A DNA stretch of 64,000 nucleotides from an uncultured delta proteobacterium (GTDB taxonomy: Bacteria; Desulfobacterota; Binatia; Bin18). Below are positions 1-64,000 of this stretch, piece by piece (the first letter of the stretch is position 1; each line of letters opens with the position of its first letter). Position numbers and translations under genes: made by a program. The DNA is taken from contig CAVTCR010000063.1 of assembly GCA_963733195.1 (NCBI GenBank), forward strand, positions 37,580-101,579, written 5' to 3'. The notes below the pieces were generated by a model. That model was not told the origin of the DNA, did not search any database, and worked only from the letters and a program-made list of their open reading frames with translations.

Positions 1-228
1 CTGAAGATCAGCTTCTGGCGTCATCTGATCACGCCAATATCGCTCAGGTCAATACGTCCCCAATTGACATGGCTCTGATCGCCTGAGTAAAGGCTTCGTA
101 ATACCAACGTTATTTTCACGGAATCGAGCATCTTCCTCAACTGATTTAGAACTCGTCGCCGACAGTCGAGACCTCCCAATCCTCCGGAATCACCCCCACC
201 TCGGTCTGCTTGTAACCCGGAGGAACTA

Positions 229-298
229 ATGGAGAATTGAGAGTTGAGAATTGAGAATTGTTTTCGTTCTTCATTTTCCATTCTCCATTCTCAATTAA
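229..298. repeat. Imperfect heptamer tandem arrays in inverted arrangement (TTGAGAA-type / CCATTCT-type)
   Basis: gagaattgagagttgagaattgagaattg followed by cattttccattctccattctcaatt. Confidence 0.7.
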
Positions 299-2702
299 GC
301 GAAAATCCCATTTTCGCGAGATGGCGGTTCACTTTCTGTTCCAGCTCGGCCACGCGGCTCGTCTGCTGCGGCAGCGGGGTTTCGTAGCGTTCGGCCAGTT
401 CCTTCACGCGCTGGGTCAGGGCCTGGCTGATACGGTCCATCTCGCCGTGGATGCGTGCATCGAGTACGGCCAGCCATTTGTCATCCACGACCAACGTCTT
501 GATCTCGGCCTCGGTGAGTTTGGGATATTGGGCATAGGCTTTCGCATCGAGTGCGGCCTCGGCGTCTTTGAGGCGCTTCTTGAGTTCGGACTCCTGGTCA
601 CTGAGCGTTAGCCAGGCATTTAAGAACCTCGGCTTCCTCTTTGGTCTCCTCATCTTTGGAGAACAGCCCTTTGATCTCCTTTAGGCGTGCGGCGATATTA
701 GCCTTGTTCACCTTGTCCAACGCGGAGAACGCACCTTCCTCACCACCGTGTTCTTCTTCCATCTCAGTCAACTGAGCGGTGACGCTTTCCAGCTCGGCCT
801 CCAGCTTCGTGATGGCTTCTTGTTCTTTGGCAAAGTAGCGAGCGACGATGAGCGGCTTCGGCACGAGATCGCACGCCCAGCCCTTGTCCTTCTCTTTGCC
901 TTTCTTGTCTTTCTCGATGATACGATAGGTCTCAGCCTTCCACCCATCAGTGGCGATCAGATAGCAGTCGTCCTGCATCGTCTCGGCCCAGTAATCCATC
1001 AGGTGCTGATAGACATCGTATTCATCGATCAGCGGCTTGCCGCTGTAGTGCGCGAGCAGGTTTTCGGAAAGGCCTTTGATGATGTGTTTGGGGTGACACT
1101 CAACCGTTAGTCCCTTGAGTGCCTTGCGTGCGTCTACGCCAATCGGCAAACAAGGCGTTCATACTATCGGTGAACGTCACAAACTCCGCGATGCTCGTAG
1201 ATGGTTTGTTTTAGTTGAGAGTGGAGAATGGATAATTGAGAATAGTGGGCGCGGAGCGGCTGGAAGAGTGCGGATTTGAGTCCAGGGAGAACGGACCAAT
1301 ATTTTTCGAGTGCATCGATGTCGCGGTTAGGGATGCCGCCGCGCAGGTGGCCTTCGATGTCTTGAATGTCTTCGGCCTCCTGACTGTCGATGTAACGCGG
1401 AATGTTGAGGTTGTATTCGTTCTTCTCGATCTCTGCGAACGGGACCATGCGCGCATATTTGGGAATCTCTACCTGTTTGGTGAAGACATCCACAATCTTG
1501 TGAATGTCCCTCGCACGCAACCGGTTCTTGTTACCGTCCTTCATGTAGCCCGCGCTGGCGTCAATCATAAAAATGCCACGGCGCGTGTGGGCGTCTTCTT
1601 TGTCGATGACGATGATACAGGCCGGAATGCCAGTGCCGTAAAACAGGTTCGCGGGCAGGCCAATGATGCCCTTGATGTAGCCCTTGCGGATCAAGTTGCG
1701 GCGGATGTCGGCTTCGGCATTGCCACGGAACAACACCCCATGCGGCAGAATGCATGCACCTTTGCCGTGGCTCTTGAGCGAGCGCACGATGTGCAGCAGA
1801 TAGGCGTAATCGCCCTGTTTGCCAGGCGGCACACCGAAGGACTTGAAACGCTCGTGCGGATCGTTGAGCGGATCGACACCGGTGCTCCAGCGCTTATCGC
1901 TGAACGGCGGATTCGCGACTACGTAATCAAAGGTCTTGAGGATGTCGCCATCTTTGAACTTGGGGTCAGCCAGCGAGTTGCCTTGCACGATCAACGCCGT
2001 CGGGTTGTTGTGCAGCACCATATTCATCCGCGCCAGACCGGACGTCGCCGCGTCTTTATCCTGGCCGTACAGCGTGACCTGCGCGTGGGCTTCATCGGCG
2101 ACTTTCAACAACAGCGAGCCGGAACCGCAGGTCGGGTCATAGACGGTGGTATCGTTCGTCGTCTTGGCATCGCGGATGCCGATGATCTGCGCAATGATGC
2201 GGCTGACCTCGGCAGGCGTGTAGAACTGCCCCTTGCTCTTGCCGCTATCCACGGCGAAGTGCTGCATCAGATATTCATAGGCATCGCCGAGAATGTCATC
2301 ACCGTCTGCGCGGTTCTTGCTGAAATCGAGCCGCTTATCTTCAAAGATGGCGATGAGGTCTGTTAGTCGCTCCACCATCTCCTTGCCGCTGCCGAGCTTG
2401 GTGGCGTCGTTGAAGTCCGGCATGTCGGACAGCTTGTTGGCATTGGCCAGCGGCGCGATGATCTTCTTGTTGATCTGGTCACCGATGTCAGGTTTGCCCT
2501 TGAGCGCGACCATGTCCTTGAAGCTGGCGCCCTCGGGAATGGTGATCGGCGCGAAAGGCACGCCGGCATATTTGTCGCTGACATATTTGATGAACAACAG
2601 GACCAGCACGTAGTCCTTGTATTGGCTGGCATCCATGCCGCCGCGCAGCGCATCGCAGCTCGACCACAGGGACGAGTAGAGTTCCGATTTCTTCAGGGCC
2701 AT
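291..2702 (-). CDS. hsdM: Type I restriction-modification methyltransferase subunit HsdM, split by two frameshifts (ORFs 1164-2702, 598-1149, 291-653)
   Basis: N-terminus MALKKSELYSSLWSSCDALRGGMDASQYKDY; GQFYTP, DPTCGSGSLL and NPPF motifs; downstream frames continue the long HsdM C-terminus (YDVYQHLMDYWAETMQDD...LVVDDKWL). Confidence 0.93.
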
Positions 2703-3338
2703 AGTGTCGTTAGATTCCGTTTCTTTGCGTAGTGATGAAGAGTCGCAAAATGCCTGAGATACCTACCAGCCCACGACAAGAATGTCATCGTAAGGTAGTA
2801 CTTTGGGATCAAAGACTCACTGGCAATATTATTGAATTGTCGCTGTGGATCGTGCTCTGGTAAGGCCACCAACATTTCCCCCTTACCAACGATGCTACTG
2901 CTTTCGCTCGGCAAGAAGCAAGGAAAAGACAGCCGTTTTTCTGCGAGGAGAAGAAATAACCGTATGAAATACGTCTGAGAGACGTTTGAGAAAGATCACA
3001 GGAGAACCGCGTCTCTACGGAGATTCAAGTAGACGAGGTTGGCTTCGAGCGTCAAGGAGGATCAGTTCCGGGGTACGCCCCTCGCGTAGCTCTTCGATCT
3101 GCTGGCCAAGCATGGCTGAGGGATGTTCTTGGACAAGAGAAAGGAACGCTTGCGCGTTACATAGCTCAAAGACGAGCGCTTGTAAGGGGCGATATTCATT
3201 CTCGCGATCTTTCTTATTAATTCGGAGAGTGTCTTGATGCCCCATCGGGCCGCGCTTCCCACAGAATCGGAAATCGCAGAAGGTTTTTCATTTTGGTTCT
3301 TGATCGATAAGGAAACGAAGGGCGAGAAGAAACACAAG

Positions 3339-3411
<73 letters not shown>

Positions 3412-3518
3412 ACAGGATGGGAATGGAGGAAAAGGGGAAACGGCAAAAAGGTAAAGAAAGAAAATACTGTATAACAGCGAGGATAATCTAACAGCCACCC
3501 GGTCACTTTGCAAGGGAA

Positions 3519-4894
3519 CTAGACCAATCCGACCTGAAGCGTCGTCAGAATCGCCCTGAGTCCCAGGTCATCGTATTGGGCGTTAATGTCAGAGCGGAAG
3601 ATGAAATGGATCATCCCGTCTTCTGCGATGGCTTCATCCGGGGGGTTTTCATCCCATGCGCCATTTTCACAGGCGCGCAGCAGCGCTTCGTCTACAGCAT
3701 AACTTCCAGAGCGCGTCTGAATAATGAGTTTCTTCAAGTTGCCTTGGGTGTCGATCTTTGCCTCGATCGTTGAGACATTGTTGGCAGCAACCACGTCGTT
3801 AATCTGCAGGTTTTTCCGCTGAAAAATAATCAGATGCTGGAACACCCGCAAGGCAACGCGTCTCACAAATGGTGCAAACCGATTCGCTTTAGCATTGAGG
3901 AAGGTCAGATTGCCTTGGCGAATATCTGGAAGCACATCAGGTGTGCCGATCGGGCCGGGTAATGCGAATAAATTTTCTGCTGGCGGAGGAGCCATAGCTA
4001 TGAGGTCTCGCCCCTGTGGTGGCTGCCGTTTTTCTTTTTCTTCTTGATCTTCTCCGGCGTCAGATATCCACCCTTGAGAGAGGAGTTCTTCTGGACGTGC
4101 AAATAATTTGGGCGCTCGCTTTGCCGCCTCTGCCGTCGTCGTAGGGGAGGGCTTCGCAAGAGACTCTTCATCTACCTCCCGTTCAAGCTTTTTCTTCACT
4201 TCAGGTTTGGGGACAGCAGGGGCAACGGGCGGTTTCATCGCCAGCTGTAGTGACTCACGCTTTTTCGCTTCTCGGGTTCCTGGAGTGCGACTTTTAGGTG
4301 GTGTCATATCTTCTGCGAGATCTTTTGTTGGCTTTTCAGTTGGTGATGCTACTCCCGGTTCTTTCTTTGCCTGTTGCACTGGCGGTTTTGGCTCTTCCTT
4401 CAGTGTTTTCTCGCGAACCGGAGGTTGGTCTTTGCGTGCTGGTGCTGGTCGTGGCAATCCGCGCGCAACCATCTCTTCTTTCGTCGCACTATTCCGATCG
4501 CTGAGCAGACGAGTCTTTTCGGGAATCTGATCGTTGACTTGATCCGGTGGACTCACAATCTGTTCTGGAAGCTTTTCCTGTGGCTTGGGTTCAGGCGGCT
4601 TCGGTTTTGTTTGCTCAGATGACTTGGGCTTTTCTACTGGTGGTTTCGGCTGTTCTATTGGCTTTTCCTGGAGAGGCGGTTCTGTTTTTGCCACAACAGG
4701 TGGCGCAGGTGGCGACGGAAGAAGTTCAACTTCTGTGAGTTGCTCTTGTGGCGGCTCTGGCATCAGGCGATAGAGCGTCGGAAAGAAGAGAAACAAGACT
4801 GCGTGTACAATCAAAGATAGAAAAAGAAAAACAGCGAGCGGGTCACGCTGCTCGGGTCGTTGGAACGTTTGTACGGCGGAAGTCATCGGCGGCA
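3519..4894 (-). CDS. TonB/TolA-like energy transducer (TM anchor, Pro/Lys/Glu-rich linker, TonB-type C-terminal domain)
   Basis: TM helix LFLSLIVHAVLF with S/H motif, long PEK-rich spacer, C-terminal SG...VDEALLRA motif; start uncertain. Confidence 0.75.
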
Positions 4895-4981
4895 TTCTAG
4901 CGATCCCCTCAACTTGCCGCAAGGAAGATCCTGTTACCTGTCTTGCCGATACAGAGAGAGATAGCGTATAGTAGCATCACT

Positions 4982-5179
4982 ATGTTTGGTCTTGGCATGG
5001 GTGAAATACTCATTATTCTCATCATCGTACTCATTTTTGGGGCGAATAAGCTGCCTGAGATCGGTGGCGGGCTGGGTAAAGCGATTCGCGATTTCCGCAA
5101 GGAAGTCAAAAAACCTGATGAGATTGACGTCACTCCAGAAACGAAATCCGGCTCCTCAGGAGAGGAAAAGTCTCACTAA
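4982..5179 (+). CDS. tatA: Twin-arginine translocase subunit TatA/E
   Basis: [40 protein letters not shown]. Confidence 0.93.
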
Positions 5180-6225
5180 GACGTCCCGAACTGTGCTGTG
5201 GCGACACGACAGCTCAGCTCAGTGACTGCTGCCGGAGGGTTGGGGAAGACGATCAGGAAGTTCACTGCCTGACCAGGCAGCACATGAAACTGTTTTGGTG
5301 GTGCCAGACCCTGAAGGACACTGATTTCACGCGTCGTTAGCGTTGGCAAACTTTCTGCCGTTGTCCCCATTCCACACGAGATTATTCGTTGTTCGATGGT
5401 TTCGCCATCAATGTCGTGCAATTGCCCTTCAATTTGGATAAGCGAGGCGGGTACTGAAGCATTGTTCGTGGCTTTGCCGGAAATCGCGAACACACGTTTA
5501 CTGTCTTTAGTTACCCAAAAGCCACTCTTTACATCTGATAACACAATGTGCTGTGGCGAAAATTGACTCGCAACAAACGAGGAGCCGACAACCGGAAGGC
5601 GTGCAAGCATGTTTGCTGTATCGGTCACATTCATTCGCCATCGGCTCCCAAGAAAGTAATAGCCAAGGACGAGAAGGACTAGAAAGCCAAGAGCTGGCCA
5701 TACAGAAAAAGTCGTGATCGGTGCTGGTCGTGAGCGTTGGCGAGGCGGCGCGTTTCGTTTTACTGGCTCGTTTCTTCGGTCTCCCTCAGTCGTGGTTGGA
5801 GGAGAGAATGAAGGAGCCGGGGAAGATAGAAGAGGGGAGTCAAGCGTAAAATCTTCTGGCTCAACGAAATCTTCTGAGAAACTCCTTGTTACCTGAGGTG
5901 ACTGTCCTGGAACTTTTGTTGGAGAGGTCGATTTAGGGGACGGCGTCGTGGCAGAAGATTCGTTGGAAGCATGCCCTAATGGAGATTGCTGATCGGGAGG
6001 AAAGTCATTTGCCGATGCGGATGATGACTCCACAAAAGCATCGGGAGATTCTAAAGGTGAATCATCGAGTAGAGGTTCTCCTCCAGTTTCTCGAGAGGGC
6101 CCTAGGAGATACGAAAAAATATGGCCACATTGTTCCCGCGAGCACTCAAAGAGTGTGGAGTCAGTGATCGATAAGGAGCCGTCCATGCGATAGCGGGTGT
6201 GACAGGCTGGGCATTCAATAATCAC
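5176..6225 (-). CDS. Zinc-ribbon (MJ0042-type) plus DUF3426-like membrane protein
   Basis: CPAC...CSREQC N-terminal ribbon, low-complexity linker, single TM, beta-rich C-terminal domain. Confidence 0.75.
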
Positions 6226-6346
6226 TCGCTGTCCTCCCTATGCAAAGAATTGTAGGAGGAAGTGAAGAAAAATCAACCTCGTTGACGATATATAGTAAAG
6301 AAAACTATAATGCTGCAACATTTCTGCAGCCAGTCTAGGGAATCAC

Positions 6347-7135
6347 TTGCGTTGGATTGTCCTTGCACTCCGTTTCTTTACGATTGCCGTACTCACGCTT
6401 TTTTGGGGCGTTCTCATTATTCTCTTTTCCTATCTTGACCGGTACGGCGAACGAGCCGCCCGGCTCATTCGCTTCTGGGCGCGGGGAGTGCTATGGGTGT
6501 GTGGGGTGAAAATCCGTGTTCACGGCCGAGAGCGTATTGATCCAACGAAAGCTTATCTATTCATGGCGAACCACCAGAGCAACTTTGATATCCCCATTCT
6601 CACGGCGGCGTTTGATACGCTGCAAGTACGCTGGGTCTCAAAGCAAGAGGTACGCAAGGTTCCTATCATTGGCTTATGTATGCAACGCACGCATCAAGTA
6701 TTGGTTGACCGTGACAGTCCAACCCAAGCGATTGCAGTGATTCGTCAAGTCAAAGCATTACTTGAGGCTGGCATATCAGCCGTTTTCTTTCCTGAAGGGA
6801 CCCGCACTCGCGATGGCCATTTGCAGCCGTTCAAACCCGGTGGTTTTGCCGTGGCCACTGAAGCAAAAGTTCCTGTCGTTCCTACAGTGATTAATGGGAG
6901 CCGGGCGCTTTGGCCTCCCGGGGGGCTGGATTTGCGACCGGGAACTGTTGACGTCATATTTTGTGAACCGCTTTCAGTGAATCCACATTTGAGCAAGAAA
7001 GCTGCGCGTGAAGATCTCCTGGGAAAAGTACACGCTGCGATAGCAGAGCAATTGCGAGGTGATGTCCCAGTAACAGCTCCTGTTGTTTCCCCAGCCCTTG
7101 TTCCAACTTCCGCACCGGAGCATCCGACTACATGA
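6347..7135 (+). CDS. plsC: 1-acyl-sn-glycerol-3-phosphate acyltransferase
   Basis: NHQSNFD (HX4D) and FPEGTRT motifs. Confidence 0.88.
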   Translation: MRWIVLALRFFTIAVLTLFWGVLIILFSYLDRYGERAARLIRFWARGVLWVCGVKIRVHGRERIDPTKAYLFMANHQSNFDIPILTAAFDTLQVRWVSKQEVRKVPIIGLCMQRTHQVLVDRDSPTQAIAVIRQVKALLEAGISAVFFPEGTRTRDGHLQPFKPGGFAVATEAKVPVVPTVINGSRALWPPGGLDLRPGTVDVIFCEPLSVNPHLSKKAAREDLLGKVHAAIAEQLRGDVPVTAPVVSPALVPTSAPEHPTT

Positions 7136-8799
7136 GTGAGGGTACTTTACGTATTATTCCCCTTGGCGGGCTAGGCGAGATCGGTCTCAACTTGATGCTG
7201 ATCGAATATTGCCCGGCAGACAGCGAGGATATTGCAGCCATTGCTGTTGACTGTGGCTTGATGTTCCCCGAGCGAGAAATGCTGGGAATCGACGTAGTTA
7301 TTCCCGACTTTACCTATTTGCGCGAGAAACGCCACCTGAAAGGGGTGGTGTTTACCCACGGGCACGAGGACCACATTGGTGCGCTTCCTCATCTGTTGCG
7401 GGAGTTTAACGTGCCCGTCTATGGCACAGCTTTTACCCTGGGGTTACTGCGTGACAAACTCGATGAGCATGATCTGCTGGAGGAGACTGAACTTCACGAA
7501 TTTCGCCCACGACAGTCTTGGCAGATTGGTCCCTTTCAGATTGAAGGCATTCATGTCACCCATAGCATTGTTGATGCAGCCGCTCTGGCAATCACAACAC
7601 CACTTGGGGTTATCGTCCATACGGGGGATTTTAAACTCGACCAAACGCCGATAGATGGCCGGCAGTCGGATATTGCACGGTTAGCAGAATTAGGAGAGCA
7701 AGGCGTATTGCTCCTCCTTTCTGATTCAACCAATGTCGAACGGCCTGGCACTACACCATCAGAGCGGACCTTAACTCGCCCCCTTGAAGACCTTATGGCG
7801 CATGCGAGTGGTAAAGTACTGGTGGCGACGTTTGCCTCGCATGTCCATCGTATTCGCCAAGTGATTGACCTTTCTCTGAAACAAGGGCGTGCGGTGGGGG
7901 TGGTCGGCAAAAGCTTAGTAAATAATATTGAAATTGCTCGTGAGGTCGGTCACCTCAAGATTCCTGCGGACACGTTGGTCGATATCGGGAAGGTTGGTGA
8001 TCGAGATCCACAAACCGTTACGCTCCTGACGACAGGATCGCAAGGCGAACCGCTTTCTGCTCTGTCACGCATTGCTACTGGCGCTCACCCTCATGTCAAG
8101 ATTCGCCCTGGCGATACGGTAATTTTGTCATCGCGGGTTATTCCTGGTAATGAACGTACTATTGCTCGTCTCCTCGATCACTTGTGCCGACGAGGTGCAG
8201 AGGTATACTATGAGGCCATCGCGTGTGTTCATGTGTCCGGCCACGCGAGCCAAGAAGAATTGCAGCTCATGTTAAACCTGTTACGGCCACAATTCTTCGT
8301 CCCTATTCATGGAGAGTTTCGTTTTCTGGTTCGTCACTGTGAGTTAGCCCGTGGCGTGGGGGTCGATCCCACAGGAGTGTTTTTACTAGAAGATGGTCAA
8401 GTGCTGGAGATTACGACGAAGGGCGCACATGTCACAGAGTCCGTGCAGGCGGGACGGGTCTTCGTCGATGGGTTAGGTGGCATAGAAGAAGAGGTGCTCC
8501 GCGATCGCCGCCATATGGCCGAGGATGGGCTTGTGGTCGCGATTGTCGGGATTGCGCAGCAGACTGGAGAAGTGTTGACCGGGCCGGACCTGTTGTCCCG
8601 TGGGTTCCTAGCGGCAACGAATGGCGAAGGGTTTGATGCTGCTAAGGAAGCGGTTCGTACTGCGTTGGGTGAGTTACCGCGAGAGTCGCGGACAGATATT
8701 GGGATGGTGAAAGAACAAGTCCGACAAGTCTTGCGACGCTATTTCCGACGCACGTTAGGTCGACGTCCGGTGGTGCTGCCATTTGTGATGGAGATGTGA
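7132..8799 (+). CDS. rnj: Ribonuclease J
   Basis: PLGGLGEIGLN, THGHEDHIG, TGSQGEP, HVSGHAS, PIHGE motifs. Confidence 0.96.
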   Translation: MSEGTLRIIPLGGLGEIGLNLMLIEYCPADSEDIAAIAVDCGLMFPEREMLGIDVVIPDFTYLREKRHLKGVVFTHGHEDHIGALPHLLREFNVPVYGTAFTLGLLRDKLDEHDLLEETELHEFRPRQSWQIGPFQIEGIHVTHSIVDAAALAITTPLGVIVHTGDFKLDQTPIDGRQSDIARLAELGEQGVLLLLSDSTNVERPGTTPSERTLTRPLEDLMAHASGKVLVATFASHVHRIRQVIDLSLKQGRAVGVVGKSLVNNIEIAREVGHLKIPADTLVDIGKVGDRDPQTVTLLTTGSQGEPLSALSRIATGAHPHVKIRPGDTVILSSRVIPGNERTIARLLDHLCRRGAEVYYEAIACVHVSGHASQEELQLMLNLLRPQFFVPIHGEFRFLVRHCELARGVGVDPTGVFLLEDGQVLEITTKGAHVTESVQAGRVFVDGLGGIEEEVLRDRRHMAEDGLVVAIVGIAQQTGEVLTGPDLLSRGFLAATNGEGFDAAKEAVRTALGELPRESRTDIGMVKEQVRQVLRRYFRRTLGRRPVVLPFVMEM

Positions 8800-8818
8800 T
8801 GCGGAGGAGGGGGAGGAT

Positions 8819-11203
8819 ATGGCGGTGGGGAAGAAACCGCGGTCGGAGGAGCAACCCTTCGGGGGAGAGGTGATTGGGGTCGCTAATATTGCCTTAGCGA
8901 TCTTTTTTACCCTGGCATTCTATTCATATCAGGCTGGTGAGACGAGCAGTAACTCTGTTGGTTTGATCGGTTACCTGCTAGCCGACCTGTTATGTCCGGC
9001 TTTTGGCCAGGCGTGCTATTTATTACCATTATCGCTGCTGTACTTCGCTGGAGTGCTTCTCCACCAGTGGCAGTGTCATGCGTTGATATCTCAATTGCTC
9101 TCGTTTGGGACTTTCCTTGTTACGACCGCTGCGCTGCTTGCGTTGTGGGGAGGGCAGCGTCCTGTCATCGAGGCCGGTGGTTGGGTCGGTGGGTTTCTCG
9201 CTCTGCACTTGCGCACTGGGCTCAATATGATCGGCACCCATTTACTCCTCGTTCCGGTGTTGCTGATGTCGTTTATGGGAATGACCCGCGTAACCTTGTC
9301 CGATACCGGAGTTGGGATCTTTGCTCAGAGTTATGCCTTGATCATTAAAAGTTATACCCTGCTGAGGCAGCTAGGGGGAGTGTTCAAGTGGTTCGAAGGG
9401 CTTCTTCCTCGCCTTGCCTGGGAACGTCCAGAATTGCCTGACCCTGAGCTTGAGATAGTGCCGACGAAGCGCACGAGTCGGAAAGAATCAGTTACTAAGA
9501 AATCATCTCCAGCCATTCTATTAGAGGAGGAAGAAGAGGAAGCCTCACTACCGCCGATCATTATTACCGAGCCTGCACCATCGCCGATTCCAGTCGCCAA
9601 AACCGAACGCTCAAAGCCAGCGCCGGTCAAGGTATTCAGCGAAGCCGTGACGGCCAATGGAAGACCTTATGTGCTTCCCGCCGTGTCACTGATTGATCCG
9701 CCGGTACGTTTAGCGGTGAAAGTTGATGAAGATGCCTTGCATGCGAGTTCACGTATTCTTGAGAACAAACTTGGAGATTTTGGTGTTGAAGGGAAAGTTG
9801 TTGCGGTTCGTCCTGGGCCGGTGATTACCACGTATGAGTTCGAACCTGCCCCTGGCGTCAAAGTGAACCGTGTGGTGTCATTAGCCGACGATCTCCAGAT
9901 GGCGTTGCGTGCGGTGTCCGTGCGTATTCTCGCGCCGATTCCCGGTAAAGCCGTGGTGGGTATAGAGGTTTCTAATCCACGACGTGAGAAAGTCTGTATG
10001 CGCGAGATCGTCGAAAGCCAAGGGTTCCAGCAGTCTGATTCGCCGCTGACGTTGGCACTCGGGAAAGATACGGTGGGAAATCCGGTGGTCGCGGATATCG
10101 CGCGTATGCCGCATCTCCTGGTGGCGGGAGCGACCGGAACTGGGAAATCGGTCTCACTCAACGTGATGATCATGAGTATGCTCTATCGGGCAACTCCGCG
10201 TGACGTTCGCTTCATCATGATCGACCCGAAAATGCTTGAACTTTCCCTCTACGAAGATCTCCCGCATCAGCTTTCGCATGTGATTACCAATCCCAAAGAA
10301 GCTGGGGCGGCACTGCAAGAAGTCGTGCGACGTATGGAGTATCGCTACAAACTCCTCAAAGACAAAGGTGTGAGAAGCATTGCGGCTTACAATCGTGTGC
10401 TAGAAGCCGGACAACCGAACGCCAAGGGTGTCGTGAAGCTAACCGAGATCATCGAGGAAGGTGATGACGATGAAGAGTTGCAAAGTAGATCATCGTCTGC
10501 GGTAAAGAGTGAGCCGTTTGTCCATCAGCGACTACCGTATTTAGTGGTGATTGTGGATGAGCTCGCTGACTTGATGCTGACTGTTGGCCGCGAGATTGAG
10601 GAGCCTATTACTCGTTTGGCGCAGATGGGTCGTGCCGCAGGAATTCACCTCATCCTGGCAACCCAACGTCCGTCAGTTGATGTCATCACCGGTTTGATCA
10701 AAGCAAACTTTCCTGCCCGTGTGTCATTCCAAGTTTCTTCACGGATAGACTCGCGCACGATTCTTGATGCGATTGGTGCCGAGCGACTCTTGGGCGAAGG
10801 CGATATGTTGTTCCTCCCACCGGGGAGTGCCAAACCACAGCGTATTCATGGTGCCTACATTTCTGAACCGGAAATTCGCAAAGTGGCGACGGCCATCAAG
10901 AAACAAGGCAAACCTGTCTATGATGCGGAGTTTGTTGCGGCACTCGAGAAGGCGCGTAGTAACAAGGGGGCTGATGGCAGTGTCGAAGAAGACGACTACG
11001 ATGAGATGTATGAGCAGGCACGAGAGTTGGTGATGGAGAGTCGTCAAGCGTCTATTTCTTGGCTCCAACGCCGACTGCGGGTTGGCTATAACCGAGCCGC
11101 ACGTATGATCGAACGCATGGAGCGGGAAGGGCTGGTGGCTCCTGCTGCCGAAGCTGGGAAACCCCGCGAGGTCTTGGTGCGGGCGAGTGGGGGAAGAGAA
11201 TGA
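8819..11203 (+). CDS. ftsK: DNA translocase FtsK
   Basis: N-terminal 4TM domain; PHLLVAGATGTGKS Walker A; VDELADLM; TQRPSVDV; gamma domain LRVGYNRAAR. Confidence 0.96.
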   Translation: MAVGKKPRSEEQPFGGEVIGVANIALAIFFTLAFYSYQAGETSSNSVGLIGYLLADLLCPAFGQACYLLPLSLLYFAGVLLHQWQCHALISQLLSFGTFLVTTAALLALWGGQRPVIEAGGWVGGFLALHLRTGLNMIGTHLLLVPVLLMSFMGMTRVTLSDTGVGIFAQSYALIIKSYTLLRQLGGVFKWFEGLLPRLAWERPELPDPELEIVPTKRTSRKESVTKKSSPAILLEEEEEEASLPPIIITEPAPSPIPVAKTERSKPAPVKVFSEAVTANGRPYVLPAVSLIDPPVRLAVKVDEDALHASSRILENKLGDFGVEGKVVAVRPGPVITTYEFEPAPGVKVNRVVSLADDLQMALRAVSVRILAPIPGKAVVGIEVSNPRREKVCMREIVESQGFQQSDSPLTLALGKDTVGNPVVADIARMPHLLVAGATGTGKSVSLNVMIMSMLYRATPRDVRFIMIDPKMLELSLYEDLPHQLSHVITNPKEAGAALQEVVRRMEYRYKLLKDKGVRSIAAYNRVLEAGQPNAKGVVKLTEIIEEGDDDEELQSRSSSAVKSEPFVHQRLPYLVVIVDELADLMLTVGREIEEPITRLAQMGRAAGIHLILATQRPSVDVITGLIKANFPARVSFQVSSRIDSRTILDAIGAERLLGEGDMLFLPPGSAKPQRIHGAYISEPEIRKVATAIKKQGKPVYDAEFVAALEKARSNKGADGSVEEDDYDEMYEQARELVMESRQASISWLQRRLRVGYNRAARMIERMEREGLVAPAAEAGKPREVLVRASGGRE

Positions 11204-11288
11204 AAAGTAATGCAAAATGTAGAATGCTGAATGATGAATGGAAAAATGGTGAGAGAGCTTTTTTTGCCTTTGCGGTGTTCTATACTGC

Positions 11289-11969
11289 ATGACTATGCCA
11301 ATACGTTTCTCACGATTAGCCGTTGTCATTTTTCTCTTTTATTCATCGTTCATCGTTCAGCATTCCGCATTTGCTGCTCAAACGGCATCCGTCCAGACCG
11401 TCGTGAAAAAACTCCAGGCGCGATACGATTCGACCACAGGCTTTCATGCTGACTTCAAGCAGGAGGTAGAATCCGCCACACTAGGGCAGAAGGTTGAGGC
11501 CCACGGAAAGGTTTTCTTCAAAAAGCCTGGCCGTATGCGCTGGGAGTTTATCGATCCTGAACAGCTTCTGGTGTCCGATGGGGAATTCTTCTGGTTGTAT
11601 CAGCCAAAAGAAAATCAAGTCATCAAAACCCCGTTCGCCCAAGCCTTTTACTCAAATTCCCCTGCTTCGTTTCTCCTAGGAGTCGGGCGGATCACGCAAG
11701 ATTTTACTCCCAGCTTGCAAGCCCAGAATGCGAAGACGTACACGCTGCGCTTAACGCCGAAGAAAGATCCCGAAGCGATCGGTTTGCTGGATCTCGAAGT
11801 TGACGCGAAGACGTTTGATATTCTTCAAGCGACGATCATAGATCCCATCGGCAACACCACAAAAGTGCACTTTTCTAATATCGATCGCAAAGGACCGCTG
11901 GACGAATCGCTCTTTCGTTTCACGGTCCCGTCTGGGGTCGATATAGTCGACACTCCATCGCCTTCTTGA
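11289..11969 (+). CDS. lolA: Outer membrane lipoprotein carrier LolA
   Basis: Signal peptide, KKPGRMRWE motif, typical position after ftsK. Confidence 0.88.
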   Translation: MTMPIRFSRLAVVIFLFYSSFIVQHSAFAAQTASVQTVVKKLQARYDSTTGFHADFKQEVESATLGQKVEAHGKVFFKKPGRMRWEFIDPEQLLVSDGEFFWLYQPKENQVIKTPFAQAFYSNSPASFLLGVGRITQDFTPSLQAQNAKTYTLRLTPKKDPEAIGLLDLEVDAKTFDILQATIIDPIGNTTKVHFSNIDRKGPLDESLFRFTVPSGVDIVDTPSPS

Positions 11970-12069
11970 TATGGCACGCGACATCGAGAAGAGTCCAGAG
12001 TCTTAGGGTCTAGGGGTCAGAATCCGAAAACTATGGGTAGCCTAAATGACATGTGGCGGGTCTTTTCCT

Positions 12070-12192
12070 CGTTCGCCCTTCGACTTCGCTGCAGCTACGC
12101 TCAGGACGAGCGGGTTGAGCGGTCCGTTCGTGCTGAGTGTAACCCCCAGGGTAAAGCTTGTCCTGAGCTTGTCGAAGGATGAAGCATGAACG
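12070..12192. repeat. REP-like palindromic element (CCCTTCGAC...GCTCAGGAC / GTCCTGAGC..GTCGAAGG family)
   Basis: cccttcgacttcgctgcagctacgctcaggac pairs with gtcctgagcttgtcgaagg; flanked by cgttc...gaacg. Confidence 0.7.
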
Positions 12193-12339
12193 ACGGTTGC
12201 TACAACTCACATGGGAGAACTATAACAAGTCGTTCCTGGACCATAGCGGGGGGTCTCGAGGTCTAGATTCTCAATAGAAACACCGAGTCCTCATTGCTCG
12301 ATACTCATTACTCATTACTGTTTGTCGGAGGAGGTTGCC

Positions 12340-13095
12340 ATGCGACTCGAAGGAAAAATTGCGTTGATTACTGGTGCCGGTTCTGGTCAAGGACGAGAAG
12401 CCGCAGTGCTCTTTGCTCAGGAGGGCGCACGAGTGGTGGTGACTGATGTGGACGAGAATGGAGTAAAGGAAACTATCGAGCAAATTAAAGCCGCTGGTGG
12501 CGAAGCGGTTGGTCGTCGGATGGACGTTGCTGATGCTACTCAAGTACAGGACGGGGTCGGTTTTGCCATACGGACATATGGATCACTGCATGTGCTCTAT
12601 AACAATGCTGGCGTTTACCTCCGCGGCAAAGATGGGCCGGTGACGAGAGTCTCGGATGATATTTGGGACCAGACTCTCAACGTCAACCTCAAGAGCATGT
12701 ATCTCTGTTGTAAGTACGCTATTCCCGAAATGATCAAAGCTGGCGGTGGTGCAATTGTGAGCACAGCATCAGCCGCAGGATTGATGGGCAGCAACTTCCA
12801 CGCCTACTCGGCGTCAAAGGGCGGAATGATTGCGCTCAGTCGCTCAATTGCGACCACCTACGCGGCCCAAAATGTTCGTTCCAACGTGATTTGCCCAGGC
12901 TTTATTGAAACCCAAATGACCGCTGAGATTTCCGGTAGCCAGCGGTTGTTACAGGCTTACCTGGACAACACGCCGCTCCATCGCGCAGGTCGAGCGGTTG
13001 ATGTAGCCTATATGGCGTTATATCTCGCCTCCGACGAAGCGGCTTTTGTGACTGGCGGAGTGTTTGTCATCGACGGTGGCGTGACCGCCCGCTAA
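12340..13095 (+). CDS. Short-chain dehydrogenase/reductase
   Basis: TGAGSGQG, NNAG, YSASK; RBS ggagg upstream. Confidence 0.92.
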   Translation: MRLEGKIALITGAGSGQGREAAVLFAQEGARVVVTDVDENGVKETIEQIKAAGGEAVGRRMDVADATQVQDGVGFAIRTYGSLHVLYNNAGVYLRGKDGPVTRVSDDIWDQTLNVNLKSMYLCCKYAIPEMIKAGGGAIVSTASAAGLMGSNFHAYSASKGGMIALSRSIATTYAAQNVRSNVICPGFIETQMTAEISGSQRLLQAYLDNTPLHRAGRAVDVAYMALYLASDEAAFVTGGVFVIDGGVTAR

Positions 13096-13180
13096 TTCAG
13101 CTCCCCTGTGAAACTGGGGTTCTCCTTACCAGCGCTCTCAGCTATAGTTGCGCGCACTTTACCGTGAAAAAGGGATTTTT

Positions 13181-14896
13181 ATGCAACAGTACGTCCGCAA
13201 AGTTGACGCGAGCGGCCACGCCTATGTAGAGACTGACCTCTCTGGGTACATGTTGACGCGTTCGCCTCTGCTCAACAAAGGAACAGCTTTCACGATCGAA
13301 GAGCGCAAGGAACTCGGATTGTTGGGCACTCTCCCCCCGCACGTGACGCCGCTGGCCGAGCAGGTACAACAAAGCTACGCCAATTTCAGTAATTTCCAAA
13401 CTCCTCTCGATAAGCACGTCTTTCTGCGTATGCTGCAAGATCGCAATGAAGTGCTCTTCTATGCATTGGTCGCCCAGCATCTCGAAGAGATGATGCCGAT
13501 CATCTATACGCCGACCGTCGGTGAAGCGGTCGAGAAGTTTAGTCACATCTTTCGTCACCCGCGCGGGTTGATCATCAGTACCGCGAATATCGATTACATT
13601 GATTCCTTACTCGACAACACGCCGCTCCCTGATGTGAAGCTCGTTGTCGCAAGTGATGCCGAGGCTATTCTTGGCATTGGTGATCAAGGCGTTGGTGGCT
13701 TGGGCATCTGTATCGGAAAGCTTTCTTTATACACAGCAGCGGCCGGGATTGATCCAGCGTTCACGTTACCTGTTGGCGTTGATATTGGCACCAATCGCCA
13801 AGACTTGCTTGATGATCCCCTGTATCTTGGGGTCCGGCACAAGCGACTTGAAGGCAAGGCCTACATGGACTTTATTGAAAAGTTCGTCACCGCCTTCAAG
13901 AAGCGCTTTCCTTCTGCACTGCTCCAGTGGGAAGATTTTAGCAAGCAGAAAGCCTTTGACGTCCTTGACCACTTCCAAGATGTTACGCCATCGTTTAACG
14001 ATGACATTCAAGGCACAGGTGCCGTGGTGCTCGCCGGTTTATTGGCGAGCATGCGCAAGATCGGACAAAAACTGTCAGACCAAGTTTTCGTGATTCATGG
14101 GGCCGGTGCAGGTGGGGTTGGCGTTGCGCGGCAGATTTGTCTGGGGATGGAGCTGGAAGGCACGTCACCAGCAGCGGCCAAGGAACGCATGCTGACGTTG
14201 GACTCGAAAGGTTTAGTGCTGACCAATCGTTCTGGACTCGAACCGTACAAGCTGGAATTTGCCCTTGATCCGCAACGCGTTGCCGGATGGAAAACCAAAG
14301 GTGCGATTCCCGATTTACTCGAAACCGTGCGGCAAGGAAAAGTGACGGCGTTGATTGGATTGTCGGGTCAACGTGGAGCGTTCCCGGAGGAAATCGTCCG
14401 TGCGGTGGCGGTTAATACTCCTCACCCAATTGTCTTTGCTCTTTCTAATCCGACGGCGAACTGTGAAGTTGATCCGACGGATGTCTATCGCTGGACTGAT
14501 GGGAAAGCGATCGTGGCTACAGGCAGTCCGTTTGCCGACGTTTCGCATGGGGGCAGATCGTATCCGGTTGGCCAAGGCAATAATGCCTTCATCTTTCCCG
14601 GTCTTGGCCTTGGCGTGATGTTGAGTGGTGCACGAAGAGTCACCGAGAAAATGCTCACGGCGGCAGCGGTCGCTTTGAACGACTTCACGACCGACGAGCG
14701 CATTGCTCAAGGTGGTGTGTATCCACGCATCGAGCAATTGCGCGAAGCGAGCAAACATGTCGCCGTTGCAGTCATCAAACAAGCAATGAAAGATGGTTTA
14801 GCTCGGAACGAGGTTCCTGAGAAAAATCTTGATGCCTTTGTCGAGAGTGGGATGTGGAGACCTGAATACCTGCCGATCCGACGCAAGCGAGCGTAG
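13181..14896 (+). CDS. maeA: NAD-dependent malic enzyme
   Basis: LNKGTAF, IYTPTVG, ILGIGDQG, QWEDF, FNDDIQGTG, LSNPT, QGNNAFIFPG. Confidence 0.95.
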   Translation: MQQYVRKVDASGHAYVETDLSGYMLTRSPLLNKGTAFTIEERKELGLLGTLPPHVTPLAEQVQQSYANFSNFQTPLDKHVFLRMLQDRNEVLFYALVAQHLEEMMPIIYTPTVGEAVEKFSHIFRHPRGLIISTANIDYIDSLLDNTPLPDVKLVVASDAEAILGIGDQGVGGLGICIGKLSLYTAAAGIDPAFTLPVGVDIGTNRQDLLDDPLYLGVRHKRLEGKAYMDFIEKFVTAFKKRFPSALLQWEDFSKQKAFDVLDHFQDVTPSFNDDIQGTGAVVLAGLLASMRKIGQKLSDQVFVIHGAGAGGVGVARQICLGMELEGTSPAAAKERMLTLDSKGLVLTNRSGLEPYKLEFALDPQRVAGWKTKGAIPDLLETVRQGKVTALIGLSGQRGAFPEEIVRAVAVNTPHPIVFALSNPTANCEVDPTDVYRWTDGKAIVATGSPFADVSHGGRSYPVGQGNNAFIFPGLGLGVMLSGARRVTEKMLTAAAVALNDFTTDERIAQGGVYPRIEQLREASKHVAVAVIKQAMKDGLARNEVPEKNLDAFVESGMWRPEYLPIRRKRA

Positions 14897-14939
14897 TGCT
14901 GAAGTCTAGAGGCTGAAGACTAAAGGCTTAAGACTTGTG

Positions 14940-14970
14940 AGGGCGACGCAACCGTCGCCCTTATTTTTTG
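14940..14970 (+). terminator. Hairpin plus U-tract after the malic enzyme gene
   Basis: agggcgacg-caac-cgtcgccct followed by tattttttg. Confidence 0.65.
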
Positions 14971-14985
14971 CGGAGGAAATGAGAG

Positions 14986-15880
14986 ATGCAAGATCTAGCT
15001 GGGCGAGTAGCGGTGATCACTGGCGGTGCGAGTGGGATCGGCTTGGCAACGGCACGAGCCCTCGCCCGAGAGAAGATGCGTATTGTTTTAGCTGATATCG
15101 AGCAGGGGCCACTCTTGATGCGGCAGTCAAAGAGATTCAAGGGCTGGGCGTGGAAGCCTTGGCGTACGTACTGATGTTGGCGACCTCAAGCAGGTGCAAG
15201 CGCTTGCCGATAAGACCTGGGAACGCTTCGGTGCAGCCCACGTTGTTTTTAACAACGCAGGGGTAGCAGTGTTTGGTCCGATCCAGGAGATGAAACACGA
15301 AGATTGGGAATGGGTGCTCAGGGTCGATCTCTGGGGAGTGATTCATGGTGTTGAGGCATTCCTCAACCGGATGATCGCCCAGAAGCAAGGCGGACATATT
15401 GTGAATACCGCCTCGTTTGCTGGGCTTGCTCCTAATCGCGGACTGGGTGCGTACTGCGTAGCAAAATATGGGGTTGTCGCCTTGTCTGAGTGTTTAGCCC
15501 GCGATGTCAAAGAGCACGACATTGGTGTGTCGGTATTATGCCCGATGATCTTGGCAACCAATATCAATCACTCCGAGCGCAATCGACCGACAGAGCTGGG
15601 CGGCGCGAAAGCACAACGACAACAAACAAGTGCCGAGCAGCAGAGTATGCGGGGAAGAGTGTTGACACCTGAGTTGGCAGCCGAGAAAGTTGTCCAGGCA
15701 ATTAAAAGCGGAGAATTGTATATTCACACGCACGAAGAAGCGCGCGACTTCGTACGTCGCCGCTTTGAACGGATCGATCGGGCGTTTGAGAAGTTAAAAA
15801 TGACGAGAGGGGGTTGTCAGTTCTCGCCCCTCGACTTAGCCACAGGACAGGCTGCGGCGGGAATCCAAGGGGTGGCGTGA
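14986..15880 (+). CDS. SDR oxidoreductase, frameshifted near 15110-15190; true end probably near 15800
   Basis: TGGASGIG in first frame; NNAG and YCVAK in second frame. Confidence 0.85.
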
Positions 15881-15889
15881 AGATATCCC

Positions 15890-18800
15890 TCAACTCTTCC
15901 AACAATTCCTTCGCCTCTTGCAAATCTTTCGTATCGAATCCTTCAGTGAACCAGTTGTAGATCTCTGACAACATCTTGTGAGCTTCTTGTCGTCTTTCCT
16001 TGCTGCTGCCACAGGCGGCGCGAGGCTCATAGACTGCTCGCAGCTCCAGCGACTTCGCTTGTTGCTTGCGCGCAATCTCGATGGCTTTGAGGAAACACGC
16101 TCGGCTTCGCCTGGGGGTCGGGGTCAGGGGTGGGGATCGGTTCTTGACTTTTGATTGCTTTTGATCTTGGACTAGACTCTAGACTTTGGACTCTGGACTG
16201 GGCGAGCGTAAGCTCGCCTTTCAGCCGATACAGCTCGGCCTCGTAGAAACGCTCCCCAGTTTTGTCCACCACAGCCAGCGCTTCGGCCAGCACAGCTGAG
16301 CCCTTCCTCTGCCTGCCCTACTTTCCCATACGCCTCGGCCAGCAGGGCAAGACAATACGGCCGAAACAGCTCTGCTCCCGTGGCCCGACAGGCAGCCAGG
16401 CCCTGGCTGCATCTGAGCAATGCCTTCTTCTCCCTGGCCTTGCTCGGCCAGCGCCCAGCCCCGCACGATCGTCCCATGCGCCAACAAGAACGGAAACCCC
16501 TGCTCGGTTGAGAGTGTTATTAGCTGCCTCTGCCCGCTCTCGGGCTGCCTGCCCTCCCGGCGGAACTGATGGAGCACAGGCAGCACAGATCAAGGCATAA
16601 GCTAAGCTGTAGGGATGAGACAGCTCCTGGGCCAAGGTCGAGCGCCTCGTGGACTTCTCTTGAGGGCTTGGTCCGGATAGCCAAGATGCCACAGGGCATA
16701 GGCCGCATAGCGATAGGCAAACCACTCCAGGATCCTGTCCCATAGAAGAGAGACAAAGGAGTGGTGCTTCTGAGGGTCATAGAGGGCAATCCCTTGCTCT
16801 AAATGCTGCTCGGGCTAGAGCAAACTCTCCCAGGAAGATACAAGGTCTACCCCAGCGCATGGTGGGCCTCCACGAGGAGAGCTGGGTCTTGCACACTTTG
16901 GGCCAAGCTGCAAGCAGCTGCTCTCGCCAGCTCACGGGCCGTCTGTAACTCTCGCCCGCGTATAGATAAAACACCGACAGGCCAAACAGCACCGGGAAGA
17001 GCTGAGGAGTTTCCCCTACCTGCTGGCACAGCTCGCGCGCCCGGGTGTAAGTTTTTTCCACTTCTGGGGCCGCAAAGCCCTTGGTGGCGATCAGCGGCGC
17101 ACCCAGGGCGAGTTGCAGGGTGAGTTCTTGCTGGACGCGCTCGGGAGTGTCGGGCAGGGTCTTGAGCAACTCCAGCCCCTTGGTGAGGTGACTGATCGCT
17201 TCCACATAGGCCGAGCGCTGGCTGGCTCGCTGACCTGCTCTGCTGCCAATAGGGAAGGGCCTGCGCGATGAGACCCGCTTCGGTGTAGTGATGCGCCACT
17301 AATTCTGGTTGGGTCTCTTTGGTCTCTGGAAACCGCTCCTCGAAGACCTGAGCTATCTGGTGGTGATACTGCTGACGTTTGCTTTTGAGCAGCGATTGAT
17401 ATGCGGTCTCTTGCACCAGCGCATGCTTGAAGAGATAGGTCGCCTGCGGTGGCAGCCCGCGCTGATAGAGAAGCTCCGCCGCGACTAACTTGCTTAACTC
17501 TTGCTGCAACGCTGCCTCGGTGAGCGGTGAGACCGCACTCAATAACTCGTAGGTTAGTTCGCGTCCCACCACCGCCCCTTGTTGCGCTACCTCTTTGGCG
17601 GTCCCTAGCCGATCCAGCCGGGCCATGAGCGCATCTTGCAGGGTGGAAGGAATCCCTAACGATACGGCGCACATGCTGCCCTCTCAGTTTTCCTTCCTGT
17701 CCCCCGTCCCCTGTAACCTGTTCCCTCGGACTCGACGACAATCTTCGTCAGCTCTTCGACGAACAGCGGGACTCCATCCGTCTTGGCGACAATCTGCTGC
17801 AGGACTTCAGACGGCAGCGCTTTCCCACCGGTGAGCTGCTCGACGATGGCGCTGGTCTGCTTGCGTCCTAACCGACTCAGCACGAGGTGACTGACGTGCG
17901 AACGCGACGCCCAGGCCGGCGTAAACTCGGGCCGAAAGGTCAACAGCATGAGCATGCGGGCCGTGGGCACTTGGTCGAGACATAACGCGAGAAACTCTAG
18001 GGTAGAGGGGTCTGCCCAGTGCAGGTCTTCCCAGACGGTGTACACCGTGGCTCGCTCGGCTTCCTCGAACAGCCAGTGTAATAAGGCATCGAGCGTCTTC
18101 TGTTTTTGCTGCTGGGGAGTCAAGGTCAAGGGTGAGAAACCTTCTGGGTGAGGGAGCGACAGCAACGCGGCCAGCAGCGGGACCGTGTCACTCTGCGGGA
18201 AACGGTAGCGAGCGAGCGTCTGTTCCAGTTTCTGGAGCTTGGCTTGAGGTGTATCGCTGGGCGCGAAGTGGAGCACCTGCTGTACATGCTCAATGAGAGG
18301 ATAGAACGCACTGTTTTGGTGATAGGGGGAACAGCGGAACTCAATGCGGACAGCACTGTCTTGGGCGACATGGTCCTTGAGTTCCTGCACGAGCCGGGAC
18401 TTGCCAATGCCGGCTTCGCCACTGAGCAAGACGACTTGGCCTTCGCCATCGGTGGCTTGCTCCCAGCGGCGGCGCAGCAGGGCCAGTTCTTCTTCCCGGC
18501 CCACCAAAGGCGTGAGTCCAGCCTGAACCGCTACGTCAAAGCGGCTCTGGGCTTCGCTCTCCTTCACCACGCGATAGAGCGTCAGGGGAGTTGTTACGCC
18601 TTTGAGTTCTGGTTGTCCGCGGTCTTCACATGCAAACAAGCCTTCGACCAGGCGATAGGTGGCTGCGCTGATCACGACTTCATCGGGCTCGGCTTGCCCT
18701 TGGATGCGGGCGGCAAGGTTGGGTGTCTCGCCTAAGGCCAGCATCTCCCGCTTCTCGCTGCTGCCGATCTCGCCGACGACGACTAACCCGGTGTGAATGC

Positions 18801-19480
18801 CGATGCGCACTTGTAGTGATTTCCCTTCCCCCCTGGCGGGGGAAGGTTAGGATGAGGGGGAAGTGCGGTTACGGCATTGACTTTAGCCCCCTCACCCTGT
18901 CCTCCTGTGACTACGCTGAAGACTCTCCCGCCAGGGGAGAGGGGACCACTTGTGAGATGGCGATGATAATTTCTAATCCCGCTCGCACGGCACGTTGCGC
19001 ATCGTCTTCATGGGCGACTGGATAACCGAAGTAGACCAGCAACCCATCCCCGAGATGCTGGGCAATGTGCCCTTCGTACCGCCGGATCACCTCCGTGCAG
19101 GTCTCTTGGTAGGCGCGCACCACTTCGCGCAATTCTTCTGGGTCAAGTTGCGCGGACAGTGCAGTCGAGCCCACGAAATCACAGAACATCACGGTCAATT
19201 GCCGCCGCTCCGCGGCGTTCAGTTGAGAACTGACAACTGTTGGGGACTGGGGGGAACTTGGAACCTGGAACTCGGAACTTGAAACTGGCGAAGCGCCAGT
19301 CCAGACCAGAAAGCGTCCGTCTTCATCGGTTGCGAGTCGCTTGGCACCGATGAGTTCCTCCTTGAGGTCTTCGAGATACTCGTCATCCAGGGTAAACCGC
19401 CGCTTTAAGCCCCGGTACGAGACCCGTTTCTCGCGCTGCAATAGGTCTTGGACCTGAGAGAGTACTTCATCGAACGTCAT
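15890..19480 (-). pseudogene. Class III adenylate/guanylate cyclase + AAA/STAND ATPase + TPR protein (copy 1), multiple frameshifts
   Basis: MTFDEVL N-domain; [28 protein letters not shown] cyclase motifs; GEAGIGKS Walker A; WEDLHWAD; YLFKHAL; C-terminal AELYRLKGEL...[17 protein letters not shown]. Confidence 0.9.
18821..18945. repeat. Palindromic REP-like element (PSPLAGE...GEG type) inside the cyclase domain
   Basis: Imperfect terminal inverted repeat tcccttccccc-ctggcggggga / tctcccgccaggggagagggga. Confidence 0.75.
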
Positions 19481-19685
19481 GGAGATTCTCCACTTATTCG
19501 TTTCGGATACCTGAATAGTGAGCTATTCGTTCATCTTTCCTTATGGTCCTATTATTCTCACGACTGCCGGTCCGGCGCGAGAGTTGTCAGCGCTATGGAT
19601 AGCGTGCTGTCTCTCAGCGGTGAGCGCATCGTACACAAGCAGATGGCAGGCAACTATAGCGGTTTTCAGTGAGACCCAGGCAATG

Positions 19686-20092
19686 TCATTGCTCAAGCAA
19701 CTCAAGGAACTGGGCTGGCGAGATGATGCGGACGCTCCGATAGGTTTTGAGGGGAAGCAGATGCTTTTTGTCGCCGGTGACAAGGAACTCGGCCTGAGCA
19801 GCAAGCGCACACTCGATGATACGGTTGTCGTCATCTTTCGCCGTAACAACAGTGATGCGCTCCGTGGGTTCAACCAACCGAGCAAGAGAGCGAATGAGCC
19901 GAACACGCGCAGTCGTTGTTCTTTCACTAAACCCGAACTTCTCCCGCAAAATACGATCGAGTTCAGCAAGAATGAAAGTAGAAGTAAAGAGTTCGACTTC
20001 TCCTCGCCGGGTACGAGAGAGGATCTGGTCTGGCTTGCTGCTAGGAAAGCTAAAGCGGAGATCAGGACATTAGTATCCAGAACAATCCGCAT
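19686..20092 (-). CDS. PIN-domain toxin (VapC-like, TIGR00305 type), one frameshift near 20045
   Basis: MRIVLDTNVLISAL then ...DDDNRIIECALAAQAEFLVTGDKKHLL. Confidence 0.85.
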
Positions 20093-20104
20093 AGGAGGAG
20101 TTGA

Positions 20105-20341
20105 TTATTTGCGAACATCATGAACGAGCTGGTCAACATCGTCTTCGGTGCGAATACTAAGTTCCCGCGCTCGTGCAGCAGTCTTGTGTTGCAGCTTCCG
20201 CCAGCGTCGCTCTTCCAAGTAGAAGCGCAGTGCCTCCCGAAGGATGTCGCTTTTGGAGCGCCGTTCTTCCTGCGCTGTACGTTCAGCTTCGCGCTCGAGT
20301 TGGGGGGGAAGCGATACTGTCCAAGTCTTTGTCGTGCGCAT
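20105..20341 (-). CDS. Ribbon-helix-helix (CopG-like) antitoxin
   Basis: MRTTKTWTVSLPPQL...RSKSDILREALRFY, directly upstream of the PIN gene. Confidence 0.85.
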   Translation of the reverse strand: MRTTKTWTVSLPPQLEREAERTAQEERRSKSDILREALRFYLEERRWRKLQHKTAARARELSIRTEDDVDQLVHDVRK

Positions 20342-20409
20342 TGCGCGATCTCCTCTGTAAGAAACGTAGCGAGTCCTCCTATGGCTCGCAAGTGCAAAAA
20401 GGAGCAACG

Positions 20410-20582
20410 TTGACCTCCAGACCGCGGATTTTTCGTCCTACCGGTGTGGCTGCCTGTTAGTGCTCTCCTTGGCTACGTTGGAAGATGCTCAGCAACAGCC
20501 GACCAGCTTCCAGTATTTTTACGACGACCTTGGGCAACTGGTGAAGGTCGTCGATGCTGAGCTATTTCTCCTGTCTGAATAA
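20410..20582 (+). pseudogene. Remnant N-terminus of a secreted YD/RHS-repeat protein
   Basis: Signal-like GCLLVLSLA then AQQQPTSFQYFYDDLGQLVKVVD, truncated. Confidence 0.5.
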
Positions 20583-21357
20583 CTCACGGCTAACCCCTCA
20601 CCCGGGTCCATCTGAATGCCGTAATTGGGGATCGGATAGCGTAGCCCTGCTTTGGAGAGCATTTCTAAGCCCTCAATTCACCTGGTAATAGCTGCGGTCG
20701 TAGGGCCATCAACATTTCATCATCTGCCACGCCTCCGTATCGTCGTTCTGCGTAACACGGGATCGAGAGCGATGGCTCTCCGGTGGCGAGCGCGCAGCCC
20801 CACGAATCCGAACATGCACTCTCGCCCACCACACCAAACTGATAGCGCTTATATCCTTTCCATTGCAGACCGTTGATAAAGAGGATCATCTGTCCTGGCG
20901 TGCCATAGATTAGCGCGATGTCTGGTGGGTCAAGACGACCTGATGCGAGTGGAGAAACGGCCATCGCATTGTACTTGCCTGGTGCAACTCGGGTCATCGC
21001 TTGCTGATGTTTCGCGGCCTCTTCTTTGTCCTTGAACCAAACGCCCGCCATTTGGGTGCCGTCTAACGTACTGGGTGGAACTGGCTTCAAGCCGATCACT
21101 GCTCCGCAATTGCCAGGCATGAGGTTGTCGATGGTTACGCCAACCGTCCATCCCACTTGTCGTGCCTGAGTCACAATCTGACAAGTTGTGTGATGCTTCT
21201 TAGGGCGGCGAATCTTGGGAATGGCTTCCATTGCTTCAACCGTTTCAAAAAGCTTCATGCCGATTGGGAGCGTGCGTAGCCGTAACAGGCTTTGCAGCTT
21301 ATCGCTGACTTCTTTCCAATCAATGTGTTCGTTAGTTGTTGGGGTTAGGTCCGCCAT
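20560..21357 (-). CDS. DUF169 family protein, frameshift near the C-terminus
   Basis: CQIVTQAR, NCG, GESACSDS, IPCYAERRYGG; alternate frame continues IEGLEMLSKAGLRYPIP; end approximate. Confidence 0.8.
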
Positions 21358-21479
21358 AGTGCACTCCTTTTATTCCCGCTCCTCTAACAGATTTCCCCTC
21401 ACCTTGCAAGAGGGGACAGATGGATAGTCAAGGAAAGAACCCGCTAAGTTTCTATTTTGAATGTAAGGAGGGGACACCA

Positions 21480-22649
21480 ATGGACTCGCTCCGTGGAAAA
21501 GTAGCGATTGTCGGTGCGGCTGATACTGAAGTAGGAGTCGTTCCGCAGCTCAGTGCTACACAACTGTATGTCAAAGGAGCAAAGCTCGCGCTCGAAGATG
21601 CAGGGATTACGAAAGCTGACGTCGATGGCCTGATTACCTGTACCTCATTTGTCGAGCCGTATATGTATCATGCTGAGATGATCGCTGAGTACATGCAGAT
21701 CTTCCCGCGCTATTGCCTCAACGTTGCGACCGGAGGCGGGACGACGTTGGCGATCATGCACCACGCCGCGTCGGCGATTGCGACCGGTGTGTGTAATACG
21801 GTGCTCATCACGATGGCTGACAATATGCTCTCTGGCCTCTCGCGTGACAGAGCGATTGAGGCAATGTCTACGGCTGGTCACGCTCAGTTTGAGCGACCCT
21901 ATGGTCCGCCTATTCCCGGTTTCTACGCGATGCTGGCTCAAGCGCATATGCATCAATACGGCACAACCAGTGAACAACTGGCTGCGGTTGCGGTTGCGTG
22001 CAGAAAGCATGCCTCGATGAATCCCGCAGCACAGATGCGTCAGCCGATTACGATTGACGATGTGCTCAACTCGAAGATGATCGCGCATCCACTTCACTTG
22101 CTTGACTGTTCGCTGGTCTCAGATGGTGGTGCGGCAGTCATTATGACCTCAGCGGAACGAGCGAAAGACTTCAAGAAGAAACCGGTCTACATGCTTGGTG
22201 TCGGAGAAGGGCATTCGCACGAACATGTGAGTCAAGCACAGAGCCTGACCACCTCGGCAGCGAAAGAAGCCGGTGAACGCGCATATGCGATGGCTGGTCT
22301 TGGACCGAAAGATATGGATGTGGCGGAGTTGTACGATTGTTTTACGCCGGTGGTGATTATTGAACTGGAAGACTTGGGGTTCTGCCCGAAAGGCGAGGGT
22401 GGACGATTTGTTGAAGGTGGCCGTATCGAGCTTGGTGGAGAACTTCCTATCAATACGCATGGTGGTTTAATGTCGCATTGTCATCCAGGACATCCAGGGT
22501 CGCTCTTCTCGATTACAGAAGCAGTACGCCAACTGCGTGGCGAGTGTGGACCCCGGCAGGTGAAAGATGTCGAAGTTGCTTTTGTCCATGGTCAGGGCGG
22601 GATTATGTCTACGCACTGTTCAATGATCCTGGGAAAGGAGCGAAACTAA
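21480..22649 (+). CDS. Thiolase-like protein (SCP-x / lipid-transfer type)
   Basis: LLDCSLVSDGGAA, ELYDCFT, PINTHGGLMS. Confidence 0.9.
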   Translation: MDSLRGKVAIVGAADTEVGVVPQLSATQLYVKGAKLALEDAGITKADVDGLITCTSFVEPYMYHAEMIAEYMQIFPRYCLNVATGGGTTLAIMHHAASAIATGVCNTVLITMADNMLSGLSRDRAIEAMSTAGHAQFERPYGPPIPGFYAMLAQAHMHQYGTTSEQLAAVAVACRKHASMNPAAQMRQPITIDDVLNSKMIAHPLHLLDCSLVSDGGAAVIMTSAERAKDFKKKPVYMLGVGEGHSHEHVSQAQSLTTSAAKEAGERAYAMAGLGPKDMDVAELYDCFTPVVIIELEDLGFCPKGEGGRFVEGGRIELGGELPINTHGGLMSHCHPGHPGSLFSITEAVRQLRGECGPRQVKDVEVAFVHGQGGIMSTHCSMILGKERN

Positions 22650-23059
22650 TGGCCGCACCAGGAGTGAAACCAGTTCCTGTTCCTACCAAAGAAACCAAGC
22701 CGTATTGGGATGGCTGCAAAAAGCACGAGCTTCACATCCAGAAGTGCACAGCGTGTAGTCACCATCAGTTCTACCCGCGGTTGTACTGCACATCCTGTAT
22801 GAGTGACAAAGTCGAATGGGTGAAAGCGTCGGGTCGAGCGAAGGTCCTCTCGTTCACTATTGTCTATCGACCAGTCACCCAAGCCTTCTCTGGCGATGTG
22901 CCCTATGTCGTGGCCTTGGTCACCTTAGATGAAGGGCCGCAAATGATGACCAATATCGTTGGTTGTCCGCCAGAACAAGTAAAGATTGGCATGCCGGTAC
23001 AAGTGACGTTTGAGGATTGGACGGAAGAGATTTCAGTGCCGAAATTCAAACCGGTATAA
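22649..23059 (+). CDS. Zn-ribbon plus OB-fold protein (DUF35 family), thiolase partner
   Basis: CTAC...YPRLYCTSC, PYVVALVTLDEGPQM; TAATG overlap with thiolase. Confidence 0.9.
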   Translation: MAAPGVKPVPVPTKETKPYWDGCKKHELHIQKCTACSHHQFYPRLYCTSCMSDKVEWVKASGRAKVLSFTIVYRPVTQAFSGDVPYVVALVTLDEGPQMMTNIVGCPPEQVKIGMPVQVTFEDWTEEISVPKFKPV

Positions 23060-23116
23060 CTCTGCTCCAACTGACATCCCACCAGGCTGAAAAGGGGAAA
23101 TGGCGAAGTGAAGAAT

Positions 23117-23172
23117 GTAGGGCGTGCTATGCGCGCCGGGTAACTTGGGGGGCGCACAGCGTGCGCCCTTAT
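23117..23172. repeat. GTAG-type REP doublet
   Basis: gtagggcgtgctatgcgcgcc...ggcgcacagcgtgcgcccttat. Confidence 0.6.
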
Positions 23173-23191
23173 CCTTAGTAAGGAGAGAGTT

Positions 23192-24668
23192 ATGCCCTAC
23201 GATCTCATCATCCGTAATGGAACTATCATCGATGGTACTGGCCGCCCTGGACAAGCAGCTGACGTTGCTATGCAAGACAACCGTATTGCTGCTGTTGGCA
23301 CGGTGAGTGAAGAAGCGAAAAAGACGATTAATGCGACAGGACGAGTTGTTTCTCCGGGCTTTATCGACGTTCATTCCCACGACGATTTTGCCTTACTCGA
23401 TCGTCCACTCTGTGACTTCAAGATCATGCAAGGTGTGACGACTGAGGTCATTGGTAACTGCGGGTTTGGTGCGGCACCGGCGAGTGCGGCGTATAAAGAG
23501 TTTTTGCAAGGATTTGGTGCTGTGTTATTTGGTCCGCTAGGCCAGTTCGCTTGGGAAACCACGGACGAATTCTTTCGTTTGCTTGAGGCTCATCCTCCAT
23601 CGGTTAACGTGGTCGCCCAGATTCCGCATGCTGCTGTGCGTTATGGCGTACTGGGAAGCGAGAAACGACCGCCAACCGCGCAAGAGTTGAGTCGGATGCA
23701 AGCGTTAGTCCGTGAAGGAATGGAAGCCGGTGCGGTTGGGTTATCAACCGGACTCTACTATCTGCCGCATACGCAAACCGAAGAAGTGATAGCGCTCGCG
23801 AAAATAGTTGCAGAGTATCGCGGTCTCTATGCCACCCACATGCGTAATGAAGCCGGCCATCTACTTGATTCGATCACCGAGACTCTCCGCATTGGCGAAG
23901 AAGCGGAAGTGCCGGTGCAGATTTCTCACCACAAAGCGATGGGTCGTAAGAACTGGGGGAAAGTTGTTGAGAGCTTGGCCTTAGTTGAGCAGGCCCGTCA
24001 GCGTGGTCAGGATGTGACGTCAGATGCTTACCCGTATGTTGCCGGCAGCACGACTCTCGCCGCGCTGGCGAGCGGCGGATCGTTGGAGCTGGTGTCTCCC
24101 GCAGACGTATTGATTGCTTCGACCCCGAACAAGCACGAGTATGAAGGTAAAACTCTGGACGAGATCTGCCGTCTCCTGGAAAAACCACTTGATCAGGTGG
24201 TGAAAGACATTCTTGCTGAAGAAGGGGAAGGGGTAGTGGCGGTGATCTTCGGTATGGAGGAGACCGATGTTCGTCGTGTCCTTGCGCATCCCACAACGAT
24301 GATCGGTTCTGATGGCATTCCCTCAGTCGAAGGCAAACCGCATCCGCGTCTCTACGGGACCTTTGCTAAGGTGCTTAGGGACTTACGCACGTGACGAGCG
24401 GTTGTTCTCTCTCGAAGAAGCGATCCATCGTATGACTGGTCTTCCTGCCCAGAAGTTTCGCCTCACCGATCGTGGTGTCATTCGTGAAGGTGCGTACGCT
24501 GACCTGGTTGTTTTCGATCCACACACGGTCGCTGATGTCGGTACTTATCAAGAGCCACGTCGTTATCCACCAGGCATCGATTACGTCATCGTCAACGGCA
24601 AGATTACTGCTGACCGTGGGCGGCATACCGGTGAACGCAACGGGCAGATGTTGAGGCAAAAAAAATAG
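23192..24668 (+). CDS. N-acyl-D-amino-acid deacylase (D-aminoacylase), frameshift near 24375
   Basis: PGFIDVHSHDD, GNCG, HMRNE, ISHHK, GSDG, HPRLYGTF; second frame EEAIHRMTGLPA...ADLVVFDP. Confidence 0.9.
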
Positions 24669-24678
24669 GGTACAGCCG

Positions 24679-25494
24679 TCAGTACCAAATCTCCATTCGC
24701 AATCGTTTGTGATCAACCGGTGGATCTACTGGGATGCGGCTGGCCTGATCGTTAGCGATGCGGAAGGCAGTCCAAGCGAGGACGTAGGCGTCGAGTATAT
24801 CGTCGGGGGCGGCTTGAGAGCGGTTGAAAGGTAACGCAGATAGAAACATTTCGTGAAGAGAGGTTGTGTCATTCTGAAAGGAGCGGAGCGGAGTGAAGAA
24901 TCTCTCTTGGGGGTATCGAAGGGAGGGATTCTTCGCTTCGCTCAGAATGACATTTCCGTGCTTGACGTTTGCTCTATAAGGGACCAGCCAATGACTAAGC
25001 ACCTGTAATCGCTCCTCCCGGCCTTCTCGTGTCTTCTTGTTATATTGCATCGGTGTATTAGCTAGTGACATGAACGCCAACTCGGGATGGGTTTCGTGGA
25101 TGCGCTTTTGTAACTCTGGCGTCATCAATCGATCGACTTCGCGAATCTTCGGCAGGATGTTGAACGCTTGGATACTCAAGCCTTGGGTGCGAACTTGTTC
25201 GTAGTGTGTCGCTTGCAGCATCGGACGAGTAGGGGGAGAAAAAATGCTGCTGGCTCTGCGACCCAGGAATTTGCGGGCTTGTCGATCGCATTCCCGTCCT
25301 CCCGGTTGCCATGCATCGAGTAGACCGATGGGAATATCGATGGCAATCACTGCCGGTTGAGGGTCAAGCGCGAGAACGTCAGCAAAGGTGGGGCAGAGTA
25401 TGACGTGATGATCCCGTAAACTTCCGCCCTCGTGTTTGAGGAGTACGACGATCCAACCACCACGACAGCCATCTACGCCTGCGACCCGTGTCAT
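24679..25494 (-). CDS. DUF429 family (predicted RNase H-like nuclease) protein with an in-frame repeat insertion
   Basis: VAGVDGCRGGW, IDIPIGL, ETHPELAF, DDILDA. Confidence 0.85.
   Translation of the reverse strand: MTRVAGVDGCRGGWIVVLLKHEGGSLRDHHVILCPTFADVLALDPQPAVIAIDIPIGLLDAWQPGGRECDRQARKFLGRRASSIFSPPTRPMLQATHYEQVRTQGLSIQAFNILPKIREVDRLMTPELQKRIHETHPELAFMSLANTPMQYNKKTREGREERLQVLSHWLVPYRANVKHGNVILSEAKNPSLRYPQERFFTPLRSFQNDTTSLHEMFLSALPFNRSQAAPDDILDAYVLAWTAFRIANDQASRIPVDPPVDHKRLRMEIWY
24867..24952. repeat. Palindromic element (VILSEAKN type) inside the DUF429 CDS
   Basis: tgtcattctg...gaagaatc / gattcttc...cagaatgaca nested inverted repeats. Confidence 0.85.
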
Positions 25495-25702
25495 ATTTGC
25501 AAAAGCGACCGGTACGAATAGCGCACCCTACAATTTCCGTTCGGAGGATGGCATTGGATGTACAACTCCTTTCAGAAAATGCTTGCTGCTACAAACCTCG
25601 TCCCTACTCTACCACAAGTAACTCCTTGATTTTCCGTCCCTCTGCTCTCTCGTATCTTCTGGTATAGATTGTGCGCTCTGTGATGGTTGAGAGGGAGCAA
25701 CT

Positions 25703-26445
25703 ATGAGTATTACGCTGATTGTTCTTGGTACTGGCATTGTCATGATGATATGTGAGGTTGCACGTCCAGGCCGGTCGTGGCCGCAGGTGGCTGGGTGGTG
25801 GACCCGAGCGGCCCTGTTGAATGGTCTCCAGGGCGTTATGGTGTTCATTGCTGGCGTTACTTGGGATCGTTGGTTGATCGAGCATCGCTTGTGGTCGGCT
25901 GATACGCTGGGCATTACTGGTGGTGCAATCGCCGGTTATCTGACTATCACGTTTATCTATTATTGGTGGCATCGCTGGCGACATGAAGTTCCGTTATTGT
26001 GGCGTTGGTTTCACCAAGTACACCATAGCCCGCAACGGATCGAAATCATCACCAGCTTCTACAAACACCCTTTGAACTTCTCGCCAACAGCATTCTGTCG
26101 AGCGCTATTCTCTACTTGTTAGTTGGCGTCGGTCCAGCAGCTGCAGCCCAAGCTGTTCTCATTAGTGGTCTGGCCGAATTGTTCTACCATTGGAACGTAC
26201 GTACGCCGTACTGGCTTGGTTATGTTTTCCAGCGACCGGAGAGTCATTGTGTCCATCATCAGCAAGGACTCCACTCCTATAACTTTGCAGATCTGCCAAT
26301 ATGGGACATGCTGTTCGGGACGTTCCGTAATCCAGCGCAGTGGCAGGAACGCTGCGGGTTTGGGCCTGACCGAGAGTATCGACTTGGAGAGATGCTACTT
26401 GGTGTTGATGTGAATCTGACTCCTGCAACGCGGAGGGCCGCATGA
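25703..26445 (+). CDS. Sterol desaturase / fatty acid hydroxylase family protein, frameshift near 26075
   Basis: His boxes HRWRH, HQVHH, HCVHH; LPIWDMLFGT. Confidence 0.88.
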
Positions 26446-26927
26446 ACAAGGCAGCGATCGCTCTCTTAATAGTGGGACTGCTCCAAATGACCGGTGATGT
26501 TCTTGGTATTTCGGCATTGAAGGGGATCGGCGCAGCGACAGTGGCATCACCTGCACCAAAAGTGTTCTCTGCTGCACGAGGACTAGAAACGTATTCCAGT
26601 CGCTTCTTTCTCGAATGGACGGATCATGACGGTAAGGCTCATTCGCTTGTGCTCACGCCCGAGATCTATGGCCGACTTGCCGGTCCGTATAATCGACGCA
26701 ACGTGTACGGAGCGGCATTGGCGTACGGACCGGTACTCTCTACTGACCCACGGACTCAGCCAATGTTCCAGGCCGTGATTCGCTACGCGTTCTGTGGCGA
26801 AGCTCCCATGCTCAAAGAACTGGGCATTGATTCGCGTGCTGTTGCTGGTCAGGTACGTGTCCGCCTTGAACCGATTCCAGGAACGCCAGTAGACCTCCCG
26901 CGGGTGTTGGAGCCATCATGTCAATGA
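26442..26927 (+). CDS. Hypothetical exported/membrane-anchored protein, translationally coupled in the desaturase operon
   Basis: ATGA overlaps on both sides; hydrophobic N-terminus; GPYNRRNVYGAALAYGP. Confidence 0.75.
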   Translation: MNKAAIALLIVGLLQMTGDVLGISALKGIGAATVASPAPKVFSAARGLETYSSRFFLEWTDHDGKAHSLVLTPEIYGRLAGPYNRRNVYGAALAYGPVLSTDPRTQPMFQAVIRYAFCGEAPMLKELGIDSRAVAGQVRVRLEPIPGTPVDLPRVLEPSCQ

Positions 26928-28166
26928 ACAATGGCTGGACCGGTGGGCAGTATAGCTTGTTCCGCGTGCTGTTTGGGGCATATCTCTTCGTCCATTTTGC
27001 GCACCTCATCCCATGGGGAAAGGAGCTATTTTCCAACCAGGGGATGCTCCCACAAGGAAGTGTCAGCCCGGTGTTGTGGTTATTTCCGAATATTCTTGCC
27101 TTGTGGGATACGTCGGCGTTTGTGACTACACTATTGGTGATTGCTACTGGTGTCAGCCTTTTGTTCGCAATTGGCTACTACGATCGCATGGCGGCGGTGG
27201 TGCTTTGGTACATCTGGGCATGTCTGTTCGGGCGTAATCCACTCATTGCTAATCCCGGCTTACCGTATGTTGGTTGGCTGCTGCTTGCGCATGCCTGCTT
27301 GCCCGTTGCGCCGTATGGTTCGTGGGCGGCGCGGAATCGTTCAGATCCCGCTGGTTCGTGGCAGATGCCGCCATCGATTTATGCGGTTGCGTGGATTCTG
27401 ATGGCAATTGGCTACACATATAGCGGTCTGTGGAAGCTAATGAGTCCGTCGTGGTTAGACGGTACTGCGCTCATCCGAGTCATGGAGAATCCCCTGGCCC
27501 GCTCAGGTCCGATTCGTGACTTGTTGTTATCGTTGCCGGAATGGATCTTACAGTCTCAAGACATGGGGCGCACTTACCTTAGAGATCGCGTTTGCTCCGC
27601 TCATCCTAATTCCGTGGCTACGTCCGTGGATTTGGGGTCTCATGCTGATGATGCACTTTGCCCTGATGGCAGTTGTAGACTTTGCTGACCTGAGCCTTGG
27701 CATGGTGATGTTGCATCTGTTTACGTTCAACCCGGCATGGATACGCCCACAGGCAGCGACAGCGCCCGACCTGGTTTTCTACGATGGCCACTGCGGGCTG
27801 TGTCATCGCGCAGTTCGGTTTTTATTGGCAGAAGACCCCACCAACGCGACCTTCCATTTTGCACCGCTTGAGAGTGAAACCTTTCGGACTGCAATCGGTG
27901 AAGATCAACGAGCAACCTTACCTGACAGTATCATCGTGCAGACAGCCAGTGGTATTGTCCTCATGCGTTCGGCTGCGGTGTTGTATGCGCTTAAGCGATT
28001 GGGTGGCATATGGCGCTTGGTCGGGACCATTGCAGCGTTAGTCCCGGCTGGCGTCCGTGACTGGGCGTATGATGGGATTGCGCATATTCGCTACCGTCTC
28101 TTTCGTACTCCAGCGGAAGTATGCCCGCTTGTCCCTGCTGACCTGCGGGCTAGATTCAAAATGTGA
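26924..28166 (+). CDS. HTTM-like multi-TM protein fused to a DCC1/DUF393 thiol-disulfide domain, frameshift near 27555
   Basis: RNPLIANP, YSGLWKL.SPSW.DG (HTTM-like); C-terminal FYDGHCGLCH...YDGIAHIRYRLF (DCC family). Confidence 0.75.
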
Positions 28167-28212
28167 CATTCGTCTACAACAAGTGAGGAACAAGTACGGA
28201 GAAAGAAGTCGT

Positions 28213-28620
28213 ATGGAAGAATCGTCGTCGACGCCAAACTTTCAGCCGCTCCGCATTTTGTGGACGGCTTTTCTAGGAGCGGTATGTGTCTATATTGTGA
28301 TTGCTTATGCCCTTGGCCAAGGGCGGCTGGCCTCATCAGACCTCACTTTCATGGTGCCGATTTTGGCTGGAGCAGCAGTAGGGATGACACTATTAGCTTT
28401 TTCCGGCGGACGACTGTTTGCGAAGATGGAGTATCAGGCATACTGCATTGTTCGTTGGGCGATGATTGAAAGTGTGGGGATCTTTGGGTTGCTACTGGCA
28501 TTGCTTGGGGCTTCACTGACCACTGCTGTTGCTTTCTGTGGCTGGGCAGTGCTTTCACTTTTTCGTTTACGCCCGACGCCCGAGGATTATCAGCAATTCC
28601 TGCGTCTACGAGGGCCTTAA
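28213..28620 (+). CDS. Hypothetical 4-TM membrane protein
   Basis: Four hydrophobic segments; RWAMIES.GIFGL. Confidence 0.65.
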   Translation: MEESSSTPNFQPLRILWTAFLGAVCVYIVIAYALGQGRLASSDLTFMVPILAGAAVGMTLLAFSGGRLFAKMEYQAYCIVRWAMIESVGIFGLLLALLGASLTTAVAFCGWAVLSLFRLRPTPEDYQQFLRLRGP

Positions 28621-28664
28621 TACGTAGACTTGCACCTTCGACCGTCAACCTTACCAGTTCCCTC

Positions 28665-28748
28665 GTCGTTCACTTTGCATTTCCCATTTTCCATTCTTAA
28701 CTCTCCATTTTCCATTCTTCCTTCTTCCTTCTTCCCCTCCCCCTCCTT
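28665..28748. repeat. Degenerate heptamer pyrimidine array
   Basis: cactttg catttcc cattttc cattctt aactctc cattttc cattctt ccttctt ccttctt. Confidence 0.7.
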
Positions 28749-28798
28749 GCTAAACCGCGACGAACCCGCACACTGAGGCGACGAGAGGAGTATCGTGC

Positions 28799-29575
28799 AT
28801 GAGTACACCACAAGAACGGTTCGTGCAGGCAGGAGATTACCGTGTTCGTGTCCTTGAGGCAGGGCATGGTGATCCTCTGCTTTTCTTGCACAGCGCAATG
28901 GGCGCTGGTGTGTGGACCGATGGCATTGCGCGTCTTGCCCAGCGCTTTCGGGTGTTGTTGCCTGATCATCCTGGTTTTGGCCCTTCGCCGCTACCAGATT
29001 GGTTAGTTGGAATGGACGACATGGTTTTCCACTATATGGATTTCCTTGACGCCATGAACATCAATGGTCCAGTGCGTGTTATGGGGGCGTCGTTGGGCGG
29101 GTGGATCGCGGCGGAGCTTGCTGCCTTTCATCCTGAGCGGGTAAAGAAACTCGTTCTCGTCGATGCCGCCGGATTACGTATCCCGGCAGTACCGATGCCG
29201 GATGTGTTTCGTCTCCCGCCACAAGAGGTATTGCCCTTAGCCTTTCATGACCTGTCGAAAGCGATGGCGATTATGCCGAAAGACTTTGGGCCGGATTCGC
29301 TTGTGCAAATGTTCCATGATCGCAGTGCCTTTGCTCGTCTCGCATGGAACCCATATTTGCATGATCCAAAGCTGCCACGCCGACTCCAACGAGCAACAGC
29401 TCCAACACTGGTTGTGTGGGGTCAGCAAGATCGACTCATTCCGCCCGTCTATGCCGAAGAATACAAACGCTTGCTGCCATCGGCGGAAGTTGTCTATATC
29501 GATCAGTGTGGTCACGACCCGACAATTGAACAGCCGGAAGAGTTCGCGCGAGTGGCGGTAGAGTTTTTACGTTAA
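28799..29575 (+). CDS. Alpha/beta hydrolase
   Basis: PGFGPS, GASLGG nucleophile elbow, GQQD, CGH. Confidence 0.9.
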   Translation: MSTPQERFVQAGDYRVRVLEAGHGDPLLFLHSAMGAGVWTDGIARLAQRFRVLLPDHPGFGPSPLPDWLVGMDDMVFHYMDFLDAMNINGPVRVMGASLGGWIAAELAAFHPERVKKLVLVDAAGLRIPAVPMPDVFRLPPQEVLPLAFHDLSKAMAIMPKDFGPDSLVQMFHDRSAFARLAWNPYLHDPKLPRRLQRATAPTLVVWGQQDRLIPPVYAEEYKRLLPSAEVVYIDQCGHDPTIEQPEEFARVAVEFLR

Positions 29576-29629
29576 ACAAGGATTTGGGCTCCAACCCCCA
29601 AATCCTAAATCCTCAGGAGCAAAGCGACC

Positions 29630-30763
29630 ATGCAATCCTATTTTTTCCATCTCATGCCTTGGACAGACTACCCGGAAGATTTCGATGAAAAATATGAATC
29701 CTCGTGGGTGACGTTTCCCAATAAGTTCTACGATCCAGTCAAAGGCGCTGACCTGTACCACCGCTATCTTGATGAATTGGAGTATGCAGACACGCTAGGG
29801 TACGATGGCATCTGCGTCAACGAGCACCACCAGAATGCCTATGGGTTGATGCCGTCACCGAACGTTATTGCCGGGATGTTGGCTCGTCGCACCAAGAACG
29901 CCAAGATTGCCGTCCTTGGCAATGGTCTTCCGTTGCGTGCGAACCCATTGCGCGTGGCAGAGGAGATGGCCATGCTCGATGTCGTGACCCGTGGACGTAT
30001 GATCTCTGGTTTCGTACGCGGAATTGGTTGTGAATACCTCTCGCTTGACATCAATCCGACCTTCTCACGGGAGATGTTTTACGAAGCCCACGATTTGATC
30101 GTACGCGCGTGGACGGAACCTGGTCCCTTCGAGTTCCTGGGGAAACACTATCAGTACCGCTATGTGAATGTCTGGCCTCGTCCTTATACAAAACCGCATC
30201 CGCCTATTTGGCTGCCCTCGGCGGGGAGTTCTGAGACGATCGAGTTCGCAGCGCAACAACGCTACCCCTACGTGTCGGTGTTTACGCCGCTCGAGAACGT
30301 CAAGCGGCTTCTTACCTCGTACCGGACATGTGCGCGAGAGAAGTTTCAATACGAACCTCACCCGTCACAGCTTGGTTATGCGCCTGGAACTTATGTCTCA
30401 GATGATGAGCAGCGAGCTAAAGATGAAGCAGCCGAACACGGACAATTTTTTATGACGAAAGCGTTCAAGATTCCCCCACATTTTTTGATCCCACCAGGGT
30501 ATGTAACGGAAAACTCTTTACGCGGGTTTCTTGCCGCTGGTCTCGGGCAGGGTAGTCCTGTCGGCGATATGATTGCAGGTACGCCAAAGACGGTGGCTGA
30601 CCGTTTGATTGCTGACTACGATTTTCTTGGCGGCTTTGGCTACATCATCGCGGGTGCAGGGCCGGGAAACGCGACGCACGAACAAACCGTCAAACACATG
30701 ACGCTCTTTCAGGCTGAGGTTATGCCTGTATTAAAGAAATATCATGCGCAGAAAACTGCGTAG
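29630..30763 (+). CDS. Luciferase-like (LLM) flavin-dependent oxidoreductase
   Basis: NEHHQ, PLRVAEEMAMLD, PRPYTKPHPPIW. Confidence 0.92.
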   Translation: MQSYFFHLMPWTDYPEDFDEKYESSWVTFPNKFYDPVKGADLYHRYLDELEYADTLGYDGICVNEHHQNAYGLMPSPNVIAGMLARRTKNAKIAVLGNGLPLRANPLRVAEEMAMLDVVTRGRMISGFVRGIGCEYLSLDINPTFSREMFYEAHDLIVRAWTEPGPFEFLGKHYQYRYVNVWPRPYTKPHPPIWLPSAGSSETIEFAAQQRYPYVSVFTPLENVKRLLTSYRTCAREKFQYEPHPSQLGYAPGTYVSDDEQRAKDEAAEHGQFFMTKAFKIPPHFLIPPGYVTENSLRGFLAAGLGQGSPVGDMIAGTPKTVADRLIADYDFLGGFGYIIAGAGPGNATHEQTVKHMTLFQAEVMPVLKKYHAQKTA

Positions 30764-30921
30764 GACTTCGATACTACGTGTTAGGAGCCCGCCATTTGCG
30801 TCGCATAAAGAATTCAGATAACACTGAGGGGGATCAAATAGCTTCCAGGGGGGAAGTAAAGGCAATCTTCATAAACCGCTGTACTAGGGCTAAGCAGAAG
30901 GATGAGGAAAGGAGACGTTCG

Positions 30922-31616
<695 letters not shown>

Positions 31617-32043
31617 CCGACCCTAGTGAACGAAGGAATGGCCGTGGGGGGAGGGCTTACCCTGCGGCTATTCTTTCCTCTGGAACGACAGCGCGCCGAA
31701 CCATCTGCAACCTTCCCCCCATCTTCTTCTACGATTTTCTGGTCTCTCTATTAACAAGTGGTGCGTGCGATGTTAGGGTTCAAATCCTTTTGGGTGGCCT
31801 GCTAAACGATTGCTGACAAGGAAGTCGCCATTCGCAAGGGGCAGCTGGTGACTACTGGGAATGTGTTCCAATCGCTAGCGGATCAGTGTTACGCCTTGGC
31901 CAGATGGATAACAGGGGGTGATTTTTGCTCGTCTTCATCTAAAGTTTGCGATAGAACCTGCCGTAGTGCTGTTACCTTCTGCGGCAGCAGGACCGGCACA
32001 GTGTCTAGCCAATGACATCTTCTAAATAGGAAGGGAGGGTTTT

Positions 32044-32740
32044 ATGCGAAAAAATTATGTGTTTTGGCTTCTCTGGGGAGCTGCACTACTGGGAATTTCG
32101 GGCTGCGGTATGTCTGAAACTAAACGAAGGGGGACTATCGTCGGGGCAGCACTCGGCGCAACAGCACTCGGCGTCGGCGGAGTTGTGATAGCTGACGAAT
32201 GTCGGCGATGGGAATCGTCAAAGTGAAAGGTGGTATGGGGCTGGGATCGGGATCCTGGCCGGTGCAGTAATCGGAGGCGCGCTGGGGTATTGGCTGACGG
32301 ATGAACCTGAGGTTTCACCGCCGCCGCCGCCACCGCCGCCACCACCACCGCCGCCACCACCGCCACCGCCACCTGCAATTACCTCGGGAACCACAATCCG
32401 GTTGCGTGGGGTGAATTTTGACTACGATAAAGCAAACATCAAGGCGGATTCTGCCGCAGTGCTCGATGAGGCCGCCCGACTGCTGAATGACAATCCGGAC
32501 GTGCAGGTGAGGATTGTCGGTCATACTGATTCCATAGGGTCCGATGAGTACAACCAACGCCTCTCGGAACGGCGAGCACAAGCAGTGAAAGCCTACTTGG
32601 TTTCCAAAGGGATCGCTGCGAGTCGCTTAACGACCGAAGGTCGAGGGGAACAGGAACCTATTGCCGACAACACGAGGAATGGCAGAGACAATCCTGAGGG
32701 CCGGGCGATGAACCGCCGGGCTGACTTGAAGGTCGAATAA
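32044..32740 (+). CDS. Second OmpA-family lipoprotein (glycine zipper, 19-Pro linker), frameshifted near 32200-32245
   Basis: Lipobox ISGC; same OmpA-C domain as the upstream copy. Confidence 0.88.
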
Positions 32741-32843
32741 CCGACCCTAGTGAACGAAGGAATGGCCGTGGGGGGAGGGCTTACCCTGCGGCTATTCTTT
32801 CCTCTGGAACGACAGCGCGCCGAACCATCTGCAACCTTCCCCC
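32403..32843 (+). repeat. Direct repeat copy B
   Basis: Near-identical to 31279-31719. Confidence 0.95.
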
Positions 32844-32905
32844 TAAGCTTCCTACGTCATACAATGATCTTGACAGACTTACCTCAGCAGAATAAACTTC
32901 AAGAC

Positions 32906-34033
32906 TTATCCAAGCTTTGCCTTGGTCACGCGTATGGCGGCGACCAACGAAACGATGAAGAAACCGCTTAGGAAGAGTAGATCCATGCCTACCTCTGCCA
33001 GTCCAGCCCCTTTGAGTGTAATAGCTCGGAGGGCATGGGCGAAATACCGAGCCGGTAAGCAATGAGATAGAAAGCTGACGAAAGCAGGATAGTTGTCAGT
33101 AGGCACTAAGATACCGGTAATAATCACCGACGGAAACATCACAAAAAATCCGAGGAAGATAGCTTGCTGAACATTCTGTGCCCACGATGAGAAAAAGATA
33201 CCGAAAGCCATGGTTGCTAACATGAAGACGAGCGCAACCAGGAGCAGCAGTAGGAGACTCCCTTTCACGGCAATGCCGTAGAAGAAATAATTCCCTGTCA
33301 GCATCATGACGAGTGCGATAAAACCAACTCCGACATAGGGAAGAATCTTCCCCAACATAATCTCAGCCAGTGACAGTGGAGTGGCAAGAAGCTGCTCGAA
33401 TGTTCCTCGCTCCCGTTCGAGGACGAGGGAGACCGATGCTAACATCAGACAAACTTGTGTCAGCAGATTGGCTGGCATTGTTGACAGAAGACCGAAGCGG
33501 TCCTGTAATCCAGGATTGTACCAATAGCGCTTTTCTAGTGTCACACGAGGAGTTGAGATGCGCTGCTCGCTGCGATCCCGAGTGGGAAGTTGGGTTAATG
33601 AGAACGTGGCAGATGCCTGGGTAATATAATTAGCAAGACGGAGGGCACTACTCGTCTGTGCTCCATTAAGTAACACTTGAATAGGCGATTCTTGCCCTCG
33701 CATGAGCTTTTCATCGAAGTTCCACGGAATGATGATACCGGCAAGGCCATTACGGCGGCGTAAAAAATCCACGACGTCGTCCTCACTGCTGACATGCCGT
33801 GGTTCTTGAAGTGCAGTTAACGAAGTGAGGTCGCCGATCAGCCGACGTGACAGGTCGGTGTGCGACTGATCGTACACCACCCACTCTGCGTTAGTGACTT
33901 CGTTGGTGATCGCCATACCAAACAGTACCAAATAGAGAATCGGCTGGATCAGGATCGCCGCAAGCAGGCCATGATCATGCCGCATCACGCGTGTTTCTTT
34001 GCGTGTGACCGCGAGAATGTTGCGTAGGCGCAT
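32906..34033 (-). CDS. ABC-2 exporter permease (YbhR/YbhS-like)
   Basis: WYNP, ERERGTFEQLLATP, GKILPY. Confidence 0.9.
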   Translation of the reverse strand: MRLRNILAVTRKETRVMRHDHGLLAAILIQPILYLVLFGMAITNEVTNAEWVVYDQSHTDLSRRLIGDLTSLTALQEPRHVSSEDDVVDFLRRRNGLAGIIIPWNFDEKLMRGQESPIQVLLNGAQTSSALRLANYITQASATFSLTQLPTRDRSEQRISTPRVTLEKRYWYNPGLQDRFGLLSTMPANLLTQVCLMLASVSLVLERERGTFEQLLATPLSLAEIMLGKILPYVGVGFIALVMMLTGNYFFYGIAVKGSLLLLLLVALVFMLATMAFGIFFSSWAQNVQQAIFLGFFVMFPSVIITGILVPTDNYPAFVSFLSHCLPARYFAHALRAITLKGAGLAEVGMDLLFLSGFFIVSLVAAIRVTKAKLG

Positions 34034-34120
34034 AGTGTTAAGCTTTCTACACTCAGCTTTCAGCAGTTGAGCTTCACTCTCTTTTTTCTGACTGCATAGC
34101 TGAGTGCTAACCACTGATTA

Positions 34121-35269
34121 CTAACTTTGCTTCTTAATTGTCCGGGAAGCTCCGGTCACAAACAGGGCCAGGAAGAAACACAGAATCGCAATTTCCGGCC
34201 AGAGCTCGGCAAATCCTTGCCCCTTCAGATAGATACCACGTGTCACACGCACATAATGGGTCAAAGGAAAAATCTCCCCGATCGTGCGAAACGGCTGACC
34301 CATGAGCGCCAAGGGAAATAAGAAATCAGAGAGCATCATCTGTGGAACCATCGTCAATACGCTGCGTTCAACTGCGTCGACCGAGGAACGCGCTAAGCTC
34401 GAAATCAGCAGCCCTTGGGCCAGGCCGATTAACAGAAAAATGGGAGTAACTGCCAACAGTAAAAGGGTGCTTCCAACCGGGAGCAGACCAAACAGCAGCC
34501 AGCCAGCACCAATACAAAAGATGACGGCACCCATCGCGACCACGCCGAAGGGAAGAATCTTACCGAGCACAACTTCAGTGGATGTGACTGGAGTCACAAG
34601 CAGTTGTTCCAATGTTCCGGTCTCGCGCTCGCGCACCAGGGCAATGGCAGTGATAAAAACAGTCAAGAATAGACAGATCATGCCGAGCAGCCCCGGAAGA
34701 GTGAAGGCAGTACCTGAGAGGGTAGGGTTGAACAGCACTCGTCGTACTGGAGTCACGACCCCGACTGCCTCTGGACGCAGGTTTCTATCAGTGAGTGGAG
34801 TCCGCTCCAAGCGGGTGTGGGTGTAAAACGTCCGGGCGATGGCGGTGAGGAACCCTTCGGTGCTGGTCGCTAATGTAGTGTCTGCGGCATCGAGAAGTAA
34901 GCCAAGTCGGACTTCTTTCTGGTTGGCAATGAGTTCGCTAAAATCGGAGGGAATGAATAACGCCGCACGACAATGTTCGCGACCAAAGAACGTACTAATC
35001 TCATCAGCATCATTGAGTGGAGTAATCGAGAAGTAACCCGTGGCAGCAATATCCCTCACGAATTGACGCGTCTCTCGGGTATGTGCACGGTCCAGGACAC
35101 AGAGGGGAAGGTGGTCAAAGTCTGTGGTGATGGCATAGGCCATTAACACGAGTTGCAGAACCGGGATCAGGATCAAAATACGTAAGGTGAACTGATCGCG
35201 CCGGAGTTCGATGAACTCACGCCAGAGGAGAGCACGCAAGCGGTTAAGTTTGGCACGAAGCCGCGTCAT
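34121..35269 (-). CDS. ABC-2 exporter permease (YbhS/YbhR-like)
   Basis: FNPTL, VRERETGTLEQLLVTP. Confidence 0.9.
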   Translation of the reverse strand: MTRLRAKLNRLRALLWREFIELRRDQFTLRILILIPVLQLVLMAYAITTDFDHLPLCVLDRAHTRETRQFVRDIAATGYFSITPLNDADEISTFFGREHCRAALFIPSDFSELIANQKEVRLGLLLDAADTTLATSTEGFLTAIARTFYTHTRLERTPLTDRNLRPEAVGVVTPVRRVLFNPTLSGTAFTLPGLLGMICLFLTVFITAIALVRERETGTLEQLLVTPVTSTEVVLGKILPFGVVAMGAVIFCIGAGWLLFGLLPVGSTLLLLAVTPIFLLIGLAQGLLISSLARSSVDAVERSVLTMVPQMMLSDFLFPLALMGQPFRTIGEIFPLTHYVRVTRGIYLKGQGFAELWPEIAILCFFLALFVTGASRTIKKQS

Positions 35270-36237
35270 TCAATATGCCTTCCTTGCGTTTGACGTTGGC
35301 GAATCATACCGGCGAATACATCCTCGATCGACGGCAAGTCCACTGTGAAGTCGAGCATCGGATCAATCGCACGGAGGTCGTGACGCAATCGATCAAGAGT
35401 AGCGGAACTCGCGTCAGCGAGTAGGACGCGAACCGTCAGGTCTGTTTCCTCATTAGGAGTGTTTACTGTGTAACCTATTGACCGTAGGTGGGCCTCAGCA
35501 CGCAAAAGCGTGGAACGGTCATCATGGTACAAAAGAACCGGATACCCGCCGGCGAAAGCAATCTTGAGCCCGAGAGGGGAGTCGAAACCAATAAGTTGCC
35601 CTTTATCAATAAAGCCGACACGATACGCATACTCCATTTCGTCGAGATAATGGGTCGTGACAAAGAGCGTCTTGCCCTCAGCGGCTAACTCACGAATCAG
35701 GTCCCAAAAAAGTTGTCGATTCAGTACGTCAACGCCGGCTGTGGGCTCGTCCAAGAACACGATCTCTGGATCATGGAGGAGAGAACTCACAAGCGCGACA
35801 CGTTGCTTAAGACCGGCGGGCATCTCACGGATCAACGAATGCTCGAGCCCAGATAACCCTAGACGTGGGAACAGCAGTGCTTGACGAGCCGCAACGTGTT
35901 CAGGGGTGAGGCCATAGAGGCCACCGAAGAAGAGCAAGTTTTCTCGTACGGTCAGATTGGCATAGAGAGAAACTTTCTGTGACATATAGCCAATGTGGGT
36001 GCGAATCTGTTCGGCGTGGGTACGGACATCGAGTCCAACAACACGGGCCGTGCCTTCAGTTGGGGCCAAGAGTCCACAGAGGATACGTATCGTTGTCGAC
36101 TTCCCTGAGCCGTTCCCACCAAGAAAACCAAAAATCTCGCCCCGGGTGACGTGAAAACTGACGTGGTCAACCGCAGTGAAGGTACCAAAGCGACGAGTTA
36201 GGTTCTCAACCTCAATGATGGCAGAGTCGTTTGGCAT
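35266..36237 (-). CDS. ABC transporter ATP-binding protein
   Basis: GGNGSGKST, FLDEPTAGVD, TTHY. Confidence 0.92.
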   Translation of the reverse strand: MPNDSAIIEVENLTRRFGTFTAVDHVSFHVTRGEIFGFLGGNGSGKSTTIRILCGLLAPTEGTARVVGLDVRTHAEQIRTHIGYMSQKVSLYANLTVRENLLFFGGLYGLTPEHVAARQALLFPRLGLSGLEHSLIREMPAGLKQRVALVSSLLHDPEIVFLDEPTAGVDVLNRQLFWDLIRELAAEGKTLFVTTHYLDEMEYAYRVGFIDKGQLIGFDSPLGLKIAFAGGYPVLLYHDDRSTLLRAEAHLRSIGYTVNTPNEETDLTVRVLLADASSATLDRLRHDLRAIDPMLDFTVDLPSIEDVFAGMIRQRQTQGRHIE

Positions 36238-36238
36238 G

Positions 36239-37213
36239 CTACTTCTGTATCGTAGAGGCGGAGTGGTATGAGGGTGATTTCTTTTCTCCCTGCTCAATGT
36301 GTGGTGTCTGCTCTGCTTGTTCGGTTAATTCCGCGAACACCATCTCCAGAGTCGGTAACACTGCTTCAATTCGTATTTCTTGTGAAGATAGATTCTGTAA
36401 CGCAACATCTAGCTCTGTGCGGGGCAATGATGTCGTGACTAGGAGATTGCCCGCTATCGTATGCACTCGTCGCACCCACGAAGCGTGTCGTAGCTGAGTG
36501 ATGGTGGCGGGTGCGAGATCGCCATGGAGGCGGTAGGCGTTCCAAGGGAAATTTGATTTGATCTCTGTTGGTGAACCGTGGACACGAATCTGTCCCTTGT
36601 ACAGATAGATCAACTCGTCACAGCGCTCAGCTTCGTCGAGATAGCCAGTTGACATTACGATCGTGACGGATTGGAGCTGGCGAAGGATCGTCCACATATC
36701 ACTGCGTGCGATCACATCTACGCCGTTATTCGGTTCATCGAGTATTAATAATCGAGGTTGATGCAACAGGGCGCAGATGAGTGCAAGTTTTTGTTTCATC
36801 CCGCCTGAGAGTGATCCCACGGAAAACGTCGAAAATTGCTTGAGCTGCGCTAACGCCAGCAGTTCCGCCATGCGTTTGCGGAACACCGTGCGTGATAAGC
36901 CATGCACATCAGCGAAAAACTCCAACGTCTGTTGTACGGTCAGGTCAGGATAAAGACTAAACGTCTGTGGTACGTAGCCAAGGGAGCGACGTAACTCCTG
37001 CGTTTGCGTTCTGATGTCGTAATCTAAAGCGATAGCGGTAGACGCCTCAAAGTCGAGCAACCCAACGAGAATACGTAGGAGCGTTGTCTTCCCGGCTCCG
37101 TCTGGGCCAACAACGCCGAAGATATGCGGGTGTGTGATGGTGAGATCAATCCCATCGAGCGCAACGGTCGTGCCAAACCGCTTGCGGGCGTTACTGAGAG
37201 TGACAATCGCCAT
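36239..37213 (-). CDS. ABC transporter ATP-binding protein
   Basis: GPDGAGKTT, LSGGMKQK, ILDEP. Confidence 0.92.
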   Translation of the reverse strand: MAIVTLSNARKRFGTTVALDGIDLTITHPHIFGVVGPDGAGKTTLLRILVGLLDFEASTAIALDYDIRTQTQELRRSLGYVPQTFSLYPDLTVQQTLEFFADVHGLSRTVFRKRMAELLALAQLKQFSTFSVGSLSGGMKQKLALICALLHQPRLLILDEPNNGVDVIARSDMWTILRQLQSVTIVMSTGYLDEAERCDELIYLYKGQIRVHGSPTEIKSNFPWNAYRLHGDLAPATITQLRHASWVRRVHTIAGNLLVTTSLPRTELDVALQNLSSQEIRIEAVLPTLEMVFAELTEQAEQTPHIEQGEKKSPSYHSASTIQK

Positions 37214-38276
37214 AGTCAAATACAGCACTTAGAACATCTACGGCTGTCGAACCATCTGTGGGCGGGCTACCGTTGAGATAGACGGTTCCCTCCATGCCTG
37301 GCTTTAAGCGTTCTGCCTGTGCGAGTAAGCGCACTTTGGTGGCGAAGACTTGTGTAATGCGGTCACTCTTCACCTCAATGTTCTTCGGAGTAAACTGCGC
37401 TGTGTCTTCGATAAAGCTGATTTCGCCAGGAATAAACTCTCCAGGCAAGGGATCGGGCTCGATGGAGACCTGCATCCCTAGATGGACTTTTCCGAGATCT
37501 AACACTGGGACGTAAATCCGCACATACTTGTCGAGCGGATCAAGCAGTGTGGCAACTCCTGTCCCTGGGGTGACATACTCGCCAGTGCGGATCAGTCGAG
37601 TTTGCACCGTGCAATCGCACGGAGACCGTACGGTGTACTTGTCGAGAACAATCCGCATTTGATTGAGTCGTTCGGTTTCCACTGCGAGTTGGTGCCTCTG
37701 TACATTCAGTGCGTCTTCGGCGAGTTGAATTTGACGCAGATTTGCCTCGGCATTGGCCACCGCTTGCTGTTCGTGAGCCACAAATGCACGAGTAACATCG
37801 AGTTGATTTTTCGCTTGGTCGAATCGTTGCTGGCTCAACACCTCAGCTTGGAGTAATTCCTTACGGCGCGCTAATTCCTTTTGCGCGAAATCAGCGTCAG
37901 CACTTGCCTTGGTTAAGTTGGCTTTTGCCGCAGCGAGTTGCGTTGGGTAGGTATCGCGCGCCCAGGTCAGCTGCGTTTCTGCTTGTTGTATTTTCGCTTG
38001 AAGTAATCCAAGGTTGAGTTCTTGCTGAGCAACTTGCGAGCGGTAGTCGCGTGCATCAAGCTCGGCGAGTACGTCGTTCGTTTTTACTTGGCTCCCATCG
38101 GTGAAAGTCACATTCTGTACACGTCCAGCGACTTCACTTTTGATGACCTTCTCTTCTCCTTCGACAAAGCCAGTAAAACTTAGGCGATCGATTTCTTGCA
38201 TCTGCCGTGAGTGATACCAATAGATTCCTCCACCAATGAGCAGTACCAGGATCAGCAGCGGCAGACGTTTCCTCAT
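37191..38276 (-). CDS. HlyD-family membrane fusion protein (YbhG-like)
   Basis: TM anchor, coiled coil, AQFTPKN, LKPGM. Confidence 0.9.
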   Translation of the reverse strand: MRKRLPLLILVLLIGGGIYWYHSRQMQEIDRLSFTGFVEGEEKVIKSEVAGRVQNVTFTDGSQVKTNDVLAELDARDYRSQVAQQELNLGLLQAKIQQAETQLTWARDTYPTQLAAAKANLTKASADADFAQKELARRKELLQAEVLSQQRFDQAKNQLDVTRAFVAHEQQAVANAEANLRQIQLAEDALNVQRHQLAVETERLNQMRIVLDKYTVRSPCDCTVQTRLIRTGEYVTPGTGVATLLDPLDKYVRIYVPVLDLGKVHLGMQVSIEPDPLPGEFIPGEISFIEDTAQFTPKNIEVKSDRITQVFATKVRLLAQAERLKPGMEGTVYLNGSPPTDGSTAVDVLSAVFDYGDCHSQ

Positions 38277-38422
38277 GCGAAATATTTTCCTTTGCTCGGG
38301 AATAAATTCCTATCAGGATTTTCCTGACAGCCTATCGGAGTAGAGAAAAACCTCCTACGAAAGAATTGCAAGAAACGACCTCTGCGCATAAATGACACCA
38401 TCTTTATGTCAGGAGGTGATGT

Positions 38423-39403
38423 ATGACGCAACGGCAGATCGCGCGTATTCTTCGCGGAGGGCTGAGTGCTCTTCTCGTTGCCATCGGCGCTCTAGCGAAC
38501 GCTGATATCACTCAGAACTGGGAGAGCCCAGCTAACAATCAGGAAATCTCCGGTATTCAGCAGTTTCGTGGATTCGCTTTTTCGACCACAAGCTCGCAAC
38601 CATTATCAGTAAAACTACTTGTTACCTCCCCGCTCACTACGACGATTGAAGTACCATGGGGATCGGCGCGTGGTGACGTTGGCGCAAGCCCGCCACAGTT
38701 GAACAGCGGCTTTGGTGTGACCGTCAACGCTGGTTTGTTGCCCGCGGGGTCAACTGCGACGATCACGTTAGAAGTGCGGGAGAGTGGCAGCTCAGGAGCA
38801 TGTGCTGCGCCGACCTGTGTGAGTGAAACCCGCACGTTCTTTGTTGCGAAGCCGGGAGGGAGGGCTGGGGAGGCAAACACCGCATTTTCCTTCTTAAATG
38901 ATCTTGATGTGGCTGGCGCGAATGTTGTGCTCGACGGCGACGAAATCATCGTTGCCCCTGTGAATGCGGTCGATAGTGGAGGTGGAGGAACACGACCATC
39001 CACCGTTCGTCTGCGATGGCTGCAGAATTCGCAGTCATTTGGGACTGTTGATGCGGCTTCGGGGACTAGCTTTGCCAGCGTGCAACCGATTTTCGCGAAG
39101 TATGGCTGCGCCACGGCGGGTACCTGTCATGGCGGAAGTAACCCTCAAGCAGGGCTTAATCTGGAAGCTGGGCAATCATTCAAAAGCCTGATTAACAAAA
39201 GCACCGAAGACGGAACCCGTCTCCGCGTTAATCCTGGCGATTCCAATGAAAGTTATATGTTTCAAAAAATTATTGCTGGTGGAAATATTGCCCCCAACAC
39301 CGCGCGTATGCCACTTGGATGTAGTGGGAATAACTGTCTTACGGATGCCGAGATCGCCACAATCCAAAGCTGGATCGATGAAGGCGCACCGCCGCCACAG
39401 TAG
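38423..39403 (+). CDS. Secreted protein with a C-terminal c-type cytochrome-like domain
   Basis: Signal peptide; CATAGTCH; RMP axial-Met motif; EIATIQSWIDEGA terminal helix. Confidence 0.7.
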   Translation: MTQRQIARILRGGLSALLVAIGALANADITQNWESPANNQEISGIQQFRGFAFSTTSSQPLSVKLLVTSPLTTTIEVPWGSARGDVGASPPQLNSGFGVTVNAGLLPAGSTATITLEVRESGSSGACAAPTCVSETRTFFVAKPGGRAGEANTAFSFLNDLDVAGANVVLDGDEIIVAPVNAVDSGGGGTRPSTVRLRWLQNSQSFGTVDAASGTSFASVQPIFAKYGCATAGTCHGGSNPQAGLNLEAGQSFKSLINKSTEDGTRLRVNPGDSNESYMFQKIIAGGNIAPNTARMPLGCSGNNCLTDAEIATIQSWIDEGAPPPQ

Positions 39404-39447
39404 ATCCTCCCTTCCATAGGAGTCAGTGACGTTGATTATGGGAGGTG

Positions 39448-39609
39448 GTCATTGCGAGTGCCCAAGCGCGGGGCCAAGCATGGGGCAGGCAGGATGCGAC
39501 GAGATTCCGGGTCTCGCGGTGCTCGCCCGGAATGACGGGCATGTCGTCTGCGTCATTCCAGCGCAAGCTGGAATCCAGGGGGCAGTGGGCGGAGCATTTT
39601 GTTTCTGAG
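39448..39609. repeat. Composite palindromic repeat (GTCATTGCGAG end + CCGGAATGAC/GTCATTCCAGCG-AAGCTGGAATCC), copy 1
   Basis: Shares blocks with 57296-57469, including gggcggagcattttgtttctgag. Confidence 0.8.
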
Positions 39610-39915
39610 AGGCAAGGCGGAGCAATTTACTTTGCCACCAAATACCTATTTGCCCTATTCAATTACCATTGCACCCCGCATCAAGCGTTGGGGATAGTTG
39701 GCAAGATTTTGGTGATTGCGCCTCCGCAACAATAGAGATTCCTATTCGTGAGTGTCAGGGGCAAGGCAATCTCGCCCCTGACCTTTTTGTAAAACCTCAA
39801 TTCTCACGCTATTTTATCGTCCTGCTGCCCTTGCCCTGTTCCTCCTTTCCTCGTTTACTCTACCAAAACGATGTGGTAACACTGACGAGACTTCTCTTGC
39901 CGGGAGGACATAGCT

Positions 39916-40668
39916 ATGTCCGGCCATTCTAAATGGAGCACGATTAAACATAAGAAAGCACTGAAAGATGCGCGCCGTGGGAAATTATTTACCAAACTCA
40001 TAAAAGACCTGACTATTGCTGCCCGCATAGGCGGAAGTGACCTGAGTTCCAACCCGCGCCTTCGAACCGCCCTTGCTGCGGCGAAGGCGGCCAGTATGCC
40101 CAATGACACCATTGATCGCGCAATCAAGAAAGGTGCAGGGGAACTCGAAGGCGTCACTTACGAGGAAATCACCTACGAAGGACATGGGCCGGGTGGTGTG
40201 GCCATTATGGTGCAGACGCTAACGGATAATAAAACTCGTACCGTTTCTGAGGTGCGCCATATGTTTTCTAAGTATGGTGGCAATCTTGGCTCGCCCAATT
40301 CGGTCGCATGGATGTTCACCAAAAAAGGGGTCATTACAATTGAGAAAGGCCAAGCCGAAGAAGACCAACTGATGGAGTTGGCGCTCGAGGCTGGCGCTGA
40401 AGACGTCAATGGTGGAGACGATGGATTTGAAGTCTCAACCGCACCCGAAGATTTCGATGCGGTACGCGAGGCCTTGGAAAAAGCTGGAATTACGATGGTC
40501 TCAGCAGAAGTAACAATGATCCCGCAGAATACCGTCAATCTTGCAGGGAAAGAAGCAGAACATACTCTGAAGCTCCTCGAAGTGTTAGAAGAAAACGACG
40601 ACGTGCAGAGTGTGTCAGCCAATTTTGAAATCGCTCAGGAAGAAGCTGAGCGACTCAGTGCTGCTTAA
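39916..40668 (+). CDS. yebC: YebC/PmpR family protein
   Basis: [29 protein letters not shown]. Confidence 0.96.
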
Positions 40669-40683
40669 GAGAAGACTGTCATT

Positions 40684-41340
40684 GTGGTTGTGCAACGCAC
40701 CGAAACTTCCTTGCGGGTGCTTGGGGTTGATCCAGGTACCCTTCGTGCTGGCTGGGGAGTGGTCGAACGGAGAGGGCAGAAGTTGGAGTTCCGTGCGGCA
40801 GGAACAATTATCCCGAAAGGGTTTCACTCACTACACGAGCGACTGCGCGTGATTCACACTGGTGTAGTCGAGGTGATTGCTCGTTGGAGACCACATGTTC
40901 TCAGTCTTGAAAAAGCCTTTATGGCGTACAACGTGCAGAGTGCATTTCGCCTAGGTGAGGCGCGTGGCGTGGTACTGCTTGCCGCCTCTCAAGCTGGACT
41001 GCGGATCACGGAGTACAACCCCACCGAGATCAAAACGGCAGTCGCGGGTTATGGGCGAGCAGGCAAACAACAAGTGCAGGAGGCCGTGCTGGCATTGCTC
41101 GGGAACGGGAAGAACACGGAAATGCGAGATTTCCCAACCAGCCGAGATGCTACTGATGCACTTGCTGCCGCCATTTGTCACTTCAATTCTTCACGCTTAG
41201 CGGAACGGATCCAAGAGGCGAGTGCGAGAGATTTGCGAACAGGAATGGCAGATAATGCACGAGTGCAGCTCTTACGTAGCGCATTTCTGAAACGGTCGTT
41301 GCCACGATCGTTGTCTATAATACGTAAAGCTGGCCGTTAA
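40684..41340 (+). CDS. ruvC: Holliday junction resolvase RuvC
   Basis: LGVDPG, EKAF, LGEARG, DATDALAAAICH. Confidence 0.95.
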   Translation: MVVQRTETSLRVLGVDPGTLRAGWGVVERRGQKLEFRAAGTIIPKGFHSLHERLRVIHTGVVEVIARWRPHVLSLEKAFMAYNVQSAFRLGEARGVVLLAASQAGLRITEYNPTEIKTAVAGYGRAGKQQVQEAVLALLGNGKNTEMRDFPTSRDATDALAAAICHFNSSRLAERIQEASARDLRTGMADNARVQLLRSAFLKRSLPRSLSIIRKAGR

Positions 41341-41357
41341 CGAGTGAGGCTACTGAC

Positions 41358-41942
41358 ATGATTGCTCGCCTCACTGGTGCGCTCGAAGAAAAAACTCCCG
41401 ATCAACTGATCGTTAACGTCAATGGTGTTGGGTATCAGGTGTTCGTGTCGTTACAAACCTTCTATCGTCTTCCTGCGTTGCATGAGTCTGTCAGTTTGCA
41501 GATCCATACGCATCTTCGTGAAGATGCCTTGCTCCTCTATGGATTTCTGGAAGAGAAGGAAAAGGCGAGTTTTCTGCTGCTCAAAGGCGTGACTGGTATT
41601 GGTCCGCGTCTCGCATTGAATATCCTTTCCGGAATTCCGGTTGATGAACTCGAAAGCGCGTTACGCACAAGTGATGTCACCCGTCTGGTAGCGGTTCCCG
41701 GTGTCGGGAAGAAAACAGCCGAGCGACTCGTTGTAGAGCTGCGAGAGAAAGTCGGAGCCTTCGACAACGGACAGGGCGTTTCTGGCGGCCAGGTTCCTGT
41801 GTCTGCAGAGGCGACTTCGGCATTGGTCAATCTTGGCTATCGTCACGCCGAAGCGGAGAAAGCTGTGCGGGCTGCACTCCAGCGCGGTGCGACCTCGATA
41901 GCTGACCTCATTCGTGAGTCACTGCGGAGCTTACGGGCATGA
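41358..41942 (+). CDS. ruvA: Holliday junction branch migration protein RuvA
   Basis: [32 protein letters not shown]. Confidence 0.96.
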
Positions 41943-43012
41943 AAGCAAAGAAAAAGCCGATATTCGACCAGCCTGAAGACTTTCTCCCTGCTGCGGCAGT
42001 GGAACCAGAGACAGGTGGGGATAGGCCCGATGATCACGTTGAGGGCTCACTCCGCCCACGGTCGCTGGCTGATTACATTGGCCAGGAAGGCGTCAAACAA
42101 AATTTGCGTATCGCTATTGATGCCGCCAAGCAGCGCGGTGATGTCCTTGATCACACTTTGTTTTGCGGTCCACCAGGACTCGGCAAGACATCAATGGCCC
42201 ACATCATCGCACGCGAGATGGAGGTCAACATCCACGCGACTACTGGCCCAGTGATTGAGCGGCCTGGTGATATCGCGGCGATTCTCACGAACCTCGACAC
42301 AGGAGATGTCCTCTTTATCGACGAGATCCATCGCCTCAACCGAGTTGTTGAAGAACTTCTCTATCCAGCGATGGAAGACTTTCAGCTTGATCTTGTGGTA
42401 GGGCAGGGGCCGTCGGCACGGACAGTGAAACTTGATCTGAAACGCTTTACTTTAGTTGGGGCAACGACCAGGGCTGGGTTACTCACCTCACCACTTCGCG
42501 ATCGATTTGGTTCGACGTTTCGCCTTGATTTCTATCAAGTGGCGGATTTGGAGAAGATCATTCGCCGCTCGGCTGCGATTCTTGATTTGGCGATTGATGC
42601 GAGTGGTACTGCAGAAATTGCGCGCCGTTCTCGTGGGACGCCTCGGATTGCGAATCGTTTATTACGTCGAGTACGGGATTTTGCGCAGGTGAAAAATCAC
42701 AAGGTAGTTCATCGGGACGTTGCGCATGAAGCGTTGGCTTTACTCGAAGTCGATGAGGTTGGTTTTGACAAAATGGACCGCGCCATTCTTCTCACGATCA
42801 TCGAAAAGTTTAATGGTGGACCGGTGGGAGTAGAGACAATCGCTGCGGCCATTGGAGAAGAGAAGAGCACTGTAGAAGATGTCTATGAACCCTACCTTAT
42901 TCAAGAAGGCTACTTGCAACGGACGCCGCGTGGGCGACTGGCCACGTTGCAAGCGTACCGTCATTTCGGTATGACGCGGCCTGATGGTGGTTCTCAAGGA
43001 CAACTCTTCTAA
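41939..43012 (+). CDS. ruvB: Holliday junction branch migration helicase RuvB
   Basis: [37 protein letters not shown]. Confidence 0.97.
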
Positions 43013-43022
43013 GGAGTCCTGT

Positions 43023-43235
43023 ATGGCAGAACTGGGTAAATTTTTGATCATTGCTGGTGGGCTGTTGGTGGGTGTTGGTGTATTGTTCCTGCTCGGAGGT
43101 AAGTTGCCCTGGCTTGGGCGGTTGCCGGGCGACATCGTCGTTCAGCGGGAAAATTTTTCCTTCTACTTCCCTTTAGCCACGAGTATTCTCGTGAGCGTGG
43201 TCCTGTCGCTGCTCTTTGCCCTCCTACGTCGTTAG
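43023..43235 (+). CDS. DUF2905 family small membrane protein
   Basis: LGRLPGDI...FYFPLATSI. Confidence 0.88.
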   Translation: MAELGKFLIIAGGLLVGVGVLFLLGGKLPWLGRLPGDIVVQRENFSFYFPLATSILVSVVLSLLFALLRR

Positions 43236-43247
43236 AGAGAGACCTGG

Positions 43248-45578
43248 GTGGATAAACAATACCACGACGTGCCGGACGAACACGGACGGCGTCTGTACTG
43301 GGAAGCGGCGATCATCCTCGCGACAGCACTGGCGGTTGTGCTCCTTGCCTTTTCATTGACGCGCCTTCCGCAACTGAGTGATACGCACAATTTGGCGGGA
43401 AATGCGGTTTTCGTCCTCTTAATCAACCTCAATATTGTCCTTCTCATTCTCCTTGTTTTCCTGGTTGCCCGTAATCTCATCAAATTGTTTTATGACCGTC
43501 GCCGAAAGTTGCTAGGTGCACACCTGCGATTTCGCCTGGTCTCTGCGTTTGTCGCTATTGCCCTCTTTCCGGCTATCTTGCTTTTTCTTGTCGGTACGGC
43601 CGTGATGTCTCGTTCGCTAGAAAGTGTGTTTACGAACCAGGTCGAGAAGGCTCTCGAAGGATCGCTTGCGGTTGTTAGCACTTTTTATGATTTATTAGAA
43701 GGCGAAGCGGTCTCGCAGGCACAGACACTCGCAACGGAGATTGCACAGAACGAGTTGCTTACTCCAGAACGTCGGCAAGCACTGCAGGATTTAGTCGAGA
43801 CACGCCGATCGATGCTGCACCTCGGGCGCGTTATGGTGCTGTCGCCCGAGCGGACTGTGCTGGCGAACGCTACTATCGCGGAGCTGCAGACCCGAGAACG
43901 AAGCGGTCTTGAAGCCAGAACGTTAGATCGCGTATTCCGCCGCGAAAGCCTCCGTGAGGTCCGCTCTGCAGAGAATGGGCAGACAGAGGTGGTGTTAGGA
44001 GGAGTTCCGGTTATTGTCCAGAATGACGTTCTCGGTGCAGTCATCGTCGAGTACTTTGTGCCACGGAGTATTGCCCAGCAAAGTTCACAGGTAGTGAACG
44101 CTTTTCGCGAATATTTGCATCTCCGGATCCTCAAACATCCGATGAAGACAAACTACATTGTCACTATGTCGCTGGTGACACTTGTGGCGGTGTTCTCTGC
44201 GGTATGGTTAGGGTTATTCTTAGCAAAAAAAATGACCGTGCCCTTACAGCGCCTGGCTGCGGGGACGCGCGAGGTCGCACAGGGACATTGGACGTATCGT
44301 ATTGAAGGTGAGGACGAAGATGAGATCGGTACGCTTGTAGCGGCCTTCAACCGGATGACGGGAGAACTCCAACTCAGTCACCAAGAGCTTGAAGCACGGC
44401 GACGATACATGGAGACCGTGTTGGCAAATATTACTGCAGGGGTGGTTACATTGGATCGCCATGGGGTAGTGACCACGATGAATCCTGCGGCTGAACGTCT
44501 CCTCGGTATCATGGCTACTGAAGCAATTGGGCAAGAGTATCACGAGGTCTTTCCGCTTCCCGACTTTGACGAAGTCCGGCGCATGGTGGGTGAGTTACTG
44601 TCGGTCTCGGTCAACGGCACGAGTGACAAAGTGAGTGCGAGCCTGGGACAGATGAAGCTCAGACGAGAAGGGCACGTCATGTCATTGGTGATGACTGGAG
44701 CGTTACTAACGGATGAACAGCACGACGTTCTTGGTACAGTGTGTTTCTTTGAAGACGTGACCCAGATTGTTCGTGTCGAACGGATGGAGGCATGGCGCGA
44801 GGTGGCACGACGTATTGCGCATGAAATCAAAAATCCGTTGACGCCTATTCAACTTGCTGCCCAGCGATTGCATCGACGATTCGCACCCCAGATCACGACG
44901 AACGCTGAAGTTTTCAATGAGTGCGTAAGCAGTATCGCGCATGAAGTCGATGCTATTAAGAAACTCGTCAATGAATTTTCTACTTTTGCGCGATTGCCTA
45001 CTGCCGAGTATGCGCCTGAGAATCTCAATGTTCTCATCCAAGAAGTGATCCCGGTCTTTACTGAGGCCCACCGAGATATTGCCTTTGTCTTCTCCCCTGG
45101 CAAAGACCTTCCTATGCTCGAGGTTGACCGCGAAGGGATGAAACGCATCGTACGTAACCTCCTAGATAACGCTGTTGCCGCGTGTCATGCCGTGCAGAAT
45201 GGCCAACAACACCGAATCTCGATCAGCACGCGATTGCTCTGGTCTATCGGGATCATACAGTTAGAAGTTGCCGATTCCGGGTGTGGTATACCGCCAGAGG
45301 TGAAAGATCGTTTATTTGAACCATATTTCTCGACCAAGAAAGAAGGAACGGGCTTAGGACTCGCGATTGTGGCAACGATTGTCGCTGACCATCAAGCCTT
45401 CATTCGTGTCCGCGACAATCATCCTAAAGGGAGCCGGTTCATTATTGAACTCCCAGCTCGTCGGAAAGCCCAACGGACCCAGATCGCCAACGTGTCGTCG
45501 AGGTCGGTGTTGAATGGGACCAAAGGAAAAGGGGAAGAAGGAGAATGGTATGGAAGAGACCATTTTGGTGGTGGATGA
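43248..45578 (+). CDS. NtrY-like sensor histidine kinase (3TM, periplasmic domain, HAMP, PAS, HisKA, HATPase)
   Basis: AWREVARRIAHEIKNPLTPIQL H-box, NEFSTFARLP, NLLDNA, DSGCG, GTGLGL. Confidence 0.93.
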   Translation: MDKQYHDVPDEHGRRLYWEAAIILATALAVVLLAFSLTRLPQLSDTHNLAGNAVFVLLINLNIVLLILLVFLVARNLIKLFYDRRRKLLGAHLRFRLVSAFVAIALFPAILLFLVGTAVMSRSLESVFTNQVEKALEGSLAVVSTFYDLLEGEAVSQAQTLATEIAQNELLTPERRQALQDLVETRRSMLHLGRVMVLSPERTVLANATIAELQTRERSGLEARTLDRVFRRESLREVRSAENGQTEVVLGGVPVIVQNDVLGAVIVEYFVPRSIAQQSSQVVNAFREYLHLRILKHPMKTNYIVTMSLVTLVAVFSAVWLGLFLAKKMTVPLQRLAAGTREVAQGHWTYRIEGEDEDEIGTLVAAFNRMTGELQLSHQELEARRRYMETVLANITAGVVTLDRHGVVTTMNPAAERLLGIMATEAIGQEYHEVFPLPDFDEVRRMVGELLSVSVNGTSDKVSASLGQMKLRREGHVMSLVMTGALLTDEQHDVLGTVCFFEDVTQIVRVERMEAWREVARRIAHEIKNPLTPIQLAAQRLHRRFAPQITTNAEVFNECVSSIAHEVDAIKKLVNEFSTFARLPTAEYAPENLNVLIQEVIPVFTEAHRDIAFVFSPGKDLPMLEVDREGMKRIVRNLLDNAVAACHAVQNGQQHRISISTRLLWSIGIIQLEVADSGCGIPPEVKDRLFEPYFSTKKEGTGLGLAIVATIVADHQAFIRVRDNHPKGSRFIIELPARRKAQRTQIANVSSRSVLNGTKGKGEEGEWYGRDHFGGG

Positions 45579-46821
45579 TGAGGAGAAAATTCGCTCGACC
45601 CTACGAGGCGTATTAAGTGACGAAGGGTATCGAGTGCTCGATACCGACGGTACTCCTAATGTGTTGGCTATGGTAGCAGTACAGCGACCACGGCTCGTAC
45701 TCCTTGATATTTGGATGCCACAGGTTGATGGGATTGAATTACTCGAACGCTTGAAGGCGCAAGAGCCCGAACTCCCAGTGATTGTGATGTCGGGGCATGG
45801 CACGATTGAGACCGCCGTGCGTGCGACGAAGCTTGGCGCTGCTGATTTCATTGAGAAACCTTTCTCCTTGGAGACGCTCTTGCGTTCCGTACATCGCGCG
45901 ACTGGACGCTCGACTGCTGAGAACCTTACAGAAAATGGTGCGACAACCGTACTCGAAGAAGCCCACACGATCTCGTACCGACAGCGACAGAGACGTGCGC
46001 GAACGATCAAGCAGAGTGTCGTCATTCACGGGCATGGACTTCACTCCGGTGTGCGTACCGGGGTCATTCTCCATCCCTTGCCGCCAGGGAGCGGAATTGC
46101 GTTCAGTGCGATCTCCGCACCGGATGTGATGATCCCAGCGACGGTAGAGTATGTTGACTCAACGGGATATGCCACTAGTCTTTGTCGCGATGGGGTAACA
46201 GCCCAGACGATCGAACATCTGATGTCGGCCCTCCATTCCTACGGCCTCACCAACGTGTTGGTAAAAATGCAGGGGGAAATCCCAATTCTTGACGGGTCGG
46301 CTCTGGAGTTCTGCCAACTGCTTGAAGGTGCCGGAGTTGTCGAGCAAGCGGAGAAGATTGAACCCGTGGGTATTGATAAGACGTACCGTGTAGGTGACCC
46401 ACAGTCAGGAAAATTTTTGCAGATCGAACCTGCCAAATATTTTGCGGTGCACTATACGCTGAAATATCCAGAGCCTGTTGGATGTCAGGAGTACTCTTAT
46501 GTTCACCGTGATATGCAGAGTTACCGCGAGGAGATCGCTCCCGCGCGGACCTTTGGCTTTGTGAAAGACGTCCAGATGCTTGAGCAAATGGGACTCGCCA
46601 ATGGGGGACGGCTGAACAATTGCGTCCTCATTGGTGAACAGGGAGTGATTAACCCACCGTTACGTTTCCCTGATGAGCTCGTCCGCCATAAGATTCTGGA
46701 CTTGATGGGAGATCTCTATCTGCTCGGTCGTCCGATCCATGGCAAGGTCACAGCCAGTTGCACAGGACATACAGACAACATTGCTCTGGTCCGTGCAATT
46801 CGAGAAGGGATGAAGCTCTGA
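45550..46821 (+). CDS. lpxC: Fusion of NtrX-type response regulator receiver domain and UDP-3-O-acyl-GlcNAc deacetylase LpxC
   Basis: REC: VVDDE, LLDIWMP (Asp53), MSGHG, IEKPF. LpxC: GHGLHSG, TIEHLMSAL, EIPILDGSA, RTFGF, RHKILDLMGDL, GH. One uninterrupted frame. Confidence 0.92.
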   Translation: MEETILVVDDEEKIRSTLRGVLSDEGYRVLDTDGTPNVLAMVAVQRPRLVLLDIWMPQVDGIELLERLKAQEPELPVIVMSGHGTIETAVRATKLGAADFIEKPFSLETLLRSVHRATGRSTAENLTENGATTVLEEAHTISYRQRQRRARTIKQSVVIHGHGLHSGVRTGVILHPLPPGSGIAFSAISAPDVMIPATVEYVDSTGYATSLCRDGVTAQTIEHLMSALHSYGLTNVLVKMQGEIPILDGSALEFCQLLEGAGVVEQAEKIEPVGIDKTYRVGDPQSGKFLQIEPAKYFAVHYTLKYPEPVGCQEYSYVHRDMQSYREEIAPARTFGFVKDVQMLEQMGLANGGRLNNCVLIGEQGVINPPLRFPDELVRHKILDLMGDLYLLGRPIHGKVTASCTGHTDNIALVRAIREGMKL

Positions 46822-46891
46822 GTGCTTATCCGAATAACCAGTGAAAGGAGTTAGGTCTTGTAATTATGCACTTCAGTCAAAAGCGGTGCTT

Positions 46892-47506
46892 CTAATCGGT
46901 GACTTCTAAACGTGACCCCATGAGTTCTTCCAGCAGGCTCTTAGCCTCTTGCAAATCTTTCGTATCAAACCCTTCGGTGAACCAGTTATAGATCTCAGAT
47001 AACGTGGTGCGTGCTGCGTGGTGCTTGCCTTGTCGCTGCCACAGGCGGGCAAGGCTCACTGTCGCGCGCAACTCTAGCGACTTCGCTTGTTGTTGCGAGC
47101 AATCTCAATGGCTTTGTGAAAACATGCTTCGGCTTCGGCTGCTGGGAGTTGGGAGTTGGGATTTAGGATTTGGAATTTTTGACTTTTGCGCTTTGCCTTT
47201 TGTCTTTTGACTTTCCTGCTGAAGCGTCAGCTCGCCTTTCAGCCGATACAGCTCAGCCTCCCAGAAATGCTCCCCAGTTCTATCCACTGTAGCCAACGCC
47301 TCGGCCAGTGCAGTCAACCCTTCCTCTATCTGTCCGATTTCTCCGTACGTCTCTGCCAGGAGCGCGAGGAAGTATGACTGAAATAGCTCTGCTCCCATAG
47401 CTCGGCAGAGGGCAAGACCTTGGTGTATGCGTGCCAGCCCTTCTTTTTCCTTTCCTTGTCTGGCTAATGCCCAACCTCGTAGGACAGTCGCCCACGCCCG
47501 GCTCAT
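46892..47506 (-). pseudogene. Orphan C-terminal TPR module of a cyclase-AAA-TPR protein (copy-1 type), frameshift near 47100
   Basis: RGWALA..., [30 protein letters not shown]; no upstream cyclase or ATPase domain. Confidence 0.8.
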
Positions 47507-47724
47507 GGCAGCGAGCGGCCTAATACCTTGAGCGCTTCGCCCCGTAACAGCGCGATCGTTTCACTTAACTCCACTAGCGCCTCTAACTCTTCCCGCTCGG
47601 CGGCACTGAGTTCTCCTTCGGTGTTGCGGTCCATCAGATCTTGGAGCTTGGCATTGAGCTTGGGCGAGAAGCGGAACTCTGCGACTGAGGTCACCAGTTC
47701 CACCGGCGTGGCGATTGTCTCCAT
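47503..47724 (-). CDS. Small putative antitoxin-like protein
   Basis: RFSPKLNAKLQDLMDRNTEGELSAAEREELEALVEL; resembles small partners that precede HNH nuclease genes. Confidence 0.6.
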   Translation of the reverse strand: METIATPVELVTSVAEFRFSPKLNAKLQDLMDRNTEGELSAAEREELEALVELSETIALLRGEALKVLGRSLP

Positions 47725-47792
47725 ACGGTCTCCTCTGGATCAGGCTATTCCGAGCTTAGCTGGCTTTGGTTGAGAAGGCACCATCGAGGTCC

Positions 47793-49088
47793 TTACGGTG
47801 TCACCCGCTCTAACATGCGCGGAAACGGAATTGCCTCGCGAACGTGGTGGAGCCCACACAGCCACGAAACCATACGTTCGATGCCCATGCCAAAGCCAGC
47901 GTGCGGGACTGAGCCATATTTCCGTAGGTCGAGATACCACGAGAACGCTTCCTCTGGTAACCCATGCGCATGGATCTTTTGTTGCAGAACAGCAAGATCA
48001 TCTTCACGCTGACCGCCGCCAATGATCTCGCCGTAGCCTTCTGGTCCAAGAATATCCATGCACAAGGCGACTTTTGGATTTTCTGGGTCAGCTTTCATAT
48101 AGAAAGCTTTGTTCTCGGTCGGGTAACGATGAATGATGACTGGTCGATCGAACGATTCGGAAATGACCGTCTCATCGTCGCCACCAAAATCGGCTCCCCA
48201 TTGAATATCAATGCCCTTTTTCTGGAGTAGTTCAATCGCTTCGCCGTAGCTGATACGTGGGAAGGGCTTTTTGACGCGCTCTAATTTTGCCACGTCGCGC
48301 TCTAGGGCCGCGAGTTCTTGGCGGCGGTTGGTCAGTACGCGTTGCACAACATACTCAATGAAGTCCTCAGCAAGATTCATGTCGCCGTTAAGGTCACAGT
48401 AAGCGACTTCAGGCTCAATCATCCAGAATTCAGTCAGGTGACGGCGGGTTTTGGATTTCTCGGCACGGAACGTGGGGCCGAAGCAGTAGACTTTGCCGAA
48501 CGCCATCGCCCCAGCTTCCATATACAGCTGACCACTTTGTGTGAGGTAGACGGTATCACCAAAATAGTCGACCGGAAACAACGTGGTCGTGCCTTCGCAC
48601 GCTGCCGGAGTGAAGATCGGTGCATCAAGGAGCGTGAAGCCATTGTTATCAAAATAATCGCGGCAGGCTTTGATGATTTCACTGCGTATGCGCAAGAGTG
48701 CATGCTGGCGAGAGGAGCGTAGCCACAGATGTCGGTGGTCGAGCAGAAAGGCAACGCCGTGCTCTTTCGGAGTAATGGGATAATCGTGCGCCTCTTGTAA
48801 GATTTGCAAATCTTTCACTGATAGCTCGAACCCAAGCGGCGAACGGGTATCGGCGCGCACGATGCCGGTGACGGTGAACGAGGATTCTTGCGCGAGGTGG
48901 TCAGCAAGTTGGAACGTTTCTGGGCTGACATCTCCCTTAAAGACGACACACTGGATAGTACCGGTGCCGTCGCGGAGTTGGAGGAAATGCAGTTTGCCAC
49001 TCGCTCGCTTGTTGTACAGCCAGCCTTTCAGTGTCACTTCCTGCCCTTCATATTTGCCGATCTCGTTCACGTATACCCACTGAGGCAT
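47793..49088 (-). CDS. asnS: Asparagine--tRNA ligase
   Basis: [44 protein letters not shown]. Confidence 0.96.
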
Positions 49089-49154
49089 GTGAGTCCCCTC
49101 TCTAATTGCTGTGTTCTTATTCGTGAGGCACTATAGCATAAGGTAAAGGAGAAA

Positions 49155-50194
49155 ATGATGATACGTTGGCTTGTTAGTGTTTTGGTATGTCTTTCGTTCC
49201 TGCCGTGGTCTTCCGCCTTTGCACAACGTAATACCCCTAATGATCTCGAAGAGGCGTTGCGCAGTCTTCCGCCTGCACAACGCACGGAATATCGCCGCAT
49301 GTTGCTTCAGCTTGATCGGGTTTCTCGCCGCCTCTTGCAGGCGATTCCTAACCCACCAAAAGTAAACGTCATCCTAGCGGCGGGAGAGAAATCGGTGAAT
49401 GCTGGAGCAACAACTGGAAAAGTCATTGTTGCTGAAGGCTTATTGCGCTTCGTGAAATCAGACGACGAGTTAGCCATGATCCTTGGGCATGAGTTTGCCC
49501 ACTTAACGCAAGGTCATGTGGCGCGGGGCGCGCGGAATAATGTCCTGCTCGGGCTTGGATCGATTGTGTCCGAAATCATTATTCCAGGTAGTTCAAAGCT
49601 GACTGGCCTTGTCGGGACAGCGTTTTTGAATCGCTATAATCAGGATCAAGAACGAGAGGCTGACACTGTAGGACTCCGGTATGTCTACGATGCGGGATAT
49701 GACCCAATTGCGGCGGCATATGTGATGCGGCGCATGGCTGAGGAGATTCCTGAAACCGCCAACGCAGGTTTCTTTTCCTCGCATCCGTCTTCGGTAGAGC
49801 GATTTGAAACACTTCACCGTCAAGCTGAAATCTTGAGACCTAAACATGAAACGCGTCGAGCCTCAGGGGAAGTGGGCCCGCGACCGAAGCGGATGCTCAA
49901 GCGTGACGAGCAAGCGTGCCGGGAAGCGCGGCCGATCTTTCAGCGTGCGAAAGAGGCACAGGACCCAGATCGGCGCATCGCTTTGTATCAGCGTGGCTTA
50001 CGATGTGCCCACAGAGCCCGCGTGCGCATGCCGAACTTGCAGATGTCTATGCGGATTTGGGAGACACACGCGAAGCGGTCGAAGAGTATCGTGAAACGTT
50101 GCGTTACGACTCCGATTATCCCGGCGCACGCGAACGTCTGGCGGAGCTCCAAGGCAGTTGGTCAAGCCGGACTGATTCTGAAGAGGGTGAATAG
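49155..50194 (+). CDS. M48 family metallopeptidase with C-terminal TPR, frameshift near 50005
   Basis: GHEFAH, QEREAD, SSHP; alternate frame PQSPRAHAELADVY...ETLRYDSDYP. Confidence 0.85.
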
Positions 50195-50212
50195 AAGGAA
50201 CGACAGCCAGAG

Positions 50213-50797
50213 TCATTTGTCCATTTGGTGGCGTTCCGCCAAGATTGCCTCTACCATCGACGAGAGCGATTGCTTTGGTAGTTGTTCAGCAGTTTTTGCG
50301 ACAGGTTGCTTGGTGACAGCGTAGAACAAACTCGACTCGCGCTGGAAAAATCCTTCCGTATGGTAGGACTCACGCAAGTTGAAATAGACATAGTCGAGGT
50401 GATGACACACTTCGTGTAGTAACGTGCGGAGGAAAGTACGGAATGCAACTACCTGTCCACGTTTGGCCGTGCGCATCCATACCTGGATCGAATCGCTCTC
50501 ACTTCCTCCGGCATACTGGGTATACAAACCGTGAAGCTCTCCGCGCCGATTCGAGGGGCGAACACCCTGTATTTGCACGCGAATGGATCGTACGCTGAGG
50601 CACGCACAGATGTGGTTGACCACGGTTTGGGCGAGCATGTGTACCCGCTGTTCCTCTTCTGCTGCGAGTGCAGTTTCGAGCGTCTGAGTTGCAGAAAAAA
50701 GTTGTGGCGTCGGCATCAAGGGGACAGAGGAGATTGCCGCACTACGATCATAGATCCGCTGCTGTAATGGAGTGAGTCGAGCACGCCAGTTCCGCAT
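50213..50797 (-). CDS. Hypothetical zinc metalloprotein with HEXXH motif (SprT/WLM-like)
   Basis: ELHGLY, RTLLHEVCHHLD, HTEGF. Confidence 0.65.
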   Translation of the reverse strand: MRNWRARLTPLQQRIYDRSAAISSVPLMPTPQLFSATQTLETALAAEEEQRVHMLAQTVVNHICACLSVRSIRVQIQGVRPSNRRGELHGLYTQYAGGSESDSIQVWMRTAKRGQVVAFRTFLRTLLHEVCHHLDYVYFNLRESYHTEGFFQRESSLFYAVTKQPVAKTAEQLPKQSLSSMVEAILAERHQMDK

Positions 50798-50920
50798 AGT
50801 AGGCCTTTGCGTCAGGCATTGTGGCGTGAAAACGCCTGGGCAGCAAGTCTTTTTTCTCTTTTCTTCATAGGAAAAATGTCATAGACTCCACCAATATAGT
50901 TTTCTAAGAGAAACTATCTC

Positions 50921-51427
50921 ATGCCAATGTCGTGGGTTTTTTGCGGTTGCGTCGTCGTCTGTACGCTCCTTTTGAATACGCGAGGGTGGGCCGACCCTTT
51001 CGTCGAGTTTTTTACCAAACAAAAAGTTGGGCAAGCGATTACAGTCACTGGAGGGTTTCGTAAGTTCACCTACAAGCGTCAGTTCTACGAACGCAACCAC
51101 AAGACTGGGGACGTGAAATATTACGAGTATTTTGGTCTGTCGATGGTACCGACACAAATCTTCGGTGAGGGATCTCTTGCACTAAAGGCTAGCCTTCATG
51201 ACACGATGTTGTTCGTCTACGCAGATGAGACGCTGGTGAAAGATCTTCCTGAAGAAGGACAAGATCTGTGGTTCACGGGGACGCTGATCGGTTACCAATA
51301 TGGTATCAACGGGATCACGAGCGGAGCACTGAGTGGTGGTGACCCATATATCCTTCTTACACGTATATCGAAGCAGCCTCCGCAGCACGGTGAACGCGCT
51401 TCGACTCTTGTAAAAAGAAGGGGTTAG
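50921..51427 (+). CDS. Hypothetical exported protein
   Basis: Signal-peptide-like N-terminus; beta-rich 168-aa ORF. Confidence 0.6.
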   Translation: MPMSWVFCGCVVVCTLLLNTRGWADPFVEFFTKQKVGQAITVTGGFRKFTYKRQFYERNHKTGDVKYYEYFGLSMVPTQIFGEGSLALKASLHDTMLFVYADETLVKDLPEEGQDLWFTGTLIGYQYGINGITSGALSGGDPYILLTRISKQPPQHGERASTLVKRRG

Positions 51428-51441
51428 AATAGAGAGGGCAG

Positions 51442-52624
51442 CACGGTTGTCCCGGAGACAGAAGGAGGTTCCATGCCCCCTCTGACCTGTGCCCTGGTGG
51501 AGCGGCTGGAGACGATTGCCGATCCCCGCCGCCAAGGCGAGAATCTCAAACATCGCTTGGTCGATATTATCATCTTGGGCTTTTGTGGGGTGCTTGCCGG
51601 CTGTGATGATTTTGTGGAGATGGCGGAATGGGCCCAATTCAATGAGGTGTTTTTTCGTTCCTTTCTGGAGTTGCCCCATGGGATTCCGGCCCATGATACC
51701 TTCACCCGCGTCTTTGCCATGCTCAAACCCGCGCCCTTGCAGGAGGTGTTGCTGCCGTGGCTATTGGAGCGGCGCGGCCTGCCGGGCGACTGGATTCACC
51801 TGGATGGGAAAACCCTGCGCCAGACTCGGCGCACCACCCCGCAGTTGAAAGCACTCCATGTGGTGAGTGCGTGGGCGGGGCAAACCGGGCTCACGCTGGG
51901 GCAGGTGGCCGTAGACGCCAAATCCAATGAAATCAAGGCGATGCCGCAGTTACTCGAAGTCCTGGACCTCCATGACAAGATTGTGACCACGGATGCGATG
52001 GGGTGTCAAAAGGCGATTGCGGAGACCATCGTGGCCGGGGGCGGGGACTACATCTTGGCAGTCAAAGCGAATCAGCCCACCTTGCACGCGGAGATCCAGG
52101 CGGCCTTTGCCACCGCCGCCACGCCCCCGGCGCGGTCCCCGCGACTCTATACCACCGAAGACCAAGGCCACGGGCGTGACGAACAGCGCACGGTGCAGGT
52201 GTTGCCTGCACGCGGCCACCTGTCGACGGCGCAGGGCGCGGCGTGGCTGGGCGTGTTCACGATCGTCATGGTCACCCGCGTCGTGTGGTGTGAGGCGACG
52301 GGCGTGGAGAGCATCGAGGGGAGTTATTTTCTCAGTAGTCTCCCGCCGAATGCTCGGCGCATTGGCACCGCCATTAGGGGCCACTGGAGCATTGAGAACG
52401 GACTGCACTGGGTGTTAGATGTCGTGTTTCGGGAAGATGCCCGCCGGGTCTATGATCGCACGGCAGCAGAGAATGTGGCGTTCCTGAACCGCCTCGCGCT
52501 CTCCCTGTTACGCGGGGATACCGGCAAAGGCTCGCTGAAAGTGAAGCGCAAGCGCGCCGGATGGCATATTCCCTACCTCGCCCAACTCCTTGGGTTTTGC
52601 AGCACTTGAAGCGCGTTTGCCGTG
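51442..52624 (+). mobile_element. ISAs1-family insertion sequence (transposase 51473-52609)
   Basis: DPR, HDTF, DGKTLR, KSNEI, DAMGCQ, KANQ, HGRDE, HWSIEN..HWVLDV.FRED; ends cacgg.../...ccgtg approximate; no clear target duplication. Confidence 0.92.
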
Positions 52625-52805
52625 GCCCCCGCAGGAAGCTCTCCCGGTACCACCTCGTATCTTGCCCCCTGTCCAAGAAGCCCCGCAGCCGCCAGAAATG
52701 AGATCCAGCCGCTAGCAGATTCGTGTGTGTGGTAGAAAGGAGATAGAGATTTGGGATAGATCTCGCTCCACTCCACTCCACTCCACTCTGTCTCTGCCTT
52801 TCCTT

Positions 52806-55800
52806 CTATCTCAAATCCCTGTCTCTATCGGTAGTAATCCGCTCCTCCAGCGCACGCATGCCGAGTTCACGGGATGTGAGTAGTGCCGCCCTCAGCAATT
52901 CCCTTGCTTTCTCGCTATCACCCGACTGATCACGCGTTAGTAACATCGTGGCGTACTGATACTGCGTGTGGGCCAACCAAGGCCACGCCTCCATACGCGC
53001 GTTCATAGCCAGAGCATCCTCAAAGTGCTGTGCTGCTTCATCCCAGTCCTCCAGGCCCGTGGCTAGTGTTCCCAAATAGCGAGAGAGGGCGCCGTAGCAG
53101 GCTGCAGCAGTGCCAATGACGACCGTACGGCCGGAGTAGGGCAGCAGAAGTTGGTATAGGGTGGCGGCACGCGCCATGTCTCCAAGGAAGGTGCAGACAT
53201 CGGTGAGATATGTCATACAGCCCATCCACAAGGCATCGCGGGGGAGATCAGCAAAATCATGTTGCGCCAGGTGCTCGAACTCCGCTCGCGCCTCCTCCGT
53301 ACGCCCGAGTTCGCTGTAGATTAACGCTAAGCCCGGGCGCCAGGCGGCGGCCACGGTGTGTTGCTGGACAAAGTAGCGCACAACAGGTTCGAGTTCCTTG
53401 AGGCGACCCTGCTCGCGACGCAGGGTAAACATTTGCAGGCCAAAAATGCCAGCGGCATTCGTTTGCAGGCGCTGGCCCATGGCGAGGACTTCTTGAGCCA
53501 GGCGTTCGCTGTCGGCGAAATAGCCCCGCATCAAGGCTCGCATAGCCCGAAACCCCATAGCGACGAAAAGCTCAAAGGGTAGCTGCCGCTCTTCTGCCAC
53601 GTAATCATACGCATCGATCTCTGCGTCGGTGGCTGCCATATCTCCCAACTCGAGCAGGCAAAGCACACGCCAGAAGTGGGCGTCGCACTGACGTTCTTTG
53701 GCGTTTATTACCTTGGCCAGGTGCAACATCTCAGTAGCGTAGGTCAGGCGCTGTTGCGCATGTTCTGGTTCCTGAAGGACGTAGAGCAGCCCTTGAAGGT
53801 TGTCAGCGAGCAGCTCGGGGTCGGCAAAGCGCCGAGCCATGGCTACTGCCTGCTGGGCGTAGACCTGCGCTTGTTGCTGTGCACCTGTGAACCGCAGTAT
53901 TTCGGCCAAACCGCCCAGGGTTTTCGCCTTGAGGAGACTATCTTTTGACCCGAGTCCCTGTAACGCTTCTTCGAGCAGACGCACCGCCGGGCCCGTAGGT
54001 AGATCAGTCTGCCACGTCAGTCTTTCAAGTTCCACCGCAGCTCGGACGAAGAGCTCTGTTGCCCTCAGGGTTCGAGCAATATCAGCAGCGCGCAGGAACG
54101 TTTCTTGGGCCTTAGCAGGTTCGCCCGCCTTCCGTTGTGCTTCGCCCAATGCCAACAACAGCGTACAGCGTTGCGTTTCGTCTACAGGGTCCTGATGCTC
54201 CAGGGCTTCAAGGGCGAGGCAATAGAACCGTACCGCTTCGGCATAGGCTGGTAGTTGCATTGTGCGCTCTCCCGCCCGCTGCCAGTAGGGAATTGCTTGC
54301 TCTGCAAGTCCGGCTTCCGTGTAGTGATGAGCTACAAGCTCTGGTTGGGTCTCGACGGTCTTGGCAAACTGTTCGATCAACGCTTGAGCAATCTGATTGT
54401 GATAGTGCTGACGGGTGCTCTTGAGCAAGGATTGGTACGCCGTATCCTGTACCAGGGCATGCTTGAAGACATAGCGCACCTGCGGCGGTAGCCCTCGCTG
54501 GTACAGCAGTTCGGCTTCTACTAATCTGGCTAGGGCCTGCTGCAAGCTTGGCTCGTCGAGTGACGAGACCGCACGGATCAGCTCATACGAGAACTCCCGT
54601 CCGATGGCGGCACCGAGCTGCGCCACGTCGCGCACGGTCGACAAGCGATCCAACCGTGCCATCAGCGCATCCTGTAACGTCGCAGGAATCGCCAGCGCGT
54701 GGAGGGGTGCACGACCTGGTGCCCCAAGAGATTCCACCACACTCTTAGTCAGCTCTTCGACAAATAAGGGTACCCCATCGGTCTTAGTAATGACCTGCTG
54801 CACCATTTCCGCGGACAAACCCTTGCCGCCCGTCATTCGCTCCACCATCTCGCCGACTTGTGTGCGGTCCAATCGGCCCAATGTGAGCTGGCTGAGATAG
54901 GCACGGCTACCCCAGGGCGGGGTAAACTCCGGGCGAAAGGTCAGCAACGCTAGCATCCGTGCAGTCGGGACTTGGTCGAGGAAAAGTGTGAGCAGCTCCA
55001 GTGTAGAAGGGTCAGCCCAGTGCAGATCTTCCCAGGCACTGTAGACCGCGGTCTGCTCAGCCTCCGCTACCAGCCAGCCCAGCAAGGCTTCCTGTGTTTT
55101 CTGCTTCTGTCGCTCGGGTGTCAGACTCAACGGCGGATAGCCGTCAGGATGGGGTAATGACAATAATGCGGCCAGCAGCGGTATTGTGTCGGTTTGTAGG
55201 GGCGAGGCATGCTTCACCCCTACCTCTAGCTTACGTAGCTTTTCTTCAGGACTATCTCCGCTCTGAAATTCTAACACCCGCTGCAGGTTCTCAATGATGG
55301 GATACAAGGCGCTGTTCTGATGGTAGGGCGAACAGCGCAACTCGATCCGCGTCGCGCCCTCTTGCTCGACCTGTTCTTTCAGCTCCTGCACGAGCCGTGA
55401 CTTGCCAATGCCCGCCTCGCCGCTGAGTAACACCACCTGGCCTTCCCCGGCTTTTGCCCGCTCCCAGTTCCGCCGCAGTAACCCCAGTTCTTCCTCTCTG
55501 CCCACGAGAGGTGTGAGACCCGTGCGCACCGCTGCCTCAAAGCGGCTCTGCACGTTACTCGCACTGACGACGCGGTACAGCATCAATGGAGTCGAGAGAC
55601 CTTTCAACGTGTGAGGGCCAAGAGCTTGGTACTCGAATAGCCCTTCGACTAGCCGAGAGGTGGGCGCGCTCATCACCACCGTATTGGGTGCCGCTTCCCC
55701 CTGTACCCGCGCCGCGATGTTGGGCGTCTCACCTAAGGCGAGCATTTCTCGCTTTTCGTTATTCCCGATCTCACCTACAACTACCGGGCCGGTATGAATG

Positions 55801-56439
55801 CCGATGCGGACTTGTAACGGTTGGGGTAACCGAATGTGTCGTGGGAGTGACAGTACCGACATGGCCGCGACAATCTCCAAGCCTGCGCGCACCGCTCTCT
55901 GCGCGTCATCTTCATGGGCCGTGGGATAACCCAAGTAGACGAGGAACCCATCGCCGAGATACTGCGCGATATGGCCTGCATAACGACCAACGATCTCGGC
56001 ACTTACCTGTTGATAGGTGCGTACGACCTCGCGGAACTCTTCGGGATCAAGCTGGGCGGAGAGTGCAGTCGAGCCCACCAGATCACAGAACATCACCGTC
56101 AATTGCCGCCGTTCGGCAGCCCTCAGTTCGGGGTACGAGAGTTCGGAGTCCAGTGTCTGAGGGCTGGGAAGTTCGGAGTTCGGAGTTCGGAGTCTGTGAA
56201 ACAGGAGGATGGGAGCTTGAAACTTGAAACGTAGAACTTAAAACTGGCGAAGCGCTCGTCCAGACCAGCACGGCACCGTCTTCATCTCTGGCTAACTGTT
56301 TGGCTTTGATGAGTTCGTCCTTGATGTCCTCCAGGTAGTCGTCATCGAGACTGAACCGTCGCTTGAGCGCTCGGTACGACACTCGCCCTTCGCGTTCTAA
56401 CAGCTCGCGTACTTGCGCCAGGACTTCATCAAAGGTCAT
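52806..56439 (-). CDS. Class III cyclase + AAA/STAND ATPase + TPR protein (copy 2), frameshift(s) in the heptamer linker 56110-56240
   Basis: MTFDEVL N-domain (56083-56439); TVMFCDLVGST, GDG, RIGIHTG, GEAGIGKS, WEDLHWAD, YVFKHAL; C-terminal helical repeats differ from copy 1. Confidence 0.92.
55196..55223. repeat. GTAG-type REP palindrome in-frame within the AAA domain
   Basis: GTAGGGGCGAGGCATGCTTCACCCCTAC, translated as VGVKHASPL. Confidence 0.8.
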
Positions 56440-56486
56440 CCCTAATCTTTCCTTTACTGTATAGCTGAGGCGTCTACAGTGCTTTT

Positions 56487-56789
56487 CTACTCTTCCACGT
56501 TCCCTCTTCGCAAGAGTATGCTCAACTCGGCGGCGACCCGTTCATAAATGTCACGGCGAGGACCAAAAGCAACGACTTCCACAATTTTTCCTGTGAGCCG
56601 AAAGATGATCCGCACCTTTCCCAGTCGATAGCTTCGTAGCCCTACGAGTTCCTCCTTTAGCTCTTTTGCTTGATAAGGGTCTACGGCAATTGCTCTGAAG
56701 GCCGTCTTTACCTTCCGTTTCAGCGCTGGCGGTAAATAAGTGATTAGGTCTCGCACCGTCTGTGCCATCTCAAGGCGGTACAGAGTCAT
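56487..56789 (-). CDS. RelE/ParE family toxin
   Basis: DPYQAKELKEELVGLRSYRLGKVRIIF...GPRRDIY. Confidence 0.88.
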   Translation of the reverse strand: MTLYRLEMAQTVRDLITYLPPALKRKVKTAFRAIAVDPYQAKELKEELVGLRSYRLGKVRIIFRLTGKIVEVVAFGPRRDIYERVAAELSILLRRGNVEE

Positions 56790-56998
56790 TTGCGGGACCT
56801 ACGGTTTGTCAATGGTTCACCAAATACCTCTTCAAAAGTAAACCGTTGGCCTTTTGCGAGTTGCCTGAGTCCCCGCTTGATCTCACGCATCAACGCTGGG
56901 TCTCGCTGGACCTCGCGTGTCTCTTGCCAGCTAGCAAATTCATCCACACTAATCAGTACCGCAGCTGGGCGACCATTACGAGTAATGATTAACTCGGC
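56786..56998 (-). pseudogene. Phd/YefM antitoxin lacking its N-terminus
   Basis: Manual translation AELIITRNGRPAAVLISVDEFASWQETREVQRDPALMREIKRGL...; TGA overlaps the toxin ATG; in-frame stop just upstream with no clear start codon. Confidence 0.8.
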
Positions 56999-57015
56999 AG
57001 AAAAAGGAGGAGGCT

Positions 57016-57276
57016 ATGCCACGCTTCATCATTGAGCGGAACTTTGCCGAGCAACTCGAAGCGAATCGCGACGTTGCGACTGCAGTCACGCAAGTCAATA
57101 TGGATGTTGGCGTGCAGTGGCTATTCTCCTTTCTCAGTGCTGACAAGAAGAAGACGTACTGCCTGTACGAAGCGCCTAACGCCGAGGCGATTCGTGAGGC
57201 GGCGCGCCGGCTGAACATTCCGGCGGATGTGATCATCGAAGTTGATAGTGAGCTGCGGCCAGAGCAGTTCGCGTAG
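57016..57276 (+). CDS. DUF4242 family protein
   Basis: MPRFIIERNF...SADKKKTYCLYEAPNAEAIREAAR; RBS aggagg. Confidence 0.85.
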   Translation: MPRFIIERNFAEQLEANRDVATAVTQVNMDVGVQWLFSFLSADKKKTYCLYEAPNAEAIREAARRLNIPADVIIEVDSELRPEQFA

Positions 57277-57295
57277 TGAGCAGTTACGCGGAGGT

Positions 57296-57545
57296 GTCAT
57301 TGCGAGTTCTCCATAGTGCGGGCGCTAAGCGTGGAGGGAGAAACTTGATGCTCCTGGATTTCGGGTCGCGGCCTGCGGCCTTGCCCGGAATGACGAGCTA
57401 GTTGTTTTCGTCATTCCAGCGAAAGCTGGAATCCAGGAGAGGCAGGGGGCGGAGCATTTTGTTTCTGAGCAGCGACTGATGAGGAGCGAAGCAATCTTTG
57501 GCTGTAAAAGAGCTTGCTTCGTCGCCTACGGCTTCTCGCAATGAC
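57296..57545. repeat. Nested composite palindromic repeat, copy 2
   Basis: Outer perfect IR gtcattgcgag...ctcgcaatgac enclosing ccggaatgac...gtcattccagcgaaagctggaatcc. Confidence 0.85.
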
Positions 57546-57560
57546 GAATCCTCCTTTATC

Positions 57561-57785
57561 TCATAGCGTTGCCGTAATCTGTTCTTCCAACGCCCGCATG
57601 CCCAATTTACGAGCTGTGAGGAGTGCTGCCTTGAGCAATTCCCGAGCCTTCTCGCCATCGCCGGACTGGTCACGCGCCAGCAGCATAGTGGCGTATGGTA
57701 CTGAGTGTGCGTCAGCCAGGGCCAGGCTTCCATGCGGGTATTCATCGCCAGTGCGTCCTCGAAGTGTTGGCCTGCTTCGTCCCAT
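57561..57785 (-). pseudogene. Orphan C-terminal fragment of a copy-2-type cyclase-TPR gene, cut by IS66
   Basis: WDEAGQHFEDALAMNTRMEAWPWL...ATMLLARDQSGDGEKARELL...LGMRALEE; paralogous to 52830-53046. Confidence 0.85.
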
Positions 57786-59285
57786 GTAATTACTCACGAA
57801 TTTTGGGGAGCGAGGAACGGAAGGACAGGTGGCCCCATGAGATTGACTAGCATGTCGAAGACATTACGGTTTTGGAGCTTCGCGGTTTCAACGACTGTGG
57901 CGAGCACCGCATAGGCATGCGCCCTCCATGCCGAACGAAAGCCGTTGGTGACCTTGCGATGAATCACCGGAGACGTAGCGCCCGTTCACACGCATTGTTG
58001 TCGGGGGGAACGTCCGGGCAATGCAGAACGACCAAGAGATGGGTGCGATGTCGACGATAGCACTTTTGTAACCGACACGCCAACGTGCCCCGCACCCGGC
58101 GCTGCAGCAACTCCTCCAAGCGGTGCTCCACTGCCGTCACCCGCCGCGCATAGCCCCGCAGCGATAACTCCGGACATCGCTTCTCCAGATGGATCGCTTC
58201 CCGAAACAGGGCCTGCAGGGCAACTGCCCACTGCAACCGCGGCTGGCGCTCCCGCAGCCGTTCCAGGTCTCAGTCATGCGCCAAGCAGATCTGCCGCTGC
58301 TCCGCGGGTGCTGAGAGGTGGGCACTCAAACCCCTCACTCACCCACCAGGCCGCCTCGTGCGTCCCCATTACCTCCTCAATGACCTGCGCCCCCCGACTG
58401 GCGCGCATGAGAAAATAGACCTCCACCACACTCCGAAAGACCCACTGCCACCAGGTGCGCCCCACCACGCGCGTACTCGTCTCGTCACTGCCGATTACCC
58501 CACTCTGCGCCACTTGCTCGCCAATCGCTTTGGCCATCGGCTGGGCTTCGGCCCCGAGCTCGCTGCAGGACCGCAGTCCCCCCTCGCTAAGCGTCACGCT
58601 AAAGAGATCCTGACACAGCTGGACTCCCCGCTCATAACTCAGATGCTGTTCATGTTTGAGATAGACGATCATCGCGGCTAATCGCGGTCCGAAACTCCGT
58701 CCATTGTCAGCCCAGTCGGCCACTCTCCCCACGTGATCCGTTGACAGTCCGGACAGACCACCTCGGCTTGGCGGGTCTCAATCACAACGGGCGTGATGGG
58801 GGGCACTTCTGTCAGTTGATGGTGCAGGACGGCCCGCGGCTCGACCCCATGCAGGTCCGCCTGACAGTAGTCACAGCTCGCTCCCAGGGCCTCAATAATC
58901 CGGTCCGGCGTGGCGACCCACACCGGCGTCTGGCGCGCATGCCCAAACGGCGGCCCGTGCCTCTTCCGCTTGCGCTGTCCCGCGCGATTCCGCTTCACAT
59001 CTCGTGACGGCGGCTGCGAGGAGTTCTGCAACGTCAGCGGCGGAAGCGGCTCTTTCCCCACCTCGGCCTTGAGCTGCTGGTTCTCGGCCCTGAGCTGCCG
59101 GTTCTCGGCCTCCCATCGCTGCGCGGCAGTAATCAACTCTTTGACCAGCACGACCAATTCCGCGTGGGATAGCTTCCGCAATGTGTTCGGTCGTCGGCAG
59201 TGTCATTGTGGCGGGTAAAATAGCATAGCCCCTAGCTCCGAGTCAGAGCCTCAGAGGTGATGTCAGAAATGCCGTGAGTAATTAC
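57786..59285 (-). mobile_element. IS66-family element (single-ORF ISBst12-like), frameshifted transposase
   Basis: Perfect 13-bp terminal IR GTAATTACTCACG; coiled coil, NSSQPPS, CDYC/CPDC zinc finger, SDET, DNNACERALR motifs. Confidence 0.9.
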
Positions 59286-59981
59286 CGGCCAGTCTGCTGC
59301 GTCGCGATCTCAGTCATTGGCTGGAAATTAGTACGACCAGTCTGTTGTCATATTGTGTTTACCACTGACTGTGGGATGATGTACAACCCGACAATGCAGG
59401 CAACCAAAGACCAAGATATAGAACTCTGCCCGATAATCCCACGGCAACGGCATGCAACCACAGCGCATTTTATGGATCTGGTCCGTCTCCTCGTTTCGTT
59501 TCACGAAGCTCTTGGTCCTCGATATTCCTACCTGATAGAAGGATTTGTCGCAAAGTTTACGGACTATACCATATAGTGAAATGTTCGAGCGTGAAAAACA
59601 CGACTAATTGTAGATAACAGAGTGTTACTAACAACTTTGTGACGGTGGGGGCATGAAACATGGGCTCACAACGAATAATGAAAATGGGTTGTGTCGTCAG
59701 CGAGCCACTCCATTGCCTTGCGGCACTGCCAAGAGAAACCACTATTTTCGAGGAAATCCATCCCCTTCCTCTGCGGATGTCTTTGGCAGTACACCCGAAC
59801 ACCTACCAGCCGGGCAGGACCTCAGGCGGGGAATCGCGACCTCAATTCCCGCAAGACCGGGGACAACCTCGCGGCGGGCGCATCCTGGAGGGAAGCGTAT
59901 GAACAGCGGGCGACGCGAGCGTGTCGTCCCGCAGCGCCTGGTAACGCGGCGGGGGCCATCCCCGTGCCCAGGTCGCGCAGG

Positions 59982-61068
59982 TCATCGAACCGGCTCGGTG
60001 CCAGTCAGGTTCAGGGCCTCACACAAGTATTGATGCGCGAGGCTCAGCCGAACTCGGTGCCCCGGCCATAAGGATGCCGGCGCACCGAGCGGCGAGCCCC
60101 GCTGCTCGATGAGCTGGAACGCGACCCCCTCCGGATCCTTGAAGTTCAGGACACGACGCACTCCCCATTGCGGGCCAAAGTCCCATTCCTCGATACCGCC
60201 CATCACGATCGGATAGGCCTGCGCCCAGCGGGACCGCTTGAGGACCTCATGCGCCGCGTCGAGGTCGTCGACTTCGATAACACAGCGCATGATGCCGACG
60301 TGGGTGGGTTCGGCATAAGGTGTCGCCAGGCCGGGCGACTCAGCCACTGAGCCAGTCGAAGAAGACCAGCCCATTGCCGCGGACTCCGAAGAAGGCTCCG
60401 GTGAAGCCCGACTCGCCACCTCCAGGGGCGTAACATTGGGCACCTGGCCCTGCGTCTGCGCCCCCTGGAGGAAATCGAGGCCGAGCAGCTCGTGATAGAA
60501 CGGAAAATATTTGTCCACATCCGTGGTGTTGTGGGCAACGGTCACAGGCACCTGCGGAGCGGCGCCCGGCCCTAGCGTCACCTTGTCTACGAACTCGATC
60601 GCCACGCCATCGGGGTCGTGACGGTGAAGACGCGGTAATCGATCGCGCGCCCACCGGGATTGAAGCTGACCTTCGCTCGCGTGGTAGGCGCGAACGGCTC
60701 GCTGCCCTGTGCCATCACCGCCTCACGCGCCGCGTCGATGTCCTCGACGATGGGCACGATGCGGTACCAGCCGACATTGGCTTGCGAACGATAGGGCGTG
60801 CCGACCGGAGCGGGATTCTCCCACTGGACCAGGTGAATCATCGGCACCCCATGCGGCAGGGTGGCGTCCTTCAGTAGATCGCCCTTGAAGCTGCCCAACT
60901 CGATTCCGAAGCTGGGAAAACTCTGCGATACCTTGGTCCGCGCGACGACCCTGAGGGTCGTGGTTGCCTCGTACCAGGAGCGCGAGCGCTCAAGGTCGGT
61001 GACGTTCACGTCCCAGTGCGAGATGCGATTCAGGCGATCGTGAAGACCGCCCTAGCTCGGTCCGCCAT
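59982..61068 (-). CDS. Two-domain VOC/glyoxalase family protein, frameshifted
   Basis: HWDVNVTDLERSRSWYE, HVGIMRCVIEVDDLD, FKDPEGVAFQLIE. Confidence 0.7.
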
Positions 61069-61494
61069 GTTCCTTCTCTCCTTTGTGTGGATAGTCCCGA
61101 CGATAACGCTGAAGCGTACCGCGAGCGGCTACACTGCGCCCTTTGAGTTTCAGCAAAATCCCAACGTGGCTGCCATACGGTGGAACGGTGGGGCAGGCTC
61201 GTCTGCATTACGAGACTGGTCCCTCACGCCTGGTCATCTTTGGTTGTGTTCCCTGGGCTTCGGCGTCCATGCCGTGTCCTCGTTCCTAATAGCTCTGGGC
61301 TCACTGGCCGGGCTTGATCCTTTTCTTTTGTACAGAACCCTCCACGAGTGCCTCCTGGTCTCCTCTCTCGGGCCGAGCCTAACAGTTGAGGCAGCTCGAC
61401 AGGGGCGGCGGCCAATTTGCGCACGCAGATCGGATGACGCCACGTCGGGTCTGCTCCAACAAATGGTCGGACGGGGCCTGAACCACGAGAAGCG

Positions 61495-61765
61495 CGCTCA
61501 CCACTGGCGAAAGATCACACACACCCTGGGTCTCGTCTCGAACAGCCAACCCTAGTGACCCCCATGGCTTCCGCTCAACCGACTTCGCCTTCGGAATATG
61601 AAGAAGAAGAAGAGGAGGGGGGGGGGAAGGCTGCGAGATTTCGTCGTAGAGACTCTGGATGCCCGTCAGTTTGGATCGTGAGTTGGGCCGGTCCTTCGCC
61701 GCAAACTCGGCATCTTGGACGAGATAGGCCTTTGCTCCGTCGCGCTCGACCACCACGAGCTTATC
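61495..61765 (-). pseudogene. Degraded VOC family protein fragment
   Basis: VVERDGAKAYLVQDAEFAAKDRP...IQSLYDEIS...ERKPWG..AVRD; several indels. Confidence 0.5.
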
Positions 61766-62048
61766 GTCTGATGGAGTATCTTGAAGCCGAGGCAGCGCAC
61801 AAACAGAGCAAGCCCATCTTCTATCTCATGCGTAGAACACCTTGGGAATTAGCCGCATCAGCATTTTCAGTACTCCTTTGATGCTGTCGATGAGCGCTAA
61901 CATTCATGCACGGCAATGCTCCTGGCTATTAGCAGAGACATCTTCCGACAAATAGCCAGCACGGTCTACGGGTAGCCACGAGCTCTATACGGCTCGATGT
62001 AGCCAGTAAAGACTTGGGCTACCTCTCGGCCGTAATGCGTACTTATGA

Positions 62049-62483
62049 CTACACGAGCTTGAGCTCCTCTCGGCAGACCTTGCTGAAGGCGTACAGCGGG
62101 TCCAAGTCACCTGACGGAGTGATATCGGCGAATAGCCGCAGTTCCTTGTTCGGCGCAAAGTAGGTAGCGCCGATCTGGTTCATGACCCGTTCCGCTTCCT
62201 TGATAGTCTGCGGCTGGGCGAAGAGGCGAAGCGTACTCACGATCGCGTAGAGCTGCACGAGCTTGGCAGGATCGTCGAGCTCATGTTCGAACGCATCGGC
62301 AAAGAGCTTGGATGCCTCCCGAATGAATTCGCTGTACAGCGCTTCGCGACGGGCGCGATCCTGCAGGCGCAGCGTTGCTCGCGCCTGCGAATACTGCGTG
62401 ACCCAAGTGGTCGCAAACGAAGCGAGTGCGCCGATCGCGGAGCCGGCCAGTGCCGCCACGGTTGAAATGTAAGCTGCATCCAT
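62049..62483 (-). CDS. Hypothetical protein with N-terminal membrane helix
   Basis: 144-aa ORF with hydrophobic ALAGSAIGALAS N-terminus and helical C-domain. Confidence 0.7.
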   Translation of the reverse strand: MDAAYISTVAALAGSAIGALASFATTWVTQYSQARATLRLQDRARREALYSEFIREASKLFADAFEHELDDPAKLVQLYAIVSTLRLFAQPQTIKEAERVMNQIGATYFAPNKELRLFADITPSGDLDPLYAFSKVCREELKLV

Positions 62484-63036
62484 TTTTCACCCGCCAGCGT
62501 CGCCCCGCTCCACTCTCCTCGGAATGACAGGTGTCACTAGATCACGACCGACCAGACATCAGCGGCGTTTTCAGTCTCGCTGCCGTTCGCGCTGACGCCA
62601 TGATGATCGCCAGGTACTGCGGCGAAGCTCTCACCGGCGTAATACACCTTTTCCGACCGTCATTGACTTTGCTACGCATTGCACCCTCCAGGACCGTTGC
62701 CTAGATGAAAGACGAGTCTGGATGGGTATGCGCGGGCGATGGGCCACCGGCTGGTATTCGACAAGCACGCTTCATGCTCTTGCCGGGCACATTTGGAAGG
62801 GCGCGATCAAAGACCAGCGTTACCTCGACTTATCTAGACAAGGCATCGGCTGAAGCTGTGCTTACGAGAGAGCTGCGAAGGAAACTCGCAGAGAAATCTA
62901 GCGAACATTTGAGTTCTCCATCGTTGAGACCAATTCGTGGATACAAATCCACCGTAAGACGCCCTCATCCCGATCGACCTAATAGCGGTCAGAAGGTGTA
63001 TTCTTCGGAAAAACCTAGGCAGGGTGAACAGGCAGC

Positions 63037-63846
63037 TCACCGCCGGTCCGGCGGATTTACTCGATCTGGGCGTCGACCCTGCCTGGCTGACTTACCTCTG
63101 AGGTAGGAGCGGCTGAGCCAGTCCTCGAAACGGGTCGGGCCGATGCGCGGGTTATCGCCGGGCGTGAGGGATTGATCGTTCAGCTCTGCGCCGTAGTAGC
63201 GTGCGTGGACGTCGGTCGTCACGTGTCGCGCATCGCGATTTGCGCTCAGGACTCGCCGGGCGAGCTCGTCCATGCGGAGCGGTTCGGGGCCGGCCAGGTC
63301 GACAGTTCCATTTACCGGCGTACCCACTGCGACGGCGGCCAGCGCGGCGGCGACATCATCGGCTGCAACGGGCTGCATGAGAGCAGGTGGCAGGCGAACC
63401 GTGTCGCCGTCGGTGCTCCCATCGGCGATCCTGCCGATGAACTCGAAGAACTGGGTTGCGCGGAGAATCGTGTAGGGGACCGCGGCTGCCTTTATCGCCG
63501 CCTCCTGAGCGACCTTGGCGCGCATGTACCCGCTGTCGGGCACACGGTCGGCGCCGACGACCGACAGCGCAACGTGGTGTCCCACGCCAGCGGCGGCTTC
63601 TGCGGCCAGGAGGTTGCGGGCCGAGGTCTCGAAGAATGCCAGCACCGCCGCGTCCTCGAAGGAAGGCGAGTTCGATACGTCGACGACGACCTGGGCCCCC
63701 TCGAGCACCTCGGCCAGTCCCACACCGGTGAGTGTGTCGACGCCCGAGGCGGGTGACGCCGCCACCGCGTCATCGCCGCCTTCCCGAAGCTTCTTCACGA
63801 GTTTTGTCCCGATGAGCCCACTACCGCCAATTACCACGATCTTCAT
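63037..63846 (-). CDS. NmrA-like / atypical SDR NAD(P)H-binding protein
   Basis: MKIVVIGGSGLIG, GYMRAKVAQE, RATQFFEF. Confidence 0.88.
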   Translation of the reverse strand: MKIVVIGGSGLIGTKLVKKLREGGDDAVAASPASGVDTLTGVGLAEVLEGAQVVVDVSNSPSFEDAAVLAFFETSARNLLAAEAAAGVGHHVALSVVGADRVPDSGYMRAKVAQEAAIKAAAVPYTILRATQFFEFIGRIADGSTDGDTVRLPPALMQPVAADDVAAALAAVAVGTPVNGTVDLAGPEPLRMDELARRVLSANRDARHVTTDVHARYYGAELNDQSLTPGDNPRIGPTRFEDWLSRSYLRGKSARQGRRPDRVNPPDRR

Positions 63847-64000
63847 GATTCCCCTTTCGCTTTTCGCCCGTAATTCGGACGAGGGATATCGGAGACCTCT
63901 GGGAGTTATATTGAACTGGATTTCTCATTCGGGTTTTGCTCGGGGGTCATTCTGGGCAGTCACTTGACTGGCACTAGCACTGGAGCGCCCTTGTCCTTAA

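What the first reader, a model, noticed from the sequence alone, without database searches (positions are those of the whole stretch)
45550..46821. Receiver domain-LpxC fusion: candidate phosphorylation-controlled lipid A biosynthesis
Seen: one 423-aa frame with a complete REC domain (acidic DD pair, phospho-acceptor Asp53 in LLDIWMP, Ser in MSGHG, Lys in EKPF), a linker of about 30 aa, and a full LpxC retaining the catalytic and Zn motifs (TIEHL, RTFGF, RHKILD, GH). It directly follows a histidine kinase. Known: LpxC catalyses the committed step of lipid A synthesis and in E. coli is controlled by FtsH/LapB/YejM proteolysis. I know of no characterised REC-LpxC fusion, though I cannot search. 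Inference: two-component signalling directly gates LpxC activity, oligomer state or stability. It may have arisen by in-frame loss of the NtrX AAA+/HTH between adjacent ntrX and lpxC genes.
Basis: partly seen in the sequence, partly recalled or inferred. Interest (0 to 1): 0.88.

Follow-up and report, generated by a model that had tools for sequence, protein, structure and literature searches.

The report
Receiver domain fused to LpxC
A conserved bacterial protein joins a two-component phosphorylation switch directly to LpxC, the enzyme that commits a cell to making lipid A, which points to an unstudied way of controlling outer-membrane synthesis.

Summary
Window 45550-46821 (+) encodes a 423-aa protein with a complete receiver (REC) domain, a disordered linker of about 30 aa and a full LpxC. 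It is the only LpxC found in a genome that has lpxA, lpxB and lpxK. Its start overlaps the stop of an NtrY-like histidine kinase. It is not an artefact: 139 of 151 genomes sampled from the same class carry the fusion, and so do 48 of 201 sampled across the phylum. Phospho-acceptor and LpxC catalytic residues are kept in at least 326 of 330-331 homologues.

Sister lineages hold 685-743-aa REC-AAA+-(HTH)-LpxC proteins. Unfused relatives keep lpxC directly upstream of the orthologous kinase and a sigma-54 activator. In Desulfovibrio vulgaris a regulator of this kind is published to bind only the lpxC promoter. The likely history is that a two-component system controlling lpxC transcription was fused to its target's product and then lost its AAA+ and DNA-binding parts.

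Direct phospho-control of LpxC is the likeliest function, but it is untested. Six literature searches found no paper on the fusion. I rate it a new variant of a known kind (a response regulator with an enzyme output), interest 0.78.

The parts
43248..45578 (+). Sensor histidine kinase, 776 aa, with NtrY-like domain order: N-terminal membrane/extracytoplasmic region, HAMP, PAS, HisKA, HATPase_c. It is the likely cognate kinase of the fusion.
   Evidence: Pfam: HAMP 324-375, PAS 388-504, HisKA 516-583, HATPase_c 627-738; NtrY_N scores 21.4 bits, under its 23.2 cut-off. A full-length orthologue lies directly upstream of the fusion in 46 of 49 related loci. One orthologue per genome was found in 175 of 201 phylum genomes.
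45537..45543 (+). Shine-Dalgarno-like GAAGGAG, 6 nt before the ATG at 45550 and inside the 3' end of the kinase gene. This arrangement suggests translational coupling.
   Evidence: Sequence read.
45550..46821 (+). REC-LpxC fusion ORF, 423 aa plus the stop codon.
   Evidence: It is the only LpxC match in the own genome.
45562..45891 (+). Receiver (REC) domain, residues 5-114. D9, D10, D53, S81, F100 and K103 are intact.
   Evidence: Pfam. In 330 fused homologues D53 and K103 are kept in 330, D9 in 328, D10 in 327 and S/T81 in 326. The best solved relatives are NtrX-type receivers 4d6x and 5m7n.
45706..45708 (+). Codon of the predicted phospho-acceptor Asp53.
   Evidence: Position counted from the translation. 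The residue is invariant in 330 of 330 homologues.
45904..45987 (+). Linker, residues 119-146. It is predicted disordered and varies in sequence between lineages.
   Evidence: AlphaFold2 gives pLDDT under 50 for residues 122-145. Linkers show no significant match to the AAA+/HTH region of the long forms (all E above 3).
45988..46818 (+). LpxC domain, residues 147-423, with zinc ligands and catalytic residues intact. It has no C-terminal extension beyond the last helix.
   Evidence: E222, H223, H380, K381, D384, D388 and H407 are kept in 329-331 of 331 homologues.

Best explanation
[quoted passage not shown] It is the only LpxC found in this assembly. The membrane histidine kinase encoded just upstream, with overlapping stop and start, most likely phosphorylates Asp53 of the receiver. 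The phosphorylation state then sets what the tethered LpxC domain delivers after translation. My preferred sub-mechanism is inference only. In the unphosphorylated state the receiver restrains the enzyme, by docking on it or by holding it in an inactive oligomeric state. Phosphorylation relieves this, as in the REC-esterase CheB, so that kinase ON means more lipid A. The pair descends from a kinase plus sigma-54 activator system that lay beside lpxC and drove its transcription. The activator was fused to the product of its own target gene. Its AAA+ module lost sigma-54 contact and ATPase residues. In this lineage the AAA+ and DNA-binding parts were then deleted, which moved control from the promoter to the protein. 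Shown here: domain integrity, conservation, kinase linkage, single LpxC copy, the long forms and the unfused synteny. Inferred: phosphotransfer, its effect on the enzyme and the sign of that effect.
For: Both domains score over their curated cut-offs.

REC phosphorylation residues and LpxC catalytic and zinc residues are kept in 326-331 of 330-331 fused homologues. These are 331 rows, 323 of them distinct.

This is the sole LpxC match in the own genome, which is 93% complete. LpxA (two copies), LpxB and LpxK are present.

An orthologous kinase lies directly upstream on the same strand in 46 of 49 related loci.

The fusion is found full-length in 139 of 151 genomes sampled from the class. A fused-type LpxC is found in 48 of 201 sampled from the phylum.

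Fused LpxCs are one clade against stand-alone ones: SH-aLRT 99 and 100 for REC plus LpxC concatenated.

Long REC-AAA+-lid-(HTH)-LpxC forms exist. They match the NtrX model end to end.

The AAA+ module of the long forms is degenerate. Of 133, the Walker B Glu is kept in 0, GAFTGA in 0, and the sensor II Arg is replaced by Lys in 131. It sits on long branches.

In unfused genomes lpxC sits directly upstream of the same kinase in 34 of 81 with both places listed. In 13 of 16 fetched loci a sigma-54 activator follows the kinase.

Sigma-54 promoter-like motifs are enriched before stand-alone lpxC: 8 hits in 8,000 nt against 8 in the other 247,608 nt.

In 18 of 18 fused-type genomes where the fusion lies elsewhere, the kinase orthologue has no receiver gene beside it.

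Published work: D. vulgaris regulator DVU2934 has lpxC as its single target, and lpxC lies directly upstream of the orthologous operon in S. fumaroxidans (PMC3333781, passages). NtrYX represses lpxC transcription in two alphaproteobacteria (PMC7240162 and PMC12444477, passages).

The AlphaFold2 model has pTM 0.86 despite a disordered linker. I read this as a confidently placed domain pair, but that is inference, because no coordinates or PAE were available.
Against: No experiment or read-out of phosphorylation exists for any member.

The linker is disordered and unconserved. That fits a loose tether as well as it fits a regulated interface.

Outside this class, most short and medium forms are not next to the kinase, so linkage there rests on the kinase being an orphan.

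The free gene trees put the long forms inside the fused clade. Taken alone, this favours one gain of AAA+/HTH over several losses. Only the constrained tree restores a single loss, and that grouping was named after the tree had been seen.

Orthology of this kinase and regulator to DVU2931/DVU2934 was not tested.

The sign of regulation is a guess. In alphaproteobacteria NtrYX lowers lpxC expression.
Confidence: 0.6

Rival explanations
1. Phosphorylation controls the amount of the enzyme, not its catalysis. The receiver exposes or hides a degradation signal, or recruits a protease (FtsH, Lon or Clp), in the manner of adaptor-type receivers.
For: LpxC is controlled by proteolysis in E. coli and possibly by Lon in alphaproteobacteria (PMC12444477, passages). 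The window protein ends 6 residues after the part that aligns to a 305-residue LpxC chain at its positions 3-275, so it lacks that chain's C-terminal tail. The LapB zinc ribbon and the YejM DUF3413 domain were not found in the own genome, so another route to turnover would be needed. RssB-type receivers appear among the weaker NCBIfam matches of the REC.
Against: No degron or adaptor feature was identified. The RssB match is a generic receiver match at 93.9 bits against a cut-off of 700. The absence of LapB and YejM rests on two Pfam models in a 93%-complete assembly.
Confidence: 0.15
2. The receiver mainly brings LpxC to the membrane kinase, as a localisation device or scaffold. Alternatively it acts as a phosphate sink for the kinase. 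In either case the enzyme itself is not regulated.
For: The linker is disordered and variable. The kinase is membrane-bound by its N-terminal region. The review reports a Neisseria LapB homologue proposed to act by placing LpxC at the inner membrane (PMC12444477, passage).
Against: The whole phospho-chemistry set, including the switch residues S/T81 and F/Y100, is conserved in 326-330 of 330. That is more than docking to a kinase needs. In most non-Binatia lineages the fusion and the kinase are not co-transcribed.
Confidence: 0.1
3. Signal flows the other way. The LpxC domain acts as a sensor of substrate or product (a 'trigger enzyme') that modulates receiver phosphorylation. In the long forms it would modulate DNA binding.
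For: The long forms retain a region that matches the C-terminal DNA-binding end of the NtrX model, to position 452 of 452, together with LpxC. This is the layout of enzyme-regulators. The Walker A residues stay invariant in 133 of 133 although the ATPase residues are lost, so the middle domain may still bind a nucleotide.
Against: The window protein and its whole class have no DNA-binding or other output part. It is the sole LpxC with intact catalytic residues, so catalysis is certainly needed.
Confidence: 0.07
4. The receiver is an evolutionary leftover with no regulatory role, or the fusion is an assembly or gene-calling artefact.
For: Fusions can persist neutrally. The assembly is a draft of 87 contigs.
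Against: The same fusion is on closed chromosomes of 3.8-5.7 Mb and in hundreds of independent assemblies. Contigs from other studies bridge the REC-linker-LpxC junction: X4 record 20 covers 45575-46015. The receiver residues are under strict conservation at 45-91% overall identity.
Confidence: 0.05

Closest known systems
DVU2931/DVU2934 two-component system of Desulfovibrio vulgaris Hildenborough (Rajeev et al. 2011, PMC3333781)
   Same: It is a kinase plus NtrC-family regulator whose only mapped target is lpxC. The paper notes that lpxC lies directly upstream of the orthologous operon in Syntrophobacter fumaroxidans. I found that arrangement in 34 of 81 unfused genomes of the window's phylum.
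   Different: There the regulator is a separate DNA-binding protein acting on the lpxC promoter. Here its receiver is covalently joined to the enzyme, and the AAA+ and DNA-binding parts are gone. Orthology to DVU2931/DVU2934 was not tested. The paper's supplementary table S9 could not be read.
NtrY/NtrX of Alphaproteobacteria
   Same: The REC is most similar to NtrX receivers: NCBIfam NF051870 at 131.3 bits over the REC, and PDB 4d6x and 5m7n. The kinase has the NtrY domain order. NtrYX lowers lpxC transcription and LPS in Rhodobacter sphaeroides and Caulobacter. The long fused forms lack GAFTGA, as NtrX does.
   Different: NtrX is a separate REC-AAA+-HTH protein with a regulon of dozens of genes, and its effect on lpxC is indirect. 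NtrX keeps Walker B DE (13 of 14) and the sensor II Arg (14 of 14), which the fused forms have lost. The window protein reaches 131 bits against the NtrX cut-off of 600.
Response regulators with enzyme outputs: CheB (REC-methylesterase), PleD/WspR (REC-GGDEF), RpfG (REC-HD-GYP)
   Same: The layout is REC, flexible linker, catalytic domain. The expected logic is that phosphorylation relieves inhibition or drives oligomerisation. The CheB mechanism is recalled, not checked here.
   Different: The output is a biosynthetic zinc amidase of an essential envelope pathway, not a signalling or second-messenger enzyme. No LpxC output was found in print.
Post-translational control of LpxC in model bacteria: FtsH-LapB-YejM in E. 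coli, MurA-LpxC in P. aeruginosa
   Same: Control acts on the LpxC protein, the flux-setting step (PMC12444477, passages).
   Different: Those systems use separate partner proteins and a C-terminal degron. Here no C-terminal tail exists. The LapB zinc ribbon and YejM DUF3413 were not found. The regulator is built into the polypeptide.
Bifunctional LpxC/FabZ (NCBIfam NF009667)
   Same: It is another natural LpxC fusion. The window's LpxC part matches the LpxC part of that model (198.7 bits).
   Different: There the partner is a C-terminal metabolic enzyme, not an N-terminal signalling domain. The window protein scores far below the cut-off of 465.

Membership tests
CheY-like receiver domain (Pfam PF00072) | Profile score over the curated cut-off | tested here: met
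   105.5 bits against a cut-off of 30.2, residues 5-114.
CheY-like receiver domain (Pfam PF00072) | Acidic pocket, phospho-acceptor Asp, switch Ser/Thr and Phe/Tyr, and the conserved Lys | tested here: met
   D9, D10, D53, S81, F100 and K103 are present. They are kept in 326-330 of 330 fused homologues.
CheY-like receiver domain (Pfam PF00072) | Phosphotransfer from a cognate histidine kinase | not testable with these tools
   Only linkage is shown: the kinase stop overlaps the REC start, and the kinase is directly upstream in 46 of 49 related loci.
LpxC, UDP-3-O-acyl-GlcNAc deacetylase (TIGR00325 / PF03331) | Equivalog score over the cut-off across the whole domain | tested here: met
   TIGR00325 scores 248.7 bits against 187.25. 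PF03331 scores 283.5 bits, profile positions 2-266 of 268.
LpxC, UDP-3-O-acyl-GlcNAc deacetylase (TIGR00325 / PF03331) | Zinc ligands (His, His, Asp) and the catalytic Glu and His | tested here: met
   E222, H223, H380, D384 and H407 align with the corresponding residues of solved LpxC chains. They are kept in 329-331 of 331 homologues. The roles of these residues are recalled from the LpxC literature.
LpxC, UDP-3-O-acyl-GlcNAc deacetylase (TIGR00325 / PF03331) | It serves the lipid A pathway of the organism | tested here: met
   It is the only LpxC match in the own genome. lpxA, lpxB and lpxK are present. Enzyme activity itself was not testable.
NtrX (NCBIfam NF051870, equivalog) | Full-length REC-AAA+-HTH scoring over 600 bits | tested here: not met
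   131.3 bits, and only model positions 3-124 of 452 match. No AAA+ or HTH is present. The long relatives reach 232-351 bits, also under the cut-off.
Sigma-54-dependent enhancer-binding protein (PF00158) | AAA+ domain with GAFTGA loop and Walker B Asp-Glu | tested here: not met
   The domain is absent from the window protein. It is present but degenerate in the long relatives: GAFTGA in 0 of 133 and Walker B Glu in 0 of 133. It is intact in the unfused regulators: 9 of 12 and 12 of 12.
NtrY-type histidine kinase (for the upstream gene) | NtrY N-terminal region followed by HAMP-PAS-HisKA-HATPase | tested here: inconclusive
   HAMP, PAS, HisKA and HATPase_c all score over their cut-offs. NtrY_N scores 21.4 bits against a cut-off of 23.2.

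The most novel reading that the evidence does not exclude
A whole class (Binatia) and several neighbouring lineages have replaced promoter-level and protease-level control of lipid A synthesis with a direct two-component switch on the committed enzyme. This arose by fusing a sigma-54 activator to the product of its own target gene and then discarding the transcription machinery. The periplasm-facing kinase senses envelope or LPS status, and through Asp53 it turns LpxC up or down within seconds. That would be a closed feedback loop with no transcription step.
Probability: 0.4. Interest if true: 0.85.

Novelty: new variant of a known kind. Interest (0 to 1): 0.78.

Why it matters
LpxC sets the flux into lipid A. 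Too little or too much is lethal, and it is a validated antibiotic target. Every known control acts through separate partners (FtsH/LapB/YejM, MurA) or through transcription. A receiver domain built into LpxC would be a new regulatory solution, and a simple one to test in vitro: one protein, acetyl phosphate and one assay. It could reveal allosteric sites on LpxC.

The family also records a rare evolutionary path step by step. The stages are: a regulator beside its target gene, the regulator fused to the target's product, decay of the ATPase and sigma-54 contact, and deletion down to a REC-enzyme. It further ties a kinase that is nearly universal in this phylum to envelope homeostasis.

Tried and rejected
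**Assembly artefact.** Rejected. The fusion is on closed chromosomes and in hundreds of assemblies. Contigs of other studies cover the junction. That read evidence is thin: Logan contigs only, depth 2-7, and no single record spans the whole gene. One 327-nt record from an RNA library (X13) covers 45314-45640. It does not prove transcription.

**Remnants of AAA+/HTH in the linker.** An HMM of the middle region of 133 long forms was searched against 197 short and medium linkers. Nothing scored better than E = 3. The deletion left no detectable trace, or the linkers have been replaced.

**REC docking on LpxC.** Complex prediction with REC 1-121 against LpxC 146-423 gave no verdict (score 0.24, mark 0.32; controls not run). 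It counts neither for nor against binding.

**A true NtrX elsewhere in the genome.** The own genome gives 27 matches to the NtrX model, and none is over the cut-off. I did not sort them further.

**E. coli-type regulators.** The LapB zinc ribbon (PF18073) and YejM DUF3413 (PF11893) were not found in the 93%-complete assembly. The PF18073 control matched in 10 of 14 control genomes, Gram-positives included, so that model is unspecific.

**Sigma-70 promoter and terminator scan of 41500-47800.** It found 0 promoter-like sites. Terminator-like sites were no more frequent than in shuffles. This is uninformative.

**Sigma-54 motif before the window's kinase gene (42700-43300).** None was found.

**Direction of evolution from free trees.** It stayed ambiguous. 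The AU test (the first run did not finish) does not reject a single loss.

**Limits on the literature.** Supplementary files of papers are closed. Table S9 of PMC3333781 (orthologues and motifs of DVU2934) may bear on the orthology claim. For papers from the searches, other than those quoted, I saw only the search listing.


Full report
**1. The observation**

The frame at 45550-46821 (+) is open and encodes 423 aa.

- Pfam places a receiver domain at residues 5-114 (105.5 bits, cut-off 30.2) and LpxC at 151-417 (283.5 bits, cut-off 27; profile positions 2-266 of 268).
- The NCBIfam lpxC equivalog TIGR00325 is passed (248.7 bits against 187.25). The best receiver-type model is NtrX, but only over its first 124 positions (131.3 bits against a cut-off of 600).
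- The ORF just upstream (43248-45578) is a 776-aa histidine kinase with HAMP, PAS, HisKA and HATPase_c over their cut-offs. Its NtrY_N match is just under the cut-off (21.4 against 23.2 bits).
- The kinase stop overlaps the fusion's ATG by 29 nt. GAAGGAG lies 6 nt before that ATG. The two genes therefore look co-transcribed and translationally coupled.
- Further neighbours are ruvB and a DUF2905 gene upstream. Downstream on the other strand lie a TPR scrap, a small ORF and asnS, followed by an M48 peptidase gene.

**2. It is not an artefact, and it is the cell's LpxC**

- The own assembly (6.9 Mb, 87 contigs, 93% complete) has a single LpxC match, and it is this one. It has two LpxA genes, an LpxB and an LpxK.
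- The best 120 database relatives (66-91% identity) all carry PF00072 plus PF03331. Several sit on contigs of 3.8-5.2 Mb.
- A scan of species-representative genomes returned 51 loci with the match extending into the LpxC part, among them closed chromosomes labelled Candidatus Binatia.
- In 151 genomes sampled from the window's class, 139 have one match spanning REC and LpxC (query residues 1-5 to 406-423). Three of these have an in-frame stop. One, G282, is an unpublished genome. Seven genomes show split or contig-end pieces, two only weak matches and three none.
- Contigs from other studies cover the REC-linker-LpxC junction, for example X4 record 20 at 45575-46015. Depth is low and these are contigs, not reads.
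- The ESM Atlas holds 17 named clusters of 50 or more members with this domain pair.

**3. Both halves are under selection**

The set has 331 fused proteins, 323 of them distinct.

| Residue | Kept in |
|---|---|
| D53, K103 | 330 of 330 |
| D9 | 328 of 330 |
| D10 | 327 of 330 |
| S/T81 | 326 of 330 (plus 4 Cys) |
| F/Y100 | 330 of 330 |
| LpxC E222, H223, H380, K381, D384, D388, H407 | 329-331 of 331 |

- The LpxC residues align with the zinc and catalytic residues of solved LpxC chains. The roles of those residues are recalled.
- The nearest solved receivers are 4d6x and 5m7n (E 3.6e-29 and 2.6e-28), ahead of NtrC-family receivers. By my recall these are Brucella NtrX.
- AlphaFold2 on an 80-sequence alignment gives mean pLDDT 87.9. 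Both domains are confident, and residues 122-145 fall under 50.
- The pTM of 0.86 is higher than I would expect if the two domains were placed at random. That would fit a defined REC-LpxC packing, but I could not see coordinates or PAE.
- A separate two-chain prediction gave no verdict (see Tried and rejected).

**4. The wider family**

A draw of 201 genomes across the phylum splits sharply.

- 48 genomes have an LpxC at least 45% identical to the window's. One further case, G034, is 38% identical but fused.
- The rest have an LpxC of about 300 aa at 43% identity or less.
- Every one of the 47 fused-type loci I fetched carries a receiver. G158 was seen only.

Three architectures occur.

- **Short.** A linker of 20-39 aa, 413-436 aa in total. 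This is the form of the window's class and of families f6, f51 and f62.
- **Medium.** A linker of 40-69 aa. Found in f16, f18, f36, f55 and f78.
- **Long.** 685-743 aa. Found in 14 of the 201 genomes (f11, f40, f49, f58, f60, f82).

Details of the long forms:

- Pfam reads them as Response_reg, Sigma54_activat, AAA_lid_14 and LpxC.
- NCBIfam reads them as NtrX end to end (positions 3-452 of 452, 282-351 bits) followed by lpxC over its cut-off. The f60 form matches NtrX only to position 392, so its DNA-binding end is missing.
- 120 further clusters of the long form are in the protein database. Some are named NtrX and some LpxC by their sources.

**5. One origin, and the likely direction**

- LpxC domains of 65 fused proteins separate from 20 stand-alone ones of the same phylum with SH-aLRT 99.
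- Concatenated REC plus LpxC separates 65 fused from 13 unfused pairs with SH-aLRT 100. There the window's class is one clade (98) and the long forms are one clade (81).
- In these free 'quick' trees the long forms sit inside the fused clade. By parsimony alone that would mean one gain or about four losses.
- Holding all 51 short and medium forms together gave a tree 5.02 log-likelihood units better than the free search, with p-AU 0.644. A history of one fusion (long) followed by one deletion is therefore not rejected. The caveat is that the group was defined after seeing the tree.

Independent signs point to decay of the middle part.

- In 133 long forms the Walker A Gly/Gly/Gly/Lys is invariant. 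GAFTGA is absent in all. The Walker B Glu is never present, the Walker B Asp is kept in 60, and the sensor II Arg is Lys in 131.
- The long-form AAA+ domains form one clade on a long stem (0.86), with tips of 0.7-1.3 against about 0.3 in unfused regulators.
- No trace of AAA+/HTH is detectable in the short linkers.

I put 'long first, then deletion' at about 70%.

**6. The unfused state**

- The kinase has one full-length orthologue in 175 of 201 phylum genomes.
- For 81 genomes with a stand-alone LpxC, both gene places were listed. In 34 of them lpxC lies directly upstream of that kinase on the same strand (gap 36-3654 nt, 33 of them under 1.4 kb). In 44 the two are on different contigs, and in 3 they are far apart.
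- I fetched 16 such loci, chosen because the genes shared a contig. In 13 the order is lpxC, kinase, REC-AAA+ regulator.
- Those regulators are ordinary sigma-54 activators: GAFTGA in 9 of 12, Walker B DE in 12 of 12, sensor II Arg in 12 of 12.
- Sigma-54 -24/-12-like motifs occur before lpxC in 8 of the 16 loci. That is 8 hits in 8,000 nt against 8 in the remaining 247,608 nt of the same loci.
- This matches a published result. In Desulfovibrio vulgaris the regulator DVU2934, in an operon with kinase DVU2931, has lpxC as its single DAP-chip target. In S. fumaroxidans lpxC lies directly upstream of the orthologous operon (PMC3333781, passages). I did not test orthology to those genes.
- In alphaproteobacteria NtrYX lowers lpxC transcription and LPS (PMC7240162; review PMC12444477; passages).

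**7. The receiver in the fusion is the kinase's own partner**

- In 46 of 49 loci related to the window, the kinase orthologue is directly upstream of the fusion. One locus had no room, and two (L045, L047) had none.
- The same holds for 6 long-form loci and one medium-form locus.
- In 18 of 18 fused-type genomes where the fusion lies elsewhere, the kinase orthologue has no receiver, AAA+ or LpxC gene beside it. Three of these loci have only 0.6-1.2 kb of downstream sequence. One has a weak AAA+ match 3.3 kb upstream.
- Two genomes (G034, G199) keep lpxC-kinase without the regulator and carry a REC-LpxC elsewhere.
- The simplest reading is that the regulator gene was not duplicated. It was converted into the fusion.
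- A tandem duplication of lpxC-kinase-regulator would place the regulator's 3' end next to lpxC. It is a plausible route to the fusion, but this is inference.

**8. Mechanism**

- **Shown.** An intact phospho-acceptor module, an intact sole LpxC, and a linked kinase with a long N-terminal membrane and extracytoplasmic part.
- **Inferred.** The kinase phosphorylates Asp53, and this changes what LpxC delivers.
- **Preferred mechanism.** Relief of an inhibitory REC-LpxC contact or a phosphorylation-driven change of oligomer, with phosphorylation switching the enzyme on. In the ancestral system the phosphorylated activator would have switched lpxC transcription on.
- **Rivals.** Control of stability, membrane recruitment, reverse signalling, and a leftover domain. 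They are scored in the rival list.
- **No E. coli-type tail.** The protein ends 6 residues after the part aligned to positions 3-275 of a 305-residue LpxC chain. It therefore has no counterpart of the C-terminal tail that carries the FtsH degron in E. coli (review passages).
- **No E. coli-type partners.** LapB and YejM hallmark domains were not found.

**9. Novelty**

- Six full-text searches returned no paper describing a receiver-LpxC or activator-LpxC fusion.
- The 2025 review of lipid A regulation contains the words fusion, fused and receiver zero times.
- Subscription journals and domain-architecture databases were not searchable. Such databases very probably list the architecture without comment.
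- Source annotations call these proteins simply LpxC or NtrX.
- Response regulators with enzyme outputs are a known kind, so this is a new variant and not a new category.
- It would interest people who work on LPS regulation, on LpxC as a drug target and on the evolution of signalling proteins. I score interest 0.78.

Noticed in passing
L115-L128 (for example L126:4998-7214:-); proteins P0122-P0241: Proteins of 685-743 aa with the layout REC, sigma-54-type AAA+, lid, (HTH), LpxC occur in six other families of the phylum. Walker A is kept, but the Walker B Glu, GAFTGA and the sensor II Arg are lost. The f60 version also lacks the DNA-binding end.
   Followed up: yes
L155-L170 (for example L155:1382-6331): In genomes with a stand-alone LpxC the gene order is lpxC, orthologous kinase, sigma-54 activator. 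Sigma-54 promoter-like motifs lie before lpxC in 8 of 16 loci. The adjacency holds in 34 of 81 genomes with both places listed.
   Followed up: yes
L164 and L165 (G199, G034), with L110 and L106: Two genomes keep a stand-alone lpxC next to the kinase but have no regulator after it. They carry a second, REC-fused LpxC on another contig. The G034 copy is very divergent (38% identity, long branch). This could reflect gene transfer or an intermediate state.
   Followed up: partly
L171-L188: In fused-type genomes where the fusion is not beside the kinase, the kinase orthologue stands alone, with no receiver gene within about 4 kb.
   Followed up: yes
window 42984-43235 (+): A DUF2905 small membrane protein gene sits between ruvB and the kinase gene. 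I did not check whether it belongs to the operon.
   Followed up: no
window 47105-47724 (-): Two short overlapping ORFs (133 aa with a weak TPR match, 73 aa with no family) lie between the fusion and asnS. They may be remains of a larger gene.
   Followed up: no
own genome G000, contigs C59, C9, C16, C58, C53, C73 and others: The genome gives 27 matches to the NtrX model. At least 14 are full-length NtrC-family response regulators, which is a large sigma-54 activator repertoire. None passes the NtrX cut-off.
   Followed up: partly
L048 and L052; G259, G214, G302, G342: A few class members show the fusion split into two frames or pieces. Some are on long-read chromosomes. These may be frameshift errors or real pseudogenes.
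   Followed up: no
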